Assembly: GCA_046563655.1 (NCBI GenBank) | Contig: CM102288.1 | Span: 4,464,001 to 4,528,000, forward strand | Length of the DNA: 64,000 nucleotides | Direction: 5' to 3' | Source: Yuukianura sp. NJ FZ-2021 | Taxonomy: Eukaryota | In this document: positions 1 through 64,000 of the stretch, piece after piece | Layout: every line of letters starts with the position of its first letter | How positions within the stretch are numbered: the stretch's first letter is position 1 | The notes under the pieces: model-generated | Databases searched by the model: none | The model's input: the letters and a program-made list of their open reading frames with translations, nothing else | What the model was told of the DNA's origin: nothing | Made by a program: the position numbers and the translations under genes

Positions 1-3000
1 GTGCATAACTTTTAGTTGGAAGTGGCCTAACCTAACGAAGGACTCCTGCAGAGGACACGGGTCAATTATTAATTTGAATTTCCCTCCAATTCTATTGTTT
101 CTCCTGCCCTTGCTGGAACTTTCGAAGCCTAATCCCTGTCCAGGAATTGTGAAGGCCTGGAATCCTTTGAGTTTTGAAAACGAGAGTTCAGAGTCATGCT
201 TTTGCTTGATCCTTCTGTGTGACTGGAGGGAATTTTGAATTGTGAATTGTGTCCAATTAGAGTCAAAAAGTCTGTGATTCAATATTTAGTTTCCATTCAT
301 AATTCCAAAAGACTACACTAATGCGCTTTGTCGTGTTCCGAGGAGAAAGGAGGAGGGAAAGTTTAAAAGGATTCCCGGGCTTCATTTGATTTCAAAAACT
401 GAAATTCAAAAGGAAGAAAACTCTATTAGAGATCCAAAAAGCGTCATTTGAATAATTTCAAAAAGCTTCCAGCTCCAGCCCCTCTCTGATTGTTGCAGTT
501 ACAAGAAAAGTGAACTAATTTCGTTTTCATTCTTGAATTCATACAAGATTCGATACAGAAATTTCTCTCGCTTTTCTTTTCAAGAGATGAAATTACTTGG
601 TTGGGCTTTTTTTGAAAAAAAAATTGTTCATATTTTGAAACTTTTATTTTATTTTCAGCTCCGGGAGGTTTTGGTTTGAAAAGCAAGATGAAATGGTTAG
701 TGCTGATGACGTTTGTGAGTTTGGGCAGTATGGGAACAGAGGTTGGAAGCAAGGTAAGCACAACTTTCTTTTCTAAAAACTTTTTTTTCTAAATTTTTTA
801 AGCCTCCAGTTGAATCACTTCCAGAAACCAAGTTCAATCACGCGGAAGAGAATTATCGTTTAAAATATTTCTTGTCCTCAAACTTTCACAAATTATTGGC
901 AAAATTTTTCCCTTTTCGAAATCTTACAAACCTCGGAGCTCAAAAACTTAAAATCTGGAGTAATTTTGGACAAAATAGGCCAGAAATTTTGAAATTCTCA
1001 AAATACATATTCTGAAATTAGGGCTGGAGGGTGAACGGACTTTGTTTGACTAGACGAAAGGATACAAATGATCTTGTATCCTAATTCCTTTTAATTAATT
1101 AGCAACAGTGAAAGTTCAAGTGAAGATGAGTCTGATTAATTCAAGTGTCATTAGAAAGTTCAAATGTCTTCCAGAGCACTAAACCTTAACATTAGCCTTA
1201 ATAACTTTCTCCTTCCAGACGGAAAAGCAAATGCGGAAAAGTCAAAATTCATTTTTGAAAATTTTGCCAAATTTCGTCTGTGCAAACTCGTTTTTGGGTT
1301 TTCGCTTGACATTGGCAAATTGAAATATTCAAAATGAGGTCGATTAGGAATTCCGTCTCCCTGCTAAAGCTAAGCTAAGCTATGCCTGCCTTGTGCGTAA
1401 TTCTAATTAATTCGGCACTTTCTCTACCCTCCGAATCTGGAACAACCAGCAGAAGCGCCTTTAATCTTTTGAATCTCCCGCCTCCGTCCACTTTCTCTCG
1501 CTTTCACTTTTTCTCACTTTCCCCAGGAAAAAACGCATGTAACATTGTAGAGCCAGCCAAGCCTAATTTCTTTACGAGGGAAGGGGGAGAAGTGTCGTAA
1601 ATACAAAAACAGTCCAAATTGCATCCAACAAAGAAGAATGGGGAAACATCTTACCACGTCAAACCTAACTTTAGTGCCTAACCCAGAGGAAATATCCAAC
1701 CAAAGCTAACAAAAACGCAAAACCATACACTATGCATGTTAACATAAATATCCTAACAAACGCTACCTATGTTATGTGAAAATCAAGTTAACTAGCGATT
1801 CTTTTCCAAAAGTTAGAGAAAGTTGGGCTTGACAAGACGAAACTATCATAACAATATAAAAACAGTTAGCCGTAACTTGGAAAACTCAGACATGTTTTTC
1901 TTAAAATTTTGAAATTTTGGAAACCTTTGAAGAAAAAGTGGAATGATGGTGAAAGTTGTTTTCGTTTTGAGAAATTGTGTTAATTTGAAACAAGTGTTAT
2001 TGAGCCATCGTAGTTATTTTGACGATGTCCATTTCTATTTTTCTTCTATTTTCTCTTTGGAGAGAGGAGATCATTTCCTGGGGGCAGAAAGCACTTGAGA
2101 GCTGAGATGTGGTTGGTTGCTTTGGAATTGGATTCCGTCCCAATTGAATTTCCCGTAAGGAATCCCATCAGGACGAAGGAGCATTCAGTTTTATGCGCTA
2201 CTTTTATACTTCCACCTAAAATTTGAATAACATCCACTTCCGGCCACTTTCCCCCGACTTTAACACGACCCCCGCCAGTGTGGGGGGCCGTATCTCCCCT
2301 CCCCATCTCCCACTTGCCTCAACAACCTCAATGGATCTCCCACCACCCACCCCATCGTAAAACTGTATCGGACTTTCCTGCTCCCCTCTTCAAAACTTTC
2401 ACCAGGAGTAATGGACTCTTGGTTCCCTCAAAATACCCGGGTTGTGGGTACGAATCCTACTCCAAGCACATTTCCATCTGAAAAATACCTGAAAGATAAA
2501 ATTACAAAAATATAATTTTGAAAAACAGAATAAAAATGACAAATAATTAGCCTATTTTCGGTTTCGTATTCATAGTTGAGTATTCATCCACTTTTTGCCC
2601 GCCAGGGAACCCCAATGCCCAGAGGGTTCGGGGAGTGCCCGAACCCTGCTGAGTTGTGTTTTGAACCTGTGCAGGGGGAGACGAAGACTTTTAGCGGAAA
2701 CTATTTATGGACTTTCCTGTCCCCACCTTCCCCGCCCCCTCTCGAGCGATGTCTGACGCTGTAAGTTGGTGGAAGCGAGTAGAGATGAGTGAGAGGGGAA
2801 GGATCCCGATGGAAGTCATCCATAAAAGCGGCGGGAGTGATCGAATTCTGTCCATATTTTACAAACTTAAGCTCCCTTCACTCTCCATTGGGTTCGTGAC
2901 GGGGAAAGGAGAGAAAGCACTGCATCAGACCATCACACACAAGAGACATGGAGGAGAGGCTCTCTTTAAACAATAGGCAAATCACTAACCTAGCACAAAT

Positions 3001-6000
3001 TCACTTTCGAATTTCCCCCTCCTCGTATCCAACCGAAGACAATGGAGATGTAAGGAAAAGCTTATCGGGGAGAGCAGTGAAAGTCCACTCAACAAAAAAC
3101 CCCGTTCGCCACTTCAAAATTTTCGAAAAAAAAGTTGCATGAAGTCCAAAATTTTGAAAAAAAAAAACTCAAAACCTTTATATCAGTTTCAGTCAGCTAC
3201 TTTTGTATTTCTTCTGGTCGAATTGTGTAGTAAAATTACAAAGTTTTAATTTTTTTTTATCAAAAACTAAGAATTTGGAATTTGGTATGCCATTTTCATA
3301 GTTTCAGATTCAAACAAAACTAAAAGTTGTTCGTAAGCACCTTCGGAAAGACTTGTGAAAGCGGGAGAATTTGAAAGAGAAAGTTGAGTTGGAATTGAGC
3401 ATGGGGACTTCTTATTGTTGCTGTTGTGGAAGACGGTGCTTTGTTTTAATGGGTATTATTTGGTGGGACTTTTAAATGAAAATGTCCCTTAAAGGGCTCC
3501 AGCACACTTTGGGTCCTTGATGAACGTTGTTTGTGGGTTTGGTGTTCGGTTGGAGACGAGACTTGGTTTGGAATGGAAATGGTCTTCCTTGAGCCAAGCA
3601 GAAGCGGGAAAAATAGTCCAAGTCCAAATTGAATTTGGGAAATGACTTTGTGCTAATGGGACTTTCACTTTCATATTTCCCAGTAATTTCCATAGGAACA
3701 AAGGAGGCAGTGGATGGGACCATTACAGTAGTCTAAAGAGTCCCACACATTACAGTTCCAGGCGCCCCTTCCAGAAAACCAACCTAAAACTATGTCAATT
3801 GACCACATAAAACTTCCCTGTCCCAAACGTGACCAAATTAACAAACAAAATTTTCACTCAATTCTTTCCTCATTTCATTTCCAGTTCTGTTTTTACTAGG
3901 CACAGCCTGGTACGAATCTCATAAATTATAACATTTCAAAAAAAAATTGTCAATTTTCTGCTTTGTCGAAAATTTTGATCATTTCACGCCACAAACAAAG
4001 AGAAAGTTGAAAGGAGAAATGATTTTTCCATTTTTCATTTTTTTTTGAAGAATCGTAATGTGACAGATTGGAAAAGAGAAAGAACATGAAAGGTTTTGCT
4101 TTGAAGTGAAAGTGAAGTAAGGAAGTGGGGCGGGTGGGACGTGGGGTGGTGGGGCCTTACGAGTGGTGGGGCCGTGGGGCAGGGGTGATTATGTTAATGG
4201 GTCACTGACGTGACATCTCAATTCCCAAGTGACATGTCGACTGTCGGAATGGGATTTATGACTTCCCGCCTTAATGCTCTCATCCCTTCTGCTTCCATCT
4301 TTAATTCTAACATCTTGTGTGCCTTCCAGAAGGTCCCACTTTCCCCATCATTCAGATTAGACCTAAAAGGCTGTTTATGGAGGGACTTAAGGGCTCCAGT
4401 GTCCTCGAGGCTGTCAGGTTGGTTGGTCGTTTGATGTGGGATTTAAGTGGATGAGCAGAAGGGAGTAACTATCGCACTTTAGGCCAAAATCGTTTTTTCA
4501 AAATCCACCCTCCGCTTTCCTTGGATTTTTTTACTAGTGAGGAAGAGAAAGTAAACGAAAAGGAGAATGGAGAAAAAAGCGATTTCCAATGACTTGTGCT
4601 GACACAAGCAAAATATAAAAAAAGAGAAAGGAGGAATCTCATCCACTAAATTTTTGTCAAATTCATCAAAACTTTGGTACCAAAACTATCGAAATTTTTT
4701 TTCGATCATTTGACTTATCTTGGTTTGATTTGATACCGTTCACATTTCGTCTGAAATTTCCGATAATACAATTTTCCTTTGCAGGTTACTGTACAATTCA
4801 GTACTCCATCAGGTTTAAGGCTTGTTGTTGCCAATTCTTTTGAAACTTGGTAATTTTTCAAAAATAATTCTGTTTTTCAAATTTTTTTTTGAAAAGTAGT
4901 AAATCTTTAGATTTTGAAAACATGTCTGCTGTCAAAATCAGACCCGCACTGTCTTTGTTATGAAACTAAAATTTTTGGAATTGTTTGTTGTCTTTTGATT
5001 CTGTGAGGACTTTCACATCTCATCCTCCAAATCAAATGATTTTCTCTAATAGACTCTCCATTGTCCTCCCAGTCCTTTGTCCCTTCAGCTCCAGGGTCTC
5101 TACAGACACAAAGCATCTTCTGGGAGGCTTTGTTAGGTTAGGCTAGGCAAAGGGCCCTGCACCCTTTGTTCATCCAGTTCCAGTCCAGTCGCACTATCTC
5201 AAGGGGTCACATGAAGTCGCTCTTAGCACTACTATTTCAAGTCTCCGCTCTAATGAGAAAACTTCTCAACTTTTGTTTTTTTTTCTCATTCATTTTGAAA
5301 AAAAGTAAACAAACGGCTAATGGAAGACAGAGATATCCGTTAGGCGGAAGTCATTGTTTTCTTCATTTCCACTATTTACACAGAAAACCACAAACTCTTT
5401 TCAAACTGAGGTCAAAAAGACAACATTTTCAAAAAGTAGAGACCCTTCCAAAAATGTCTTTTTGGAATGTGGAAAGTTGGATATTTTGAAAACAGGACTT
5501 TTTTTTTTAGAGTTAGAGCATTTGTGTTGGTGATGGTCATGATTAGAAAATATGGGAGAAAGTAAGAGACTGAAGGCGGGAAGTGTTAGGATTGATTGGT
5601 TTTTGTAATGGAGAGAAAGTGTGACTTGACCTCTGGGGTCACTCCTTCCCCCATCCGTCTCCATAAAGAAAGTGCTGAGTGGACAGAGGGGGGGGGCTTT
5701 TTAGTCCCAGACCCCCCTCCCCCTACGGACCATCTTTCGTAATTCCCAAAGAGTTCAGAGGGGGAATCTCATCCATCAGGATGAATGTCCACAAGACTGC
5801 CACCACTCTCCTAAACAAACAAAACTTCACAAATACAATTAGGATCCACCCAAAATAACAACCCACGACAGAGACAGACCCACCGCCCCACCCCACCACT
5901 TTGACCCACCAACCACAACAGGGTGGGGCTCAGCGAAAGTCCATTTTCACTAACTAGCTGAACTGAAGTTCAAATTTTTTGAACCTATTTTCTGACGCTT

Positions 6001-9000
6001 TTTTTTCGAATGGCGTCGAATTTCTCAATTTTTTGGAGAAAGTTCGGACTGTTTTTTGTGTTTGAAATGTTGCATGCTTTCTCATGATCTTTCGGTAGGT
6101 CTTGTCATTGGCTGTGCTGGATTGGCAACTTTTTGAGTTACACAAAATTGCATTTGACACAATTGCAGTTTTCTAGATGTCTTCCATACGTCCCTGAAGA
6201 GATACAAAGTTTTAGTAAGTTTTGTGTGTGAGTTGGATTTGTTAGACTGATGTGAGATCATGGATTCCCATTGAGTTTTGTCATGGAGTGCCAAATGACT
6301 CGAGATAAGGCTCCCTCCAAACCACACTTTATTTTATCCTCTCCTTTCTCCATTAAGGCTCCACACACACTGAACCATGTACCCTTAAACCCTTAGCATG
6401 TACCCTTAAACCCCATTAGGGGTCAACACATCCACACCCCAGATTAGGCTCCCTAACCCCCTCTTTAGTATTCCACACTTGGGGTAAAGCAGCTTTAGCT
6501 AAGGCTAACCCAACAAACCTAATCTAACAACGTTAGAGGAGGATGGAGTGAAAATGTGGGTCACTTTAGGCTGAAACGCTCCATTTGGAACCACTTTGCG
6601 GGTCATTGCTCTCCTTGAGCCTCAGAATCTACAGTTCCAGAGTTACTGGATCCAGTGGATTTTGGTAAATTTTGAAGATTATGGTAAAATTGGAAACAAA
6701 CTGATGGGAAGTGGAAATGGAGGAGGAAGTGGAAGTTGGTAAAATTCTATTGATTTTGTCATTAGCCCAACCTCACTCCTCTCTCCATCTCTCCCGTTCT
6801 TCGTCTTTTCTCTTGTTTGGAGATGGGAATTGGAAGGGAAAGATTAGAGACACAAATCCGCCTTTCGCCCGTTTTCTGTCTCTCTTTCCAAAGAGAAAAC
6901 TAAATTCAAACAGTTTTTGGAAAGAGCAATTTTTCAAACAAAAAAAAACGGGAAATAAGCCACAGAGAAACGCTGAAGTGAAAAGAAAAGCTCTAATCAG
7001 TCGCAGGAATTTAGAGACGGAGACACCAAAAACGCCGAATCAAAAAATTCGGTTTTTTCGTTCCATGAAAAAGATTTGAAATTAGTTTTCTGCATTCTTC
7101 TTAGTGTATCATTTTTGTGATGGTCACTTGCTGTTTTGTTACGGTTTGTGAAATTCAATTTTAAAAATTTTGAAAAGTCTGATGTTAATTTTTTTTAAAA
7201 TAAGATTGTGTAAATTTTGGATTCGTAGAATATTTTGAAAAGTGGAACTCGTGCCCTAAATGTAAATGGAGTTGTAGGAAATAGTAATTTTGGTCCTTCG
7301 TGAGTCTCTGTGTTCCCCTTGAGTGGGATGTTGGACTTGTCTTGTTTAATTAGTGAAGTGATGGGTGAGAAGAAGTTAATTTCCATTGCTAAGTAACTCT
7401 ATACTTTCCCTTCCCCCTTTCCCACTTCTAGAAGTGCAGGGGAAATGAAGATGTAAAGACTTCATTAAATGGGAAAGTGGCCTCTGAGTCAGAAGACACT
7501 TTCCTAATAATCATAATTTCAAAACTAAATCAAACTAACTCCACTCTTCTTCCACTCAAACTTCATAATCGCTCCTCTTTTCTTCCAAACTTTCTCTTTT
7601 GTTAGTTTCAGAAAGTTAAGTTATTTAGTTAGTTATTTAAGTTTAGTTTTTGTCTTTTACTCGTACTTTCATACCCAACCACAATTTGGCAGAGAGGCTC
7701 ATTCAGAATTTAAAACAGTCGAGACTTTCCCGCACTTTCTCCAGTTTGCCACATGCAGAAAAAACACAACTTTCTCCTCCTCAACCAAACTAACACACTT
7801 TATGCAAACACACTTCCCAAAGAAAGTTTTTTTTTCAACAAAAAAGTAAAGAAAAGATGAGTTACGCAACTTTCCAAATCTGGGACACAATCCTTACTTC
7901 AATTTGGATTTTCTGGGTAAATTCAATTTCATCCACGTTTTTCGATTTTTCCAAAATTTTTGGAAAGTTTCCCTCCAAACATTTTTTCTTGGGAAACTTT
8001 AGAAAAACCTTAGTTTTCACATTCAAGATTTGTCCATACTTTACGATTTAGAACATGTTAAAATCCTTGATTTTAAGTTTTAATTTTTTCAAAGTTACAC
8101 CGCAGGCTGTTTAGAAAAAAACACGTTTTTGCTTCCGGGAATTTTTGAATTTTACTTTTCTTGGACTTTTACTTTTGTGAATTTCACTTTTTGTTAGACT
8201 TTTGTGAATTTTGGTTTTATGAAGTTCACTTTTGAAGAAGAGAGGAGATTTGTTTGAAATTTATTTCCTCCTCTCTCTCCATGCTCCACTTCCCCATATT
8301 TTATTTATGGTTTTCAAAATATGAATTCCAAAAGAAGATAATTCAGTGTGGAGATCTACGCAAAAGAGAAAAGGAGCCTCAGAATATTAAAAGAGACTCC
8401 AAACCATATAAACCACACCAAAAGTTTAAAGTTTAGCTTAAGGCATGCGCAAGTTGCCAAAAACTTCCAGTACTAGTGCTTCAGGAAAGTTCAAAATTCA
8501 AACTTTCACCTGAGCAAATCCGATTTGTCTTCTCCTCTCCTCTCCAAAGTCTCTCTCAAGAACTTTTTATTTTTTGTTACTCTCTCCGTTATATTTGAGA
8601 TTTTGAAAAACTCTTTTCTAAAGTTGAATTCAAGTTAAATAAATCAAGAATTGTTCCCTCCATTGTAATTTGAAAGGAACCAGGAAAACTCTTGGATTCG
8701 GTGAAAAGAAAAAAAAAGAGGGAAGATGGATTTGAATCTCCGCGCTGCATTTCACTTTGACTTTCACCAGAAGAGATAGATTCGTTTTGAATGAAACGAC
8801 CTTGTTCCATTCTTAATCTAAACTGCTTTGCTTTTTTTAAGAAAAAAAAGTTTGAAAAATGGGATTTTTGGAAGGAAAAGAGCACAGAGGGAAATAGCGA
8901 AATGATGATGCGGAAGTGAAAGTGAATAGAAACCAATTTGTCTCCTGATTCACTCCAATTTTCATAAAATTTGGAAAGAAGTTTGTTATTTCACGCCAAG

Positions 9001-9571
9001 ATTTTATCCTGAAGTGAACATTAGACAGTTTGTCACTTTCTTCTTTATTATATTCTGACCTTAACTTTCACCATGGTCATTCACTTTAGCCTTGCGAGGT
9101 CACTGACCTTTGACTTTCCAAAATTCCATTTAAGAGAACCTTTGCAATTTTTTGGCAGTTCCACTAATGATTTCTCTGTTTTTGGATTTGTTACTCAATT
9201 TTGGCTGTGGTTTAGGTTCCTGTAAAGCTCCTTTCTCTTACATTTTCAGGATGTTTCCATCGTAAATCAAAATGTAGAAAACACTCAAATTCATCTTCAT
9301 CCTCCAAATTCCTGCTTTGGAACAGAGGAATGACTGAGATTTCTCGTTTTGTGGCACAAGCACAACCGCATTTCCTCCTTTTCTTCTGCGAGTTCCATTG
9401 GAACCCGGGGAAAAGCCGGATTCCATTTGTCGGTTTTTCGGATTTTTTCTTCCGTATTCCTGCTAAAAGTTGATTGAGATTGGATGTTTCGGAAGAAGAG
9501 CAATTCCGGAAATGTCTCTGCACAGTTGGAATTAATTCGTCTCCTTCTTTTGTTTGTATTTTTCATTTCAG

Positions 9572-12500
9572 CGGATCTCCAGACATCATCGACTTATCAG
9601 TGATCAACTCCAGACCGACGACCAAACTGCCAGAACACAGCATTCCACTGATGGTAACCTGAAAATCACAAAGTTAAACAGAAAATTCACAATTCTTTTT
9701 TTAGCAGGTCAAAGGTCAAAAGTGTGCGAGGGTTGGTGGTGTGGCCACGGGAAGGAGTGTCAGCTAGGAAGTAATGGCTTACCAGAATGTGTTTGCAAGG
9801 ACCACTGTCCGGAAACTGACGATGATCGGCGACTGTGTGGTTCCGACGGTCACTTCTACTCCAGTTCATGTGAACTTCATCGAAAAGCGTGTTTGACCAA
9901 TCAGGTCATTACAATTGACACACTTGGTTTCGCATGTCGTCATACCGAAACACAGTCAACACCGAAACCGAAAGATCCGGATCCGCCGTCACCTCACTTT
10001 TACGCCACCTATGAAAAGGAGCTGATTCTCGATAATCACGGTAAGGCAAAACTCCATAGGTCTGGTTGGCAATTTCATGTGATTGAGAACGTTTCGTCAA
10101 CCATTGACATGACATTAGAGAAATTTTGAAATTTATGAGCCAATCATATTCCCTCCCTTTAACGAACCGAATCGCACACCAATTGCATTCTTTTGTCGAA
10201 CCATGGATTGACGATTCCGGTTTTCATCAGGAATTTTCGTTTTCTTCGTTCGTTCTTTGTTTTTTTTTGTCTTGTGACACATAGGAAATCCTTCCAGAAT
10301 GTTGCTGTGAAACTTGTGACGAGCGACATTTTGGAAAGCTAGCTTTCCCCAGAAGACGCAGGACTTTTTTTGAAATTTTATTTTATTTTTTATAAAGTTC
10401 CAAAACACGAAGGTTGACTTTTGTATTTGAAAATATTGGAGAGGCTGTCCATGTTCCTCGTCGTCGCTTTTCTCGTCTCCTGTCTCACAACTTCCAGTAC
10501 TTTTGGATCCATCTCACACTTTCACTCCAGAGCTCAATCCTTTGAGTCCCGAGAAAGTTTGTACCTCAGGAAGCAATAGAGGAAGTGAACCCAGTTAAAA
10601 ATCGAATCTCCCCAATAATTCAACTTCCACTTTCCAACTTTCCATCAAATGTCACTTTCCATCACAATTCACTCAAAAGTCAACCAAACTCAAAGGATCA
10701 CACGTCAAAGTTCTATTATACCTTGGAAATCCAATTCACAAGGACTACACACTTTACAGCGTCTCATAAAAAACTTATTTTTCGGTTTTTGTTTTCAGTT
10801 GGTTCGAATTTTTCAAGTTTTGTTTCTATTTTGACGTTTTCGCAACGTGTGACAATTTTTATTTGTTGCGGCTCAAGCTGCTCGAGGAGTTCGAGAGTTC
10901 TTCCAATCTTAACAAAATTCTTTCGATTTTAAAAATCATTTTCGAACTAAAACAAGATTTCAGAGGGTTTCGGCTTATTTCTAAAAATATGTATATGAAT
11001 GGAAAAAAAATGTACATAATGTTATGTATTATGCTTATTTTTGACGTCTGTTCTAGGGCAGTGGAAAGAATCGTATCTATTCCCATTCGAAACATTTTTG
11101 GTGTTTGATCCGCATAGAATTTTCGATTGGCGTAGAAATTCTTTATAATTTTTCCTTTCTTTTTGCTTTTTTCCTCTGTTTGAATTTATTTTGATGCTAA
11201 AAGTTTGAAAATTAAAAAAGGTACGTTTGTTGCTCAGTGTTTGATAAAAAGTTGTATTTGAGAAGTGAAAGTAGAAAGGAAGTGGAGTTTTTGTCTACTT
11301 TATTATTCATAGGAGCCTATTTTTTATATTTCCAAGTACTAGAACGAATCTTACGTGTTTTTGGAAGGGCTTAGCATTCCTTGAAGCCATTTCCGCTGTC
11401 GACACGACCCTCTGAAGCTCTTAACTTATTTTTCATCTTCTAAAAAAGTAGTGAAAAGTGGAATTGTTGGAAGGAGGACCAAGGCACACCATTTCCCCAT
11501 CAGATAATTCATAAAGAAAAGGATTTCACACATGAGAGAAAGCATAAAGTTAACTAAACCTCTTCGTCATATTTGTTCAAAGGAGAAAGTACGGAGGGAA
11601 AGGAGAATAAAATTACAAACAATCATAAATTCATAACACAAAAAAGTAATGGAACAGACGAGACAAGAAAATGGGACAAAAGAAATTCTGAGAAAGAATT
11701 CAAAATGGAAAGCCTTTTTAATAGTTTTTTGAAACATTAAAAACTAGAAAGAAGAAAGACGAGAATCCTAATTAATCAAATTCACTTTCTCTTTCTGACT
11801 TTTCTGAGTTTTAGTCAGCTACTAGTTTAGTAGTTATTCTGTTGGCATTAGCTCAGCTCATAAACCATCCGTCCAAATAAAACTTTTAGTCAAACTTTCT
11901 TATTTCTTTAGTCTTATAGTCCTTTATGATAGACTTTCTCCATGGTATTTTTTCTCTAATGGTAGCCTTATTTCTTGCTGTTCATAATGTTTTCTTGGAA
12001 TCTGTTCAAATGTTGAGGACTTGCCGAAGAAGGTCACCAACTTTACTAAAAAGACTAAAGTTTTGACGTTAGAAATTCCAAAAACGTTTTCTCTCCAAAC
12101 CGTGTCTATTTCGCAAAGTAAAAAGTAGGCGATGCAGCCGTTAGCAATTTTTATGCCTTTTTCTTTTGCTTTTTTGGAACAACTATCCGCACTATGCCTC
12201 TCACTTCTTTTTCTTCGCCAAGAGTTTGTTTTTGCAAAAAAACGAAAAGAAGCCCTTCGTGAGTCGAATATCGAACAAATAGAAACTTTTTTTTTAGCGA
12301 AAGAGGAAATAAAGCTCAATTCCAAATTTATTTTCTTTTTGTCGATTCCTTTCACTTCAATTTTTACTACCTTTCTCTTCCCCTCTTAACTTTAAATGTA
12401 CTAAAATGTGTTGTTTTTCCGTTCGGTTTTTTGAAACTGTAAGTTGTTTTTGCAATTTAACATAAAAAATTGGAAATATAAAGTAATTCTAGAGGGAAAG

Positions 12501-15500
12501 TAGAAATGTGAAACTGGAATTACAAATGATGGAGTTATACAACCTAGATAGTTTCCATTACAATTTGTAACGGAGTTTGTTCAATGGGCAGTGAGGGAGT
12601 GTTTGTGTAGGGGTCTTTGGGGGGCAATTTTGTGAAAGTGAGAGGGGGAGAGCCCTTAAGTCCCCCTATGAAAACTGAGCAGGAGAAATTGCGGTTCATA
12701 AGTCTTGTAGACACTTTTCACCAGCCCTCTTTTTATGCAAAATGGTTGACAGTTCATTCTTCACAGATTCACGTAACATTTAAGGAAATAACTCTTCCTT
12801 ACCAAAAACGCCTTTCACAAATTCAAAAAAGAGTAAAAACGAAAAAAAAGAGGAAAAAAGTGGGTTGAATTCAAAACGGAAAATATCAAAAACGTGTGAC
12901 AGACAGACGCTCTAAGTCCTCTTTCAGAGTTACTTTAATCGAATCCTTACTTCCATCAATCAAGTCAATCACAGAGGAGTCCTTAGAAGTTCCGCATATT
13001 TTATAAGGGCCCTTTGCATCTCTCTCATCTTCACTTCAAGTGTGGAGAAGGGAGTAACTACTTGAAGTGTGAAGAGAGTAACTCCACTTTGTGCAAAAAG
13101 AGGAAAAAAGCAATTGAATTTGGTTAGTTCTTAATAAAATTTCGAGGAAAAGAGGAGAAAAAAAGTTGAGGAAGAAAGTGAAATTGAAATTGGGGGGTTT
13201 AGAGTGTGGAGAAAGAAAGTGGAACTTTTACTTTTTCAGGGGAAGGAGTGAAAGTTTGAAATTAAAATCTGCAGTGCCTCCATGTGTCTTGTCTTGATTC
13301 AAATCTGTGAAGAAAGTCTAAAGGAAGTGAAAGTTTGATGCACCTTCTTTCTTCACTTCACGTCTCACTTTCTTCTTCCTTTTCCTCTTTAGAACTTCCG
13401 CCGACACACACACTCCTCCGTCGTGTCACAAATAATGTGGCGACACGTAAATCGTTCCACCTCATGAGGCATGAAATTTTTTTGTAAAAAAAACTTGGTT
13501 AAATTTTTGAAAAGTAAACAGTAAACAACGCCAGTCGCGTTCAAAGTGTTTGAACAAAAATTAATCAGCGACACAGTAAACACCGTTGAACAGTTTTTTC
13601 ATACAAAAACAGTAAAGCTAGCTTCTCTCAATTTTAGATTAAAAAAAAAAGCAGTAAAGCCCGGTTCACACTTTAATAAAAACCGTAACAGTGAAGTCGT
13701 GAAGACCGGCTTAAATACAGTAAAGGCCGGTTCACGATTTTAGAGGAAAAACAGGGCCAGTTCACAATTTCATAAGAAAAAAACAACAACAGTAAAGGCC
13801 GGTTCACACTGTACAACAAGCAGTAAAGGCCGGTTCACACTTTTGAAAAAAGTAGAGGCCATGACATGGTTTTTCAAGGAAGAATTGCGAGTTTTTTTAA
13901 ATACAAGCTTTAGTTTGAAATCTAAATTTTTTTAGGGTTATGTTTCACAAAAGCGTATTTTTTTTTGTTTTGTAGTTGACGAGGGTACCGCCAAGAGTTC
14001 CAGTTCGTCAGACTGGATTTTTCCGGAAACTAACCTGGTCCTAGGAGGGCCCTTGGAGACGGATGACGATTCTGAGGAAGATTCCGAGGAGGACTCAGAT
14101 GAAGACAGAGAGTCGGTGGATTTGAATGCAGAGAATGGCAGATCCCGCGAGACTTTGAATTCTCTCCTGACAGGCTCAGCGGAGAGGGGGAGCGGAGGAA
14201 GGGCCGGAGAGCCCTTAGCCACGACGACCACCAGTGCCACCATGGCGGCGGCGGTTCCTTCGAGTCCAGGAGCCGCAAGAAGTCCCACTTGCTCACCAGA
14301 GGAATACGAAATATTAAAAGTACGTGCTCAGATCACTCAATTTTCAAGAAGAACAGAAAAGAAAGCAAAAGAGGGATTTATATTTCAAAAAAAGTTATTT
14401 TCTCCTCCTCACACTTTCTCGTTTTTTTCATCGTTGTTCGGATTCTGGTTGGTTGGTTTATGATGGAAGTGGAAATCCCGGAAATATGTCCAGTAGAAAG
14501 GATTTCCTGGACGACTGGACATGACCAACATAGAATTCTAATTTCAAGGACACTCTCCGTGGTTTCCGATTTCTGAAAATAATGGACATATCAATACAAA
14601 GTTTCCGACGATGAAAGAACTGATTTCGAAATATTTCCATTTCAAACATTTTTCTATGCTTTTCCGGCGTTTTTGATGAAAATGTTAACATTTTTCTATG
14701 CTTTTCCGGCGTTTTTGATAAAAATGGTTGAAATATTTGTGATTTCAGGACAGTCTGCTCCTGTACAGCCACCAGCGTCTCATTTTACGCAATCATCATT
14801 TTGAAAAGAAGTTGTTCCAGACCGGAAATGAAGAAGTTGATACTGGCGGGGCTGACAGGGAGAAAGGTAGCGGCGTGGCAGCCGAAGGTGGGAAAGACTA
14901 CTTACTCAGCCTCATGTTCTCTCACTTTGATCAAAATAACAATGGAGCTCTGGAGTGGCAGGAACTAATAGAAGTAAGTCAGAAGAGGTCAAAGGTCACA
15001 GATCAACTTTAGATTAGGTTGACCTGACTTTTGTTCTTCTAGGTAGGACAAGATGGAAACTTCTTTCCATTCAATAGTCACGGTGGATCCAGTAGTTCGA
15101 GTAGTTGTACGCTCGTGAGTCTGCTTGACTATGACGATTCTGACCACAATCGTCAGTTGAACATCAACGAATTCTATGCCGCCTTCAACAAATTGTACAG
15201 CGTCAGCGTTATTTCCTTAGACAAAGCTCTGGAAGTGACGCATGTCAGAGCTACTGTTGGAGACAACGTAGAATTCAAATGGTACGATCTGAAAATCAAG
15301 AAAATCAAAATCATAAAAATCAAAAATCGATTTCGAAAATTGAATAACTTTGATTACTTTACATACTTGATTCCACAGCGACATTAGTGGTAGTCCCCCA
15401 ATTCCAATTGTATGGAAACGTTATGGCTTGGACATGGCCACGCTGAATCCGGATGAAGAAATTCGCGTGTTCTCCGACGGCACACTTTTTCTGAACAAAA

Positions 15501-18500
15501 TTCAGCTTCTGCATGCCGGAAATTACAGTTGTCAAGCTCAGAGAAATGACAAAGTCGTTCAAACCCACATTCTCACTGTGCAAAGTAAGGAAATACAATA
15601 GATTTGCTTCAAGTTACAATGGGGTCAAGAGGTCAGTGACCTCTAATCTGATTTCCGTAATGAACTGTCATAGCCCTTCCGGATGTCAAAGTCACGCCGC
15701 ATATTGTCTGGGAAAAACCGGGAGAGCAAGTGACCATGGAGTGTCGTGTCATGGGCGAACCGTTTCCAAGTGTCCGGTGAGCTTGAGCAGCACAATTCAT
15801 CTAAAATAAAGTAAAATAATTAATTAACTTAATTAATCAATTGATTTATGTTATTTAGGTGGTTGAAAAATGACGATCCCTTACCTCTAGTCGAACTTGG
15901 TGAGAAATATGTCGTAACTGGCGACGGAATTCGACTTCGCCTCAACGACATTTACTTTTCGGATACCGGAGCGTACATGTGCATGGCTGAGAATTCAGCT
16001 GGGAAGAGACTGGATATCTCCAGCCTCGTGGTCATCGACGACACTACACCTACAGGTAAGGTCAGAGGGGGGTCAAGGGGTCATCTTTTTCAAAAATCTT
16101 ACAACCTAACCCCTGTGCTACCATAACTCATCGTCTGAGGCTTAAATTGTCCAATTGGACCTCCAGGAGGGATCAAGGGCTTTTGAGTGCTCTTGTTCCG
16201 TTGGAAGAGGGATTGGGCTGGAGCTGGAAGTCTCTTGGGAAATGTTCATGGAACTGGAAATCAAGTGTATTACGGCCTCCACGTCTCTTTTCCTCTTTCC
16301 TAATAATTCTGGAATCTAGACACAAGAGTCTCGCAGGAAAAAGATTAATTTCACATTTAATTTCTAAAGACACACGACTACTTAATATAATAGAACGAGA
16401 TTTAGGCAAGATGCTGGCAGAATGCTGGAATTATTTTAAGAGTAATAAGTGCATTGGTGCTGAACAAGTTGAGCGACTAAAACATAGTCAAACTGGAAGT
16501 TTCTCTGGGTTTTTCGAAATTTGGAAAGCCTAACTACTAATTACTAAGTAGTTTGGCTCGTGTCTTCTTGGTTCTAAAAATTACGGAGATTTTCAAATGG
16601 GAGCTTACGAGAGAAGTCGGTTGGTCCAGGCTTCCCAACCTCTCGTGCGATACTCTTCTGCTGCAACAATTTGATCTTCTTTGCATTTCCCAAGTATTCC
16701 ACGTCCAACAATTATGACATCTCCGTGTCTTTCTCCAACAGCATCTTCGACTGTAACGTATTGCTGGCCAAGTGAGTCCGGAACAGGGTCCAGAGACACT
16801 CCAGGAATGAACTGGAGATACCGCCCTTTCGATTTGTTCAAAAGGTCAGAGGTCACGTCCGTTTGAGCAACAAATCCAGTAGTGACTGATCGGAATCCGT
16901 CTTGTGTCACCATGTCAGTAACTTCTTTGGCGTAACTAGGAATTTTAGAAGCCAAATTCTCTTCTGAACTCATCTGAGTGATGAAAATGGCTGACAAGGC
17001 TGGGAACCGGGCGAAGCAAGATAAGAGTCCAGTTCCTGGCAGGCCATGAGCTGTGACCATATGAACCCATTCGGAGATTTCATAAGGTTTGCTCTTGAGC
17101 TGCTTCTCGACGGTATGCCCAATGTCTCCAAACTTCCGGTCTTCTAGGATGAGGAATGACTCTTGTTCGCTAAGTTTTGTCAGCCGACGTCGGAATTCGA
17201 GAACTTGATCACGACTTTCAAAGTTGTAGGTGTCCAAATGCTAGAAAAAAACAAAACAGATCAGAATTTGAGAACAAAACTTAAGTAAATGGAACTCCGA
17301 AGAATCTGTTTACCGTTTTGACAAGGCAAATGTAAGGAGCCAATCTCTCAATTCCGTCCAAAACTTCCCACCAATTGTCTAAATCGAAGGAAATGCAGAG
17401 ATTTGATTTTTTCTTGAGCATGATTTGGAGCAATGTTCGGCCGTTGGGAGTAGGAACGTGAGGTATGAGTGACTCTATTTTTTGTTCAACGTCCAAGTCA
17501 CGTTGTGTTAAATTTTGATTGAGGAAGGCAGAGATTTGAGAGATTTGAGCTGCACTGATGATGTCCTCACGAGAAAGAACAGACAGCAATAATGGCACTG
17601 TCAAGAGCGAGTGAAGCGTGATCCCATGGTAAGCCAGATTCTCAGCAGCCCCTTGTCCCCTGTCAAGAATTGTGATGACATCGGTCACAACTAGTTCATG
17701 GGCCCGTAGGACGTTGGCAGTGTCAATGACACTGGACCCAGTTGATACGACATCTTCGATGAGGAGACAAGTATTTCCGATATCATACACTCCTTCGACT
17801 AATTGCTTCGTTCCGTAGGATTTGGCCTCTTTTCTGTAATAAAAATTACCCTAAGTTAACAAATTGACTGACATTACGACTAAAAGTTACCTTTTGAGAA
17901 TCATGGGTACCGAAGACAGAGAAGACACAACAGTTGCGATGGGAAGAGCTGTATAGGGAATACCGCAGATCAAATCATAGGGCAGTTCCAAGTCTTGTGC
18001 CTTTTGCCATATCATGGAAGATATCGTCTTCTACAATTTCAAAACAAAAGAATATGAACTGTTAATTACTTAATCAAGGATTTGTTTAACTTTACCAGTA
18101 GTTGAGGATAAGAAATGACAACTCTCATATCAAAGTAGATGGGACTGATGAACCCAGACTTGAGTTTAAACTCTCCGAACTTGATGGTTCCAATTTCATA
18201 GAGTTTCATGATGAGTGACTCCAGTTGACCTTTCGACCCTCCATCATCCCCCTCCCCCAGCATCTCAGAACTCATCTGTCCAAAATCCAAACCGTACTAC
18301 CTACGAAACGAAAAAAAACACAGTTATCAGACACCGTAGTATCCACTTTGTATGACTCACTCAAACTCATGTTATCGATTATCGATTTAGCTTCGCTTCC
18401 ATTCGAGTCCTACCGTACTACGTACTCCTGCAGGACATAACACCCTAAAGGTCAAATGTCAAAGGTCAAATATTCCTGGCCTTACCTCCCAACTTCCAGA

Positions 18501-20412
18501 GATATCTGGTCACTTAAGATTCAAGATCGGACAATTATTTTGCAAGCTATATTGACCACGATTGTCTAAATAAATCAGCGATTAGCGACGCTCGCTTCTG
18601 AGTGCTGAAGATGCTGGATAGTGTATAGGATACTGATGACGCTGAACTACTTGATGGTCGTCGCACATCGCAAGAAAGTCAGCTAGCAAGTGAGATAGCG
18701 AGCTGAAACTTTGAACATGAGTTTCCCGCCCGTAAAAATTGATTTTTCGGGAGTGGCGTCTACTTTGTTATACATACGAATTTCGCCTTTGGGATTTCTA
18801 CGAATGAAAATTATGCTTTGAAAGATTTTTGAAAATTGAATTTTGGTTTGCCATTTCGTTTTTAGTTCCGGGAAATGAATCACAATTTTTCGTCTTTCAT
18901 GACCTCGGGATTTCCGTTTACGACCCAGCGACATGTCGGATTCAGCATCAAATCCAAGCCACGGACATCATTCCAGGAACTCAGGTAACTAATTAACCCA
19001 ACTCTTTACTTAATTTTTACTTAATTAATTTAATTAACTTTAATTTATCTTCAAGGACTCCGTTTGTGCCGAGGCTGGTGGATTATGCGAATGGGGCGAG
19101 GCTGTCCGAGTATCGTCTACTTATGTTTACGTGAGTCAGCCGAAACTGGACCGAGTTCTGGTCATTTCCGTGTCGCAAATGGTCGTTGTTGACGTTGTGT
19201 CGACGGATCGTTACCCCGTGGGAATCGACTACGTTCCGCACTTGGATCAGATCTGGGTCACTTGTTGGTCACATGTAGATGACCCCTCGTCACAGAAAAC
19301 ACTCCAGGTCATCCGGGATGCCAAGGAGAAGAAGAAGCATCACACGGTTCACCCTGAACCGATCAATAGTCACTTTGACCTCGTCGATGCCATTTTCCTT
19401 CCACCACCATTCCTGTCCAGCTCCCAGTTTAGACACGGGTATGTGTCACACAAGAACACGCGGGGACTGTACAAAATGGATCTAATTGGACTCAGATACA
19501 CAAAATCAATTGATCTCACCCCCTACAACTGTTTTCCACAGCATCTCCAATTTTCAGCACTCTGTAAGAACCGAAATTTTTTGATTTTCTGAAATTTTTA
19601 TGAAAATTTTGATAATTTTGAAATGTATTTGACCTTTTGACCTCTTTGTAGATGGAATGCTGATAGTCGAGTGTTATGAGCCAGTGACGCTCAAGCATTC
19701 TGGACAACTCGTCCTTGACATCCTGACGGATGCAGTAATCCATTTCAAGTCAGATCGGTATGGACGGCCATACTTGAGTCCAGATTCAAGGAAGTTGGTC
19801 ACAGTGTCCCATGGCCAAGATGGGACAACTCTACTCGTCCAATTGGTCAAAGGTAGGCTAACAAAAGGTCAAAGGTCAAAGGAAAACCGAAGACCCAAAA
19901 CCTATAACTCTCAAATCCAGGAATTTCAAAATCTAATTTTCGATGAACTTCATTTTCGACTTTTTCTAGAAATCGGGCTTGAGTTTTTCTTTGACGTCAA
20001 AACGTCTCTGAACGTGAGCGACGTTTCCTTCTTCCCCTCGCAACACTCTCACACGTATGACTTGTACGCAAGCGCCGTTGACAAAGAGGATGTGCTGTTC
20101 CTAGACTTGGAATCGGGTAAGAACCAAAGGTCAAAGGTCAATTTGAGGTCAAAGGTCATATGTTATCTATCATAAATTAGTGAATATGTTTGGACTTTTC
20201 CAGGAAAAGTGGAGACGGTGTCCGGGGTGGGTGGGGCCTTGGTGTGGAGCCCTTGGAAGTCCACCCGAAGACCCATATCAAGTCAAGGGCTCTTTAGTCG
20301 CTACTTGGCCACGCCCTCAGCCGATGCAGTTTTTGTACTCAACGGGCTCTCCCATACAGTCAACTGTCAAATTGGTGGACTCAGCAAACCACATCAAATC
20401 ATCTGGTTGTGA
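9572..20412 (+). CDS. FSTL5: Follistatin-like 4/5 family secreted protein (Kazal/FOLN, EF-hands, two Ig domains, C-terminal beta-propeller region); 5' signal-peptide exon not identified
   Basis: In-frame GT-AG exon chain: 9572-9653, 9708-10040 (CGHGKEC...CVCKDHC...[20 protein letters not shown], follistatin/Kazal), 13976-14319, 14749-14973 ([14 protein letters not shown]-hand), 15043-15281 ([13 protein letters not shown]), 15379-15584 and 15674-15776/15859-16055 (Ig C..W..GxYxC; DTGAYMC), 18866-18984, 19056-19563, 19652-19852, 19970-20116, 20204-20412 (TGA). Domain order matches FSTL4/5. Confidence 0.85.
13652..13860. repeat. Cluster of 5-6 imperfect direct repeats CAGTAAAGGCCGGTTCACAC with variable A-rich spacers
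   Basis: Copies start near 13652, 13718, 13752 (partial), 13790 and 13821, inside an FSTL intron. Confidence 0.8.
14644..14728. repeat. Tandem duplication of about 44 bp
   Basis: aacatttttctatgcttttccggcgtttttgat(g/a)aaaatg occurs twice. Confidence 0.85.
16605..18275 (-). CDS. UMPS: UMP synthase (OPRTase + OMP decarboxylase), nested antisense in FSTL intron 16056-18865
   Basis: Exons 18275-18096, 18030-17891, 17833-17314, 17240-16605. Motifs: [43 protein letters not shown]-binding [12 protein letters not shown], ODCase VKTH.D and [15 protein letters not shown]...GQQY, IIVGRGI. Confidence 0.97.
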
Positions 20413-20940
20413 ATTAACCAATTGACGAGCAAAATACTTTTAGACGATTAGAAATCGCTTTGAAAACGTTTTTTAAGTTCAAAATATCTTCCTCGTCTTT
20501 TCAAATTTAGGATTTTCTAGGAATTTGAAAAATGTTTCAAAAAATGGACAATTTATATTTGAATATACTATCTTAAAATAGCAAAAGTTCATCACTAGGT
20601 CTTCCCAGGTTGAACTTAACGTTTAGGATACTTCTTAGCTTCTGTTTAGTTGAATTTGGAAAAGTTTTAGAAATTTTCAAAAAATGAAAACTTCGAAGAG
20701 GCACAAATGTAGATATTCCTTAGAGAAGTGTTAGACTTTAGCTAACTAATTTTCTGTGGGTCATCAAGAGGTCAACTAAAAGCTAACTTTATGTGAGTCA
20801 GTTTTGGTTTTGATAAAACTAATTTTATTTAGTAAAAAGCGAAAGGAAGTAAAATGCCTTAATTCGAATTTGAATTCTCCCAATTTATTCAAAATTTGAC
20901 ATTTATGTTAAATTTTGACATGAAAATGACATGTTGTCAC

Positions 20941-20954
20941 GTTGCCATGACAAC
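20941..20954 (+). promoter_or_regulatory. RFX X-box upstream of ciliary gene CFAP52
   Basis: GTTGCCATGACAAC is a near-perfect match to the palindromic X-box GTTGCCATGGCAAC and lies about 165 bp upstream of the ATG at 21117. Confidence 0.8.
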
Positions 20955-21116
20955 GCCGTTGAACTGTTTCAAATGTTTGATCGACAAAGTTTGATCAAAA
21001 CGAGCAGATTTTTCCTCGACAATTTGCGGTCTGTGGAGTCAGAAGGTTGCGGAAGACAGAAGAATTCGTCTGACCTTTGACCTGATTAATTGAAAGTTTG
21101 AAGGAAACAAAGCAAG

Positions 21117-24100
21117 ATGAGTGTGAATCTCTGTAACGTCGACTTTGAAGCGGCTCACCTACCGCTCATTTCAACAATTGGATTTGAAGGTACAGCAAAA
21201 TATAACTTTGAGATTTTTAGAATTTTGAAATTGAGTTTTTGAAATTTTGAATTCAGGAAAAGTGGTCAATGGCCTACACGCAGATCCTACTGGTCAATTC
21301 TTGGTCTATGCCATCGGAACTAACGTGATCAAGGCCGATACGCACACTGGAAAACAGACGTTTATGATTGGTCACACGAACAATGTGACCTGCATTGACC
21401 TGGACAAATGTGGAAGACTCATTGTCTCTGGACAAATGAACTACATTGGACTTCCTGTGAGAAACTAATTAACAATTAAGTTAATTAAGAATCAAGATTA
21501 GTTAGTAATTAATTGATTTTGCATAGGCGGATGTCATTATCTGGGATTTCGGATCTGGGTGTAAGATGGGTCAATATTCGAATCATTTGACCCGGGTCAA
21601 CACTGTCGTCTTCTCCCATGATGGTCGCTACATCATGAGTTGTGGCAACTTGGACGATGCCAATCTCTGCATCTACGACACACAACGCTGCAAAGTCATC
21701 TGCGGTAAGTTACCAAAATTTTGAAAAGTATTGGAATTCTGAAATTTGAAATTTTGAAATCGCAGGTCAAGGGTCAATGCCCGGGTCAGCAGGAATCCCA
21801 AGAGTAGCTGCACCGACCAATACGCGTAACGACTGCTGGATTGTTGGTGGCGAAGGGTACTTGTACGTCTGGATGCTCACGCAAGACAATCGACTTCGCT
21901 GGGAAAAAGCCAATATCAAAAAAATCAAACGCACAATCGACGCCATTTGTGTAAGAATTTTGATTTGATCTGCGCATGCGTAACCAAAACTGCTGAAATT
22001 CCGTCAAAAATTTCTTTTTTGAACAGATTGACGCCACGGACGACGTGGCTTATTGTGGAACAGCTACTGGAGATATCATGAAGGTCAAGCTATACTTGCC
22101 CCCAGCGATCCCACCATCTTGTGGTGGGAGCTGCGATCGCTTGGGCCCACCAGCCCCTGGACCAATCATCTGCACAGTCGTCACTCGGTGGGCGGGACCT
22201 TGCGAACGAGGTCGCAACACGCATTTGTACAAAGGAGGTCAGAAAACATTCAAAATGTTTCGAAATTTCAAAATTTGACATTGGTCATAAATGGCTTTGA
22301 ATTTAGGAATCACGGCAATGAAAATTTTGGCGTCTGGAGACTTTTTGATCGGAACTGGCTGCGGAATTGTGACGCAGGTAAACTGAAACGTGACAAAATT
22401 TTGATTTTGAAAAATGTGAATTTTTGATTTTGTGGACTCATTTTTTTGAAAAACGCTTTTGATTTGGACAGGCCCGTCTCAAGGTCATTTGTCGTCGTGG
22501 GGACGCCGTGGAGGTTTTGAATGAGTATGGACCACAAATGGGAGTTCGTGGAGCGGTGACATCGCTGATGACGAGCTGTGAAACTGTGCTGGTGGGGTCA
22601 TCCATGAACGAAGTGACTTATGCCAAACTGGGATGCTTGGATACTTCAAAGCTCCTGGCTTCTGGACACTACTCGGTCGTCAACGACATTGCTTTTCCGT
22701 GCGAGTACTCTCAGGTAAGAAGATAATTGTAATTAGTTAATTACTCAATTAAGTTAAACCATAATTTTAATTTTTTAAACAATTTTTTAAGGTGTTTGCT
22801 TCCTGCAATTTTGAGGACATTCGGATTTGGAATTCGTCTCAGATGCGGGAAATCGTCCGGATCAATGTGGCCAACATGACTTGCAATGCAGTAGTATTCA
22901 CTCCTGATGGACGTTCAGTTGTTTCCGGTAATTGACTAAAATACAAATTAATTAGTATAATTAAGTCGTGATTAAAATAAATTCACATTTTAATTGTGTT
23001 TGGACAGGTTGGAACGATTCCCACATTCGGACTTACACTCCGCAGTCTGGAACTCCGCTCTGGGTAATCTATCACGCCCATCTTCGTGGAGTGACAGCGT
23101 TGGCCATCTTCTCGGACAGTCGGTACATGGTTTCCGGTGGAGAAGAAGGACAGGTCAGAATTAGTCAAATGTTTGACCTTTGACCTTTATACAAACCAAG
23201 GTCAACTTTTGATTGGTTCCAGGTTCGACTTTGGGGAATCTGTCCACAGCAACAAACACCAATTGCGATCATGAAAGAACACTTGGGACCAATCACAGGG
23301 CAGGAAACTAGAATAAAATGAACTAAATTAATATAATATAAGTATAAAATAATAATAGTAATGAATATAAGCATAACAAATTGGTTACATTTTGGATTTT
23401 CAGTCTGCGTCTGCGCAGCAACGATCTGGAAGTCGCCAGCTCCTCCTGCGACGGATCCATTGTGATCTGGTGTTTGAAAAAGTTCATTCGGAAGGCCATT
23501 GTGCAAATGGACACTTTGTTCCTGGACCTCGCCTGGCATCCCAATGAGTGTCAAGTAACTGAAAACATTAACAAATCCAATGACCTTTGACCTCTCAACA
23601 TTCATTTTTCAAAATTCTAGATTGTTGGTGTCACACACAACCACAAGTTGGGTTACTTTGAAACTTACGATGGATCCAGCATTCGAGAAATCATGGCATC
23701 AGAAACAGATCCAGTTCACTCCGTAGATGTTTCTGCAGACGGTATGTCAATTAATTAATTAATTCAATTAATTGATTAGACTCCAAATCAATTGAAAACT
23801 TTTACCTCTTTCATTTCTCCCGTAGGGCTCTACATCGTTACTGCTGGTGCGGATCGACAGGTTAAGGTGAGCGAGAATTTGAAATGTGGCAGAGGTCAAT
23901 TTTTGGGAGAGGTCAAAGGTCATTCGTCTTTTTTCTTGTTAGCTTTGGTCCTACAAGGAGTCCAAGCTGCTACGCAAAGGTGTTGTGCACAGCGATGAAG
24001 TCGTGAGGGTCCGATTCAGTCCATGTAGCGACTATATTTTGGTAAGGAGAAAACAATTTTATATTATAAAATTATAATGTTTATATTATAGTAATTATAG

Positions 24101-24287
24101 TGTTTATTAAGTTTTAATGCTTTTCTTACAGTCATGTTGTCGAGATGGATCCATTTTCAAGTGGGAGTTTCCAAAGGACTTGGCTTGTGTGTCCATTTCA
24201 ATTGTTCCTACCAAGTGCCATGGAAAGTTTGACCAACCTGCAGTTACTGACGGTCGCGGGTATCCTGGACTTCCAACATGCCAGTGA
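21117..24287 (+). CDS. CFAP52: Cilia- and flagella-associated protein 52 (WDR16), WD40 axonemal inner protein
   Basis: About 15 exons (approximately 21117-21189, 21257-21456, 21528-21704, 21766-21950, 22027-22237, 22308-22377, 22472-22714, 22792-22927, 23008-23152, 23223-23299, 23404-23554, 23621-23741, 23826-23866, 23943-24041, 24132-24287). Diagnostic strings: TIGFEGKVVNGLHADP, GHTNNVTC..SGQ..ADVIIWD, CGTATGDI, HYSVVNDIAFPCEYS, SGWNDSHIRTYTPQSG, SGGEEGQVRLW, DGSIFKWEFP. Confidence 0.9.
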
Positions 24288-24666
24288 CCAATAACCTGAA
24301 ACATCAAAAAACGAAAAATACTTTTAAAAAAACGAAAAATACTTTGAAAAAACGGTGTAACAAACTGTAATCTTTGTACAACTGCATTTTGAAAAAATAA
24401 AACTGGGCAAAAACAAAGACTTTGCAAATTGCAAAAACTTTTTTCTTTACTAACTAAATAAAATGTATAATTTTCATGAAAATACTACTTTTTTAAGATA
24501 AGTTTTAGAAAAAGTATGCAAAAGGCTAGTGGTCAATATAGCGGAAGGCCTGAACGATGAATAATAAGCACGACGTATTCACAAAACATTGGCAGCAAGA
24601 TTAACACTCAAATGTTTGCTTTCCCGTTGAACTTTCATCGAAAAACTATAACGGCTGAATTTGTCA

Positions 24667-25491
24667 TCACATGTCAACGTCACTCTTCTCCGAGTCCGAA
24701 TCGGACATCATCTGAACTGTTTCGTTTAGATTCTCATCTTTCTTCTTAGGACGATTTACTCCAGCTGGAATTGATTCTGAATTGGCAAGAACCAGTTTGG
24801 TCATCCTCTTTACGACTTGCCGTTTTGCTTCTTCAAACTGCTGCTCCTGAAAATAGTTCCTCAAAGTTGTTGAAAGTTGAAATTGATCAGTTTAACTGGA
24901 AGGCCAGAAGGTCACAGAAATATATCTTACAACATGTTTTCTCTCTCGGTGTTGAATGAGGTCCATCCACTGCTCGAGGGTGTAGTGATCTGGCTTGGTT
25001 GGCTTTCCCAGTAAAATCAAAGGGCAATCTGGATTGAGATTTGCGTGACGAATCCTGCAAAGATATTTTAAAGAAATCCTACATTTCAAATCCACGTCCA
25101 GGACATTTGAATAGATCGTTCCAGTGTTAAGATTTTTACCACGGATCAGATGTAGCTTCAAGGTTCTTCACGATACAGAGACAAACGACGCAGCGTCCTT
25201 CACCTTTAGCGTAAAATTCCAATCCGGCTTGGGCCAACTAAAAGTAAACAAAACGTAAGCTGAAATACAAAAATGAGTTTTTCAATATAAAGTTCTTCTC
25301 ATCTTAAACTGCTTCGTATCCAAAGCTCCAAGTTGTGATTGCATTACCTTTTGTGGAGTGCAGAGATACAAAAAAGAGGAATCGGTGTTCGGCCATTTGG
25401 CTTCTAAAAATGTGCTCAGACGTTCACTGTGAAACATGTTTTGGTATGGATTAAAATTAGCCCCATTGTAGCGGCTGTTACTACTGGCCAT
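24667..25491 (-). CDS. Survivin/BIRC5-like single-BIR protein with C-terminal helix (divergent)
   Basis: Exons 25491-25348, 25237-25140, 25054-24931, 24846-24667. ERLSTF..KWP...CTPQKLAQAG...CVVC-x16-H-x6-C gives the BIR zinc ligands, followed by a charged helix (EQQFEEAKRQVVKRM). About 180 aa. Confidence 0.8.
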
Positions 25492-25670
25492 AGCTGAATC
25501 CGGATGAGCCTGTAAGAACGTACTATCCTACACTTAACTTAAGTTTTGATTCTAATCAGTTAATTAATAAATTAAATTCATAAACTGTAAACCTGAAAAC
25601 AAAATTTATGTTTTAATAATTTTTAGTAGAAAAAAAAATCCCTCCAAAACAAGGGTTGAATTAAGATTTA

Positions 25671-25870
25671 ACCACATTATTGTAGCCACACATTGTGGTA
25701 ACTCTGCGGCAACAATGGATGGCTACACTATGCGGCTACTTTCGTTGCCAATTTAGATCGAGTTTTTTTAAGTTCGAACGGCTACAAATGTTGCCATTAA
25801 GTGTAGCCGCCTCTCGTAGCCACAAAAGATGGGCAGAGTGGCAACTGTTGTAGTGAGCTACAATGATGGT
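25671..25870. mobile_element. Possible MITE remnant of about 200 bp
   Basis: CATTATTGTAGC (25675-25686) matches GCTACAATGATG (25857-25868) as an inverted pair at 11/12. The interior has many GTAGCC/GGCTAC/GTTGCC/GGCAAC hexamers in both orientations. No clear TSD. Confidence 0.35.
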
Positions 25871-26428
25871 GATAATCCTTACGTCAACCAAAACAGCTAA
25901 AAACTTCTTTTGGCGCTTGTGTTTTCAAATTATGTCAATGGGAATTGGGCTGGGCACATTCACAGCTGATACTTAAACCAAATAAATTAGCATTAATTTG
26001 TTAATTTAGGTTAATCGGAAGTTAATCCCACATTGCCACATTATGCTCAATGATGAGATTTACAGAGAATTCAAGGTGTGAAAAACAATCCAATGGTTCT
26101 TAGTTGTAACATGGATTACGCATGTACAACATTACTACCACGTCATTAGATGAGGAAAGATAAATGAGAGGAAACAGATGACTCATTCATTCGTGTACGT
26201 TTTTTTCTGGCTAAAATTGTGATTGTGCAAAATCTGCTGATCATTTTGGTTTTTGGAGAAAACACACCCTAAAAGACCCAACGATTGAAGAAAAACAGAT
26301 TAACCTTACTAACTACACTACTAACTAACCATTAATCGAACATTGAAGATCAACATTCAGCGGGGGAGTAGCTAGTGGGTTCTTTGGCATAACTTAAAGA
26401 TTCCCATTCAATATCGGTTGATGTCAAA

Positions 26429-29400
26429 ATGTTTAGATCGTCAGGAGAAGCAAACTTTGACAAATTATTAGGTAAGCTGAAATGTGCCATAATGGTTTAC
26501 TAAGACATAAAAGAGGAAGTAACGAATATGTAAATATGGATTTCGTATTTGAATGTATGAATTTGCAGACCGAGCGACTAGCCACCTTCTGCTCGAAGTT
26601 GATTTAGGAGCTGTTCTTGGGATAACTGACCTAATACGGCAAAAGGACTGCACGTAAGAGTATTCTAACAATGCTAGTTGCAAGTAACAGCCAAAACAGT
26701 AGTAACATATTTATGTTTGTTTCCAAAGGCCTAAGTATGCTGTTTCTGCAATTAAGAAGAAGCTTACGACTCCAAATCCGCATGTCGCTTTCTACTCTTT
26801 GCAGGTAATGTCGTCGTCGTGTTGGTCTAACTTTCGTTCGGTACAAAATTACTGGAACCCGGATTCAGAATAATTTATAATGCATTGCAGGTATTGGAAG
26901 CGGTTGTGAAAAACTGCGGAAGTCCATCCCATGAAGAAGTTGCTACAAAGGAGTTTATGGAGTTCCTACGAGATCTGGCAAAAACTACGAATCACGATAA
27001 TGTGCGGGACAAAATACTGGAATTGATTCAAACCTGGGCTCACGCCTTTCGCAAACTGTCGTCTTACCGGGCTGTGCAAGACTGCGTCGTAAGTTTTTAT
27101 CAAATTCAAAACCGATGGAATTGGACTTTATGTAGTAAATTTGAACTAAAGCTAAAATTCAATTTCAGAACATCATGAAAGCTGAAGGATGCAAGTTTCC
27201 TCCACTTGTTGAAGCGGACGCAATGTTTATGGCATCCACTGCTCCTGAATGGCAGGAAGGGGAATGTTGCAATCGTTGTCGTGTTCAATTTGGATTGCTC
27301 AACAGAAAGGTTACAAGAACACTACAACTATATTTCACAGTTACATAGCTCAATTTTACGTAAATTCCTAATTTTTCATTTTTTTTTTGTTGGTTTCAGC
27401 ATCACTGTCGTGCGGTAAGTTCTTACTTGATAACCTCGAAGTCGACGAAGGAAAGAAATACTTTTGAATTTAACTTTTGAGTCTAACTAGGTCACTTCTT
27501 TCTATCACTCCGTTCAGAATTGACAAGCCACTAAAAATTCTGTTTGTATTTCAGTGTGGCCAAATTTTTTGTGCAAAATGCTCCTCAAAAGTTTCAGCCG
27601 TACCGAAATTCGGAATTGAAAAGGAAGTTCGAGTCTGCGACTCTTGTTTTGAAAAATATGGAAAGTAAGTTCATTTTTTAAAGTAATTATTATTTACCAA
27701 TTTGCCTTCAAAGCACCTTGCGAAGAGTCAAGAATTGTCGTTGACCTTTGACCCTCCAAGGCGTAACATGTTTGCGAAGGTGATAAGGTGGACCATGAAT
27801 AATTCTGTTTACTTTTCACTGGTGGCTGAAACTGATAACGAATTATTTCATACTTCTCAATTGAGTTTCCAAAATTAACTGACGAGGTTAAAGTTTAGAC
27901 TTCGTGATTCGCACTTTCACATCTTTGATTTTTAAAAGTTTTCTTTTCAAAACAAGTCAAAATCTCCCATTTTTAGTTTCTTTTTCTGGAATCGGACGAG
28001 TTGGTTGGTACCCAATCCATAGTTAAAATATGAGTTGCTGGAGTTCATAATTCCGAATTGATTTGAAATTTTGAAAAAGTGATTTTAAGAATTTTAACTG
28101 GAAATAGCTCTTCTGGAGACTCGTTCCCTAGGGATAATGACTCAATTGATGACCCAATGGACATGCTATTGAGAGGTGGACGACCAACGTCTTCCAGTCA
28201 GCCACCATCCCACAGTGTCAATAGTAAATCGTCACCGGTACAAACTATATTTCATTTGCAAAACATTTTAGTACTCAAGTCATTCAACTTTCAAGTTGCT
28301 GAATCATGCATTTAACACTTGAAGTTAATGACTTGGTCACTTTTGCACTATAATTGTGCGTTGTGCCTCGAGCTTAAAGCATTTTGACTCCCAAACCCGT
28401 TATACCAAACCTCTTCGCTGCCTCTTGTACTCTTGGTTGTTGTGAATTTGTTTAACTTTGGAACAAGGGACATTCAATTACTAAAAATTTAGCTAAAAAT
28501 TAATTTGTTGTTACTTTGTTCCTAAAATTGCTTCATTTTTTCCTGTTTTTGTGTTTTCTCTTTTCTTGATTAATTCTGTAGGCATAAGTCGTCAAAGGCT
28601 GACAAGGTAAAAGTTGCTACAACTAATATTTCTTCTTCGGGATCGGATGAGGCTCTGCAACACGCAATTGAAGCCTCACTGGCAGAATTTAATTCAAAAA
28701 AAGTATGTCAAGTATGGAGCATATCCGATCCTTCATTAATCGATTAATCCAGTCACAAACTTAACTAATCTCGATTAACGTAAACTTAGGAAACGTAACT
28801 TGTCTAACCCAATACCTTTGTCGTCTTTTCATTTTGCTTCCTTTGCATATCTTTTGTCTGCTTTCCTAACCCTAGCACACTGCTGCATGCTTGTTTCTTG
28901 TGTTGTGCAAATGCAGTATTTTGTTTTAAAAATTTTGGATTTTGAAACTAAACGTTTTTGTATCAATTGAAGGTTCAACATTCCCAGGCACAGCAGCCAC
29001 GCGGGAAAACTGAAGCTGAATTGAAAGAAGAGGAAGACTTGGCTTTGGCACTTGCAATTTCCCAGTCTGAGGCTGAAGAAAAAGAGCGTGAAAAACAACG
29101 CAAAAGTACTGGCGGAAGTGCTAGCGCTGCAACTTCAGCGCCAACTGCTGACAGAGATTTTGAGAAGTCTGAGAAAGATAGAAGCTCTTCGACACCCAAG
29201 AAATCGGCTATGGCAAAGTCAACATTTGAACAAGAGGATCCAGAACTTGCGAGATACTTGGACAGAAACTACTGGGAACAACGTCATGGACAGACAAAGG
29301 AAGAGGTTTCGAGAGAAGAGACTGGAAGTAGTTTGCATAACAAGAGTCCTTCACCATTCCAGCCCTCGGCTCCAGTAAAAGAGAATAAGAACAAGGTGGA

Positions 29401-31028
29401 ACAAGTAGAAGAAATGGACGGATTCATGGAATCGCTGCGAGCGTCAATTGAGATGTTCGTGAATCGGATGCGGTCAAATTCCAATAGAGGACGACATGTT
29501 TCCAATGATTCTACGGGTGAGTTTTCACTAAAAGTTGAAGAAAACAGGAGTTTTGGCAAAATTTTTTTGGATTTTTGAAATTATGATTGTCTTTTATTCC
29601 AGTGCAATCGCTGTTTCTGAATATCACGTCTCTACATTCCCAACTGTTGAACTATATCAAGGCTCAGGATGACTGGCGAGGTGAGTGAAAATTTTGAATT
29701 TCAAAAACAAAATTGAATTTTTGGAGTTTTTGGACGCCTTATTTTGATTTTTAGCACATTACGAAAGTCTACAAGAGAAGTTGATGCAGGTTCATGATGC
29801 GAGGGATGCTTTGGACGATTTACGGAAAGACTACGGGGAGAAGCAACGTCGAATTGCTGAGGAAATTGAGCGTCAGCGGCAAATTCAGCGTCAAATCAAA
29901 CTCCAGGACATGCGACAACAGAAGCATCAGTATCTTCAGCAACAGCGAGATTTGGCACTGCGTCGGATCCAAGAAGAGGAGCGTCAGATGCAACTGAGAA
30001 TGGAACAGCAACGTCTTGGAACTTTCGGAGGCTATTCGATGCGTGGACAAGGTACTGCTTCTGAAACATGTTCAACGATTTTGTTTTAACTATTTAGTTT
30101 AACGAGATACTGTTTTATGGCAGGGTACGCTGGGCCGCCTTCGGGTCAAATTCCTCCGGGAATGATGATGGGGCCAGGTCAAGGTCAAGATCCACAACAC
30201 ATGTATCAGTACATGCCACAGGCGCATTACATGGACGGACAGCAGCATCCTAACGCAATGTTGCCGCCACAGCATCATATTCCACAAGGACAAGGACCAC
30301 AACAACATATTCCAGCAGGCCAAGGCTATCCCCAACACATGGCCCAGGGCCAAGGGTATCAGCAGCAGCATATTCCTCCGGGTCAGGGATATCCGCAGCA
30401 TATTCCACCAGCACAAGGACAACAGCAGCATATTCCACCAGGTCAAGGACAACAACAGCATATTCCACAGAGTCAAGGACAACAACAGCAAATTCCTCCA
30501 GGTCAAGGACAACAACAATATATTCCACCGGGTCAAGGACAACAACAACAACAACAACATATTCCACCAGGTCAAGGGCAACAACAACATATTCCACCAG
30601 GTCAAGGATACCCTCAGCATATGCCTCCGGGTCAAGGATATCAGCAGCATCCGTATACTGGACCTGATGCTGCCTCCATGCCAAGTGGGCCACCACAAAT
30701 GATGCCTCAGATGGCACAAGGACCTCCGCAAGTTGAAGCCCCACCTCAGGTTAATGTGCCACCACAACCCCAGGTTAATGCTCCGCCGGCCCAGGTGAAT
30801 GCTGCACCATCCCAGGCTAATGCACCACCACAAGCCCAGGTTACTTCTTCACAACCCCAGGTTAATGCTCCGCCACCCCAAATTGATGCACCACCACAAG
30901 TGAATGCACCACCTACTCCAGTTGGATCCAATCAAGACGTAGCAACTGCTGCTGCTGTCACTGCTCCCGCTCCAGCTCCTCCTGTTAAAGCGGAACCAGA
31001 TATCGCTGAACTGATCAGCTTCGACTAA
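26429..31028 (+). CDS. HGS: Hepatocyte growth factor-regulated tyrosine kinase substrate (Hrs/Vps27, ESCRT-0)
   Basis: Exons 26429-26471, 26569-26653, 26729-26804, 26891-27088, 27169-27309, 27400-27414, 27555-27664, [28108-28237 or 28582-28702], 28973-29516, 29603-29680, 29755-30051, 30124-31028. VHS (VLEAVVKNCG, ILELIQTWAHAF), FYVE (APEW..RKHHCRACGQIFC..VRVCDSC), UIM (EEEDLALALAISQSE), PELARYL, PSAP, coiled coil, P/Q-rich tail, terminal clathrin box LISFD. Confidence 0.97.
30274..30650 (+). repeat. Coding minisatellite of about 30 nt units encoding HIPPGQG(Q/Y)(Q/P)Q repeats in the Hrs P/Q-rich region
   Basis: About 12 imperfect copies of catattccaccaggtcaaggacaacaacag. Confidence 0.9.
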
Positions 31029-31268
31029 ATCCCTCGCTTTGTGCTTAAAGTTTCAAACAAGAAGACTTTTAGATGTGGAATGATTTTTCGAGAAAACGAT
31101 TGACCTTGACGATTTACATTCGTGGATGTAAGAAAGAATTAATTTCCAAAATTGTCAACTCTTCTTCAATTTGAAGCTTGCGCTTGTAATAAATATTAGT
31201 GAACACAAATAAATCAAAATTTGAACAAAAAGTTTTAAAGTGTGGAGTCCTTTTTTTGTGAATTTTTT

Positions 31269-33391
31269 TTAGAAACTACGATGATATGAGATGATAAAAT
31301 TTCGACTCTTGTTAACCAGCTTCACTGAGCCTGCTTTTGACCTCCGATCAACCAAGTTGTCCACGAGTCCCCAAGGCTGTAAAGTAATTAACAAAGTAAT
31401 CTAATTAATCAGTTTAGTTAAAGTTAAGTAACTTCGTAGTTTAATTACTGACCTCATTTTGATGATCTTCCCAACTCTCCAACTTTAGGGAAATACCGTG
31501 TGACGAAACCGAATTCTTTTGGAGTGTTACTTGGTATCCGCTGGACATAAAGTCCGCAAGGATGTACAGCTTGGACACATCGACTGTAGTGGACGTTTCA
31601 GCCGCCTGCGTCATGAACTTCCGGATTCGCTTGTCCTCATCTACTGACTTCACCACAGGTTCAATGTCAAGTTGTTTTAGATTCCAATTGTAGATAGTAT
31701 CGGTGTAGACGTAGCAACACTGTACTATCGTTTTAGTCTCAGTCACGACCTTGGACAGTTTCCGACTTGTTTCACACAGATCATCAATGGTTATCCAGAA
31801 CTTTTGAGTTGTTTCAAGAAGTCGAGCGATTTCGGGTTTTTCAAACTTCAGTTTTCGGAATCTCGTGGATCCAGTGAACTTGAGAAGGCCGCAGGTAAGT
31901 TCAAGAATTGACGAAGGTCGTTCTGAACCTGGTTGTTCAAGAACATCAGTCGGAGTAATCGATTTCTTGAAAGTTTTGAGACACGAAGACAGTAATCGGA
32001 GAGCTTCTTGGATAAACATGGCAATCAGTTCCACTTTTTCTGGAATTTCTAGAACACTGAATACTTCCCAGTTGCTTTCCGGTGTTGCTTGGACTAAGAT
32101 GACAACAGGCGATCGGCTGAGATCAGCATGCTGATCGGCAGTAATCGAGTGAGTTCGGCTTCTTCTTGGTGACATTGACCTTGACCTTGCAGTGGCTCTT
32201 TTTAGGATTGACTTGGGCTGAGGAGCTGTTGCCGGTGGTTTGCTTAACTTTAGTTCTGTAGTTGTCTTCTTAGCATCAATTGTCTTGGGCTTGACTTCCG
32301 GTGGACGTACTTTCGGTACCAACAAAAACGGATTCTGCTTGAATTGGAAACGACCTTGCAGGACAGTGACGAGCTGAGATCCATTTTGACGTAAATCGTC
32401 AACTCGACGTAAAAATTCAGACGATTCCAGAGCAAACTCTTGCGTCAACTCTCCAATTTCTTCGTAAGCTGCATGAGTTTCCATTAGACGTGTGTTGAGA
32501 CGGGGATTTGGATGTAGAATTTGATCTTCCTCGGAGAGTGTTGTGGGTGACATTGGGATATGATTCATTCCGTAGGTGAGTAGCCACAAGTATGCTCCGA
32601 CGATACTTTCCTTCTGGGGTACAGGAGTGTCAGCATCCTGGAATGACAGTTTGGACATGAGGGGACGAAGGCCTTCAAGTGTCTCTTCGGCATTCTTCGT
32701 TACGGTGGACAGCAAATTTAGAAACCCGGCGACATTTTTGCAGTGTTTCGTGTTCCAAATTCTACAAAAAACAATCAGAATCTCAAACAAATTCTTACCA
32801 AATGATAATTTTCAAAAACATAAAGTTACCGAATAGCTTCGATTGCAGATTCGGTTCTAGAAGGAAGCAAATTTTTGGGACCACAGCACCAACCGCAGCA
32901 AATCCTCCGTCTGCTCATAAAAAAACGTTTCATTTACGATTACAAGTTAAAATTTAAACGAAACTAAATGTAAACTGTTTGTCACCAACCTACCAACAAG
33001 ATCAAAGTCGGTTTTCACTGCTACGAGCTTCGGGCGGTGGCTTTCAGTGCGTGCCACGTTAGGCTGTGAAGGTGGCTTAGCGACATCCTCGGCTACTCCC
33101 GACACGTCACCTTGTTGCTGTGTTTGCTCCTTACTGTTACTCTCAACAGCAACATTGTCAACCAACGTCGAAATACGTTTGAGCGACGTATTCCCCGGTG
33201 CTAGTTGATCAGATGGTCTGGACGTGTCGCCCATGTCCTAAAAAGCTTAATTACTCCGCCCAATCAATTATCAATTGAACAAAATCTTCAATAAGTAAGG
33301 TCAACTGAACATCATCAGTGACTTCAGTCAGTAGTGCGCTGAGGTCAATTGATGTTTCACAAGTTCCCCTTACGTTGTGTTGCCACGACAT
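31269..33391 (-). CDS. Uncharacterised protein of about 600 aa; no family recognised
   Basis: Predicted exons 33391-33374, 33237-32990, 32910-32830, 32761-31453, 31376-31269 splice in frame with GT-AG boundaries. One exon is a 1.3 kb open frame. Contains RRRICCGWCCGP and an RS-rich stretch (ARSRSMSPRRSR). The first exon is uncertain. Confidence 0.7.
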
Positions 33392-33930
33392 TTAATCGCT
33401 ATCGATGTCATTGTCAATTTCGAGCCAATTTTTGAATTGTATTTATTTTAACGTCGGTAAAAATTATTTGCATGAAGAGCCGCCCACTGACTCCCCAAAT
33501 TCTATTTGTACAAAAACGCTAATTTAAATTGTAAACCTTTGGCAAAAGACTTGACTGTTTAGTTGAAAATTGTGTAATTAATGAATGTAGAAAGTTGCCA
33601 ATTAAATATTAAGTTGTGTCAAAAATGCCGAAAACCAAAGGAATTACTAATGGAAAGGCACTTTGATAGCTTGCTGTTCAGCGAAAAGATGCGAATTTAG
33701 CAAACATTAACCGACTGAAAACTGATATTACGGTTCTCGTTGGAAAATCTAACCTAAGGTATGAGTTGATAATTAAATTATTGATGACAATGCAATTGCA
33801 TTTTTCTTTAGTAAATTGAGCTTTTCAGATCAGTTCACAACATATGGAGATATAAGCGAACGACGAACCCATCTGAGTCTGTTTTGCATCTCATATTTCC
33901 GAGTGTCGGTGACGAAATTCGATCTACAGA

Positions 33931-35176
33931 TTAGTTGGACAGAGCATCCTTGAGAGCCATCACATACTGAAAGGAAGAGTCAACAATTAGAATATTAATT
34001 AAACCCAAAGTAATTAAGTAAACTCAGAAGAAAATATTGAAATCGCATACTTGAGCAGGAAACCAGTAGATAAAGACTCGACTGGCTTCTGTAGGGCCAA
34101 GTTGAATAGCGACGATATGATAATGCTCATATCCAGTGATCGGTTGACTCACGACGTTTCGGATGGTTCCAATTGCTACTTTCTCAGTCCTCTCCTTTGT
34201 TCCGATCCAAAGCTATAAAAAGTATAAAGAATAACTAACCAAGTTGTTTTCATTAGATTTTCATTGGTTTTTTAGTTGACCAACCTCGTCAGCTTCAAGT
34301 TTGATGGTTAGACGAAGTTTTGAACCTTTGGCATTGACCATTCCAGAAATCGGTAAATCAGGAAGCGGATCGTTACAACCGAGAATCCCTGGCATGACAT
34401 CCTCTGGAATTCCCTTCTCAATGATCTTCTGATGACGAGGGACTGAGCACCAATTTCCAGATGAAGAACTTTCGTTGACTGTGTCATCGCCTTTCAGTTC
34501 AGCTGCTGTGGGTGTTTTGTTAACGGCCAACACATCGTCTAGCTTGGTTCCAATTACCATCACTTTGGAACCTGCTGCCAATCCAAGCGATTCTAGCACC
34601 ACATCGTCTTTGGGTATCCCCTTGACCAGAACTTTTTGTAATTCGGGAGCAATTTTGGTAAAAGTTTCAATCATTCGTTTCAAATCACCTGAAACGAAAA
34701 ATGAAACGTTTAGAACTGAAAAACTACATTGATCTGAACGACTTACCGACAGTCTTTTTTAGAGAAATTTTGATTGGGATCGGTTGTTTGTTGTAAGTGA
34801 CTCTGAGCTCTACTTCGACTTCCGGTTCTGGCTCAGGGTCGGCGATGGAAGAAGAACTGGCGATTGGTTCGTCCAGAACCGACGAGGACTCAGGTTCTCT
34901 TTTGCTTTCTTCCACTTCCATAGCACTTGTCACCGAGGTGGCCGACGTTGTGGTAATGGCTGGAGCAGGAGATACCGCCATACATTCGTCCTTCCCTTCC
35001 TCCTCGTCCTGACTCATACTCTTCCGTTTTCTTCCACTCCCATTCTGGGTTTGCTGCTCCTCGTTGTCACCGATCATAGGGGTTGAAGTGTCGACAACAG
35101 AGGTGCTGCCACTTCCAACAGTGTCACCAACGCCTTCATCCTTCGTCGTAGAACTGACTTCATCCACATCCTCCAT
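33931..35176 (-). CDS. UBFD1: Ubiquitin domain-containing protein UBFD1
   Basis: Exons 35176-34747, 34688-34285, 34212-34051, 33966-33931. Acidic N-terminus, UBL (LRVTYNK..TVGDLK..LQKVLVKG..KVMVIGT), HQKIIEKGIPEDVMPG, LRLTIKLE..LWIGTKERTEK, QLGPTEASRVFIYWFPAQYV. Confidence 0.92.
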
Positions 35177-35541
35177 GGCTGACAGCTTCAACAAAACAAA
35201 AAAACAACATAAAATAAGCCTTTGGGCCATCATCGGTAGACTACCAAAAATAAGTCAGTATTTCATTACCGTTCACTCCTCCACGTTGTATAATTTTGAA
35301 GTCTCGTTGACCAATCAATCGGACAATTCCTACTTGATGTACTAGTTCCTCACTGCTCACTGCTGCTATTACGAAACTAATGTAGCTGTTGTTGGTTTGC
35401 TTCGAGTTCTCCCGTGTCAATACGTTGCTGTGGGGTCATAAAATACAGTAAAGTCAGTGACCGCAGTTACATAATGGCAATGACCTGTCAATTTCAGACT
35501 ACTCCACATGAATAAGGAAAACTACTTTACCTAGTACCTAG

Positions 35542-36075
35542 GTAAGAGGTAACCCTTCGAGTCCGATGCACTGACGGCGACCGACGACGAGCGAATTGTC
35601 GTAACCTGCAAAATTACAACAACCTTTTAACACACAGTTTCCGACCTGTAACTGCCACGGTCGCACGCCATTCGTTTTTTTAAAAGTTTTTGAAAAAAAC
35701 TTCGCGCAAAAATTTTCAAATTTTTGGGCATCCTCCGCTGAAGGGTTCTTCGCATGGCGCCGCAAGCCTGGCTTCTAATAACCAGTAATAATGTTATTAA
35801 AAATGAAAAACGAGGCGTCCGACAGAAATCCCCCATACATTGACCTCGGCCATGGGACGCTCGGCGTGTAACTGCCCTAGTCGCACGCTATGCGTGCGCA
35901 CCCATCCTCCGATCCTCACGTATAATCAAAAACCCGCTTATTTCGTCCAGAACAAAGAAACTGCGTGGGACAGTGGCAGTTACAGGTGGGGTGTAAGAGG
36001 TAACCCTCCGATGCACTGACGGCCACCGACGACGAGCGAATTGTCGTAACCTGCAAAATTACAACAACCTTTTAA
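35542..36075. mobile_element. Non-autonomous TIR element of about 360 bp (35631-35992) flanked by an 83-89 bp direct duplication
   Basis: Direct repeats 35542-35630 and 35993-36075 differ by one 6-nt indel and one substitution. Inverted repeats 35641-35668 and 35963-35990 match at 25/28. A third internal copy of the TIR motif lies at 35867-35888. Confidence 0.6.
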
Positions 36076-36499
36076 TTAAATTGATCTGATTTGATTTGGT
36101 TTCTTCTCTTCAGCAGGAGACTTTTAATTAATTATGTACACATAATTTTCAAAGACAAAAGACATAAAAAAAAAGAGTACCGTTTCAAATTTTGGCAACA
36201 CACGGGCACGGGACACGGTATCTCAAAATCTGTTTCTGTGAGACAGCATGACGCCAAGCTACTGTGCCAAACGTTATGGGTCAAGATGAGTCCAATCGAC
36301 TTGTTCTAAACTAATTCACTGAAAAATTAATCATTACAAATACTATTTTATAATTTATTAATTCATTTCAAACAGTAATTTTTCCTCTATCATTCTCATA
36401 AAACTCTCATCCGTATAAGAAACAGCCTAATCCTAATCGTATCGAATAGCTTTTGAGTTCATTCAACTTTAAACAATTATTACAATTAATTTATATAAA

Positions 36500-37567
36500 T
36501 TAACTAATTTGCACTTGGTAAACGCTGAAGCGATGGTTAATATTAGGCAAACAATGGAGCTTAGTAAGGGACACAAGGGCTCCTGACTTTTGACACTGCG
36601 CAAAGAACACTCGATTGGTCCTAGCATGTAGAAGTGTCATGGCGCACATGAGACAAGGTTCATGGCTCAAGTACACATCCAGTCCAGTACACAAGTAATC
36701 CCCGACACTCGATCGTTGTCGAATCGATTTAGCTTCCTCTCCAGGTACTTCTGGTATCCTGTACTTGTGTACTTGAGTCAAAGTTAACGCCGTACCACCC
36801 TGAAGTACTGCCACAGCATCCACTGCAACATTTACAGCATGTCGCAGTGGAAGTACTCCGGATGATCCAGTCGTACATATCAGTGTATCTGGACAGCCTT
36901 CAGTAGGGTCATGCACTAAGCAGACAGGGACTCCACCTGATTCGTTACTTTTAGCTACAACGGACTCCATATTTGTCTGAATACTTCTCAACTCCTGCGC
37001 AGTAAATCCACAGTCTTCGGCTAACAACTTGTCAAGATTCTTATCCGGTTTGAAGTTCAATGGCCACAGGGACTTTACAGCTTCAAACTGCCTACTTGAC
37101 AGTGGACACCTACCGGCAACTTCCACGATTTTGATCGATTCCTCACTTAAATCAAGTCCAGCATAATAGTCACTCAATTGTACACTCTGGTTATCATCAC
37201 TAGACACTCCAGTAACTGGAATGCATGATTTCAACAAGTCAAGTAGACTTGCGATACTTGACGTCTCTTCGACTGCTGTCAAAGCAATGGTCATCTCACC
37301 ATTCTTTGAGCAAATTCTTCTAAGATGAATCAAGGACTTCGGAAGTGGCGGAAGTCTGATCAGTAGATTGCTCGATTGACGTCGATCTGTAATCTTGGCC
37401 ACAAAGATCTTGATTAGCGGTATCTCTTGTGTTTTGTCATCAGACAAAACAGCTGATATTTTCATTGACATTTTCCGTTTCTTAGTTTCCGGTTCATCGT
37501 GACTTGGAGGGGGAAGGGAGGGGACAGTAGCAGCAGTGATTAAATGTTGATGACAGTTGATATCCAT
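36500..37567 (-). CDS. ADAT3: tRNA-specific adenosine deaminase subunit 3 (Tad3, catalytically inactive subunit), intronless
   Basis: Single open frame with first ATG at 37567 (the ORF-track start at 37630 is GTG). Motifs: HLRRI, P.S.RQFE...WPLNF, pseudo-active site RHAV (V replacing the catalytic E), [32 protein letters not shown]....NHRFSVY. Confidence 0.95.
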
Positions 37568-37599
37568 GTTCCGAACTCTCGTTAATTTATTGTTTGTTG

Positions 37600-40500
37600 T
37601 TACTTTTGTGTATGGATTCGTAGCAGGCACACTCCATTATGGAGTGTTCGTGAATATTTGGTTGGTTTTGGAGAATTCGGAACGGATTGGTCGACACTGT
37701 CGCCAGTATCACCAGCAGCATTGGAGGAGCCACTAGCTGTAACTGGCTCTGCTTCAGTCGTCGTCGTACGGTCGTCGTCACTGCTACTATCACTGCTGCT
37801 TGGGCGTTTGGGGGGAGTGTTTGGGCCAGTAAAGAGAGTCACAAAGAGTCCATTTTTTGAAACGTGGTTGAAGACACTCTGGCACATGTCGTCAACCTTC
37901 TGCATCACGTCTTCCATTTTCTTACTTTCCACTTTTGAGGTCAAGTCCAAGTGGGCCAAGCTCATGTTGTGGTTCACGGTGGCCGCTTGAAGGTGTTTAA
38001 TAGCTTGCTTTGATTTTTTAACTGAGACCTTCAATTACAATTTGAAAGACAAGACGAATTAGTTTTTGATTTAAAAAATGTCTTTCAAAAATTGAAAATG
38101 CTGTGAAAATCAGAATTGGTAAGGTGGTCATCCATGGGATTCCTCAGTACTCTGGCCAAAATTTCATCACTGACTTTATCAAATTAATTAATTCCATACA
38201 AAACTCACCGGAACAAAAGATTCAGGAGACGATCCAAGCGAAAAGTTTTTGTATTTCTCCAGGATTGAGTCCGGGGCAATCACAGTTACTAAAACAAAAC
38301 AAAAACTTAAAGTGAATTGAAGTTAAAGTAATTGAGTGAAAATTAAAGTAAAGTAAGGCGTGTGTGACTGTGTGTGCGCGTTTACCACTTTTGCTAGCCT
38401 TGGCTGTTTGATTGAAAATCGATGATGAGAGTTGACATTCTTTCAAACCAATTCCAGCTTCATCTGCTATCAGTGCATCACCAAATCGAAATCCTACTCA
38501 CCACATTATATGATTGTAATGTCTGTTTATAATAAATTACTGACAGAAGTTTAATCGATTACTCACCTCGTGCTAACTTGAGTTGAACCATTTTCATTGT
38601 GGCAATGGCATCTTCAACTGGACAGTGTCCACCCTCACTGGCCTGAATCTCCTCTCCCAAGAAACTTTCCACAAGCATTGCCAGTTTCGGTTTCTTATTT
38701 CTCTGTCCACTGACATTGAAAATGACGCTCGTGTCAATCACATATGGATGAATCATCTAAACACAAAAAAAAATGCAGTAAATCATTCGACAAGAAAAAA
38801 AAACGAAAAAATTGCACTCAATATCAAATGCGTGATACACTATGTCTCTACCTTCATAGCATGTAAATCACAATTGAGGGAATGGCCAACAAGAATTGCG
38901 TCTCGAGGTAATCTTGTTTCCAAAGCTTTCTGGACGTCTTCCAACGTTGTAGTGACATCTTTCAAACTTTTCTTGGTTATTCCAGAATACTCCGTCAAGT
39001 AGTTGGTAATTCTGTTCTTTGGTTTTACAAAAGACTCGTAGACGACCTACAAACATCAACCAACAATCAATACAAAATGTTGAAAACATGCGATGCATAT
39101 TTTGTACTTTTTAATTTTCAAAAAAATCAACATTTTTGAAAAATCGTCCCATTTACCTCATGATTTTCATTTACGACGGCGATTCTTGTCAGTTCTGAGG
39201 TGGTTCCGGTCGTAATGCACATTTCACAATCGATAGCAAAGATAGGTGAACTGTTTGAAACCTCCTTGTACTTTCGTTTGCTCATCTTGTAATCAGAGTA
39301 CTTGTGCTCCATTTCAAAATCAAATGGAAGTGGATAATTCTCCATAACCATTTGTTGGAGGCTGAGTAGAAGGTACGTCCGAGGAAACATGTCTGTCAGA
39401 GGAAGGTCAAGGACAGGAGCAGCGCAACCCAGAATATTCATGTCATCTTCCTCTTCTGCTTCTGTATGAGCAAAATTAATTGGAAACAGAGCTCGAAACA
39501 CTTTGAAAACTTCTTTGGAATGGAGTGCTGCCTCTATTGTGCCGTACTCTAAAAATAGAAACCAAAATCTTACTCAAATTCCGAAATCCGAATGAACAGT
39601 TCATGAAAAATGGTGAACAATCTTACTTTTCAGAATATTTTGTTTCTGAACTTGAGTTAGAGCAACACATGCCATTTCCTGGGCGAAGTCTGTGCCATAT
39701 TGGAAAGGTGACATGACCTCAACTCGGTCTTGAAAAATGGACGTTACTTTTGGCAGGAAATGCTCGTAGGTAAAGAAGTCGTGACAAGACAAGCCTTCCA
39801 GTACGAGCACAACGATTTGGGTCAAATTTGTATACTTTTGTAAGTAGCACCACCTAGTTTAAAAATTATACAATGAATTTACAAGAAACAGAACGAGTAA
39901 CAGCCGACGCGTCGTCATATGTCAACTGACCTTTCAGGAGGATATGAAAGTGTGTTTCCGCCCAAGGCGTAGAGAAGAAGTTGCTGGACATCCGAGACCA
40001 TAATGGGAATTCTGTTTTCCTGAGCCATGGACAATGATGCGTTCAGTCCTACACCTTGAAGAGTCAACTTTGGAATTTCCTAAAATATAAAAAGCTAATC
40101 ATAACACCAATTCCGTATTGGTTTGTAACTCAACTACTAAATTATTTAATTAACTCACTGTTAAGATCTTTTTGCGTGCTCGCAATCGAGCCTTTAGGTC
40201 TTTAAATTCTTCTGGACTAAGTTGCTTCCGACCACCATTAGTAGCTTTCGATGCGGCTGTTTCAGCTTTGGCAAGTTCTCGGACCCTCTTCAGTTCAGGC
40301 GGAAAGTCTAATACCTCGCCAGGCTAAGAAGCAAATAAGACAAACAAAACATTACCATTTCTGAAAACGAAAAACGTAGAAACCTCCACTTACCCGTTTA
40401 ATTGCATCGTTCGACTTGGCCAGTTCGAACTCCGTGATCAATTTCTTGGCCTTCTTCTCCATCCGCTTCAGCTTCTTACTCTTGGCCAATGGAACGGTGG

Positions 40501-40657
40501 TCCAACCTGCCTCAGGAGGTGTCGCAACCGAATCAGGAAACTTCCCAGGTTTGGTGTCAATCACTCCTATCCCTGCAAGTGGATCTCCGTCACTCTTGCC
40601 AACACCATCGGTATCGGTGGCAACGTTGCCATTGACAATGAGATTGTCCCCTTCCAT
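37600..40657 (-). CDS. REXO5: RNA exonuclease 5 / NEF-sp-like DEDDh 3'-5' exonuclease
   Basis: About 10 coding exons (40657-40394, 40323-40159, 40079-39931, 39853-39627, 39548-39157, 39046-38852, 38756-38567, then approximately 38494-38385, 38290-38209, 38029-37600). Motifs: [27 protein letters not shown], Exo[25 protein letters not shown], Exo[15 protein letters not shown], Exo[11 protein letters not shown]. Confidence 0.88.
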
Positions 40658-43600
40658 TTAGCTTGACATCAAAACTTTAACAAAAATACACAATAATTTT
40701 AGTCGTCCATACTCATAATACCCAAATACCCTATACCGTAGTACTTGATGACCGTTTTTAAAGAAAGCCCAAAAGACTTACCAACCAGGTTAGTTTGTAA
40801 AAGTACTTGTTTGTTACAAACCTAATGAGACTCAAACAAGGCAGCTTTCGCTGCACTTATGGCGAGATGCATACAAGATAGCTCCAGCCTCTTCCTTGAT
40901 TGCTTTGATGCCTAATTAACTGCGAACTAAATTAATAAATTAAAGTTAGAGTAAAAATTCTCCGACGAATTCGGCAGGAAGAACACAAATCATGAAAGCA
41001 TGGTGTCGCCGTCGTCGTGTTTTTTTTTTCATGTTTTTATATTTTACTTTTTGCATTTTAGTTTTCGCGCTTTTGTGATTTTTGAGAAAGTGAGAACTTT
41101 ATGAACTTTTTAAAACAATAAACGACGACAAAAAAATTCAAAGCGAAAACGTAATGGACGGAAAAATCCTGACAAAAATTTTTTGGCAACGAAAACACTT
41201 CCGGATTCCAAAACAATATTGAAATCAAAGTTTTTTCAGATATTGACATTTTTTCTGCCTAAAAATTTTCAGAAGTTCTGACTGCTTATAACTTCGTTTT
41301 TCATCACACTTTTTAAAAAAAATCTCGGTTTAGTTTGTAATTTCCATCTAAAAATACAGTTTTGCCTGTTTCAGATTCGCCTGTTGCATTCAAATCCCTA
41401 AAAGAAAAATTCTCTAAAAAACAGCTTCCGTTTTCGCAGAACTGTTTTCAACGGAAGCTGTTTCTGCTAGAATTTTGGCACCTTTCCCTGCTTTTCGTTT
41501 TTGCACATGCCTCCTTTCCCTGCTGTTAGTTTTGCACTCATTTCCTTTTGCACAGGATCAATACCCCACTCAGGCTTTTCCTGGAGTCAGTTGGGATTTG
41601 CAAAGGCTTCAACTCAACCTCCCTTCGTGGAAATTCGGGGTTTTCGGACTTTTCGGAGCCAGTGGAGCAACGTATGGACTCAATTCGGAATTGGCAAAAA
41701 GGCTCTGCTGCGTCCAGAGCCAAGCTCTCGTCTCCAGGCACAACTTTCCCTTATCGACTTTTCCCGTGACCCATTTACATTGGACGAACTTTATACCGAA
41801 CCTAGTTAACTTTTCAACCACAATTAAACTCCAGAGGTCACCAAACTCAAGGTGAAACAGTGGCAGAGGTCAAAGGGTAAGTTTTAGAAGCTTTGGCATT
41901 TTTGACAATAATTTTGAGTCCTTGGAGCAAAATACGATTCTTCTCAAGTGACAAATGTCACTGATTTTCTGAAATACGAAAATTTGCTCAAAATTTCCAA
42001 TTTTTTTTAAATTGTAGAGTGTAAGAAATGAAAATTACGCAACACTTTCGGTTAATCTCCTTTGTCTCATCAAACAGTCAATGCAAACGGAAGCTACTAC
42101 ACTTTTTTTTGTTAAAGTTTTTGCATTAGCCATCTGCGGATGTAATGGTATCCCCCTTCCATCCGTCTTGCAAAAATTATTGCGAAATTTTTGCAATCTC
42201 CGAATTAAAAATGCAAACTTAACCCCTTCCACTCCCGACTGGACACCAAATGCTCTTTCCGTTTCTTCAAAAGCTGTATAGAAAAAATAGAACAAAAAGT
42301 ACAGTTGTTGTACTTTATTTTTGCAAGAATAAGCAAGGCGTTATGGTTTGCAAATTTTCTTTTGCATAATTATAATGTTGCAAATTATAACACGCATTTT
42401 TTTCTCTACATTTTTTTAAGAAAAAAAATTAACGGCCTTTGAGAAGGGAAGGTCACGGGGGTCATGAATTTGTTGGGAAAACTGTTATGAGTTCTTATTT
42501 TTTTTTTGTCAATTTGCAAAAAGTGATCTATGAGTTGTAAAACAATTTGCGAATTTTTTGCTAACTTACTGTTTGGCTTTTGGTTGAAAGAGAGACGACA
42601 ATGGGTGAATGGCGCCGAAACAAAACAAAAATGTCTCGACTAGAACTCATCATAAAAACGCAGTTTTCGCAATTCTTCGTTTGCACTTTTCTTAAGTTCT
42701 GTTTATACTAATAAAATTCATGAATGATGACTCAGAAGGTTCGTCATGTTTGTGTCCACTCATTCAATTAAAGGAAAAACTAAAATTTTGAAATTAGAGA
42801 AAATAGATCTAGTTCACGATCAGAATCTTCAAATTCACTGCGTTCTTGAAGTTTTCAAGTTCTGCGAGTTTTCCAATAAAGTAAAGTCTAAAACATCACT
42901 TTTTTTTAAAGTGAACAACGAAAATAAAGAAAGGGTTTAAATGTTTTGAATCTCTAATTTTGTTTTGCCAAAACTTTGACAAATAAGACATTGGAGCACT
43001 ACTGCCACTGTGTGTTCCGAAGTGTAAGATGAGTAGATGATCGTAAAAATTAAACAATAGAAGCGTAAGGGCGATGCGTCATGTGACCTAGGTTGACCTC
43101 TCTTATCAATTGGCCACTTTTTAATGACATTCAAACCTCAAGTCGTAAAGTTAATCCTAACTTTTGTTCTCATGTTTCAACTTTGACATTTCAACAGTTC
43201 GTCTTCATCTTCTCAAAAATCACGAACTTCAAAAGCGTAACAGCGTTTTAACACTGACAAAAAATCAAAAAGTGTTGTCAAATTTCACGGTTAGTTCGAA
43301 AGTCAAAATTTAAAAATTTCTGTATTTAAAACATGACCTCTAGGTCATTCTCATTTCCATTCTCTTCCTTTGTGAACTTAGAGTTTCCTGCGTCCTTTTA
43401 ACTTCAAAATTTCTGATTAACGTACACAGACAAGTGGAAAATCGAATATTCAAATTCAAAACGATTTTTCATAAATTAATTTTATACTGTAAAAATTTCA
43501 AATTTAAAGTCGGGAGAGAATTTTGATCTTACAACTGTGATAATCTTGAAAAAATCAGTTAAAAACTTTAGTAGTTTAAAATGCTCAAGTTTCAAAGAAA

Positions 43601-45971
43601 ATAGTTGTTTTGACTTTCTTTTGAAAAGATTTTAGATTTTCATGAAAAAAATCCTTTATAATGTTAATTATAAAATCGTAGAAAGTATGAAGAAATCTTT
43701 GAAACTAAATCCCTATTGGTTTTTTGTAGATGTATTTTACTATAATAAGTATAATAAAAATTGGTAACTCAATGTTTTGATATTATGTTACTACTTTTAG
43801 CAAATGAGCGTCACAAGCCCACTACTTGATCAGTCCATGTCATCTTTTCTTTTGCGGTTTGAAGAGCAGTGGTTTTCTTATCACAAAACAAAAAGACTAA
43901 TGAAGCCACAAACTTCTATTGTTTTCATGTTCACTTTAAAAATACAAATAAATGCGCATTTTACAGTTTCCAAAACGAAAAATTTCTTAAAGCAAAAAGC
44001 AACCCATTTTCTCAAAATTTTGAGTTTTTAGCAAGTCTGCTAAAATTAAAATAAAGATCGGCGTCTAACCAAAAACTTCTTGGGAGAATTTGTTTTTGGT
44101 GATGCGGAAAATAGAATGTGGTGAAGATAGTGTTAATTAAAATTCAGAACTAAAGTTGACTTTAATTGTCAACTTTACTTTTGAACCAACTAAAAGGTGG
44201 GCAGAACTAACGTTAAACTCAAACACTAAAGTTCTAATCTCGGTGTGTCACATTAAGGAGTCTCTAAAGTTCTGGAACATCTCTTGAGTCCAGTATTAGT
44301 GTTAATATTGCTCTCATTCAGAGCAGTCACACGCCTACCATCGATCAATCCATCAATTTTTAACAAAGTTCAAATTAATTTCAAATTTTGACTAAAACGT
44401 TAAAATTTAAAAAGTTCAACTTTCCACTCCAACATTCACGTTGTGCTGTGAGTACTCAACCATAATTTTAGTCAATTTAAATTAAGGTAACTAAAAACTA
44501 AAAACTTTCCAATAACAAAAAAAAATCTTGAACAACACTAGATTTTCAAAAAACGAACAACTTTTCATATCATTCCATTGTAAATTTTGTAAACGTTTTG
44601 TAAAGTTCTTTTTGGCTGGATTTCCTCAGAGATTAAGTCTGAAATTATGTGAGGAGTTTACTAACTAGTTTCAATACCTTAAAAATGAGTGTGATTCATA
44701 AGCATTATAAATAAGCATATCGTTTGTCAATTTCTTTGTCAAAAAAGTTGCAAAGTTGTCTTAGTTTTTCGGTTATTGCAAAAACAGCTTTTGAAGTACC
44801 GGTTGGTTGGGCAGAAGAAGTGCGAGTTGCAATTTTTATTTACCTACGCAATGATTCTAGATAACGCACAGGAACTTAGGTGGTGCCAACCCACTTAAAA
44901 ATTTTGACACTTCTGTCAAAACGTTTTTCAAGTTTTTCTTAAAAATGAAATTGAAACGACAAAAAGAAGTTTTCAAAATGAATCATGCTTTTCATCACCC
45001 CACTACTGTAAATAAATTCTTGCCAAAAAAAGTTGAAAAAAAGTGAAATGAATAGCAAATGAAAACGGTTAAGGATTTATGACCATTGTGTGTCAGTTAA
45101 GTTTTGTTGTTTTTGCAATTTGTGCCAATAATTTGCACTTTCAAGATGATTCCTAAATTTAACCAGAAGGGATAAGCATTCCAGAATGTCTTTAATCAAT
45201 AAATCAGAGGCTTATTTAACTGCCACATTAAATTTAACTTGACTCGTGTTAGAGTTTAAGGCTAAAGAGAGAGTTAATGTGTTGGATAGGAATTTGTAAT
45301 TCATGTGCTCAAAATTCATATTTTGATTTTGAAAAATCATAAATTTCATCAAGATTAGAAAGTAATTGAGGAAGAAGCAAACGTAATCCAATCACAATCA
45401 GTTTATAGTTTTTATAAATCGCTTTTTCCATCATATCGCTTTCAAAAACAGTCTTTTTTGAAAAAGAAGAACTTTTTTCAAACAAGTTGGATCCCTTTGT
45501 TCAAAAGTTCATTGTTTACCACCCGCCAACAGACAAAAACTTGACCTCTCAATTCATACGTGACCTCTTCCTTTTGTTCAGTTTCAAAATTTCAGTTTCA
45601 CCTCTGACCTCCCCTTTGCAACTTGAACAATGCATTTCAAGTTCTGAAAAATTTGAATTTGTAAGATCTAATCTAAAGTCCGTGTAACACACATGTGTAA
45701 ACCACGCGTAAAACCTGAAAATTAAGGTTAACCAAGTTAAGTTAAAGTTAACTTTAATTAGCTTGATTACTAATGAACTTGTTTTGATTTTTTGTACCGT
45801 TGTTTCTAGGATTAGCCGGTGCAGACCTTAATGACAAAACTTCACACGCCACTTTTGTGAAGCCAAAATCATGAAAACTGCTTAAAATCTTCGCATTTCT
45901 TCAAAAGTTGCCGCGACGGAGCGGCGGATGACGTGACCTTTGACCTCTGGACTTTTGCTTATGCGTGTGCT

Positions 45972-47582
45972 ATGGCAATGGGACCAATCCGACGTGTCTA
46001 TGGAGTAGAACAGAACAATGACTGTGACGTAGCATTCTACGCAGACAAATGGCGTCTGCCGGCACATTCCGACGTTATCAAAACCGCAAACGTCGTGTTT
46101 CGCGCAATGCTGTCATCTGATTTTACGTATCCCACTGAAGAGGGAACTGGATTGACGCGTGTTGACGTTGAAGATGTTGACGGCAGAGCGTTAGACAATC
46201 TCCTAAGGTCAGATTTTCAAAAACTGACAAAAATTTCAAAATTTTGAAAATGTCGTAAAGTTTTCCTGAAATTTTAGGTGTCTATATGGATATCCAGTAC
46301 CGGTTCAGTCAATTGAAACTGCACTTCTAACGTTGTATGCAGCGCACAAGTACCAGTGTCCAGAGCTCGTGAATCTTTGTGTTTCGTATTTAACGTTTCA
46401 TCTCAAAGAAACCAACGTCCTAACGGTTCTCAAATTTGCTAAAGTGCTGGCCGTCGATTACCAACCGCCTGCGGTAAACATTTTTCAAAAATTTCGATAC
46501 AAGTTTTCAAAATTTCAAAACAATGTCCACATCCAAACTTTTCTTTGGTAGAAATGTTCCGCTGAGGTAAAAATTGAAAAACCTAAACGACGCGGAAGAG
46601 GTAGAAAACATGTTCCGTCGCCCGTTCCGGAGCGAAGACGCAGACGCCGTCCGTTTGACCGAAGAGAGCCACCATCCGTGGTGGGGCAGGACGAACCCAC
46701 TGCTGCCAGTGCTCCACTGATGACCTCTGACCTTGACACTATCGAAGCAGCCTGTTCTGATCTCCTACGCCTCTGTCTCGGGGTCATTGATACTCATGCA
46801 AATCAAATTCTGGAGGCAGATGAACTAGAGGACCTTGATCTTGACACTTTAACGTTGATTCTATCCCGTGACACTCTTAATGTCAAAGATGAGGTCAAAG
46901 TTTTTGAAGCCTTAGACAGGTTAAACTTACATCTTTGGAAAAGTGAAGTGCTAAGGGCCAGTTTGACACAATTTTTGACACTTTTAGGTGGGCGGGGCAA
47001 CAGTGTAAGCAGCAACAGCTTCCATTGACCGTGACGAGCAAGCGCCAAGTCCTGAAAGACTCCATTTTTCTTCCACGATATTTGACCATGACCCTTAAGG
47101 CCTGGGAAAATGGACCCCTTCGCTCTGGAATCTTCGCCCCTGAAGAAGTGGCTATCATTCAAGGCCTTCTTAGTGGGAAGGTCAATCCAGGTCAAGTGAC
47201 TTCCTCTGAAGCACCGCTCTTCGCCTCATGCAGCCACCCACGCCGTCCTGTTCCACCAGCCAATCAACAAACGAATTCGGCCAAACGAGGAGCACTCGGC
47301 CGGACTCGGTCGGATCGTCGTCGTCCACTGCTTGGTTTCTGTCGGTTTTTTCAATTTCAGCATGGAAAGTGTTGTAAGAAAGGAGGGTCTCAAGACTCGA
47401 GTCCGTTTTCTAGTGCGCCTACGTCTCCAGCACACCAAGGTCAAATCCAAGGTCAAAGGTCAACTTCTCCCCCTCCGCATCTCCAACCCCCAAATATCGG
47501 CGGACCAAGGCGTGAATCTCAAACGGCCCGAATCAACTTTTTGGAACAAATTGTCGTCTGTTTTGCTTGCCTTTTTGACTAA
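45972..47582 (+). CDS. BTB/POZ-BACK domain protein (BTBD2/3/6-related, no PHR domain visible)
   Basis: Exons 45972-46207, 46278-46473, 46552-46919, 46988-47582. CDVAFY..WRLPAH..VFRAML..VEDVDGRALDNLLRCLY..LYAAHKYQCPEL...C (BTB); ILSRDTLNVKDEVKVFEALDRWA..C..PRYLTM (BACK); ends with CFACLFD. Confidence 0.85.
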
Positions 47583-48251
47583 ACAAACAATTTTGGACTG
47601 AAAAAAGTCGATTTTACTTAAACGTTTAGTTTACATGAAAAAGAAAACGAAGCGCAGGCGCATAATGGTGGCAACATTGGGCAGCATATGTTAACGACTT
47701 AAGTATTTTTAAAGTTGTGGTTGTTTTTTGTGTTCTAAATTTTTTAGTTTTGATGTAAAAGCTTCTCAACTTTTAACATTGCTGCATCTGTGTTGTCACA
47801 TCTTTTTGGAATCGAAATTTTGTTCATTGTTTTTGGAAATTTGAACGTTTTCAGACAGCTTTCAGGCTTTTGTGAAACATGTTCATAGACTTTTTTCGCC
47901 TTTTAGCTTTATGTAAGTAATTGTTATTAGTTTTATTAGAATAGGTTACATAATTTGTTTTAGAAACTTAGAAACAACTTACTCAAGACTTTGCCATTCG
48001 GAATTTTTGTTCAACTTGCTCACTCAGTTTGGATTAAGTTTTAAGTTGGTTCGATTGATCTATCCGAACAACTTCTGCGTATGTTCTTATTATGTTGACA
48101 TTTTTTGGTAAATTCACTACTCACTATTCTTCAAAATTTTGACAAATGTTTTCAAATTGTGAAGAATTAATAAAGTCTCAAACGTTGTGTTGTGCAAGAA
48201 TTTATTTCAGCGTTTCAACAATCGAAGAATTTGTTATTCTTTTCACAAATC

Positions 48252-48455
48252 ACAAAATTTAGAAATTTCAGCATCCCCAAAGAATTCTCAAAATTTTGGA
48301 TTTTCTCATCCTCAACGAATTCTCCAAATCTTGCATTTTCTCTTTTCTGCAACCGCAAAGAATTCTCAAAATTTGGATTTTCTGCATCCTCAAAGAATTC
48401 CTGAAATTTTGGATTCTCTTCTAACTTCTGAAGTTTTCGAAATTTTGAATTTCCT
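48252..48455. repeat. Degenerate minisatellite, about 35-42 bp unit, about 5 copies
   Basis: Repeats of gcatcc(c/t)caaagaattctcaaaattttggattt, just upstream of the zinc-finger gene. Confidence 0.75.
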
Positions 48456-48597
48456 TTTGTTCGGAAGTGAGATATCCACCTCCTCACTTTCCGTTTCCTT
48501 CACACCTCAGAACAAAGTGCAAAAGTCCTTTCCTCTGCGCAAGGAAATTTCGGTTTGAATGCTACCCGGGTAGAATCCGAATTCGGAGATACTCTAA

Positions 48598-51500
48598 ATG
48601 AGTTTCGGCTGGAAGAAAGTCCTTGTATACTCTACCCGCATTCCAAAACTGCCTCACTCTCCGCTCAACATTGCTCCAGCAAACATCATTCCACTTTCAC
48701 CTCAACCTACTACCTCTAAACAGCTACTGAAACACAATTCAACTTCAGTGCTCCATGAACAATCAAGTTAATCGAAAGTTAATTAACACCTTGTTTAATT
48801 ACAATTAAAATGGTAGCAGTTAAAACACTTTGGGTGCTCTGGAAGTCTTTTTCCACAAACTTTTCCTTCTCCAGTAGCAACTCCAGTTCGTCCAGCAGTA
48901 CCTCAAATTCCACAGATCGAAACGGTAAGCCTTTCTGAAGTTGAATTTCTTCGAGAATTTTGAAAAAATTGAAATTTTGAAGAGTTGAAAATTTGAAATT
49001 CATTTTGTTAGGTAACAAGGACACGAAGAGAGTAAAGTACAATAGGTTGCGAGCCTTTGAAAAAAGTGAGTCCAGTTACTTTCCCTGTAAATCAAGTGGC
49101 AGTACTACTTTTGGAAGTATGGTGACCATGACCAAGTCTGCGTCTGCGTACGGCTATGACACAAATGGGAACCACTCGGGGTCAACCAATTTGAGGTCAA
49201 CTCTGGACGACTCTGACTCCGAGTATGAAGACAACAACGACGACTTCTTCCTGTCGTCAACCCCAGACGAATTCTCAGATTTTGGTGAGCAACAACTAAA
49301 AATTCCTAGCTTAAATTCAGCTCTTATGTAGGTCATTTCGAAATTTATTCCTAATTTTTCGGTACTTTTAAAAAAAAAAGTTTGTGCTAAAATCTAATAA
49401 TGTTTAAAAAGAAAACAAACTTTCCCTTTGTAGTTTTCTTTCTTTTTGTCCCAATTATTTCGAAAAAGGAGTTTTTTGTGTTTTTTTTATTGAAATTGTT
49501 CCTTTTAAGTAAACAAGATTTTTTTTTCTTAGCGAAAGAACTCATTTTTGAGAAACTTTCTTTGTGGAAAGAGAAGTTTCCAATTCCATTGAAATCCTGA
49601 CATTGGTTGGCTCCTTTTCCTATTTCCTTTTGTGTTTGGTTCACCTATTCTTAAATTAAAGAGACTCCTGTTGGAATGAAATTTTCTTCCAGTCCTATGA
49701 ACTCTCCGTCCAATTTCAATTTTCCAAAGGAAAAGATACTGCCAAGTGAAAGCAGAATTTCAATTTGAACGTGTACTTTTAGCACTCGGCAAATATTATT
49801 CACTTTCAAAGTCTGCCGCGCTTCCTACAATATTAAATTTTGACAGTCAGTCGTTGGAAAGTCTCCAACATTTTGAAAATTAAACATTCGACGATCACTT
49901 GGTTTCCTCGAAATCTGGGAAATTTTGAAACTGAAACGAGACGAGAGTTCAGGGTCGACTGAATTTTAATTTGTGAGTTGTGACGGCACTTCCAATTTGG
50001 AACTTCCAAAGTTTCATGGAATTGGTCCTCCGAGGACTGGCCTATTTTCAAAATTTCGAAAGTAGGAAAATTATTTTGGGTTTTACGAAAACAAAGCCTT
50101 TTTTTTTAAGTAAAACTTTTGTTTTTGTTTGAAACAGAAGAGGAGGACGAGGCCCTGACGTGCGATGTCTGTGATCGATCCTTCTCAACAGTCAAAAGAC
50201 TTGCAGAACATCAACAGAAAAAACGGCACTACGGGTAAGATTTCAGTTTTTTTTCAAAATTTTGCAAAAATTTGAATTTTGTTCTCGGGAATTACAAAGA
50301 CCAGCAGCAGCAGGGCAGTGGTGCATTTATTTTCTTTTGGAATTTGTCCTTCTTTTCGTTTTGTAAAAAACAACGTAATTCGCGACCCATTTTCTGGAAA
50401 TTAATAGAGTACTGCGTTGTTCTTTTAATTAATTATTGACACTGTGTTTTCATTAATTAAAGGGAAAACGAGAAAGGCAGGTGGGAAAGGTGGGGCGGAT
50501 GGGTCAGGGTGGGGCAGAGGCTGTTAAAGTGGGGCCTCGATTCGTTTGAATTTTGAACTCCCCGCGGAACATGTACAGCTGGGATAATTATTAGTTTTCT
50601 CCGCTTTCCCCGTAATTTCACCCATCGCTTTCCCTTCGGCTGTGCTATCTGAAGTAATCAGAGAAATCGAATGGTGCTCATTTATTTAAAACCACTTTGG
50701 CCTGCTGCCATTGCACAAGTGGCTCCAACTCCGTCACTCGTCATAACTCCAAAAAATATTAAGTTGAACAGGCCGTTGGGAGAGTTACAAGAACTTTTGC
50801 TAGAAGGAATTCTGAAACGAGAATCAATACTTTTTCCCATCTCGAAACTTCATATTTTCCCACCAATCATTTCCATCAGACACGCGAATCCTCCATTTTT
50901 TAAACAACGAACTTAATCACTCATAAATATAACACAAGCCTACTACGCCTGTTTTCCACAACAAGTCAATTTAGACACAAATTACACGTTTTGGAAATTA
51001 ATAGCCAAAAATTAGCGACTCTACACACACAAAAACTAAATTCCATTTCTCCTCATTTCAATTTTTGCCAATTTTATTCCGAATTGGTACGCTTTTTTTA
51101 GGTTTTCTGTTTTCGTCAAAATTTTGGCCAAATGAAACCCCACGTGGCAAATTTCTATGAAGCCACGCCCATTTTTAAAATTTTCTGAAAAAAGTTGATA
51201 TTTTTTTCTTCTGATTTTGCGTGTGAATTTTAATGAAAGTTCTGTGAAATTGGAACTCAAATAGTAACGAGTTTTTATTGAGTCACGCCCTTTTTTGAAA
51301 TTTTGAAATTCTCTCTGAAATCAGTTCATTGTTTATGAACTGGACTTTTGGACACGAACGAACCACGAAATGTCAAAAGAGAGAAGCATTGATTAACAAA
51401 CAAACAGAACCGAAAAGCAGAAAAGTGACAGCTTTTTAGCCTCTCCCTGTTTTTCGAAACGACGTGTGGTAAATTTTCGCATTCTGAATGTCGTTTTTTT

Positions 51501-52661
51501 GTTAGGTTAGTATTTCTACCCCAACTTTCTCTTGCATCCTAACTTTCTAAACCCGCAACGTCTATTCTGTAAACCTAATTTTAAAAGCATGACAGGAACA
51601 GAATACCAAACATTCCCATTTCACGCGCTACTTTTTATCAAAAAACGGAAAACTTTAAAATTTGGTCGCGTTTTTCCTCTGAAACTTTTCCTTGCTTACT
51701 CCTCTCTCCCATAGAGAAAGTTTCTAACTTCGAATTTTGAAAATTCAAACAAAAAATCGAATGCACATTCCGATGTCACATTAGTATTTCGTTTATTTAA
51801 AGAATTGAACTTATGGAACTGATGTAACGAGTTGTTAAAAAAATGTTTACATTTTTTGCAGAGTGCAACATTAGTGTGTTAAGTGAGCTTTTGTAAATGT
51901 TTTCATTTCGAGTGACGAGTGATGGAGGGAGTAACTATTTTGGACCGAGGGGAGCATGTGGGTGGCCTGCTGCTTTGTAATTACGCTCCGAAAATCGGTT
52001 GGGCTTATGGAATGGAAGTGTAAAAGGAATACAGAGCCCAATGGTTACATAACCATAACCATCCATAACTGTAACCATTAGGAAGGAAGTGGTTACACAT
52101 GTAACCGTAACACTTTGAACGGAGTCAGCAGCATCTGTTTCATAACTTTGTTTCGAAGTAGACAGCATCTGAATCTGACACTGTTTTCACTTCCTTTGAA
52201 CCTCTCAGCCGCAGCCTGATTACCAAAGATTTATTCCCTTGATCTCTAAGCTCAACTGCGGTTTTTTGGCCACGCGATACCAAAATTAACAAAATTCTCG
52301 AAATTTTGGGAAAATAAGTCAAATGACGGCTGAAGAGGAAAATTATTGCAAGAACTTTGACTTTGAAGTCGAAAGTTGTCGAGAAACTGTGGAGCTTTGA
52401 TTAGACAGATTATTTGAACCTTGGGGATTACAGAGTTGGTTTAAGTTTCCAAATTTTCTAAAATTTTTAAAAACATTTTTTTGAAATTGTTGTAGGTGTC
52501 TTCAGTGCGATAGTATTTTTCCAAGTAAGCAGGCCCTAGACCACCACCGTCAAGAAATGGATCACTATGACTTCGTGTCTGACTACGACTCGGAGACAAC
52601 TTCATTCGAATCAGACGAAGAACCCACGCACAACACAGAGGAGAGAGAAAGGCTCCTCTAA
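48598..52661 (+). CDS. Small protein with two C2H2-type zinc fingers, Ser/acidic regions and a C-terminal ERERLL
   Basis: Predicted exons 48598-48766, 48817-48923, 49012-49284, 50138-50234, 52496-52661 splice in frame. CDVCDRSFSTVKRLAEHQQKKRHYG|CLQCDSIFPSKQALDHHRQEMDH. The 5' exons are less certain. Confidence 0.75.
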
Positions 52662-55050
52662 ACACAGAATTTCGAATTTCGAAAATCAGAATTCGGATTT
52701 CGAAAATGAAAACAAGAAACTTTTTAGTACTATATCAACTGTTTGGAAAGCCTAAAAGTTAGAAGGATATTCTCACCAACACTCCACCCAAAATATAACA
52801 TTTTTTTGGATATTGAGTTTTAACGTACTTCGTTCAAAGTTCGAAATTCGCACTTACAACTCGTGTCTGATTTTCACTTCTTTTTTCAAAAAGTTAAAAA
52901 TAAAATTGAAAATCTTGTCTCTTTTAGTTTAATTTTATTTTCCTTTCTTCGTAATTTCAAAAACTGCAATGGTAACAGGAAATTTTGAACTGATAAAGTT
53001 TAAAACTGTAACAAGAATTTTGGTTTTTCGGAGTTCGCCAAAGGCGGAATCGGATTTTTATAAGTGTCATTTCATTTGATGTGAAGATGTGATTCTTCTA
53101 ACAAAATTTTTTATCCATACCGTATGTATTATGGTTGTAAAACGGCGAAAATCGTCTATCACAAAAAATATCCTATACCTTTGAGCTCTAATTTTCTAAA
53201 GTTCGTTTAGAATTTAGAAAAACTAAAAAAATGTATTTAAAATTAAAAAAAAGTGTTAAAAAGAAGCGTGACTCAGAAGCATTACTTAGATTAGATGATG
53301 AATGATGATGGATATGCATTAGGTTAGATTACTTTCACCTTCTGAAGAGTTTACACCTTTCTAATAAATGTACCTGTCTGTCGCCCTCTTTTTCAAAAAA
53401 GCATCCCATCTACTAACTTTCAAAAAATGTAGCATTTTAGTTCGAAAAGTAGCGTTTTGATTAATTATTACTTCCTCCAAACATGCAAAGTGCAAAGTAC
53501 TAATATTGTATGTAACCCAAAAAGCACTAAAACGTAGAGATATTCACTTTTTCTGTTTAAAAAAACAGACAAAAATGTATTGAAACTTTATTCAATAAAA
53601 CCAAATGTTTCCGCAGTAAAACGTAAAGCTGTGAGTAAAATTTTATTGTAGCAATCTCGAAATCTCTTTCGCCATTTTTGAAACAAAACTTTCTTTTACT
53701 TTTTCAAAATTTCAGAAAACCCGAACCAGCTCCATCTTTTACGTTAGACCCACTTGAACAGTACACTTCATTCATAATTGTGCCACGTAGGGCTTTTCTT
53801 TTGTGCAAAAAACGTAACCTATTGTATTAGTTTTTCATAAAGATGAAAATTTTGGAGAGCAGGTCATGATCTTCTCCTTTCAAAAAATCCTTCTTTTTGA
53901 AAAATCTGAGCAGTGCAATGACACATCGATTGTGTAGGTGAATTGACACTTTTTATTGTCCAAATTTCAAAATTGGAAGAGAGTCTATTGCTGCTTTTCA
54001 AAAAGGAAAATCGTTCAAAAATGCTTCATACAAAAATGAAGGAGGTTGAAGTGTGTAATCTTCTTTCTCGTGAGAATTTTTATTAGTATTTCCCGTCTCT
54101 CAACAAAATCCAATACAAAAAAGAAAACTGTCTCCATGCTACACTTTCGGGGAAGCTGCAAAAAGTAGTTTTTTGGAAAGAGAGTGTAGGAGGATAATAA
54201 AAGTGCTACATGGAGAAAGTAGCTTCTTTTGTGCAAAAATGATTTTCTTGTGAATTTTGGCACACAAACTCTTTCATTTTTGCACACAAAGCGTGTCCTA
54301 AATTCTTGCCTTGAGATTACGCAGTTAAGAAAACCTTAAGGGAGCACTGAGGAAGACGATGACGACAATACTAAAAAACTTACAAAAAACTCAAGGTTCA
54401 ACGCTTCCAAAACTGCTATTGAAAAAAAAGAAATTGCACTTTTCCAAAAAAAAAGTTCGAAAATATGTAAGTTAGCCTAGGATTGCTGAAATTACTATAC
54501 TTCAAAAGCGCTTGCTCATTTGCCTACGCTGAAATTGAAAACCCAAAAAGTTAAGCAGTAAATAGTTTGACTTTGGTCGAACAAGTCCATTTTATACAAA
54601 AAATTGTTGTTCTAAATCAACTTCGATTTTTAGCTCCTTTCAGCTCCTTGCTAAAGCCACTTGTCATTTCCTTTGTCCTTGGGTTTGGAACAACTTCCTT
54701 TTCGAAAATTCCCTTTTTCAAAAACGCCTTTTTCGAAAATTCGAGAATTCTCTGCCCATGCAAAAACTTTCATGCTCAAAGGAGCTGCATTCTGGAAATA
54801 AATCTTGTAGCTTGTGACAACCTTTTACTTTCACTTTTCTCCGAAATGAAATTCATATCCATTAGCCTTTTCAAAATATTTACAAAATCCTCCATTTCTC
54901 CCGCCACGTGGATTCGGAGGCTAATAATAGTGCTGACTGTTGTAGAAGAAAACAAAGGAAAAACGACAAAGGACAAAGTGGAATTAGAGCCCATTGGGAA
55001 CTTCAAACAGCAAAGACTTTCTCCTTGGATTTATTGGATTCTGGAAGGTA

Positions 55051-55108
55051 GTTGTTCTGAACAGTTTTGTTCTGAACAAGGTTGTTCTGAACAAGGTTGT
55101 TCAGAACA
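55051..55108. repeat. 15-bp tandem repeat, 4 copies
   Basis: gttgttctgaacaag-like unit repeated four times. Confidence 0.85.
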
Positions 55109-58100
55109 GAAGAAGAGACAATGGACTCGAACCACCTTCAAGGAAGAATACTAATTCCAAAATCCTGGATCTTCTTCCAGAACCGCCCGAGGGACGAGGG
55201 TGGCAGAACAATAAATCATCCAGCCTTTCTTCCGCGTCTCCACATAGACTCCGTAATTCAAAACTGCTCAACTGAATTTTCTCAATTTGTCAACCTGACT
55301 GTGTTCAAACAAAGAAATTTAAAAAAAGAAGAGTTGAACAAATTGGAAGTGAAAGTGGAGCATAGTGTTTCTGTCTCTGCTGTTTGTGAATTCTGATGGC
55401 GTAAATCTTTTGGTGAAAACAGATTCTCAACTGAATTTTTCAGAAAAAAGGGAAAGTTTGTGGAGAAAATTTTTGGATTTGTTTTAAACCAAATCAGGTC
55501 AACCGCCAAAGTGAACTGACATGAATGTGACCTGAAAGACAAAGAAGTGAGAATAATTTTTGAAATGTTGGTCAAAAATTGAAATTTTTTCATTAAAAAT
55601 TATGCTCACTGCGCTAAAGAAGCAATGGACCTAATTTCCTCTGTCTTGAAGTGATCATACAACGTGAAATGAAATTAGCAGACGGTTCACAGCTCTAAAC
55701 AAACAAAAATTGGCGACAAGCGCCCAATCTGCTTCTTCAGTAATGGCTTAATATAAAATAGTAGTCAAAAGAAATTTTCTACGAATTGATTTTTTTGATA
55801 AATTTTTGGAAATCAGAGTATTCTGTTTTGTGTTCCAAAATTTTACAGTTTAAATACTTCAGCATTTCGTCTCTTAAATCCAATCAGTTATACACTAGTT
55901 TCTCGTGTGTCATCCATGTATGGAATATCAAAAAATTTTGTCTTGTGACGAGAAGTCTCGTTTTTTGAACTTTCTTTTCAAAAAAAGTAAAAGAGAAAAA
56001 ATTATGTGTCAAACCATCAAAAAAAACTTATCGGTTGCTTTAACTTTTTCTAAAACTTTCTAAACTACGTTGCTAAAACTTTTTTTGAACAAGCGTTCAA
56101 ATCAAAACCAAAAACTTATTTGTTCCATTGTCCTTGATTTAAAAAAATCTTCAAACAAAAAACAAACTTTTACAAGAAAAAAAAGAGCCTAAAGTGACGT
56201 AGGTATTTTTTAAAAAGTCTTTTATCTTTCTCTTTCTCCGTTGCATTGTTATTTGAACGAAATCCTTTTAACCAACCAGGAGTTCCGTGTTTTGAAGCGA
56301 ATTCTGGGCATGTTGTTTCAAATTGAAATTGTAAATAAATTTTAAATGAGATTTTTGACGTTTCCTTTGAAGTTTGGAAAAGGAGAAAGCGGTAAGATGG
56401 CAGTGAATGGTTAAGTGAATTAAGGCGGTGGGCTTTGAAGTTCCGGAGAAAGTACTGCGTTGTTCCACTGATCTACTTCAACCTGTGGCTTTCCCATTAA
56501 TTACTCATCAATGCTTCCGTTCTTAACCTAAACCTCCAGAAATTCAGAAATTCCAAAATTAAACTTCAAAATTTCATAGAATTTGAAATTACAATTCCTT
56601 CCACTAAAATCTAGTAAAACTTTTTAACGTGTAAAATTATTTCTAAAAACTTTCCCCAGAAAAAATTAAGGAACTTATTCGCAGTACTTTTTTAAATGAA
56701 GTACTTTTTTCTTTTCTTTTTTTAATATGATTTTTTGTCTATATTTTTTAGTCTGTAAGTGAAAGGTTGGTGAAAGGAGAAGCAGAGAGTTTTTGGAAAT
56801 TGGATAGAGACGTCTAAGCTTGCACTTGTCTTGTGTTTGTCTTCATCTTTTGAAGTGAAGGTTTAATTCTGCCCTAGTCACTCTCTCGTGATCTTTGACC
56901 TTCGTTTAAGATCATGTCAAGTCAAGGAGTCAGTCCGCTTTTGATCTTGAGGGATTCCAAAGGGAATTAAATCCTCAAAAGGTTTTGACAACCGTCTCCT
57001 TCACAAAACTTTATTTCATCCTTACCTTATTCCTTTGAACCTATTCAAACAACCTACTAAAGTTAAAAGCAATCTCAAAGACGACAACTTTCTCTTAAAG
57101 CGCTTCTTAATTTCCCCAATTTCAAAATTTCCACTTATTTTTTTCGCAATTTCATCTACTTTTTGAACTTGAACTTTGACCTTTCGCTTTGAGATGGGAG
57201 CTTTGTTATGTTAGGACAGCGGCAGTGTTTGGATTTAATTAAAAACAGGAATGATTTCCTGGTTTTCAAAAAAAATTGGAAAGTTAATGAAACTTCATTT
57301 TCATTGGAAATACAAACAAAGGGAGTTTCGAAATTGATTTTTTTTTTTGGAATTGTTGCACTTTCTTTATACTTTAGTTCACCTGTTTGAATAATTTAAT
57401 TTCTGTCGAATTTCTTTCTGTGTTTTTTCTCCCATTGCTTTCTCCTGTAAAACAAAAGACAATTTTGCACCGGAGGAGAACAAAGGAAATTGGAGTGGTA
57501 ACTTAGAAAATGTCAATTTTAATTTGAAATTGGACTCTATGGGGCTTTTGTTTTTGTTTTTTCAAATTGAAATGGAAGAAGCACAGCAAGCGATCAAGGT
57601 AAGGAAAAACAAGACAAATGAAATTGGACAGTTGAACTTTCTCTAATGTAATTGAAGTCAATCCAAAACCATCCTACATTAAATTTAACTACAACTCAAA
57701 AATGGCGGTAAAAAACGAACTTAAACAATGCAGTTCCTCAGCCTAGAGCAAGAACAATGAAAAGAAAATTTTGTAAGGAGATTTTCAAAAAACCGAAAAA
57801 AAAAAGTTTCTGAGACGAATCGTGTTCTCCCTCCACAAAAAACGTGATATTAGTTTTTCAAGATTTTTGAAGCAGATGGACGTGTGAAAGGAAATCGAAA
57901 TTTATTACTTCTTTTCGCCTCCACTTTCTCCAAAGTCACGCAATTTCTTGGGAATGTGATTTTTTTGGCGGGAAAGAAAAAACGAGAAAGTAAAGAGAAA
58001 GTTTATCTGATGAGTAGCCAAAAAACTTTCTATTTTTCTGCACGTTAAGCCTAAAGAGAGAGCAAACTTTTTGTTACAACTAGTAAGGGCAATTTTTAGC

Positions 58101-61100
58101 AGGCGAAGGGACAGTGGGAGGAAAATTACAAAGTTCTGAACATTTTAGACATTCATTTCATATTGAAATTTTAGTTGTAGTAGTTGCTGAATTTTTTAGT
58201 GTTTTGTTCTTGTAAATTTTGTAAATTAGGAACGGAAAATGGAGTAGTGATGTGATATTCCTTGGGGGATTTTATGCTTTCGAGCCAACTTTCTCCGCTC
58301 ACGCTCCTTTCACTTTCCATTTCTTTTTTTGCCAAGGAGCGAAAGTGAACGCGTAAATTTTGAATGTGGAGCCTCAAGAAATCCCATTAAAATTGCAAAT
58401 TTCCCTGTTTCTCATTTTATATTCCACAATCCAAAAAATCTGGGCAGAGGAGTGAGGGAAGTTATGCTTGGGGTGGCATATGGGACCAGTGGTGGGACCG
58501 AGGGTGGGAAAAAATGGGGGCGGGGGTGGGTAGCATCTGGGTGGAATTATGAAGTTGAACTAACTGAGCTGGCGGGTGGCATGAACCATCCGTAATCCCT
58601 TTTCCAATAAAAAGGAATTAACATCATCCCACCGTCGTAAACTTTCTCCTCCTTTTGCTCCTGCAGGCGACACTTCTCTTTTTCAGCATTTTCAAAATTC
58701 AAGACAGACAAGTAGTGTGTGACACTCCTCGACTTTTTTTTAGAGAAAAAGAAAGCCTATTAAATTTTAATTCAGAATTTTCAAAATTTTGACAAGGATG
58801 AAGCTGGCTTTCTCCGTGACGGTTTACGTCAGCCAGTTCCTGGGATTTAGAAAAGTTTCGTATGACAATAGGATTCATTATTTTTTTTATGTTTTAGGAC
58901 ATGAGTGAGAACAAACAACTTTTTTGGTTCGTGCAAACCCGGACTACAAAAATTTTCAAACTTCTGATTCACAGTAGAACTAAAAAAAACAAGTTTCCTA
59001 AAATTTCTCCTTTGTGAAAGTGAAATCCAACTTTCTCTGGCCCACAACCTCAGAAGTTGAAAACAAATTTTCAATTTTCGCTTGTTGAGAGAAAAATTGA
59101 GTTTTGAATTTTACTTTTTTTCAAAACTTATTTCGATACTTTCAAAAAAAAAACTTGTTTTTTTTTTCAATTTTCAATTTAGCTAACTAATTTCTTGTGC
59201 AAAAGCTTTCAAAAAATGTAAAAAAAAAATGTAACAGGATTCTGATCTCTTCAATTTGACTTACAAACTTGTGACAAAAGTTTCGTTCATTTTGAAAATT
59301 TGCAAAATTTTGCTAAGGATTTTAGACTTGCAAAATTTCATTAACAATTCTAGACTTGTAAAGCACTCAACGCATTTTATAAGAACACTAATTCAGTCCC
59401 TTGTTTTCCAAGAAAAGTTTTAGTTTAACGTTCAAACTTCTGCAACATGTTTTTATGTGCTAACTTCCTCGGCCAGTTCTACTCTATGACCTTTGACCTT
59501 CTGCTTAATTAGTACTGAAGGTCTTCACAGCCTCAGTACGTGTTTTACAATGTTCCCGAAACACGAAGCAGCAAAAGTTTACAGACTTTCTCTAACACGT
59601 ATCCAGGAACCGCCTTGTTACAAACTAATTAACACCACTAAAACTGGGGGCGTCAAAATTACATTTTGTTGAATAAAAAGTGTTAATTTTCTAACCAAGA
59701 CACAAAGAGACTCCTCATTAATGGTAGTCACTTTTGTGTAAAACAACTACAAAGTTGTTCTTTTTAGAGAAAACTTTGAAAAACTGGAAACCCGAAAGTT
59801 CTGACCTAAAAAGTGGAAAGAGAAAGTTAGCGCTACTCGGAGCATAAAATTCCTTTGATGTTTTTGAAATTAGAACCAACTCTGTATGGCTCTAGAGAAC
59901 AAAATCAATGCTGGATGTCAACTTAATCTAATTATCCCGCTAGAATTAGACGTTGTAATTAATCTCAACTTAATTAGTACTTTCTCCCTTTTTAGCAAAA
60001 AATCTGCTTTGACGCGAGTTCATCACGCAGCTATCACAGTATAATTGTTGAATCAACAGCGCCAAAAACTTTCTTGCTTTAGCTACCAAACTGCAACAGA
60101 TTTGTACAGTTTTCAGTCAACTTTAGAAGCAACAAAATACGTAAGTCGTGATATATTAATTTATTATAAGTTATATTATATTCATTATTATAAGATATAT
60201 TTATGTTTTTAGATTATGTTTTATTTTCTTTTTACAAAAAGTATGAGAATTAAACTTTTTGTACTGTAAATCGAAACTTGTTAGCCCCTTCTAAACTATT
60301 ATTCTCCACTTAGACTTTCTCCTTTGCCTTCTCCACTTTCACCGCTACTTTCTCCGTTCAACTACTTTTCCGTTTTGTACTTTCAACAATACTTTCTCTC
60401 CACTTCCTTTGAAACTTTCACTTTTGAAACTTTCACTCTGTAAACTTCGTGAAGGCCACTTCCTGCCCGACCGCTGGACGTTTCCATCTCCTTTTCTCTT
60501 TCTTTTTTTGAAATTCGAACGTAAATTTGTGAATGGGCGATATAATCTGGTCCGAGTTTTATGACGTTGCTGCTTTTTCGCATTGCTCGTCTCCCGCATC
60601 AGGTTCCCATTTTACGCTCAAAATGTTCTTTTCAACTTTCAAATCGCTTTCTCCGTTCCTCATTAACCGGAGAGCAGAAAAAAGGAAATGGAATTGCAAG
60701 AAACTTTCAAAGATCTTTCTTTCTCCCGGGCCAAGATTGAAGAAGATTTGAAAGGACTGACGAGATAGGAGTTCGGTAGGGTGGAAAAGCACTTGAACTG
60801 CTACAACCATCTCATAACAATTATTTCCTGCCTTCAATGCATCTCAAAGTAAAAGCTCCTTTCTTCCTAACTTTTTTTTGGAATTAGGTTAGCAACGTAA
60901 CCTATGGGTTGAGTAGATTAGGCTAGGACGTAACTGGGTAAGGGTAGGCTTAGCGTAAAGTACTTTTAGAAAGGAGACATTGAAATGGTTTTAGCACTTT
61001 CCATGATCACGCAGAAGGTTGGAAATTCATTTCGAATTCCAATTAATTCCAGAGAGAACGAGACATAGTGTCAAAGAATCAATTAAAACGGGCGCCTGGA

Positions 61101-62000
61101 GTGCCCAACAGTTTTAATTTCCAAAACTAAACTTCGTCAATCCTCTGCGTTTCGAATTTTGAGAAGGTTTGAATGAAATTACAAATTTGGAACATGATTG
61201 GAAAATTTAGTGCCGAAATTAGATAAAATATAAATACATTTTCATTCCAAAATTCAAAAACGAGAGACAGTATGCAAAAATAAAATTGGAAAAGGAGACA
61301 GAATAAATGAAAAAAGGAAATGTGGAGTTGGTGAATTAAATCTCTAAATGAAAAAGTGTACTTTAAAAGAGAAGTTTATTCGTTTTGTGTAGTAAATGGT
61401 TAGTGTAAGTGATGATAATGGGAGGAGAAGTTTAGAAAGGGATAGAATTTTGCACAAAATGGCAAAAACTTTTTGGTTTGCTAAAAAAAGACTATTTCTG
61501 CTAAGTCTTTGGAACTAGACAGTTTTATTACCTCGGCAGAAAATAAATGGGGTTTCGTGCTGCTGGAAATTACTTTGGAAGATTCGGCGGGGGAGTTTTC
61601 CGTTCGTGGTAAGGAAACGTGGAGAGAAAAAAAGAAAGTAGAAAACACAAAGACATTTTCTCGTTCATCTTTCTAATTTTATCTTTCGTTTTTTTTATTC
61701 TTTTGAATTAGAATTCCAAAAAAATAGACTACAAACTTTCATTCATTTTTCATCTTTTCAATTTTACAGTGCAGAACACATTCACTGTAAGAAACTTTGG
61801 ATTTTTAAATTGCTAAACTTATGATAGTAATCTAGTTTCGTATAGGCTTAAGAGTTACGGGTTAACTGAGATTTAAAATCCAACAAATTTCTGACTTGAA
61901 ATTCGAATTTAGTTTTTTTTTCTATTTTATTATGAAAATAATTTGTAAACAATAATATTAAAAAATTATAATAACACAACAATAAAATCGTTTTGTAAAT

Positions 62001-62421
62001 CTATTTCCAGCCGTAAGTAGGAACTTGAACAGGTTTTGGGTGTCCACTTGGTGTCCAAATGGACGAATGCCACCCCTTCTTTCTGAATATACTTGAGAGA
62101 TCAGCTAATGGAAGAAGTTTTCTGAAAAGAAGGTCAAAGGTCAAAATGGAAGGCCAAAGGTCAATGACCTGCAGGTCGAACCAAGTTGTTAGTTAACTTG
62201 AAAGCTAAATTCAAAACAGTTTCTTACTGTAAGTAAGCAGTCTTGCCAGTAGAAAAGAATGACGAATGATGGTCGTGACCTCCGTGACCTTGATCATGAT
62301 ATAGAGCTCCTGGGTCACCGGCGTCGACTATGTCAATCACATGACCTCCTCCCGGTGGAAGAGCAACTACTACAGACGTTATTGTGACAAGGAGTAACAG
62401 AATTTGAAAAAGTGTCAACAT
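62001..62421 (-). CDS. Small secreted His/Gly-rich protein of about 105 aa
   Basis: Exons 62421-62228 and 62121-62001 with a GTAAG...CAG intron. Signal peptide MLTLFQILLLLVTITSVVVA, then HDQGHGGHDHH and ..FRKKGWHSSIW..PTYGWK*. Upstream TATAAG (about 62514-62519) and Inr-like TCAGTC (62478-62483); downstream AATAAA at 61926-61931. Confidence 0.75.
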
Positions 62422-64000
62422 TTTGGCACGTTGGTGACAACAAAGCGACAAAAGTGGATTGACTAAAGTCAAGTTCCGACTGAAAGTGAAATTGAAAGTG
62501 GATTTGTACTGAGCTTATAAAGCTGCAAAAAATCACAGGATTTTGTATTTTGCAAATAAAAGCCGGTAAGCGTTACATAAAATGAAAGAACGAGTTTGTG
62601 ACTCATCCGTTTGCTCCTCCTTGCCAAAATTCCCCAAAACAGCAACTGGTATAATGTGAAGGAATTTTGAGAAAGTGCAACTCTCATTTTGCTAAAAGCA
62701 ACTTCCTGGTTTACTGGGTTATACAACAAAGTTATGTAATTTTGCGTGCACGTTCTAGAAAAACGCAAGTGTATAAAGTAAATTTTGAACTATTTTTTGA
62801 AAAAAAAAGAAGTACACTATTTTCACAAATGTTGCAAAGTGCAAAAACACTTTAGGTATACATTGTTACGTTGCGGGTGCTCATCTATTTTCTATTTTGA
62901 TAGCGTCACTTTCAATTTCCTTTTTTCCTCGTTCCATATCTCTCTTCTAAAATATTAAATTTTGGCGCTCTCAAGAGGATGAAATTCAATTTGCCGAAAA
63001 AGCTGTTTTTTGTATCGTTTTTCACAACCTTTAGGCCAAACATTGACATCAGCATCTATGTCAATTTCGATTTTTCTTTACTTTGCGAAAACACCGTATT
63101 GGCACTGTAGTCAGTAAGTTGTAGACTACAACTACGGTTACACTCACTCACTTTTCACTTTTGGTTTAAAATTCTGTACAAAAGTGCGAAAAGCACTCAA
63201 CTTTTTATCACTTTTCACCTGGCGCGTAGAAATATTTTCCTACTTCCATTTTCAAATTCCGTTTGTCCACTGGTTGTTCCATTAAAAATGGAATACACTA
63301 CGTTCCAATTTCAATTTGTGCTGAAGTTGAAAAAAAGTGAATGTGAAAGCAATTTTTGCAAATATTTTTCAAACTAACAAAGTCCAAAAGTTCCAGAAAT
63401 CACATTTCTTTTTATTAGAAAACCGGTGCTTTCCTTTTTCTGTGACTTAAGTTTTCTTTCAATGATTGAAAATCAACTCTAGGCTTTAGAAGTCTACGTA
63501 GAATACAAAAACGAAAGTGGTTTTGGAAGAATTTTTTAATCAACAAAATTCCAGAACCAAACCGATTTTTTTTTTGAAAATCGAATCAATTTGAGCAGCA
63601 GCTTTTGAAAATGGATTCTCTCCAGAAGGCAGAGCCAAATTCAAAGAAACGGAAAAAGACAAGGAGAAAAATCTGATTGGATTTTTTCAGGAACTCCAGA
63701 CAGCTTTTTTTCTTTGCTTTTTGTGCATTCCAAAGGGCTCCTTATCCGTTTTGTGTTCAGGAATTGAAAAAAATTCGGATTAAAGAAAAAATAGTACGTT
63801 TCAGTACGATTTTCAAGGTTCAATCTGAAAAAGTAACAATGGACCAAACGGAGAAAGGGGCCTCAGGCTGAATATGGCCACTATCGTATACAAGTAGTTA
63901 TTGCAGAAAAGTGGCAAAACTTGAGTGGGAAAACGACTTTTCTTGTCAGAAAATGTTGGGATTGTGCAATTCGCAAAAAGAAACTTGTCTCCCGAAGGGC

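Follow-up and report, generated by a model that had tools for sequence, protein, structure and literature searches.

Fungi have two ubiquitin-interacting motifs (UIMs) in Vps27, and animals have one double-sided UIM in Hrs together with a conserved box that is unexplained. The locus analysed here, part of a 64,000-nt stretch of DNA (the window), raises the question of whether a single animal gene makes both designs, by choosing between two exons, A and B, the second of which would supply a further UIM. Such a switch could alter the grip of Hrs, an endosomal sorting protein, on tagged cargo.

The Hrs gene and its two candidate exons

Positions 26429-31028 of the + strand hold an Hrs/HGS gene with 12 exons per isoform. 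Pfam finds VHS, UIM and Hrs_helical domains in that order on its exons (VHS E 1e-16 on exon 4; UIM 14.2 bits and Hrs_helical E 9e-8 on the common exon 28973-29516), while the FYVE 3′ exon has no Pfam match by itself and aligns with FYVE-bearing homologs; together, these comparisons give the VHS, FYVE, UIM and Hrs helical order of an Hrs protein. The gene is single-copy, with one match across the genome (98.7 Mb, 22 contigs). The closest homolog of its UIM exon is from Folsomia candida (46% identity). In a tree of 29 rows, it falls within a 10-row clade (support 100/99) that also contains Folsomia, Orchesella, Allacma, protein P0002 and five metagenome contigs, one of which, L004, is its nearest row (81% identical). 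Because it groups with Folsomia, Orchesella and Allacma, the gene is, according to this tree, a springtail-clade gene. Its parts are as follows.

26429-26471, 26569-26653, 26729-26804 and 26891-27088, + strand: exons 1-4, with the start codon and the VHS domain (splice sites, open frame)
27169-27309, 27400-27414 and 27555-27664, + strand: exons 5-7, the FYVE finger, aligned with the FYVE end of L004; last donor in phase 2
28108-28237, + strand: exon A (130 nt), phase 2 to 0, with a weak purine-rich acceptor; a linker
28582-28702, + strand: exon B (121 nt), phase 2 to 0, with a pyrimidine-rich acceptor; a Lys-rich start, then the UIM-type motif
28643-28687, + strand: UIM-type motif in exon B (SDEALQHAIEASLAE); Pfam UIM 14.1 bits, UIM_2 15.6 bits
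28973-29516, + strand: common exon with the canonical Hrs UIM (about 29027-29074) and the start of the Hrs helical domain (Pfam)
29603-29680, 29755-30051 and 30124-31028, + strand: final three exons, with the helical domain, a Gln/Pro-rich tail and the stop (Pfam, open frame)

Two features of this gene lie outside the A/B interval. The 15-nt microexon at 27400-27414 encodes part of the FYVE HHC motif, and L004 has the same microexon. In the last exon (30124-31028), Gln/His/Pro/Gly repeats follow one another in an extended, near-tandem array; further, the protein exceeds its springtail homologs in length by 110-140 aa.

An earlier note on this DNA had proposed A and B as mutually exclusive exons between the FYVE and UIM exons, and its coordinates, phases and splice dinucleotides all hold: the FYVE donor at 27664 reads AA/GTAAGT in phase 2, and the UIM exon begins at 28973 in phase 0. 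With either exon the frame stays open to the stop at 31026-31028, yielding proteins of 873 aa (A) or 870 aa (B). The same note's two forbidden products behave as it had claimed, as joining A to B creates a stop after one codon and omitting both shifts the frame, with a stop after 17 codons; the first stops (codon 267 with both exons, codon 239 with neither) are each far upstream of later junctions. Boundaries and frames alone are weak evidence, not beyond chance, because the 1.3-kb interval between the FYVE and UIM exons contains 32 open AG..GT candidates running from phase 2 to 0, located in 6 open-frame regions. A and B stand out among these candidates because they are conserved.

Exon A had been described as a Ser/Pro linker. 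It is a linker, but not a featureless one, as it contains a conserved D-P-x-[DE]-hydrophobic core (DDPMDMLLRGG at 28148-28180). Two further splice sites were considered and set aside. Exon A has an extra in-frame acceptor at 28090, whose use is possible, but L004 agrees with the acceptor at 28108. The internal donor of exon B that had been placed at about 28607 does exist, as a GT after 28606, but L004, L013 and L003 offer no equivalent, and it was rejected as a conserved third option.

Conservation and probable exclusive use of the pair

A pattern search for the canonical UIM returned 16 metagenome loci, five of them in the springtail clade, and four of these five cover the FYVE-UIM interval. 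Three of the four (L004, L013 and L003) have an A-type exon followed by a B-type exon, both running from phase 2 to 0, and the fourth, L014, has B only, flanked by introns of 91 and 83 nt. In the tree, each of the two main branches of the springtail clade contains the pair. In all four loci with the pair, including the window, each exon singly keeps the frame while both or neither break it, with a stop within 1-5 codons when A is joined to B and within 17-32 codons when both are skipped. Across aligned bases, the window and L004 are 0.78 identical in A (0.88 in its core) and 0.58 in B (0.73 in the UIM core), compared to 0.42-0.50 in the three introns; differences at codon positions 1, 2 and 3 number 7, 6 and 16 in A and 12, 7 and 17 in B, and are thus mostly at third positions. 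Overall, the comparison with related species that the earlier note had suggested finds both A and B conserved across the springtail clade.

Annotated proteins divide in the same way. Folsomia candida RefSeq isoform X1 is the B form and X2 is the A form, with the swap at the same joint, and both RefSeq members of the Folsomia cluster contain one exon each (one A only, the other B only); RefSeq isoform models rest on RNA-seq. The A form is also found as Allacma CAG7726980.1, Orchesella CAL8124153.1 and P0002. Among the other 11 of the 16 metagenome loci, several of which do not cover the interval and only one of which (L010) was in the tree, there is no A-like or extra UIM-like motif, and an origin of the pair before the springtails was rejected on this basis.

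If only one of the exons were used in the window species, the other would be a relic. The absence of a pyrimidine tract from the acceptor of exon A would fit this explanation, as would L014, which indicates that a lineage can carry B alone; however, A and B have kept their frame, their boundaries and third-position-biased change with respect to L004 while the introns diverged, making a relic highly improbable. A and B are, judging by their conservation and frames, very likely a real, conserved and most likely exclusive exon pair.

In L014, the B-type exon (L014:3183-3297, - strand) leaves no room for an A exon and would therefore be part of a constitutive two-UIM form; L014 branches first in the springtail Hrs clade, with weak support.

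Several sequence elements surround exon B.

28247-28265, + strand: inverted-repeat arm whose partner at 28901-28919 would loop out B (-16.4 kcal/mol, z -2.8; window only)
28764-28769, + strand: ACTAAT element downstream of B, aligned with L004, which we take to be a candidate branch point or STAR-family site
28884-28889, + strand: TGCATG element in the B-to-UIM intron, a candidate RBFOX site

The intron between A and B varies greatly in length, with 344 nt in the window, 216 nt in L004, 52 nt in L013 and 31 nt in L003; the nine constitutive introns of the window gene are 72-140 nt long. In C. elegans, introns under about 40 nt are not excisable and are held to block double inclusion, according to the available text of PMC4165533. 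Steric exclusion of this type is ruled out in the window and L004, because their A-B introns are long, and there either frameshift with decay or regulation would have to enforce exclusivity. Frameshift and decay of the double and null products would be the general means, and an A-B intron that is too short (31 or 52 nt) may assist in some lineages.

Competing RNA structure was rejected as a conserved mechanism: the pairing found in the window is absent from L004 and L013, where tests of the arm beside A's donor gave z scores of +0.4 and +1.0, respectively. A distant branch point beside A's donor was likewise rejected, as the AG-free zones upstream of B extend 87 and 76 nt in the 344- and 216-nt introns, short of that donor. 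The (T)GCATG element follows B in the window, L004 and L013, occurs twice upstream of A in L003, and is absent from L014; its significance as UGCAUG is taken from PMC4165533. The pattern was noticed post hoc, and the chance of finding GCATG is 0.13-0.21 per intron, so RBFOX control through these elements is only a lead. The choice between A and B might, more tentatively than the preceding steps, be tissue-regulated through them.

The claim that exactly one exon must be used may be too strict. In all four loci with the pair, the whole of A joined to B breaks the frame, as does skipping both, but in two GenBank models, OXA56337.1 of Folsomia and CAG7726981.1 of Allacma, a 5′ portion of A is spliced in frame to B, at matching places. 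If A had two donors, the gene would make three products (A only, B only and 5′ A plus B). In line with this, a phase-2 GT occurs at a comparable position in exon A of the window, after 28188, although its context (AC/GTCTTC) is poor and neither L004 nor L013 has an equivalent; each A exon holds 1-3 phase-2 GTs, none of them near the donor consensus. Gene-prediction software can fuse exclusive exons by way of cryptic sites, and the RefSeq members of the Folsomia cluster show only the two single-exon forms. On balance, a third, joined product is rather unlikely, and single use of A or B is the preferred reading in what follows.

The UIM-type motif of exon B and its possible relation to Box1

The UIM consensus, as given in an excerpt of PMC8273247, is Ac-Ac-Ac-x-hydrophobic-x-x-Ala-hydrophobic-x-x-Ser-x-x-Ac, with 8 defined positions. 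Exon B of the window satisfies seven of them, including two of the three leading acidic residues, and its earlier description as a good UIM consensus is justified. Across seven B copies, the Ser is invariant (7/7) and the core residue is Ala in three and Val in four; the full L-x-x-A-I-x-x-S core occurs in the B exons of the window, L004 and L003.

The Pfam UIM profile (PF02809), named earlier as a check on B, gives it nearly the same score as the canonical UIM of the same gene (14.1 versus 14.2 bits), but both are below the gathering cut-off of 21. The B exons of L004 (16.0 bits) and L003 (13.8 bits) also fall short of it, while those of L013 and L014 (2 of the 5 genomic B exons) have no match, nor has B within proteins P0001, P0122 and P0235; all four A exons are without a match. 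The gathering score does not discriminate here, because single canonical Hrs UIMs miss the cut-off as well (14.2, 13.0 and 15.5 bits). A profile built from 54 distinct non-springtail Hrs UIMs matches all seven B peptides (shuffle p 0.001-0.027) and none of six A peptides, a set from which Allacma A was left out. Further, hhalign aligns B with the canonical UIM at E 0.0006, and a B profile compared with the PDB has the tandem UIM region of USP25 as the top of 9 matches (E 0.003) and ZFAND2B as the fourth, with designed helical proteins and a potassium-uptake protein also among the nine.

Structure prediction for B with ubiquitin, using a ubiquitin identical to that of the host genome (L025), yielded a score of 0.36, compared to 0.01 for the best of three controls, with contacts agreeing to at least 89% and a partner pLDDT of at least 58. 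In a benchmark that contained no peptides, 51 of 78 solved microbial pairs reached the mark for such scores, as did 2 of 108 mismatched ones, and the corresponding counts for eukaryotes were 39 of 65 and 2 of 126; scores of 0.60 or less comprised just 5 of the 78 solved pairs, yet all 4 passing mismatches. The prediction lends weak support to binding, and its score may stem from likeness to solved UIM-ubiquitin complexes. Compared with the pattern of a double-sided UIM, the motif of exon B would be single-sided. Overall, exon B probably binds ubiquitin.

The position of A and B in the protein is that of another conserved element. According to PMC2796970, animal Hrs contains a conserved Box1, aligned there with the first UIM of Vps27, for which no function has been described. 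On our own reading, the [LIV]-P-x-[ED]-Y motif corresponds to this Box1. It is found in 201 of 224 parsed Hrs linkers (from 234 proteins) and in 7 of the 11 metagenome loci outside the springtail clade, and in none of the six parsed springtail-clade Hrs proteins. The motif is also absent, with no replacement UIM, from spider and mite Hrs and two look-alikes (P0033, P0081, P0083, P0105, P0109, P0137, P0165 and P0220).

On the Box1 profile, the best-scoring register is the same for all seven B peptides (p<0.05 in 3/7), and hhalign aligns B with Box1 at E 0.002 and a probability of 13%. For A, the corresponding alignment is marginal (E 0.086), with 1/6 at p<0.05 on the Box1 profile. Between A and B, hhalign aligns one column, using an A block that excluded L003's A, which is without the DP core; A and B were therefore rejected as recognisable tandem duplicates, their similarity being undetectable. 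Because of the one-register alignment with the Box1 motif, it is plausible that B descended from a Box1 exon. One duplication could possibly have given rise to both A and B, and, given the similarity at E 0.0006, B could also be a copy of the canonical UIM segment.

The same alignments admit an explanation in which A and B are true alternatives and B, a Box1 descendant that keeps Box1's partner, does not serve chiefly to bind ubiquitin; its resemblance to a UIM would then be incidental to common descent. The single register, the loss of Box1 from springtail proteins and the Val-type B copies, which are without the core Ala, would all agree with it. However, B fits the UIM profile better than the Box1 profile (7/7 versus 3/7), its hhalign similarity to the UIM is the stronger, and three B exons carry the full UIM core. 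The Val-type copies also have a precedent: UIM2 of USP25 has Val in place of Ala (PMC8273247, as excerpted), yet still contributes to chain binding (PMC5361193, in its available part). This explanation is accordingly judged improbable, and a UIM-type function of B remains the preferred one.

A bolder account, which we regard as speculative and doubtful, is that springtails turned a decayed first UIM (Box1) back into a ubiquitin-binding helix under tissue-specific exclusive splicing, the Val-type copies representing an intermediate stage. The sequence intermediates among springtail B exons would link Box1 to the lost UIM.

Proposed role and comparison with known systems

The explanation we favour, and consider likely from the comparisons above, is an old and conserved springtail pair of alternative exons that are used singly, with B adding a UIM-type helix. 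With exon A, Hrs would have one UIM; with exon B, it would gain a helix 38 residues upstream of the canonical UIM, as in fungal Vps27. Cargo capture by ESCRT-0 relies on several weak contacts with ubiquitin, and UIM number could therefore plausibly set how efficiently cargo is sorted. By binding ubiquitin weakly, B may raise the avidity of ESCRT-0 for multiply ubiquitylated cargo; avidity is favoured over chain-type selection because the linker between the UIMs is long.

Vps27, which has an additional UIM (PMC2796970, available text), shares the VHS-FYVE-UIM-UIM order, and its UIM cores are similarly spaced (42 aa in Paraglomus Vps27 P0443 versus 38 aa in the springtail B isoform). In Vps27, both UIMs are in one listed protein, whereas the first springtail UIM is optional, encoded by an alternative exon, and located in an animal Hrs. 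Animal Hrs/HGS has the same domains and the canonical double-sided UIM, and A and B sit at its Box1 position; the difference is that Box1 is missing from the springtail proteins examined, with A and B in its place. Splicing also changes UIM number in ataxin-3, where an isoform gains a third UIM (PMC8273247, as excerpted), but ataxin-3 is a deubiquitinase with alternative C-termini, in contrast to an internal exclusive pair in a sorting receptor. The non-homologous, mutually exclusive exons 5B/5A of egl-15 and 9/10 of let-2 in C. elegans, the latter an example of short intervening introns (both from PMC4165533, in the text available), resemble the Hrs pair in that either exon keeps the frame, the intervening intron is short in some species and UGCAUG is nearby; they belong to other genes, and the intervening intron of springtail Hrs varies among species, from 31 nt up to 344 nt.

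The earlier statement that metazoan Hrs has one UIM has another annotated exception. In a regex survey, a single UIM was counted in 82 of the 87 representatives parsed from 150 listed, and in 254 of 257 parsed other proteins (307 listed), though the survey is insensitive and missed B in P0001 and P0122. Its second-UIM matches in P0036 and P0091 were discarded, as they lie downstream in the helical region; the real second UIMs that it detected are in Allacma, one fungal Vps27 and the bed bug Cimex lectularius. The RefSeq isoforms of Cimex Hrs, which are predicted models, have two UIMs (X1, X2), one (X3, X4, X5) or none (X6) (P0447-P0451 and P0309; XP_014242578.1 and kin). Unlike the springtails, Cimex keeps Box1, and its extra UIM, duplicated in tandem from the canonical segment, is included independently, not exclusively; going by these models, Cimex arrived at a similar UIM switch by a path of its own. 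If springtails did revive Box1, hexapods would have evolved switchable ESCRT-0 valency at least twice, counting the independent case of the bed bug, and the springtail pair would be a natural series for studying the function of Box1 and why animals gave up the two-UIM design of Vps27.

Among the literature listings, the beginnings of abstracts and the available text of the cited papers, no description was found of the A/B pair or its UIM. The component parts are of known kinds, and their combination in animal ESCRT-0 seems to be undescribed, although RefSeq already lists both Folsomia isoforms. One animal gene making both designs, in the laboratory species Folsomia candida, would permit their direct comparison.

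Other open frames in the window were also compared with Pfam, and 6 of 21 have a match. The neighbours identified, at 16605-17850 (-), 34261-34758 (-), 36500-37636 (-), 9536-10129 (+) and 46552-47028 (+), are, in that order, UMP synthase-like (OMP decarboxylase, phosphoribosyltransferase), UBFD1-like, a cytidine deaminase-like frame, a Kazal domain and a BACK domain. A 456-codon open frame at 31441-32811 (-), whose end is some 400 bases away from the stop codon of Hrs, has no Pfam match at E 0.001. Elsewhere in the genome, a polyubiquitin gene (L021, G000:C4:13368688-13371867) has an intron at the same place in every ubiquitin repeat, and a second such array is located on C1.

What the first reader, a model, noticed from the sequence alone, without database searches (positions are those of the whole stretch)
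36500..40790. REXO5 and intronless ADAT3 are 32 nt apart on the same strand: candidate dicistronic, shared-promoter or recoded unit
Seen: the REXO5-like stop (TAA, 37600-37602) is followed after only 32 nt by the first ADAT3 ATG (37567), which leaves no room for a normal 3'UTR plus promoter. An AATAAA (37586-37591) lies in the gap, so cleavage would fall at about the ADAT3 ATG. The ADAT3 frame is open back to a TAA at about 37637 and overlaps the last ~12 REXO5 codons in the -1 frame. REXO5 ends ...CAA AAG TAA, where a -1 slip (AAG to AAA) would read directly into ADAT3. ADAT3 is the only intronless gene in this intron-dense window. REXO5 also has a probable non-coding first exon (donor GTAAGT at 40781). 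Known: human ADAT3 has a single coding exon and shares its 5' exon with SCAMP4. Inference: ADAT3 here is expressed by dicistronic re-initiation, polyA read-through, splicing from the shared leader to a weak AG near 37577, or a frameshifted fusion. Any of these would couple two RNA-processing enzymes.
Basis: partly seen in the sequence, partly recalled or inferred. Interest (0 to 1): 0.75.

Follow-up and report, generated by a model that had tools for sequence, protein, structure and literature searches.

The report
Conserved abutting REXO5–ADAT3 gene pair
Two unrelated RNA-processing genes (an RNA exonuclease and a tRNA-editing subunit) sit head-to-tail only 32 bases apart in what is probably a springtail genome, and related genomes keep the same arrangement, so the two are almost certainly expressed as a linked unit, though how is not yet shown.

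Summary
A 10-coding-exon REXO5-like gene ends at TAA 37602-37600. AATAAA lies at 37591-37586. An intronless 355-codon ADAT3-like ORF starts at ATG 37567, 32 nt after the stop.

The new result is conservation. In all five related metagenome loci where upstream DNA could be read, the REXO5 C-terminus (NGVCF[IV]R[IV]) lies 37-75 nt upstream of ADAT3 on the same strand. An Allacma fusca (springtail) gene model fuses the two genes. No flanking gene is shared.

The comparison rejects recoding:
- The frame offset takes all three values.
- There is no slippery heptamer.
- The junction RNA is less structured than shuffled sequence.

No credible 3' splice site lies near the ADAT3 ATG, so shared-leader splicing and SL trans-splicing are unsupported.

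Four of six spacers carry AATAAA or ATTAAA, and all six lack AUG.

REXO5 in this clade also carries a 55-75-residue low-complexity insertion just upstream of ADAT3. Other arthropods have 4-6 residues there.

Best guess (about 0.4): overlapping transcription units, with an ADAT3 start site inside REXO5's 3' coding region. A read-through dicistronic mRNA comes second. No RNA data could be obtained. I rate it a new member of a known kind, of moderate interest.

The parts
40776..40781 (-). GTAAGT donor of a probable ~105-nt 5'UTR intron of REXO5. The acceptor is ...gttaaag, about 21 nt before the ATG.
   Evidence: Read from the sequence. There is no RNA support.
37600..40657 (-). REXO5-like gene with 10 coding exons: 40657-40394, 40323-40159, 40079-39931, 39853-39627, 39548-39157, 39046-38852, 38756-38567, 38493-38386, 38288-38209, 38028-37600. 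It encodes 732 codons plus TAA. Introns are 70-180 nt.
   Evidence: The GT-AG model stays in frame. Exon 6 hits Pfam RNase_T at 28.8 bits against a cutoff of 24. Exon 6 is 65-71% identical to named arthropod Rexo5. tblastn matches L002, L003 and L005.
37639..37821 (-). A 61-residue low-complexity insertion ([11 protein letters not shown]...KYSRTLH) between the LFVTLFTGP strand and the NGVC strand of REXO5. It lies 72-254 nt upstream of the ADAT3 ATG.
   Evidence: Alignment A4 shows 55-75 residues here in the window and L002-L005. Limulus, a damselfly and P0193 have 4-6.
37603..37638 (-). Conserved REXO5 C-terminus [12 protein letters not shown], probably the last beta-strand of the alkaline-phosphatase-like domain.
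   Evidence: The motif NGVCF[IV]R[IV] is found in L001-L005 only, 5 of 80 loci. Other arthropods have NG[VA]CF. The domain description comes from passages of PMC12129344.
37600..37602 (-). REXO5 stop codon TAA.
37568..37599 (-). The 32-nt spacer. It has no AUG. It contains AATAAA at 37591-37586 and TTCGG at 37575-37571.
   Evidence: A canonical poly(A) hexamer occurs in 4 of 6 spacers. TTC(C)GG occurs in 4 of 6, but that motif was picked after looking at the data.
36500..37567 (-). Intronless ADAT3-like ORF of 355 codons plus TAA at 36502-36500. It has HAV at 36841-36833, where Val replaces the catalytic Glu, and PCLMC at 36658-36644.
36354..36359 (-). AATAAA 141 nt after the ADAT3 stop. This is the probable ADAT3 poly(A) signal.
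   Evidence: L001, L003 and L005 each have a canonical hexamer 32-127 nt after their ADAT3 stops.

Best explanation
Shown:
- REXO5 and ADAT3 are two separate, intact protein genes that abut tail-to-head.
- The arrangement is old. It occurs in several deep branches of a clade whose only named members are springtails. It survives while the neighbouring genes change.

Inferred:
- The two genes are overlapping transcription units.
- REXO5 mRNA is cleaved and polyadenylated at the hexamer in the spacer, so its 3' end falls at or just inside the start of ADAT3.
- ADAT3 mRNA starts from its own start site inside the 3' coding region of REXO5. The most likely place is the clade-specific low-complexity insertion at 37821-37639. 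The transcript ignores the cap-proximal poly(A) signal and ends at AATAAA 36359-36354.
- The pair cannot be separated, because ADAT3's promoter is REXO5 coding DNA.
- Some read-through dicistronic RNA probably also exists, as at the Drosophila lemming locus.

Confidence is about 0.9 that this is a real, conserved, non-fused pair. It is about 0.4 for the internal-start-site mechanism, which is the figure given as this explanation's confidence.
For: Adjacency:
- REXO5 lies immediately upstream on the same strand in the window and in L001-L005. Spacers are 32, 61, 37, 51, 44 and 75 nt.
- The Allacma fusca model P0113 joins REXO5 (residues 1 to ~672) to ADAT3 (689-985, 45% identical to the window's).
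- No window ORF outside the pair matches any of the 80 loci. L001 has a convergent gene downstream, and L003 has an ArfGap gene.
- In the ADAT3 tree, the window, four of the five adjacent loci (L004 is not in the tree), Allacma and the Orchesella group fall in one clade of 21 of the 29 rows, with support 95/92.

Separate 3' ends:
- AATAAA or ATTAAA occurs in 4 of 6 spacers. That was reached by 2.3% of 5000 shuffles, and by 0 of 5000 sets of random same-length pieces of the window.
- ADAT3 has its own hexamer 32-141 nt after its stop in the 4 loci with enough downstream DNA.

Translation:
- The REXO5 CDS holds 43 ATG triplets, so leaky scanning is excluded. Reinitiation after 732 codons is expected to be poor (general knowledge).
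- The spacers are AUG-free in 6 of 6, and the junction is unstructured, with z = +1.87 in the window. Both fit a short scanned leader.

Room for a promoter:
- A fast-evolving insertion of 55-75 residues in REXO5 sits just upstream of ADAT3, only in this clade.

Precedent:
- At Drosophila lmg, RACE found an ORF1 mRNA end inside the 92-nt spacer and an ORF2 5' end 107 nt upstream of ORF2. Both were seen alongside dicistronic RNA (PMC3372440, passages).
Against: - No RNA evidence of any kind was obtained.
- No DNA motif is shared by the 300 nt upstream of the six ATGs. No 7-mer or 8-mer occurs in at least 5 of 6.
- TTC(C)GG was chosen after looking at the data, and in the window it is not visibly tied to gene starts.
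- No TATA or initiator pattern was recognised by eye.
- The low-complexity insertion may be unrelated to ADAT3.
- Conserved adjacency is predicted equally by a dicistronic mRNA.
- The poly(A) hexamer enrichment is modest against composition-matched shuffles (P = 0.023), because the spacers are A-rich.
- Allacma adjacency rests on a gene model, not on DNA I could read.
- The closest relative, P0001 (65% identity), and the Orchesella group could not be examined.
Confidence: 0.4

Rival explanations
1. True dicistronic mRNA. Transcription from the REXO5 promoter reads through the spacer poly(A) signal. ADAT3 is translated from the second cistron by termination-reinitiation or internal entry.
For: - Adjacency is conserved with a very short spacer of 32-75 nt, which is AUG-free in 6 of 6 loci.
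- The RNA around the ADAT3 AUG is unstructured.
- No promoter motif was detected.
- Dicistronic loci are documented in Drosophila, for example lmg with a 92-nt spacer (PMC3372440, passages).
Against: - The upstream ORF is 732 codons with 43 ATG triplets.
- In S2 cells the second lmg cistron was not detectably translated. The authors also note that in-frame AUGs in ORF1 attenuate ORF2 translation at stoned and snapin.
- A canonical poly(A) hexamer sits in 4 of 6 spacers. That would cut most transcripts before ADAT3.
- ADAT3 is expected to be essential (general knowledge of Tad3/ADAT3), so a very inefficient route is unlikely to be the only one.
Confidence: 0.25
2. Shared promoter with alternative splicing. 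A REXO5 5' exon is spliced to an acceptor just before, or just inside, ADAT3. This skips the REXO5 CDS, in the manner of human SCAMP4/ADAT3.
For: - Human ADAT3 is listed as sharing a promoter with SCAMP4 (PMC2568002, table row).
- REXO5 probably has a non-coding first exon with a consensus donor.
- The Allacma gene model bridges the two ORFs with a predicted intron.
Against: - The best AG within 150 nt upstream of the ATG scores -3.0, 0.7, 6.0, -1.5, -3.4 and 2.4 in the six loci. Real REXO5 acceptors score 9.0-15.7.
- L003 has no AG in the last 45 nt before the ATG.
- The best acceptors in the first 260 nt of ADAT3 score at most 6.5.
- Caveat: the scoring matrix was trained on only 9 sites from the window.
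Confidence: 0.1
3. Operon resolved by spliced-leader trans-splicing. One pre-mRNA is cut at the spacer poly(A) site, and the downstream ADAT3 RNA is capped by a trans-spliced leader.
For: - A poly(A) hexamer lies a few bases before the downstream cistron in 4 of 6 loci. A very short spacer of this kind resembles tunicate and nematode operons (recalled).
- Adjacency is conserved.
Against: - No acceptor of normal strength lies before the ATG in any of the six loci.
- The other same-strand gap examined in the window is about 1.3 kb, so short spacing is not general here.
- Rfam found no SL RNA or any other RNA family in the window.
- The library held no paper tying spliced leaders or polycistrons to springtails. 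Searches gave search listings that were irrelevant by title, and one search checked one reference-list hit.
- By my recollection, not seen here, SL trans-splicing is not known in hexapods.
Confidence: 0.07
4. A fusion protein made by recoding (-1 frameshift at ...CAA AAG TAA, or stop read-through), or by a short bridging intron as in the Allacma gene model.
For: - In the window, the ADAT3 frame is open across the REXO5 stop in the -1 frame.
- In L003, the TAG is in frame with ADAT3 with no further stop.
- The Allacma model P0113 is a 986-residue fusion.
Against: - Frame offsets are 2, 1, 1, 0, 2, 0. The ADAT3 frame is closed before the REXO5 stop in L001, L002, L004 and L005.
- There is no X XXY YYZ heptamer.
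- The junction RNA folds worse than 197 of 200 shuffles.
- Candidate donors between NG and the ATG score at most 5.9, against 5.9-11.0 for real donors. There is no conserved in-frame donor-acceptor pair.
- Five of the best 150 ADAT3 representatives exceed 550 residues. Those five and two shorter ones were scanned, and none carries an exonuclease domain.
- The fused model drops the conserved last strand of REXO5.
Confidence: 0.03

Closest known systems
Drosophila dicistronic loci, e.g. lemming (lmgA/lmgB) (PMC3372440, passages read)
   Same: Two unrelated ORFs lie on one strand with a spacer under 100 nt. An upstream-cistron mRNA 3' end falls inside the spacer, and a downstream-cistron 5' end falls inside the upstream ORF, alongside dicistronic RNA. 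The topology is kept across related species.
   Different: The lmg upstream ORF is 85 codons and the locus is intronless. Here the upstream gene has 10 coding exons and 732 codons. lmg conservation is shown only within Drosophilidae, whereas this pair spans deep branches of a springtail-containing clade. No RNA data exist here.
Human ADAT3/SCAMP4 promoter-sharing pair (PMC2568002, one table row read)
   Same: ADAT3, with a single coding exon, depends on the transcription unit of an unrelated neighbour.
   Different: In human, the two genes share a start site or 5' exon, and ADAT3 does not follow its partner's stop codon. The partner gene is different. Splicing into ADAT3 is not supported here.
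Spliced-leader operons of nematodes and tunicates (recalled, no paper read here)
   Same: Same-strand cistrons, a very short spacer, and the upstream gene's poly(A) signal just before the downstream cistron.
   Different: There is no trans-splice acceptor before ADAT3. Only one such pair was seen in the stretch examined. The taxon is not known to trans-splice.
Arthropod Rexo5 / yeast Rex1 family (PMC12129344, passages read)
   Same: A DEDDh exonuclease inserted in a discontinuous alkaline-phosphatase-like domain. There are no RRMs, as in the fly. The C-terminal NG[VA]CF strand is conserved.
   Different: The loop before the last strand is expanded from 4-6 residues to 55-75 low-complexity residues in this clade. 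The window's protein also has about 60 extra N-terminal residues relative to the Allacma model.

Membership tests
REXO5 / Rex1-type DEDDh exonuclease | RNase_T (DEDDh) catalytic domain with motifs DxE, D and Hx4D | tested here: met
   Exon 6 hits Pfam PF00929 at 28.8 bits against a cutoff of 24. The model contains AIDCEM, HSLNCDL and GHCPVEDA. The motif definitions are recalled.
REXO5 / Rex1-type DEDDh exonuclease | Orthology to named arthropod Rexo5, as opposed to REXO1 or REXO4 | tested here: met
   The exon-6 profile search gave best named hits 'Rexo5' or 'RNA exonuclease 5' from insects, spiders and horseshoe crabs at 62-71% identity; a few rows carry other names such as 'RNA exonuclease 1'. 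The C-terminal NG[VA]CF strand is shared. No tree of the REXO family was built.
REXO5 / Rex1-type DEDDh exonuclease | Exonuclease inserted in a discontinuous alkaline-phosphatase-like fold | not tested
   The spliced protein could not be handed to the structure tools, because it is a joined sequence. This feature is inferred only from alignment to arthropod Rexo5 and from PMC12129344.
ADAT3 / Tad3 (non-catalytic subunit of tRNA A34 deaminase) | CDA-type deaminase domain with zinc ligands H...PCxxC | tested here: inconclusive
   Both Pfam scores fall just below their cutoffs: PF00383 at 24.7 bits against 25, and PF14437 at 25.3 against 27. H and PCLMC are present and invariant in alignment A1.
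ADAT3 / Tad3 (non-catalytic subunit of tRNA A34 deaminase) | Catalytic Glu of the HAE motif replaced, typically by Val | tested here: met
   The window has RHAVNV. None of the 14 aligned sequences has Glu at this position. That this is the ADAT3 hallmark is recalled.
ADAT3 / Tad3 (non-catalytic subunit of tRNA A34 deaminase) | Full-length similarity to proteins named ADAT3 | tested here: met
   Hits named 'tRNA-specific adenosine deaminase 3' (P0005, P0006, P0009) and 'inactive tRNA-specific adenosine deaminase-like protein 3' (P0022) cover 88-93% of the query.
Dicistronic gene (one mature mRNA carrying both ORFs) | A single polyadenylated RNA spanning both ORFs | not testable with these tools
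   No RNA run was listed and no genome or transcriptome is held.
Spliced-leader operon | A trans-splice acceptor (pyrimidine tract plus AG) shortly before the downstream cistron | tested here: not met
   The best AG within 150 nt upstream scores -3.0 to 6.0 in the six loci, against 9.0-15.7 for real acceptors.
Spliced-leader operon | SL RNA genes, and a common leader on mRNAs of the organism | not testable with these tools
   Rfam found nothing in the window. No genome or RNA data are available.
Programmed -1 ribosomal frameshift | An X XXY YYZ slippery heptamer, a downstream stimulatory structure, and a conserved frame relation | tested here: not met
   The site is A CAA AAG, followed by the stop. 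The fold z-score is +1.87. Frame offsets are 2, 1, 1, 0, 2, 0 across the six loci.

The most novel reading that the evidence does not exclude
Springtails have kept the essential tRNA-editing subunit ADAT3 without any intergenic promoter since early in their radiation. Its promoter lies inside the coding sequence of the RNA exonuclease REXO5. It sits in a clade-specific disordered insertion of 55-75 residues in the last loop of REXO5's alkaline-phosphatase-like domain. On this reading, that protein segment exists, or is tolerated, because its DNA serves as the neighbour's promoter. This would be a long-lived case of coding sequence that doubles as a promoter and locks two RNA-processing genes together.
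Probability: 0.2. Interest if true: 0.6.

Novelty: new member of a known kind. Interest (0 to 1): 0.4.

Why it matters
If the pair is expressed as inferred, it is a natural, long-conserved example in hexapods of two unrelated genes with overlapping transcription units. An essential gene would have no intergenic promoter and would sit downstream of a poly(A) signal.

Such loci are useful for three questions:
- How cap-proximal poly(A) sites are ignored.
- How promoters can live inside coding DNA.
- Why some gene pairs resist rearrangement.

There is also a practical point for annotation. Gene predictors merge the two genes, as in the Allacma fusca model P0113, so springtail REXO5 and ADAT3 entries may be wrong.

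The functional link between a 3' trimming exonuclease and a tRNA deaminase subunit is suggestive but untested.

Tried and rejected
RNA and genome evidence:
- No whole genome is held for the window.

Taxonomy:
- The Atlas look-up of the UMPS exon gave only fungal-dominated clusters and was of no use for taxonomy.

Earlier findings of this scan:
- Nothing was found on this genome or this pair.

RNA families and tRNAs:
- Rfam found no family in the window.
- There are no tRNA genes in 35000-41500.

Motifs in the upstream DNA:
- No 7-mer or 8-mer is present in at least 5 of 6 of the 300-nt upstream stretches. The four 6-mers that are shared are A-rich.
- TTC(C)GG occurs in 4 of 6 spacers, against 0 of 5000 shuffles and 3 of 5000 random sets. 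It was chosen after looking at the data. Its copies in the window are not visibly tied to gene starts, so I give it no weight.

DNA alignment of the six junctions:
- Only the NGVCF codons align, and their synonymous positions vary. The spacers do not align.

Fused forms:
- Of the best 150 of 2334 ADAT3 relatives, five exceed 550 residues. Those five, plus two others, carry deaminase domains only.

Splice-site scoring:
- Scoring for a bridging intron, a shared-leader acceptor or a trans-splice acceptor found none of normal strength.

More distant ADAT3 loci:
- L006-L010 (31-34% identity) have no REXO5 in the 8-480 nt available upstream.
- L006 and L007 instead have a short 5' coding exon and an intron.

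Literature:
- ADAT3 + REXO5 returned 0 papers.
- Rexo5 + dicistronic and ADAT3 + bicistronic returned 3 papers each. By listing, none is about a gene pair; of these six, only PMC12129344 was opened, for Rexo5 domains.
- Collembola or springtail with spliced leader, polycistronic or trans-splicing returned nothing relevant.


Full report
**Anatomy**

All features are on the minus strand. A REXO5-like gene can be modelled with ten coding exons joined by GT-AG introns of 70-180 nt. It runs from ATG 40657 to TAA 37602-37600 and encodes 732 codons. The stop is followed by a 32-nt spacer (37599-37568) that contains AATAAA at 37591-37586. After the spacer comes an uninterrupted 355-codon ORF from ATG 37567 to TAA 36502-36500. 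That includes the open -1 frame back to 37636 and the GTAAGT at 40781-40776.

**Identity of the two genes**

- REXO5. Exon 6 hits Pfam RNase_T at 28.8 bits against a cutoff of 24. A profile of exon 6 finds named arthropod Rexo5 / RNA exonuclease 5 proteins at 62-71% identity.
- The REXO5 protein has no RRM. This matches fly Rexo5, as described in PMC12129344 (passages).
- ADAT3. The downstream ORF falls just under the Pfam deaminase cutoffs, at 24.7 bits against 25. It matches proteins named tRNA-specific adenosine deaminase 3 over about 90% of its length.
- The ADAT3 ORF carries HAV in place of the catalytic HAE, and it carries PCLMC.
- The first ATG is the real start. The N-terminus aligns from residue 1 with the closest full-length relative, P0002, and a basic KKxK motif upstream of the second Met is conserved.
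- The REXO5 stop is real. The C-terminal strand NG[VA]CF, followed by a short tail (6-11 residues in the aligned sequences), ends Rexo5 in the relatives and in other arthropods.

**Organism**

No genome is held for this window. The evidence points to a springtail, but that is an inference.

- The best named match of a UMP-synthase exon is Folsomia candida, at 44%.
- The best named ADAT3 match is Orchesella dallaii, at 35%.
- A 29-row ADAT3 tree was built from rows I chose among the top hits, plus the Allacma part of P0113. In it, the window falls in a clade of 21 rows with support 95/92. The only named members of that clade are the springtails Allacma fusca and Orchesella.

**Conservation of the arrangement**

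A scan of metagenome contigs with the ADAT3 alignment returned 80 loci.

- tblastn with the REXO5 model hit L002, L003 and L005, upstream of ADAT3 on the same strand.
- A search for the C-terminal peptide NGVCF[IV]R[IV] found it in L001-L005 and in no other locus, 5 of 80.
- L001-L005 are the five loci closest to the window (37-48% ADAT3 identity).
- The spacers are 32 nt in the window, then 61, 37, 51, 44 and 75 nt. L001 was corrected by one base after reading.
- L006-L010 (31-34% identity) show no REXO5 in the 8-480 nt available upstream. L006 and L007 have a 5' coding exon and an intron instead.
- A 986-residue Allacma fusca gene model (P0113) joins REXO5 to ADAT3. The genes therefore abut there too. 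I could not read that DNA, and the bridging intron is probably a predictor's device.
- No other ORF of the window matches any of the 80 loci. Rows from 36400-40700 were dropped before that count. L001 has a convergent gene after ADAT3, and L003 has an ArfGap gene.
- In the window, the next same-strand gap, to a UBFD1-like gene, is about 1.3 kb.

The pair is kept although no flanking gene is shared.

**What the comparison excludes**

Recoding:
- The ATG-to-stop frame offset is 2, 1, 1, 0, 2, 0.
- The ADAT3 frame is closed before the REXO5 stop in L001, L002, L004 and L005. Only in L003 does it open directly behind that stop, which is in frame with ADAT3 there.
- The site A CAA AAG is not a slippery heptamer.
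- The junction RNA folds worse than shuffles, with z = +1.87 in the window and -0.13 to +1.50 in the relatives.

Splicing:
- A matrix built from the nine REXO5 acceptors scores those real sites at 9.0-15.7.
- The best AG within 150 nt upstream of each ATG scores -3.0 to 6.0.
- Acceptors inside the first 260 nt of ADAT3 score at most 6.5.
- Donors between the NG codons and the ATG score at most 5.9, against 5.9-11.0 for real donors.
- The matrix is small and comes from one species, so this evidence is moderate, not decisive.

Fused proteins:
- Five of the best 150 ADAT3 representatives exceed 550 residues. Those five and two shorter ones were scanned, and none has an exonuclease domain.

**What the comparison suggests**

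- AATAAA or ATTAAA lies in 4 of 6 spacers, at 24, 9, 5 and 8 nt before the ATG. This count was reached by 2.3% of shuffles and by none of 5000 random sets.
- Each ADAT3 with enough downstream DNA has its own hexamer 32-141 nt after its stop.
- REXO5 mRNA therefore probably ends at, or just inside, the start of ADAT3.
- The spacers are AUG-free in 6 of 6.
- The REXO5 CDS has 43 ATG triplets, so leaky scanning is impossible.
- REXO5 in this clade carries a non-conserved, low-complexity insertion of 55-75 residues between its last two conserved strands. In the window it is 37821-37639, which is 72-254 nt upstream of the ADAT3 ATG.
- Limulus, a damselfly and an unnamed arthropod have 4-6 residues at that position. 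The C-terminal strings of the listed insect proteins look equally short.

**Mechanism**

I commit to overlapping transcription units, at about 0.4. On this reading, an ADAT3 start site lies inside REXO5's 3' coding region, REXO5 is polyadenylated in the spacer, and ADAT3 is polyadenylated at 36359-36354.

- This explains the linkage, because the promoter cannot be moved without breaking REXO5.
- It explains the two poly(A) signals.
- It explains the AUG-free, unstructured leader.
- It spares an expected-essential gene from depending on reinitiation after 732 codons.
- The Drosophila lemming locus shows that such RNA ends coexist with dicistronic RNA (PMC3372440, passages).

The rivals, with my estimates:
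- Read-through dicistronic mRNA, about 0.25.
- Shared-leader splicing, about 0.1.
- SL operon, about 0.07.
- Fusion, about 0.03.

None of the steps after "the genes abut and stay together" is shown.

**Novelty and limits**

- No paper in the library holds both gene names.
- Dicistronic or overlapping tandem pairs are known in insects, so this is a new member of a known kind.
- Its unusual features are depth of conservation and an upstream-gene insertion that may be related.
- No RNA run was listed.
- The closest relative, P0001, and the Orchesella group could not be examined.
- Supplements of the cited papers were not opened.

Noticed in passing
window 35542-36075: Two direct repeats lie about 445-451 nt apart in the ADAT3-UBFD1 intergenic region. 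One is 69 nt at 99% identity (35562-35630 and 36007-36075). The other is an adjoining 19 nt at 95%. Imperfect 40-nt inverted repeats lie between them. This looks like a small repeat-bounded element or a recent local duplication.
   Followed up: partly
L003 5833-5889: In this relative only, the REXO5 TAG is in the same frame as ADAT3 with no other stop in the 51-nt spacer. Stop read-through would therefore give a fusion there. It is not conserved in the other loci.
   Followed up: yes
L004 306-1601: The ADAT3 frame has a long N-terminal extension interrupted by a single in-frame TAA at 672-674. This could be a sequencing error, a very short intron or a decaying extension. It was not resolved.
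   Followed up: partly
window 40657-40460: The window's REXO5 has about 60 N-terminal residues ([10 protein letters not shown]...) before the conserved KKxKK...LAKSND start seen in the Allacma model and in other arthropods. A later start at the Met in KRMEKKAKK is possible.
   Followed up: no
window 30090-31028: The last large exon of an Hrs/HGS-like gene (VHS and Hrs_helical hits upstream) encodes about 300 residues of Q/P/G-rich near-repeats such as HIPPGQGQQQ.
   Followed up: no
L006 and L007, first 500 nt: These more distant ADAT3 genes have a short 5' coding exon (MGNTAAGKPP...VDIDE), a GTAAAT donor and an intron of about 50-60 nt before the main ORF. An intronless ADAT3 is therefore not universal.
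   Followed up: partly
window 37500-37612: The RNA around the ADAT3 start is notably unstructured. 197 of 200 dinucleotide shuffles fold at least as well.
   Followed up: yes
window 31441-32811: A 456-codon open frame on the minus strand has no Pfam hit. It lies between the UBFD1-like and Hrs-like genes. It was not examined further.
   Followed up: no
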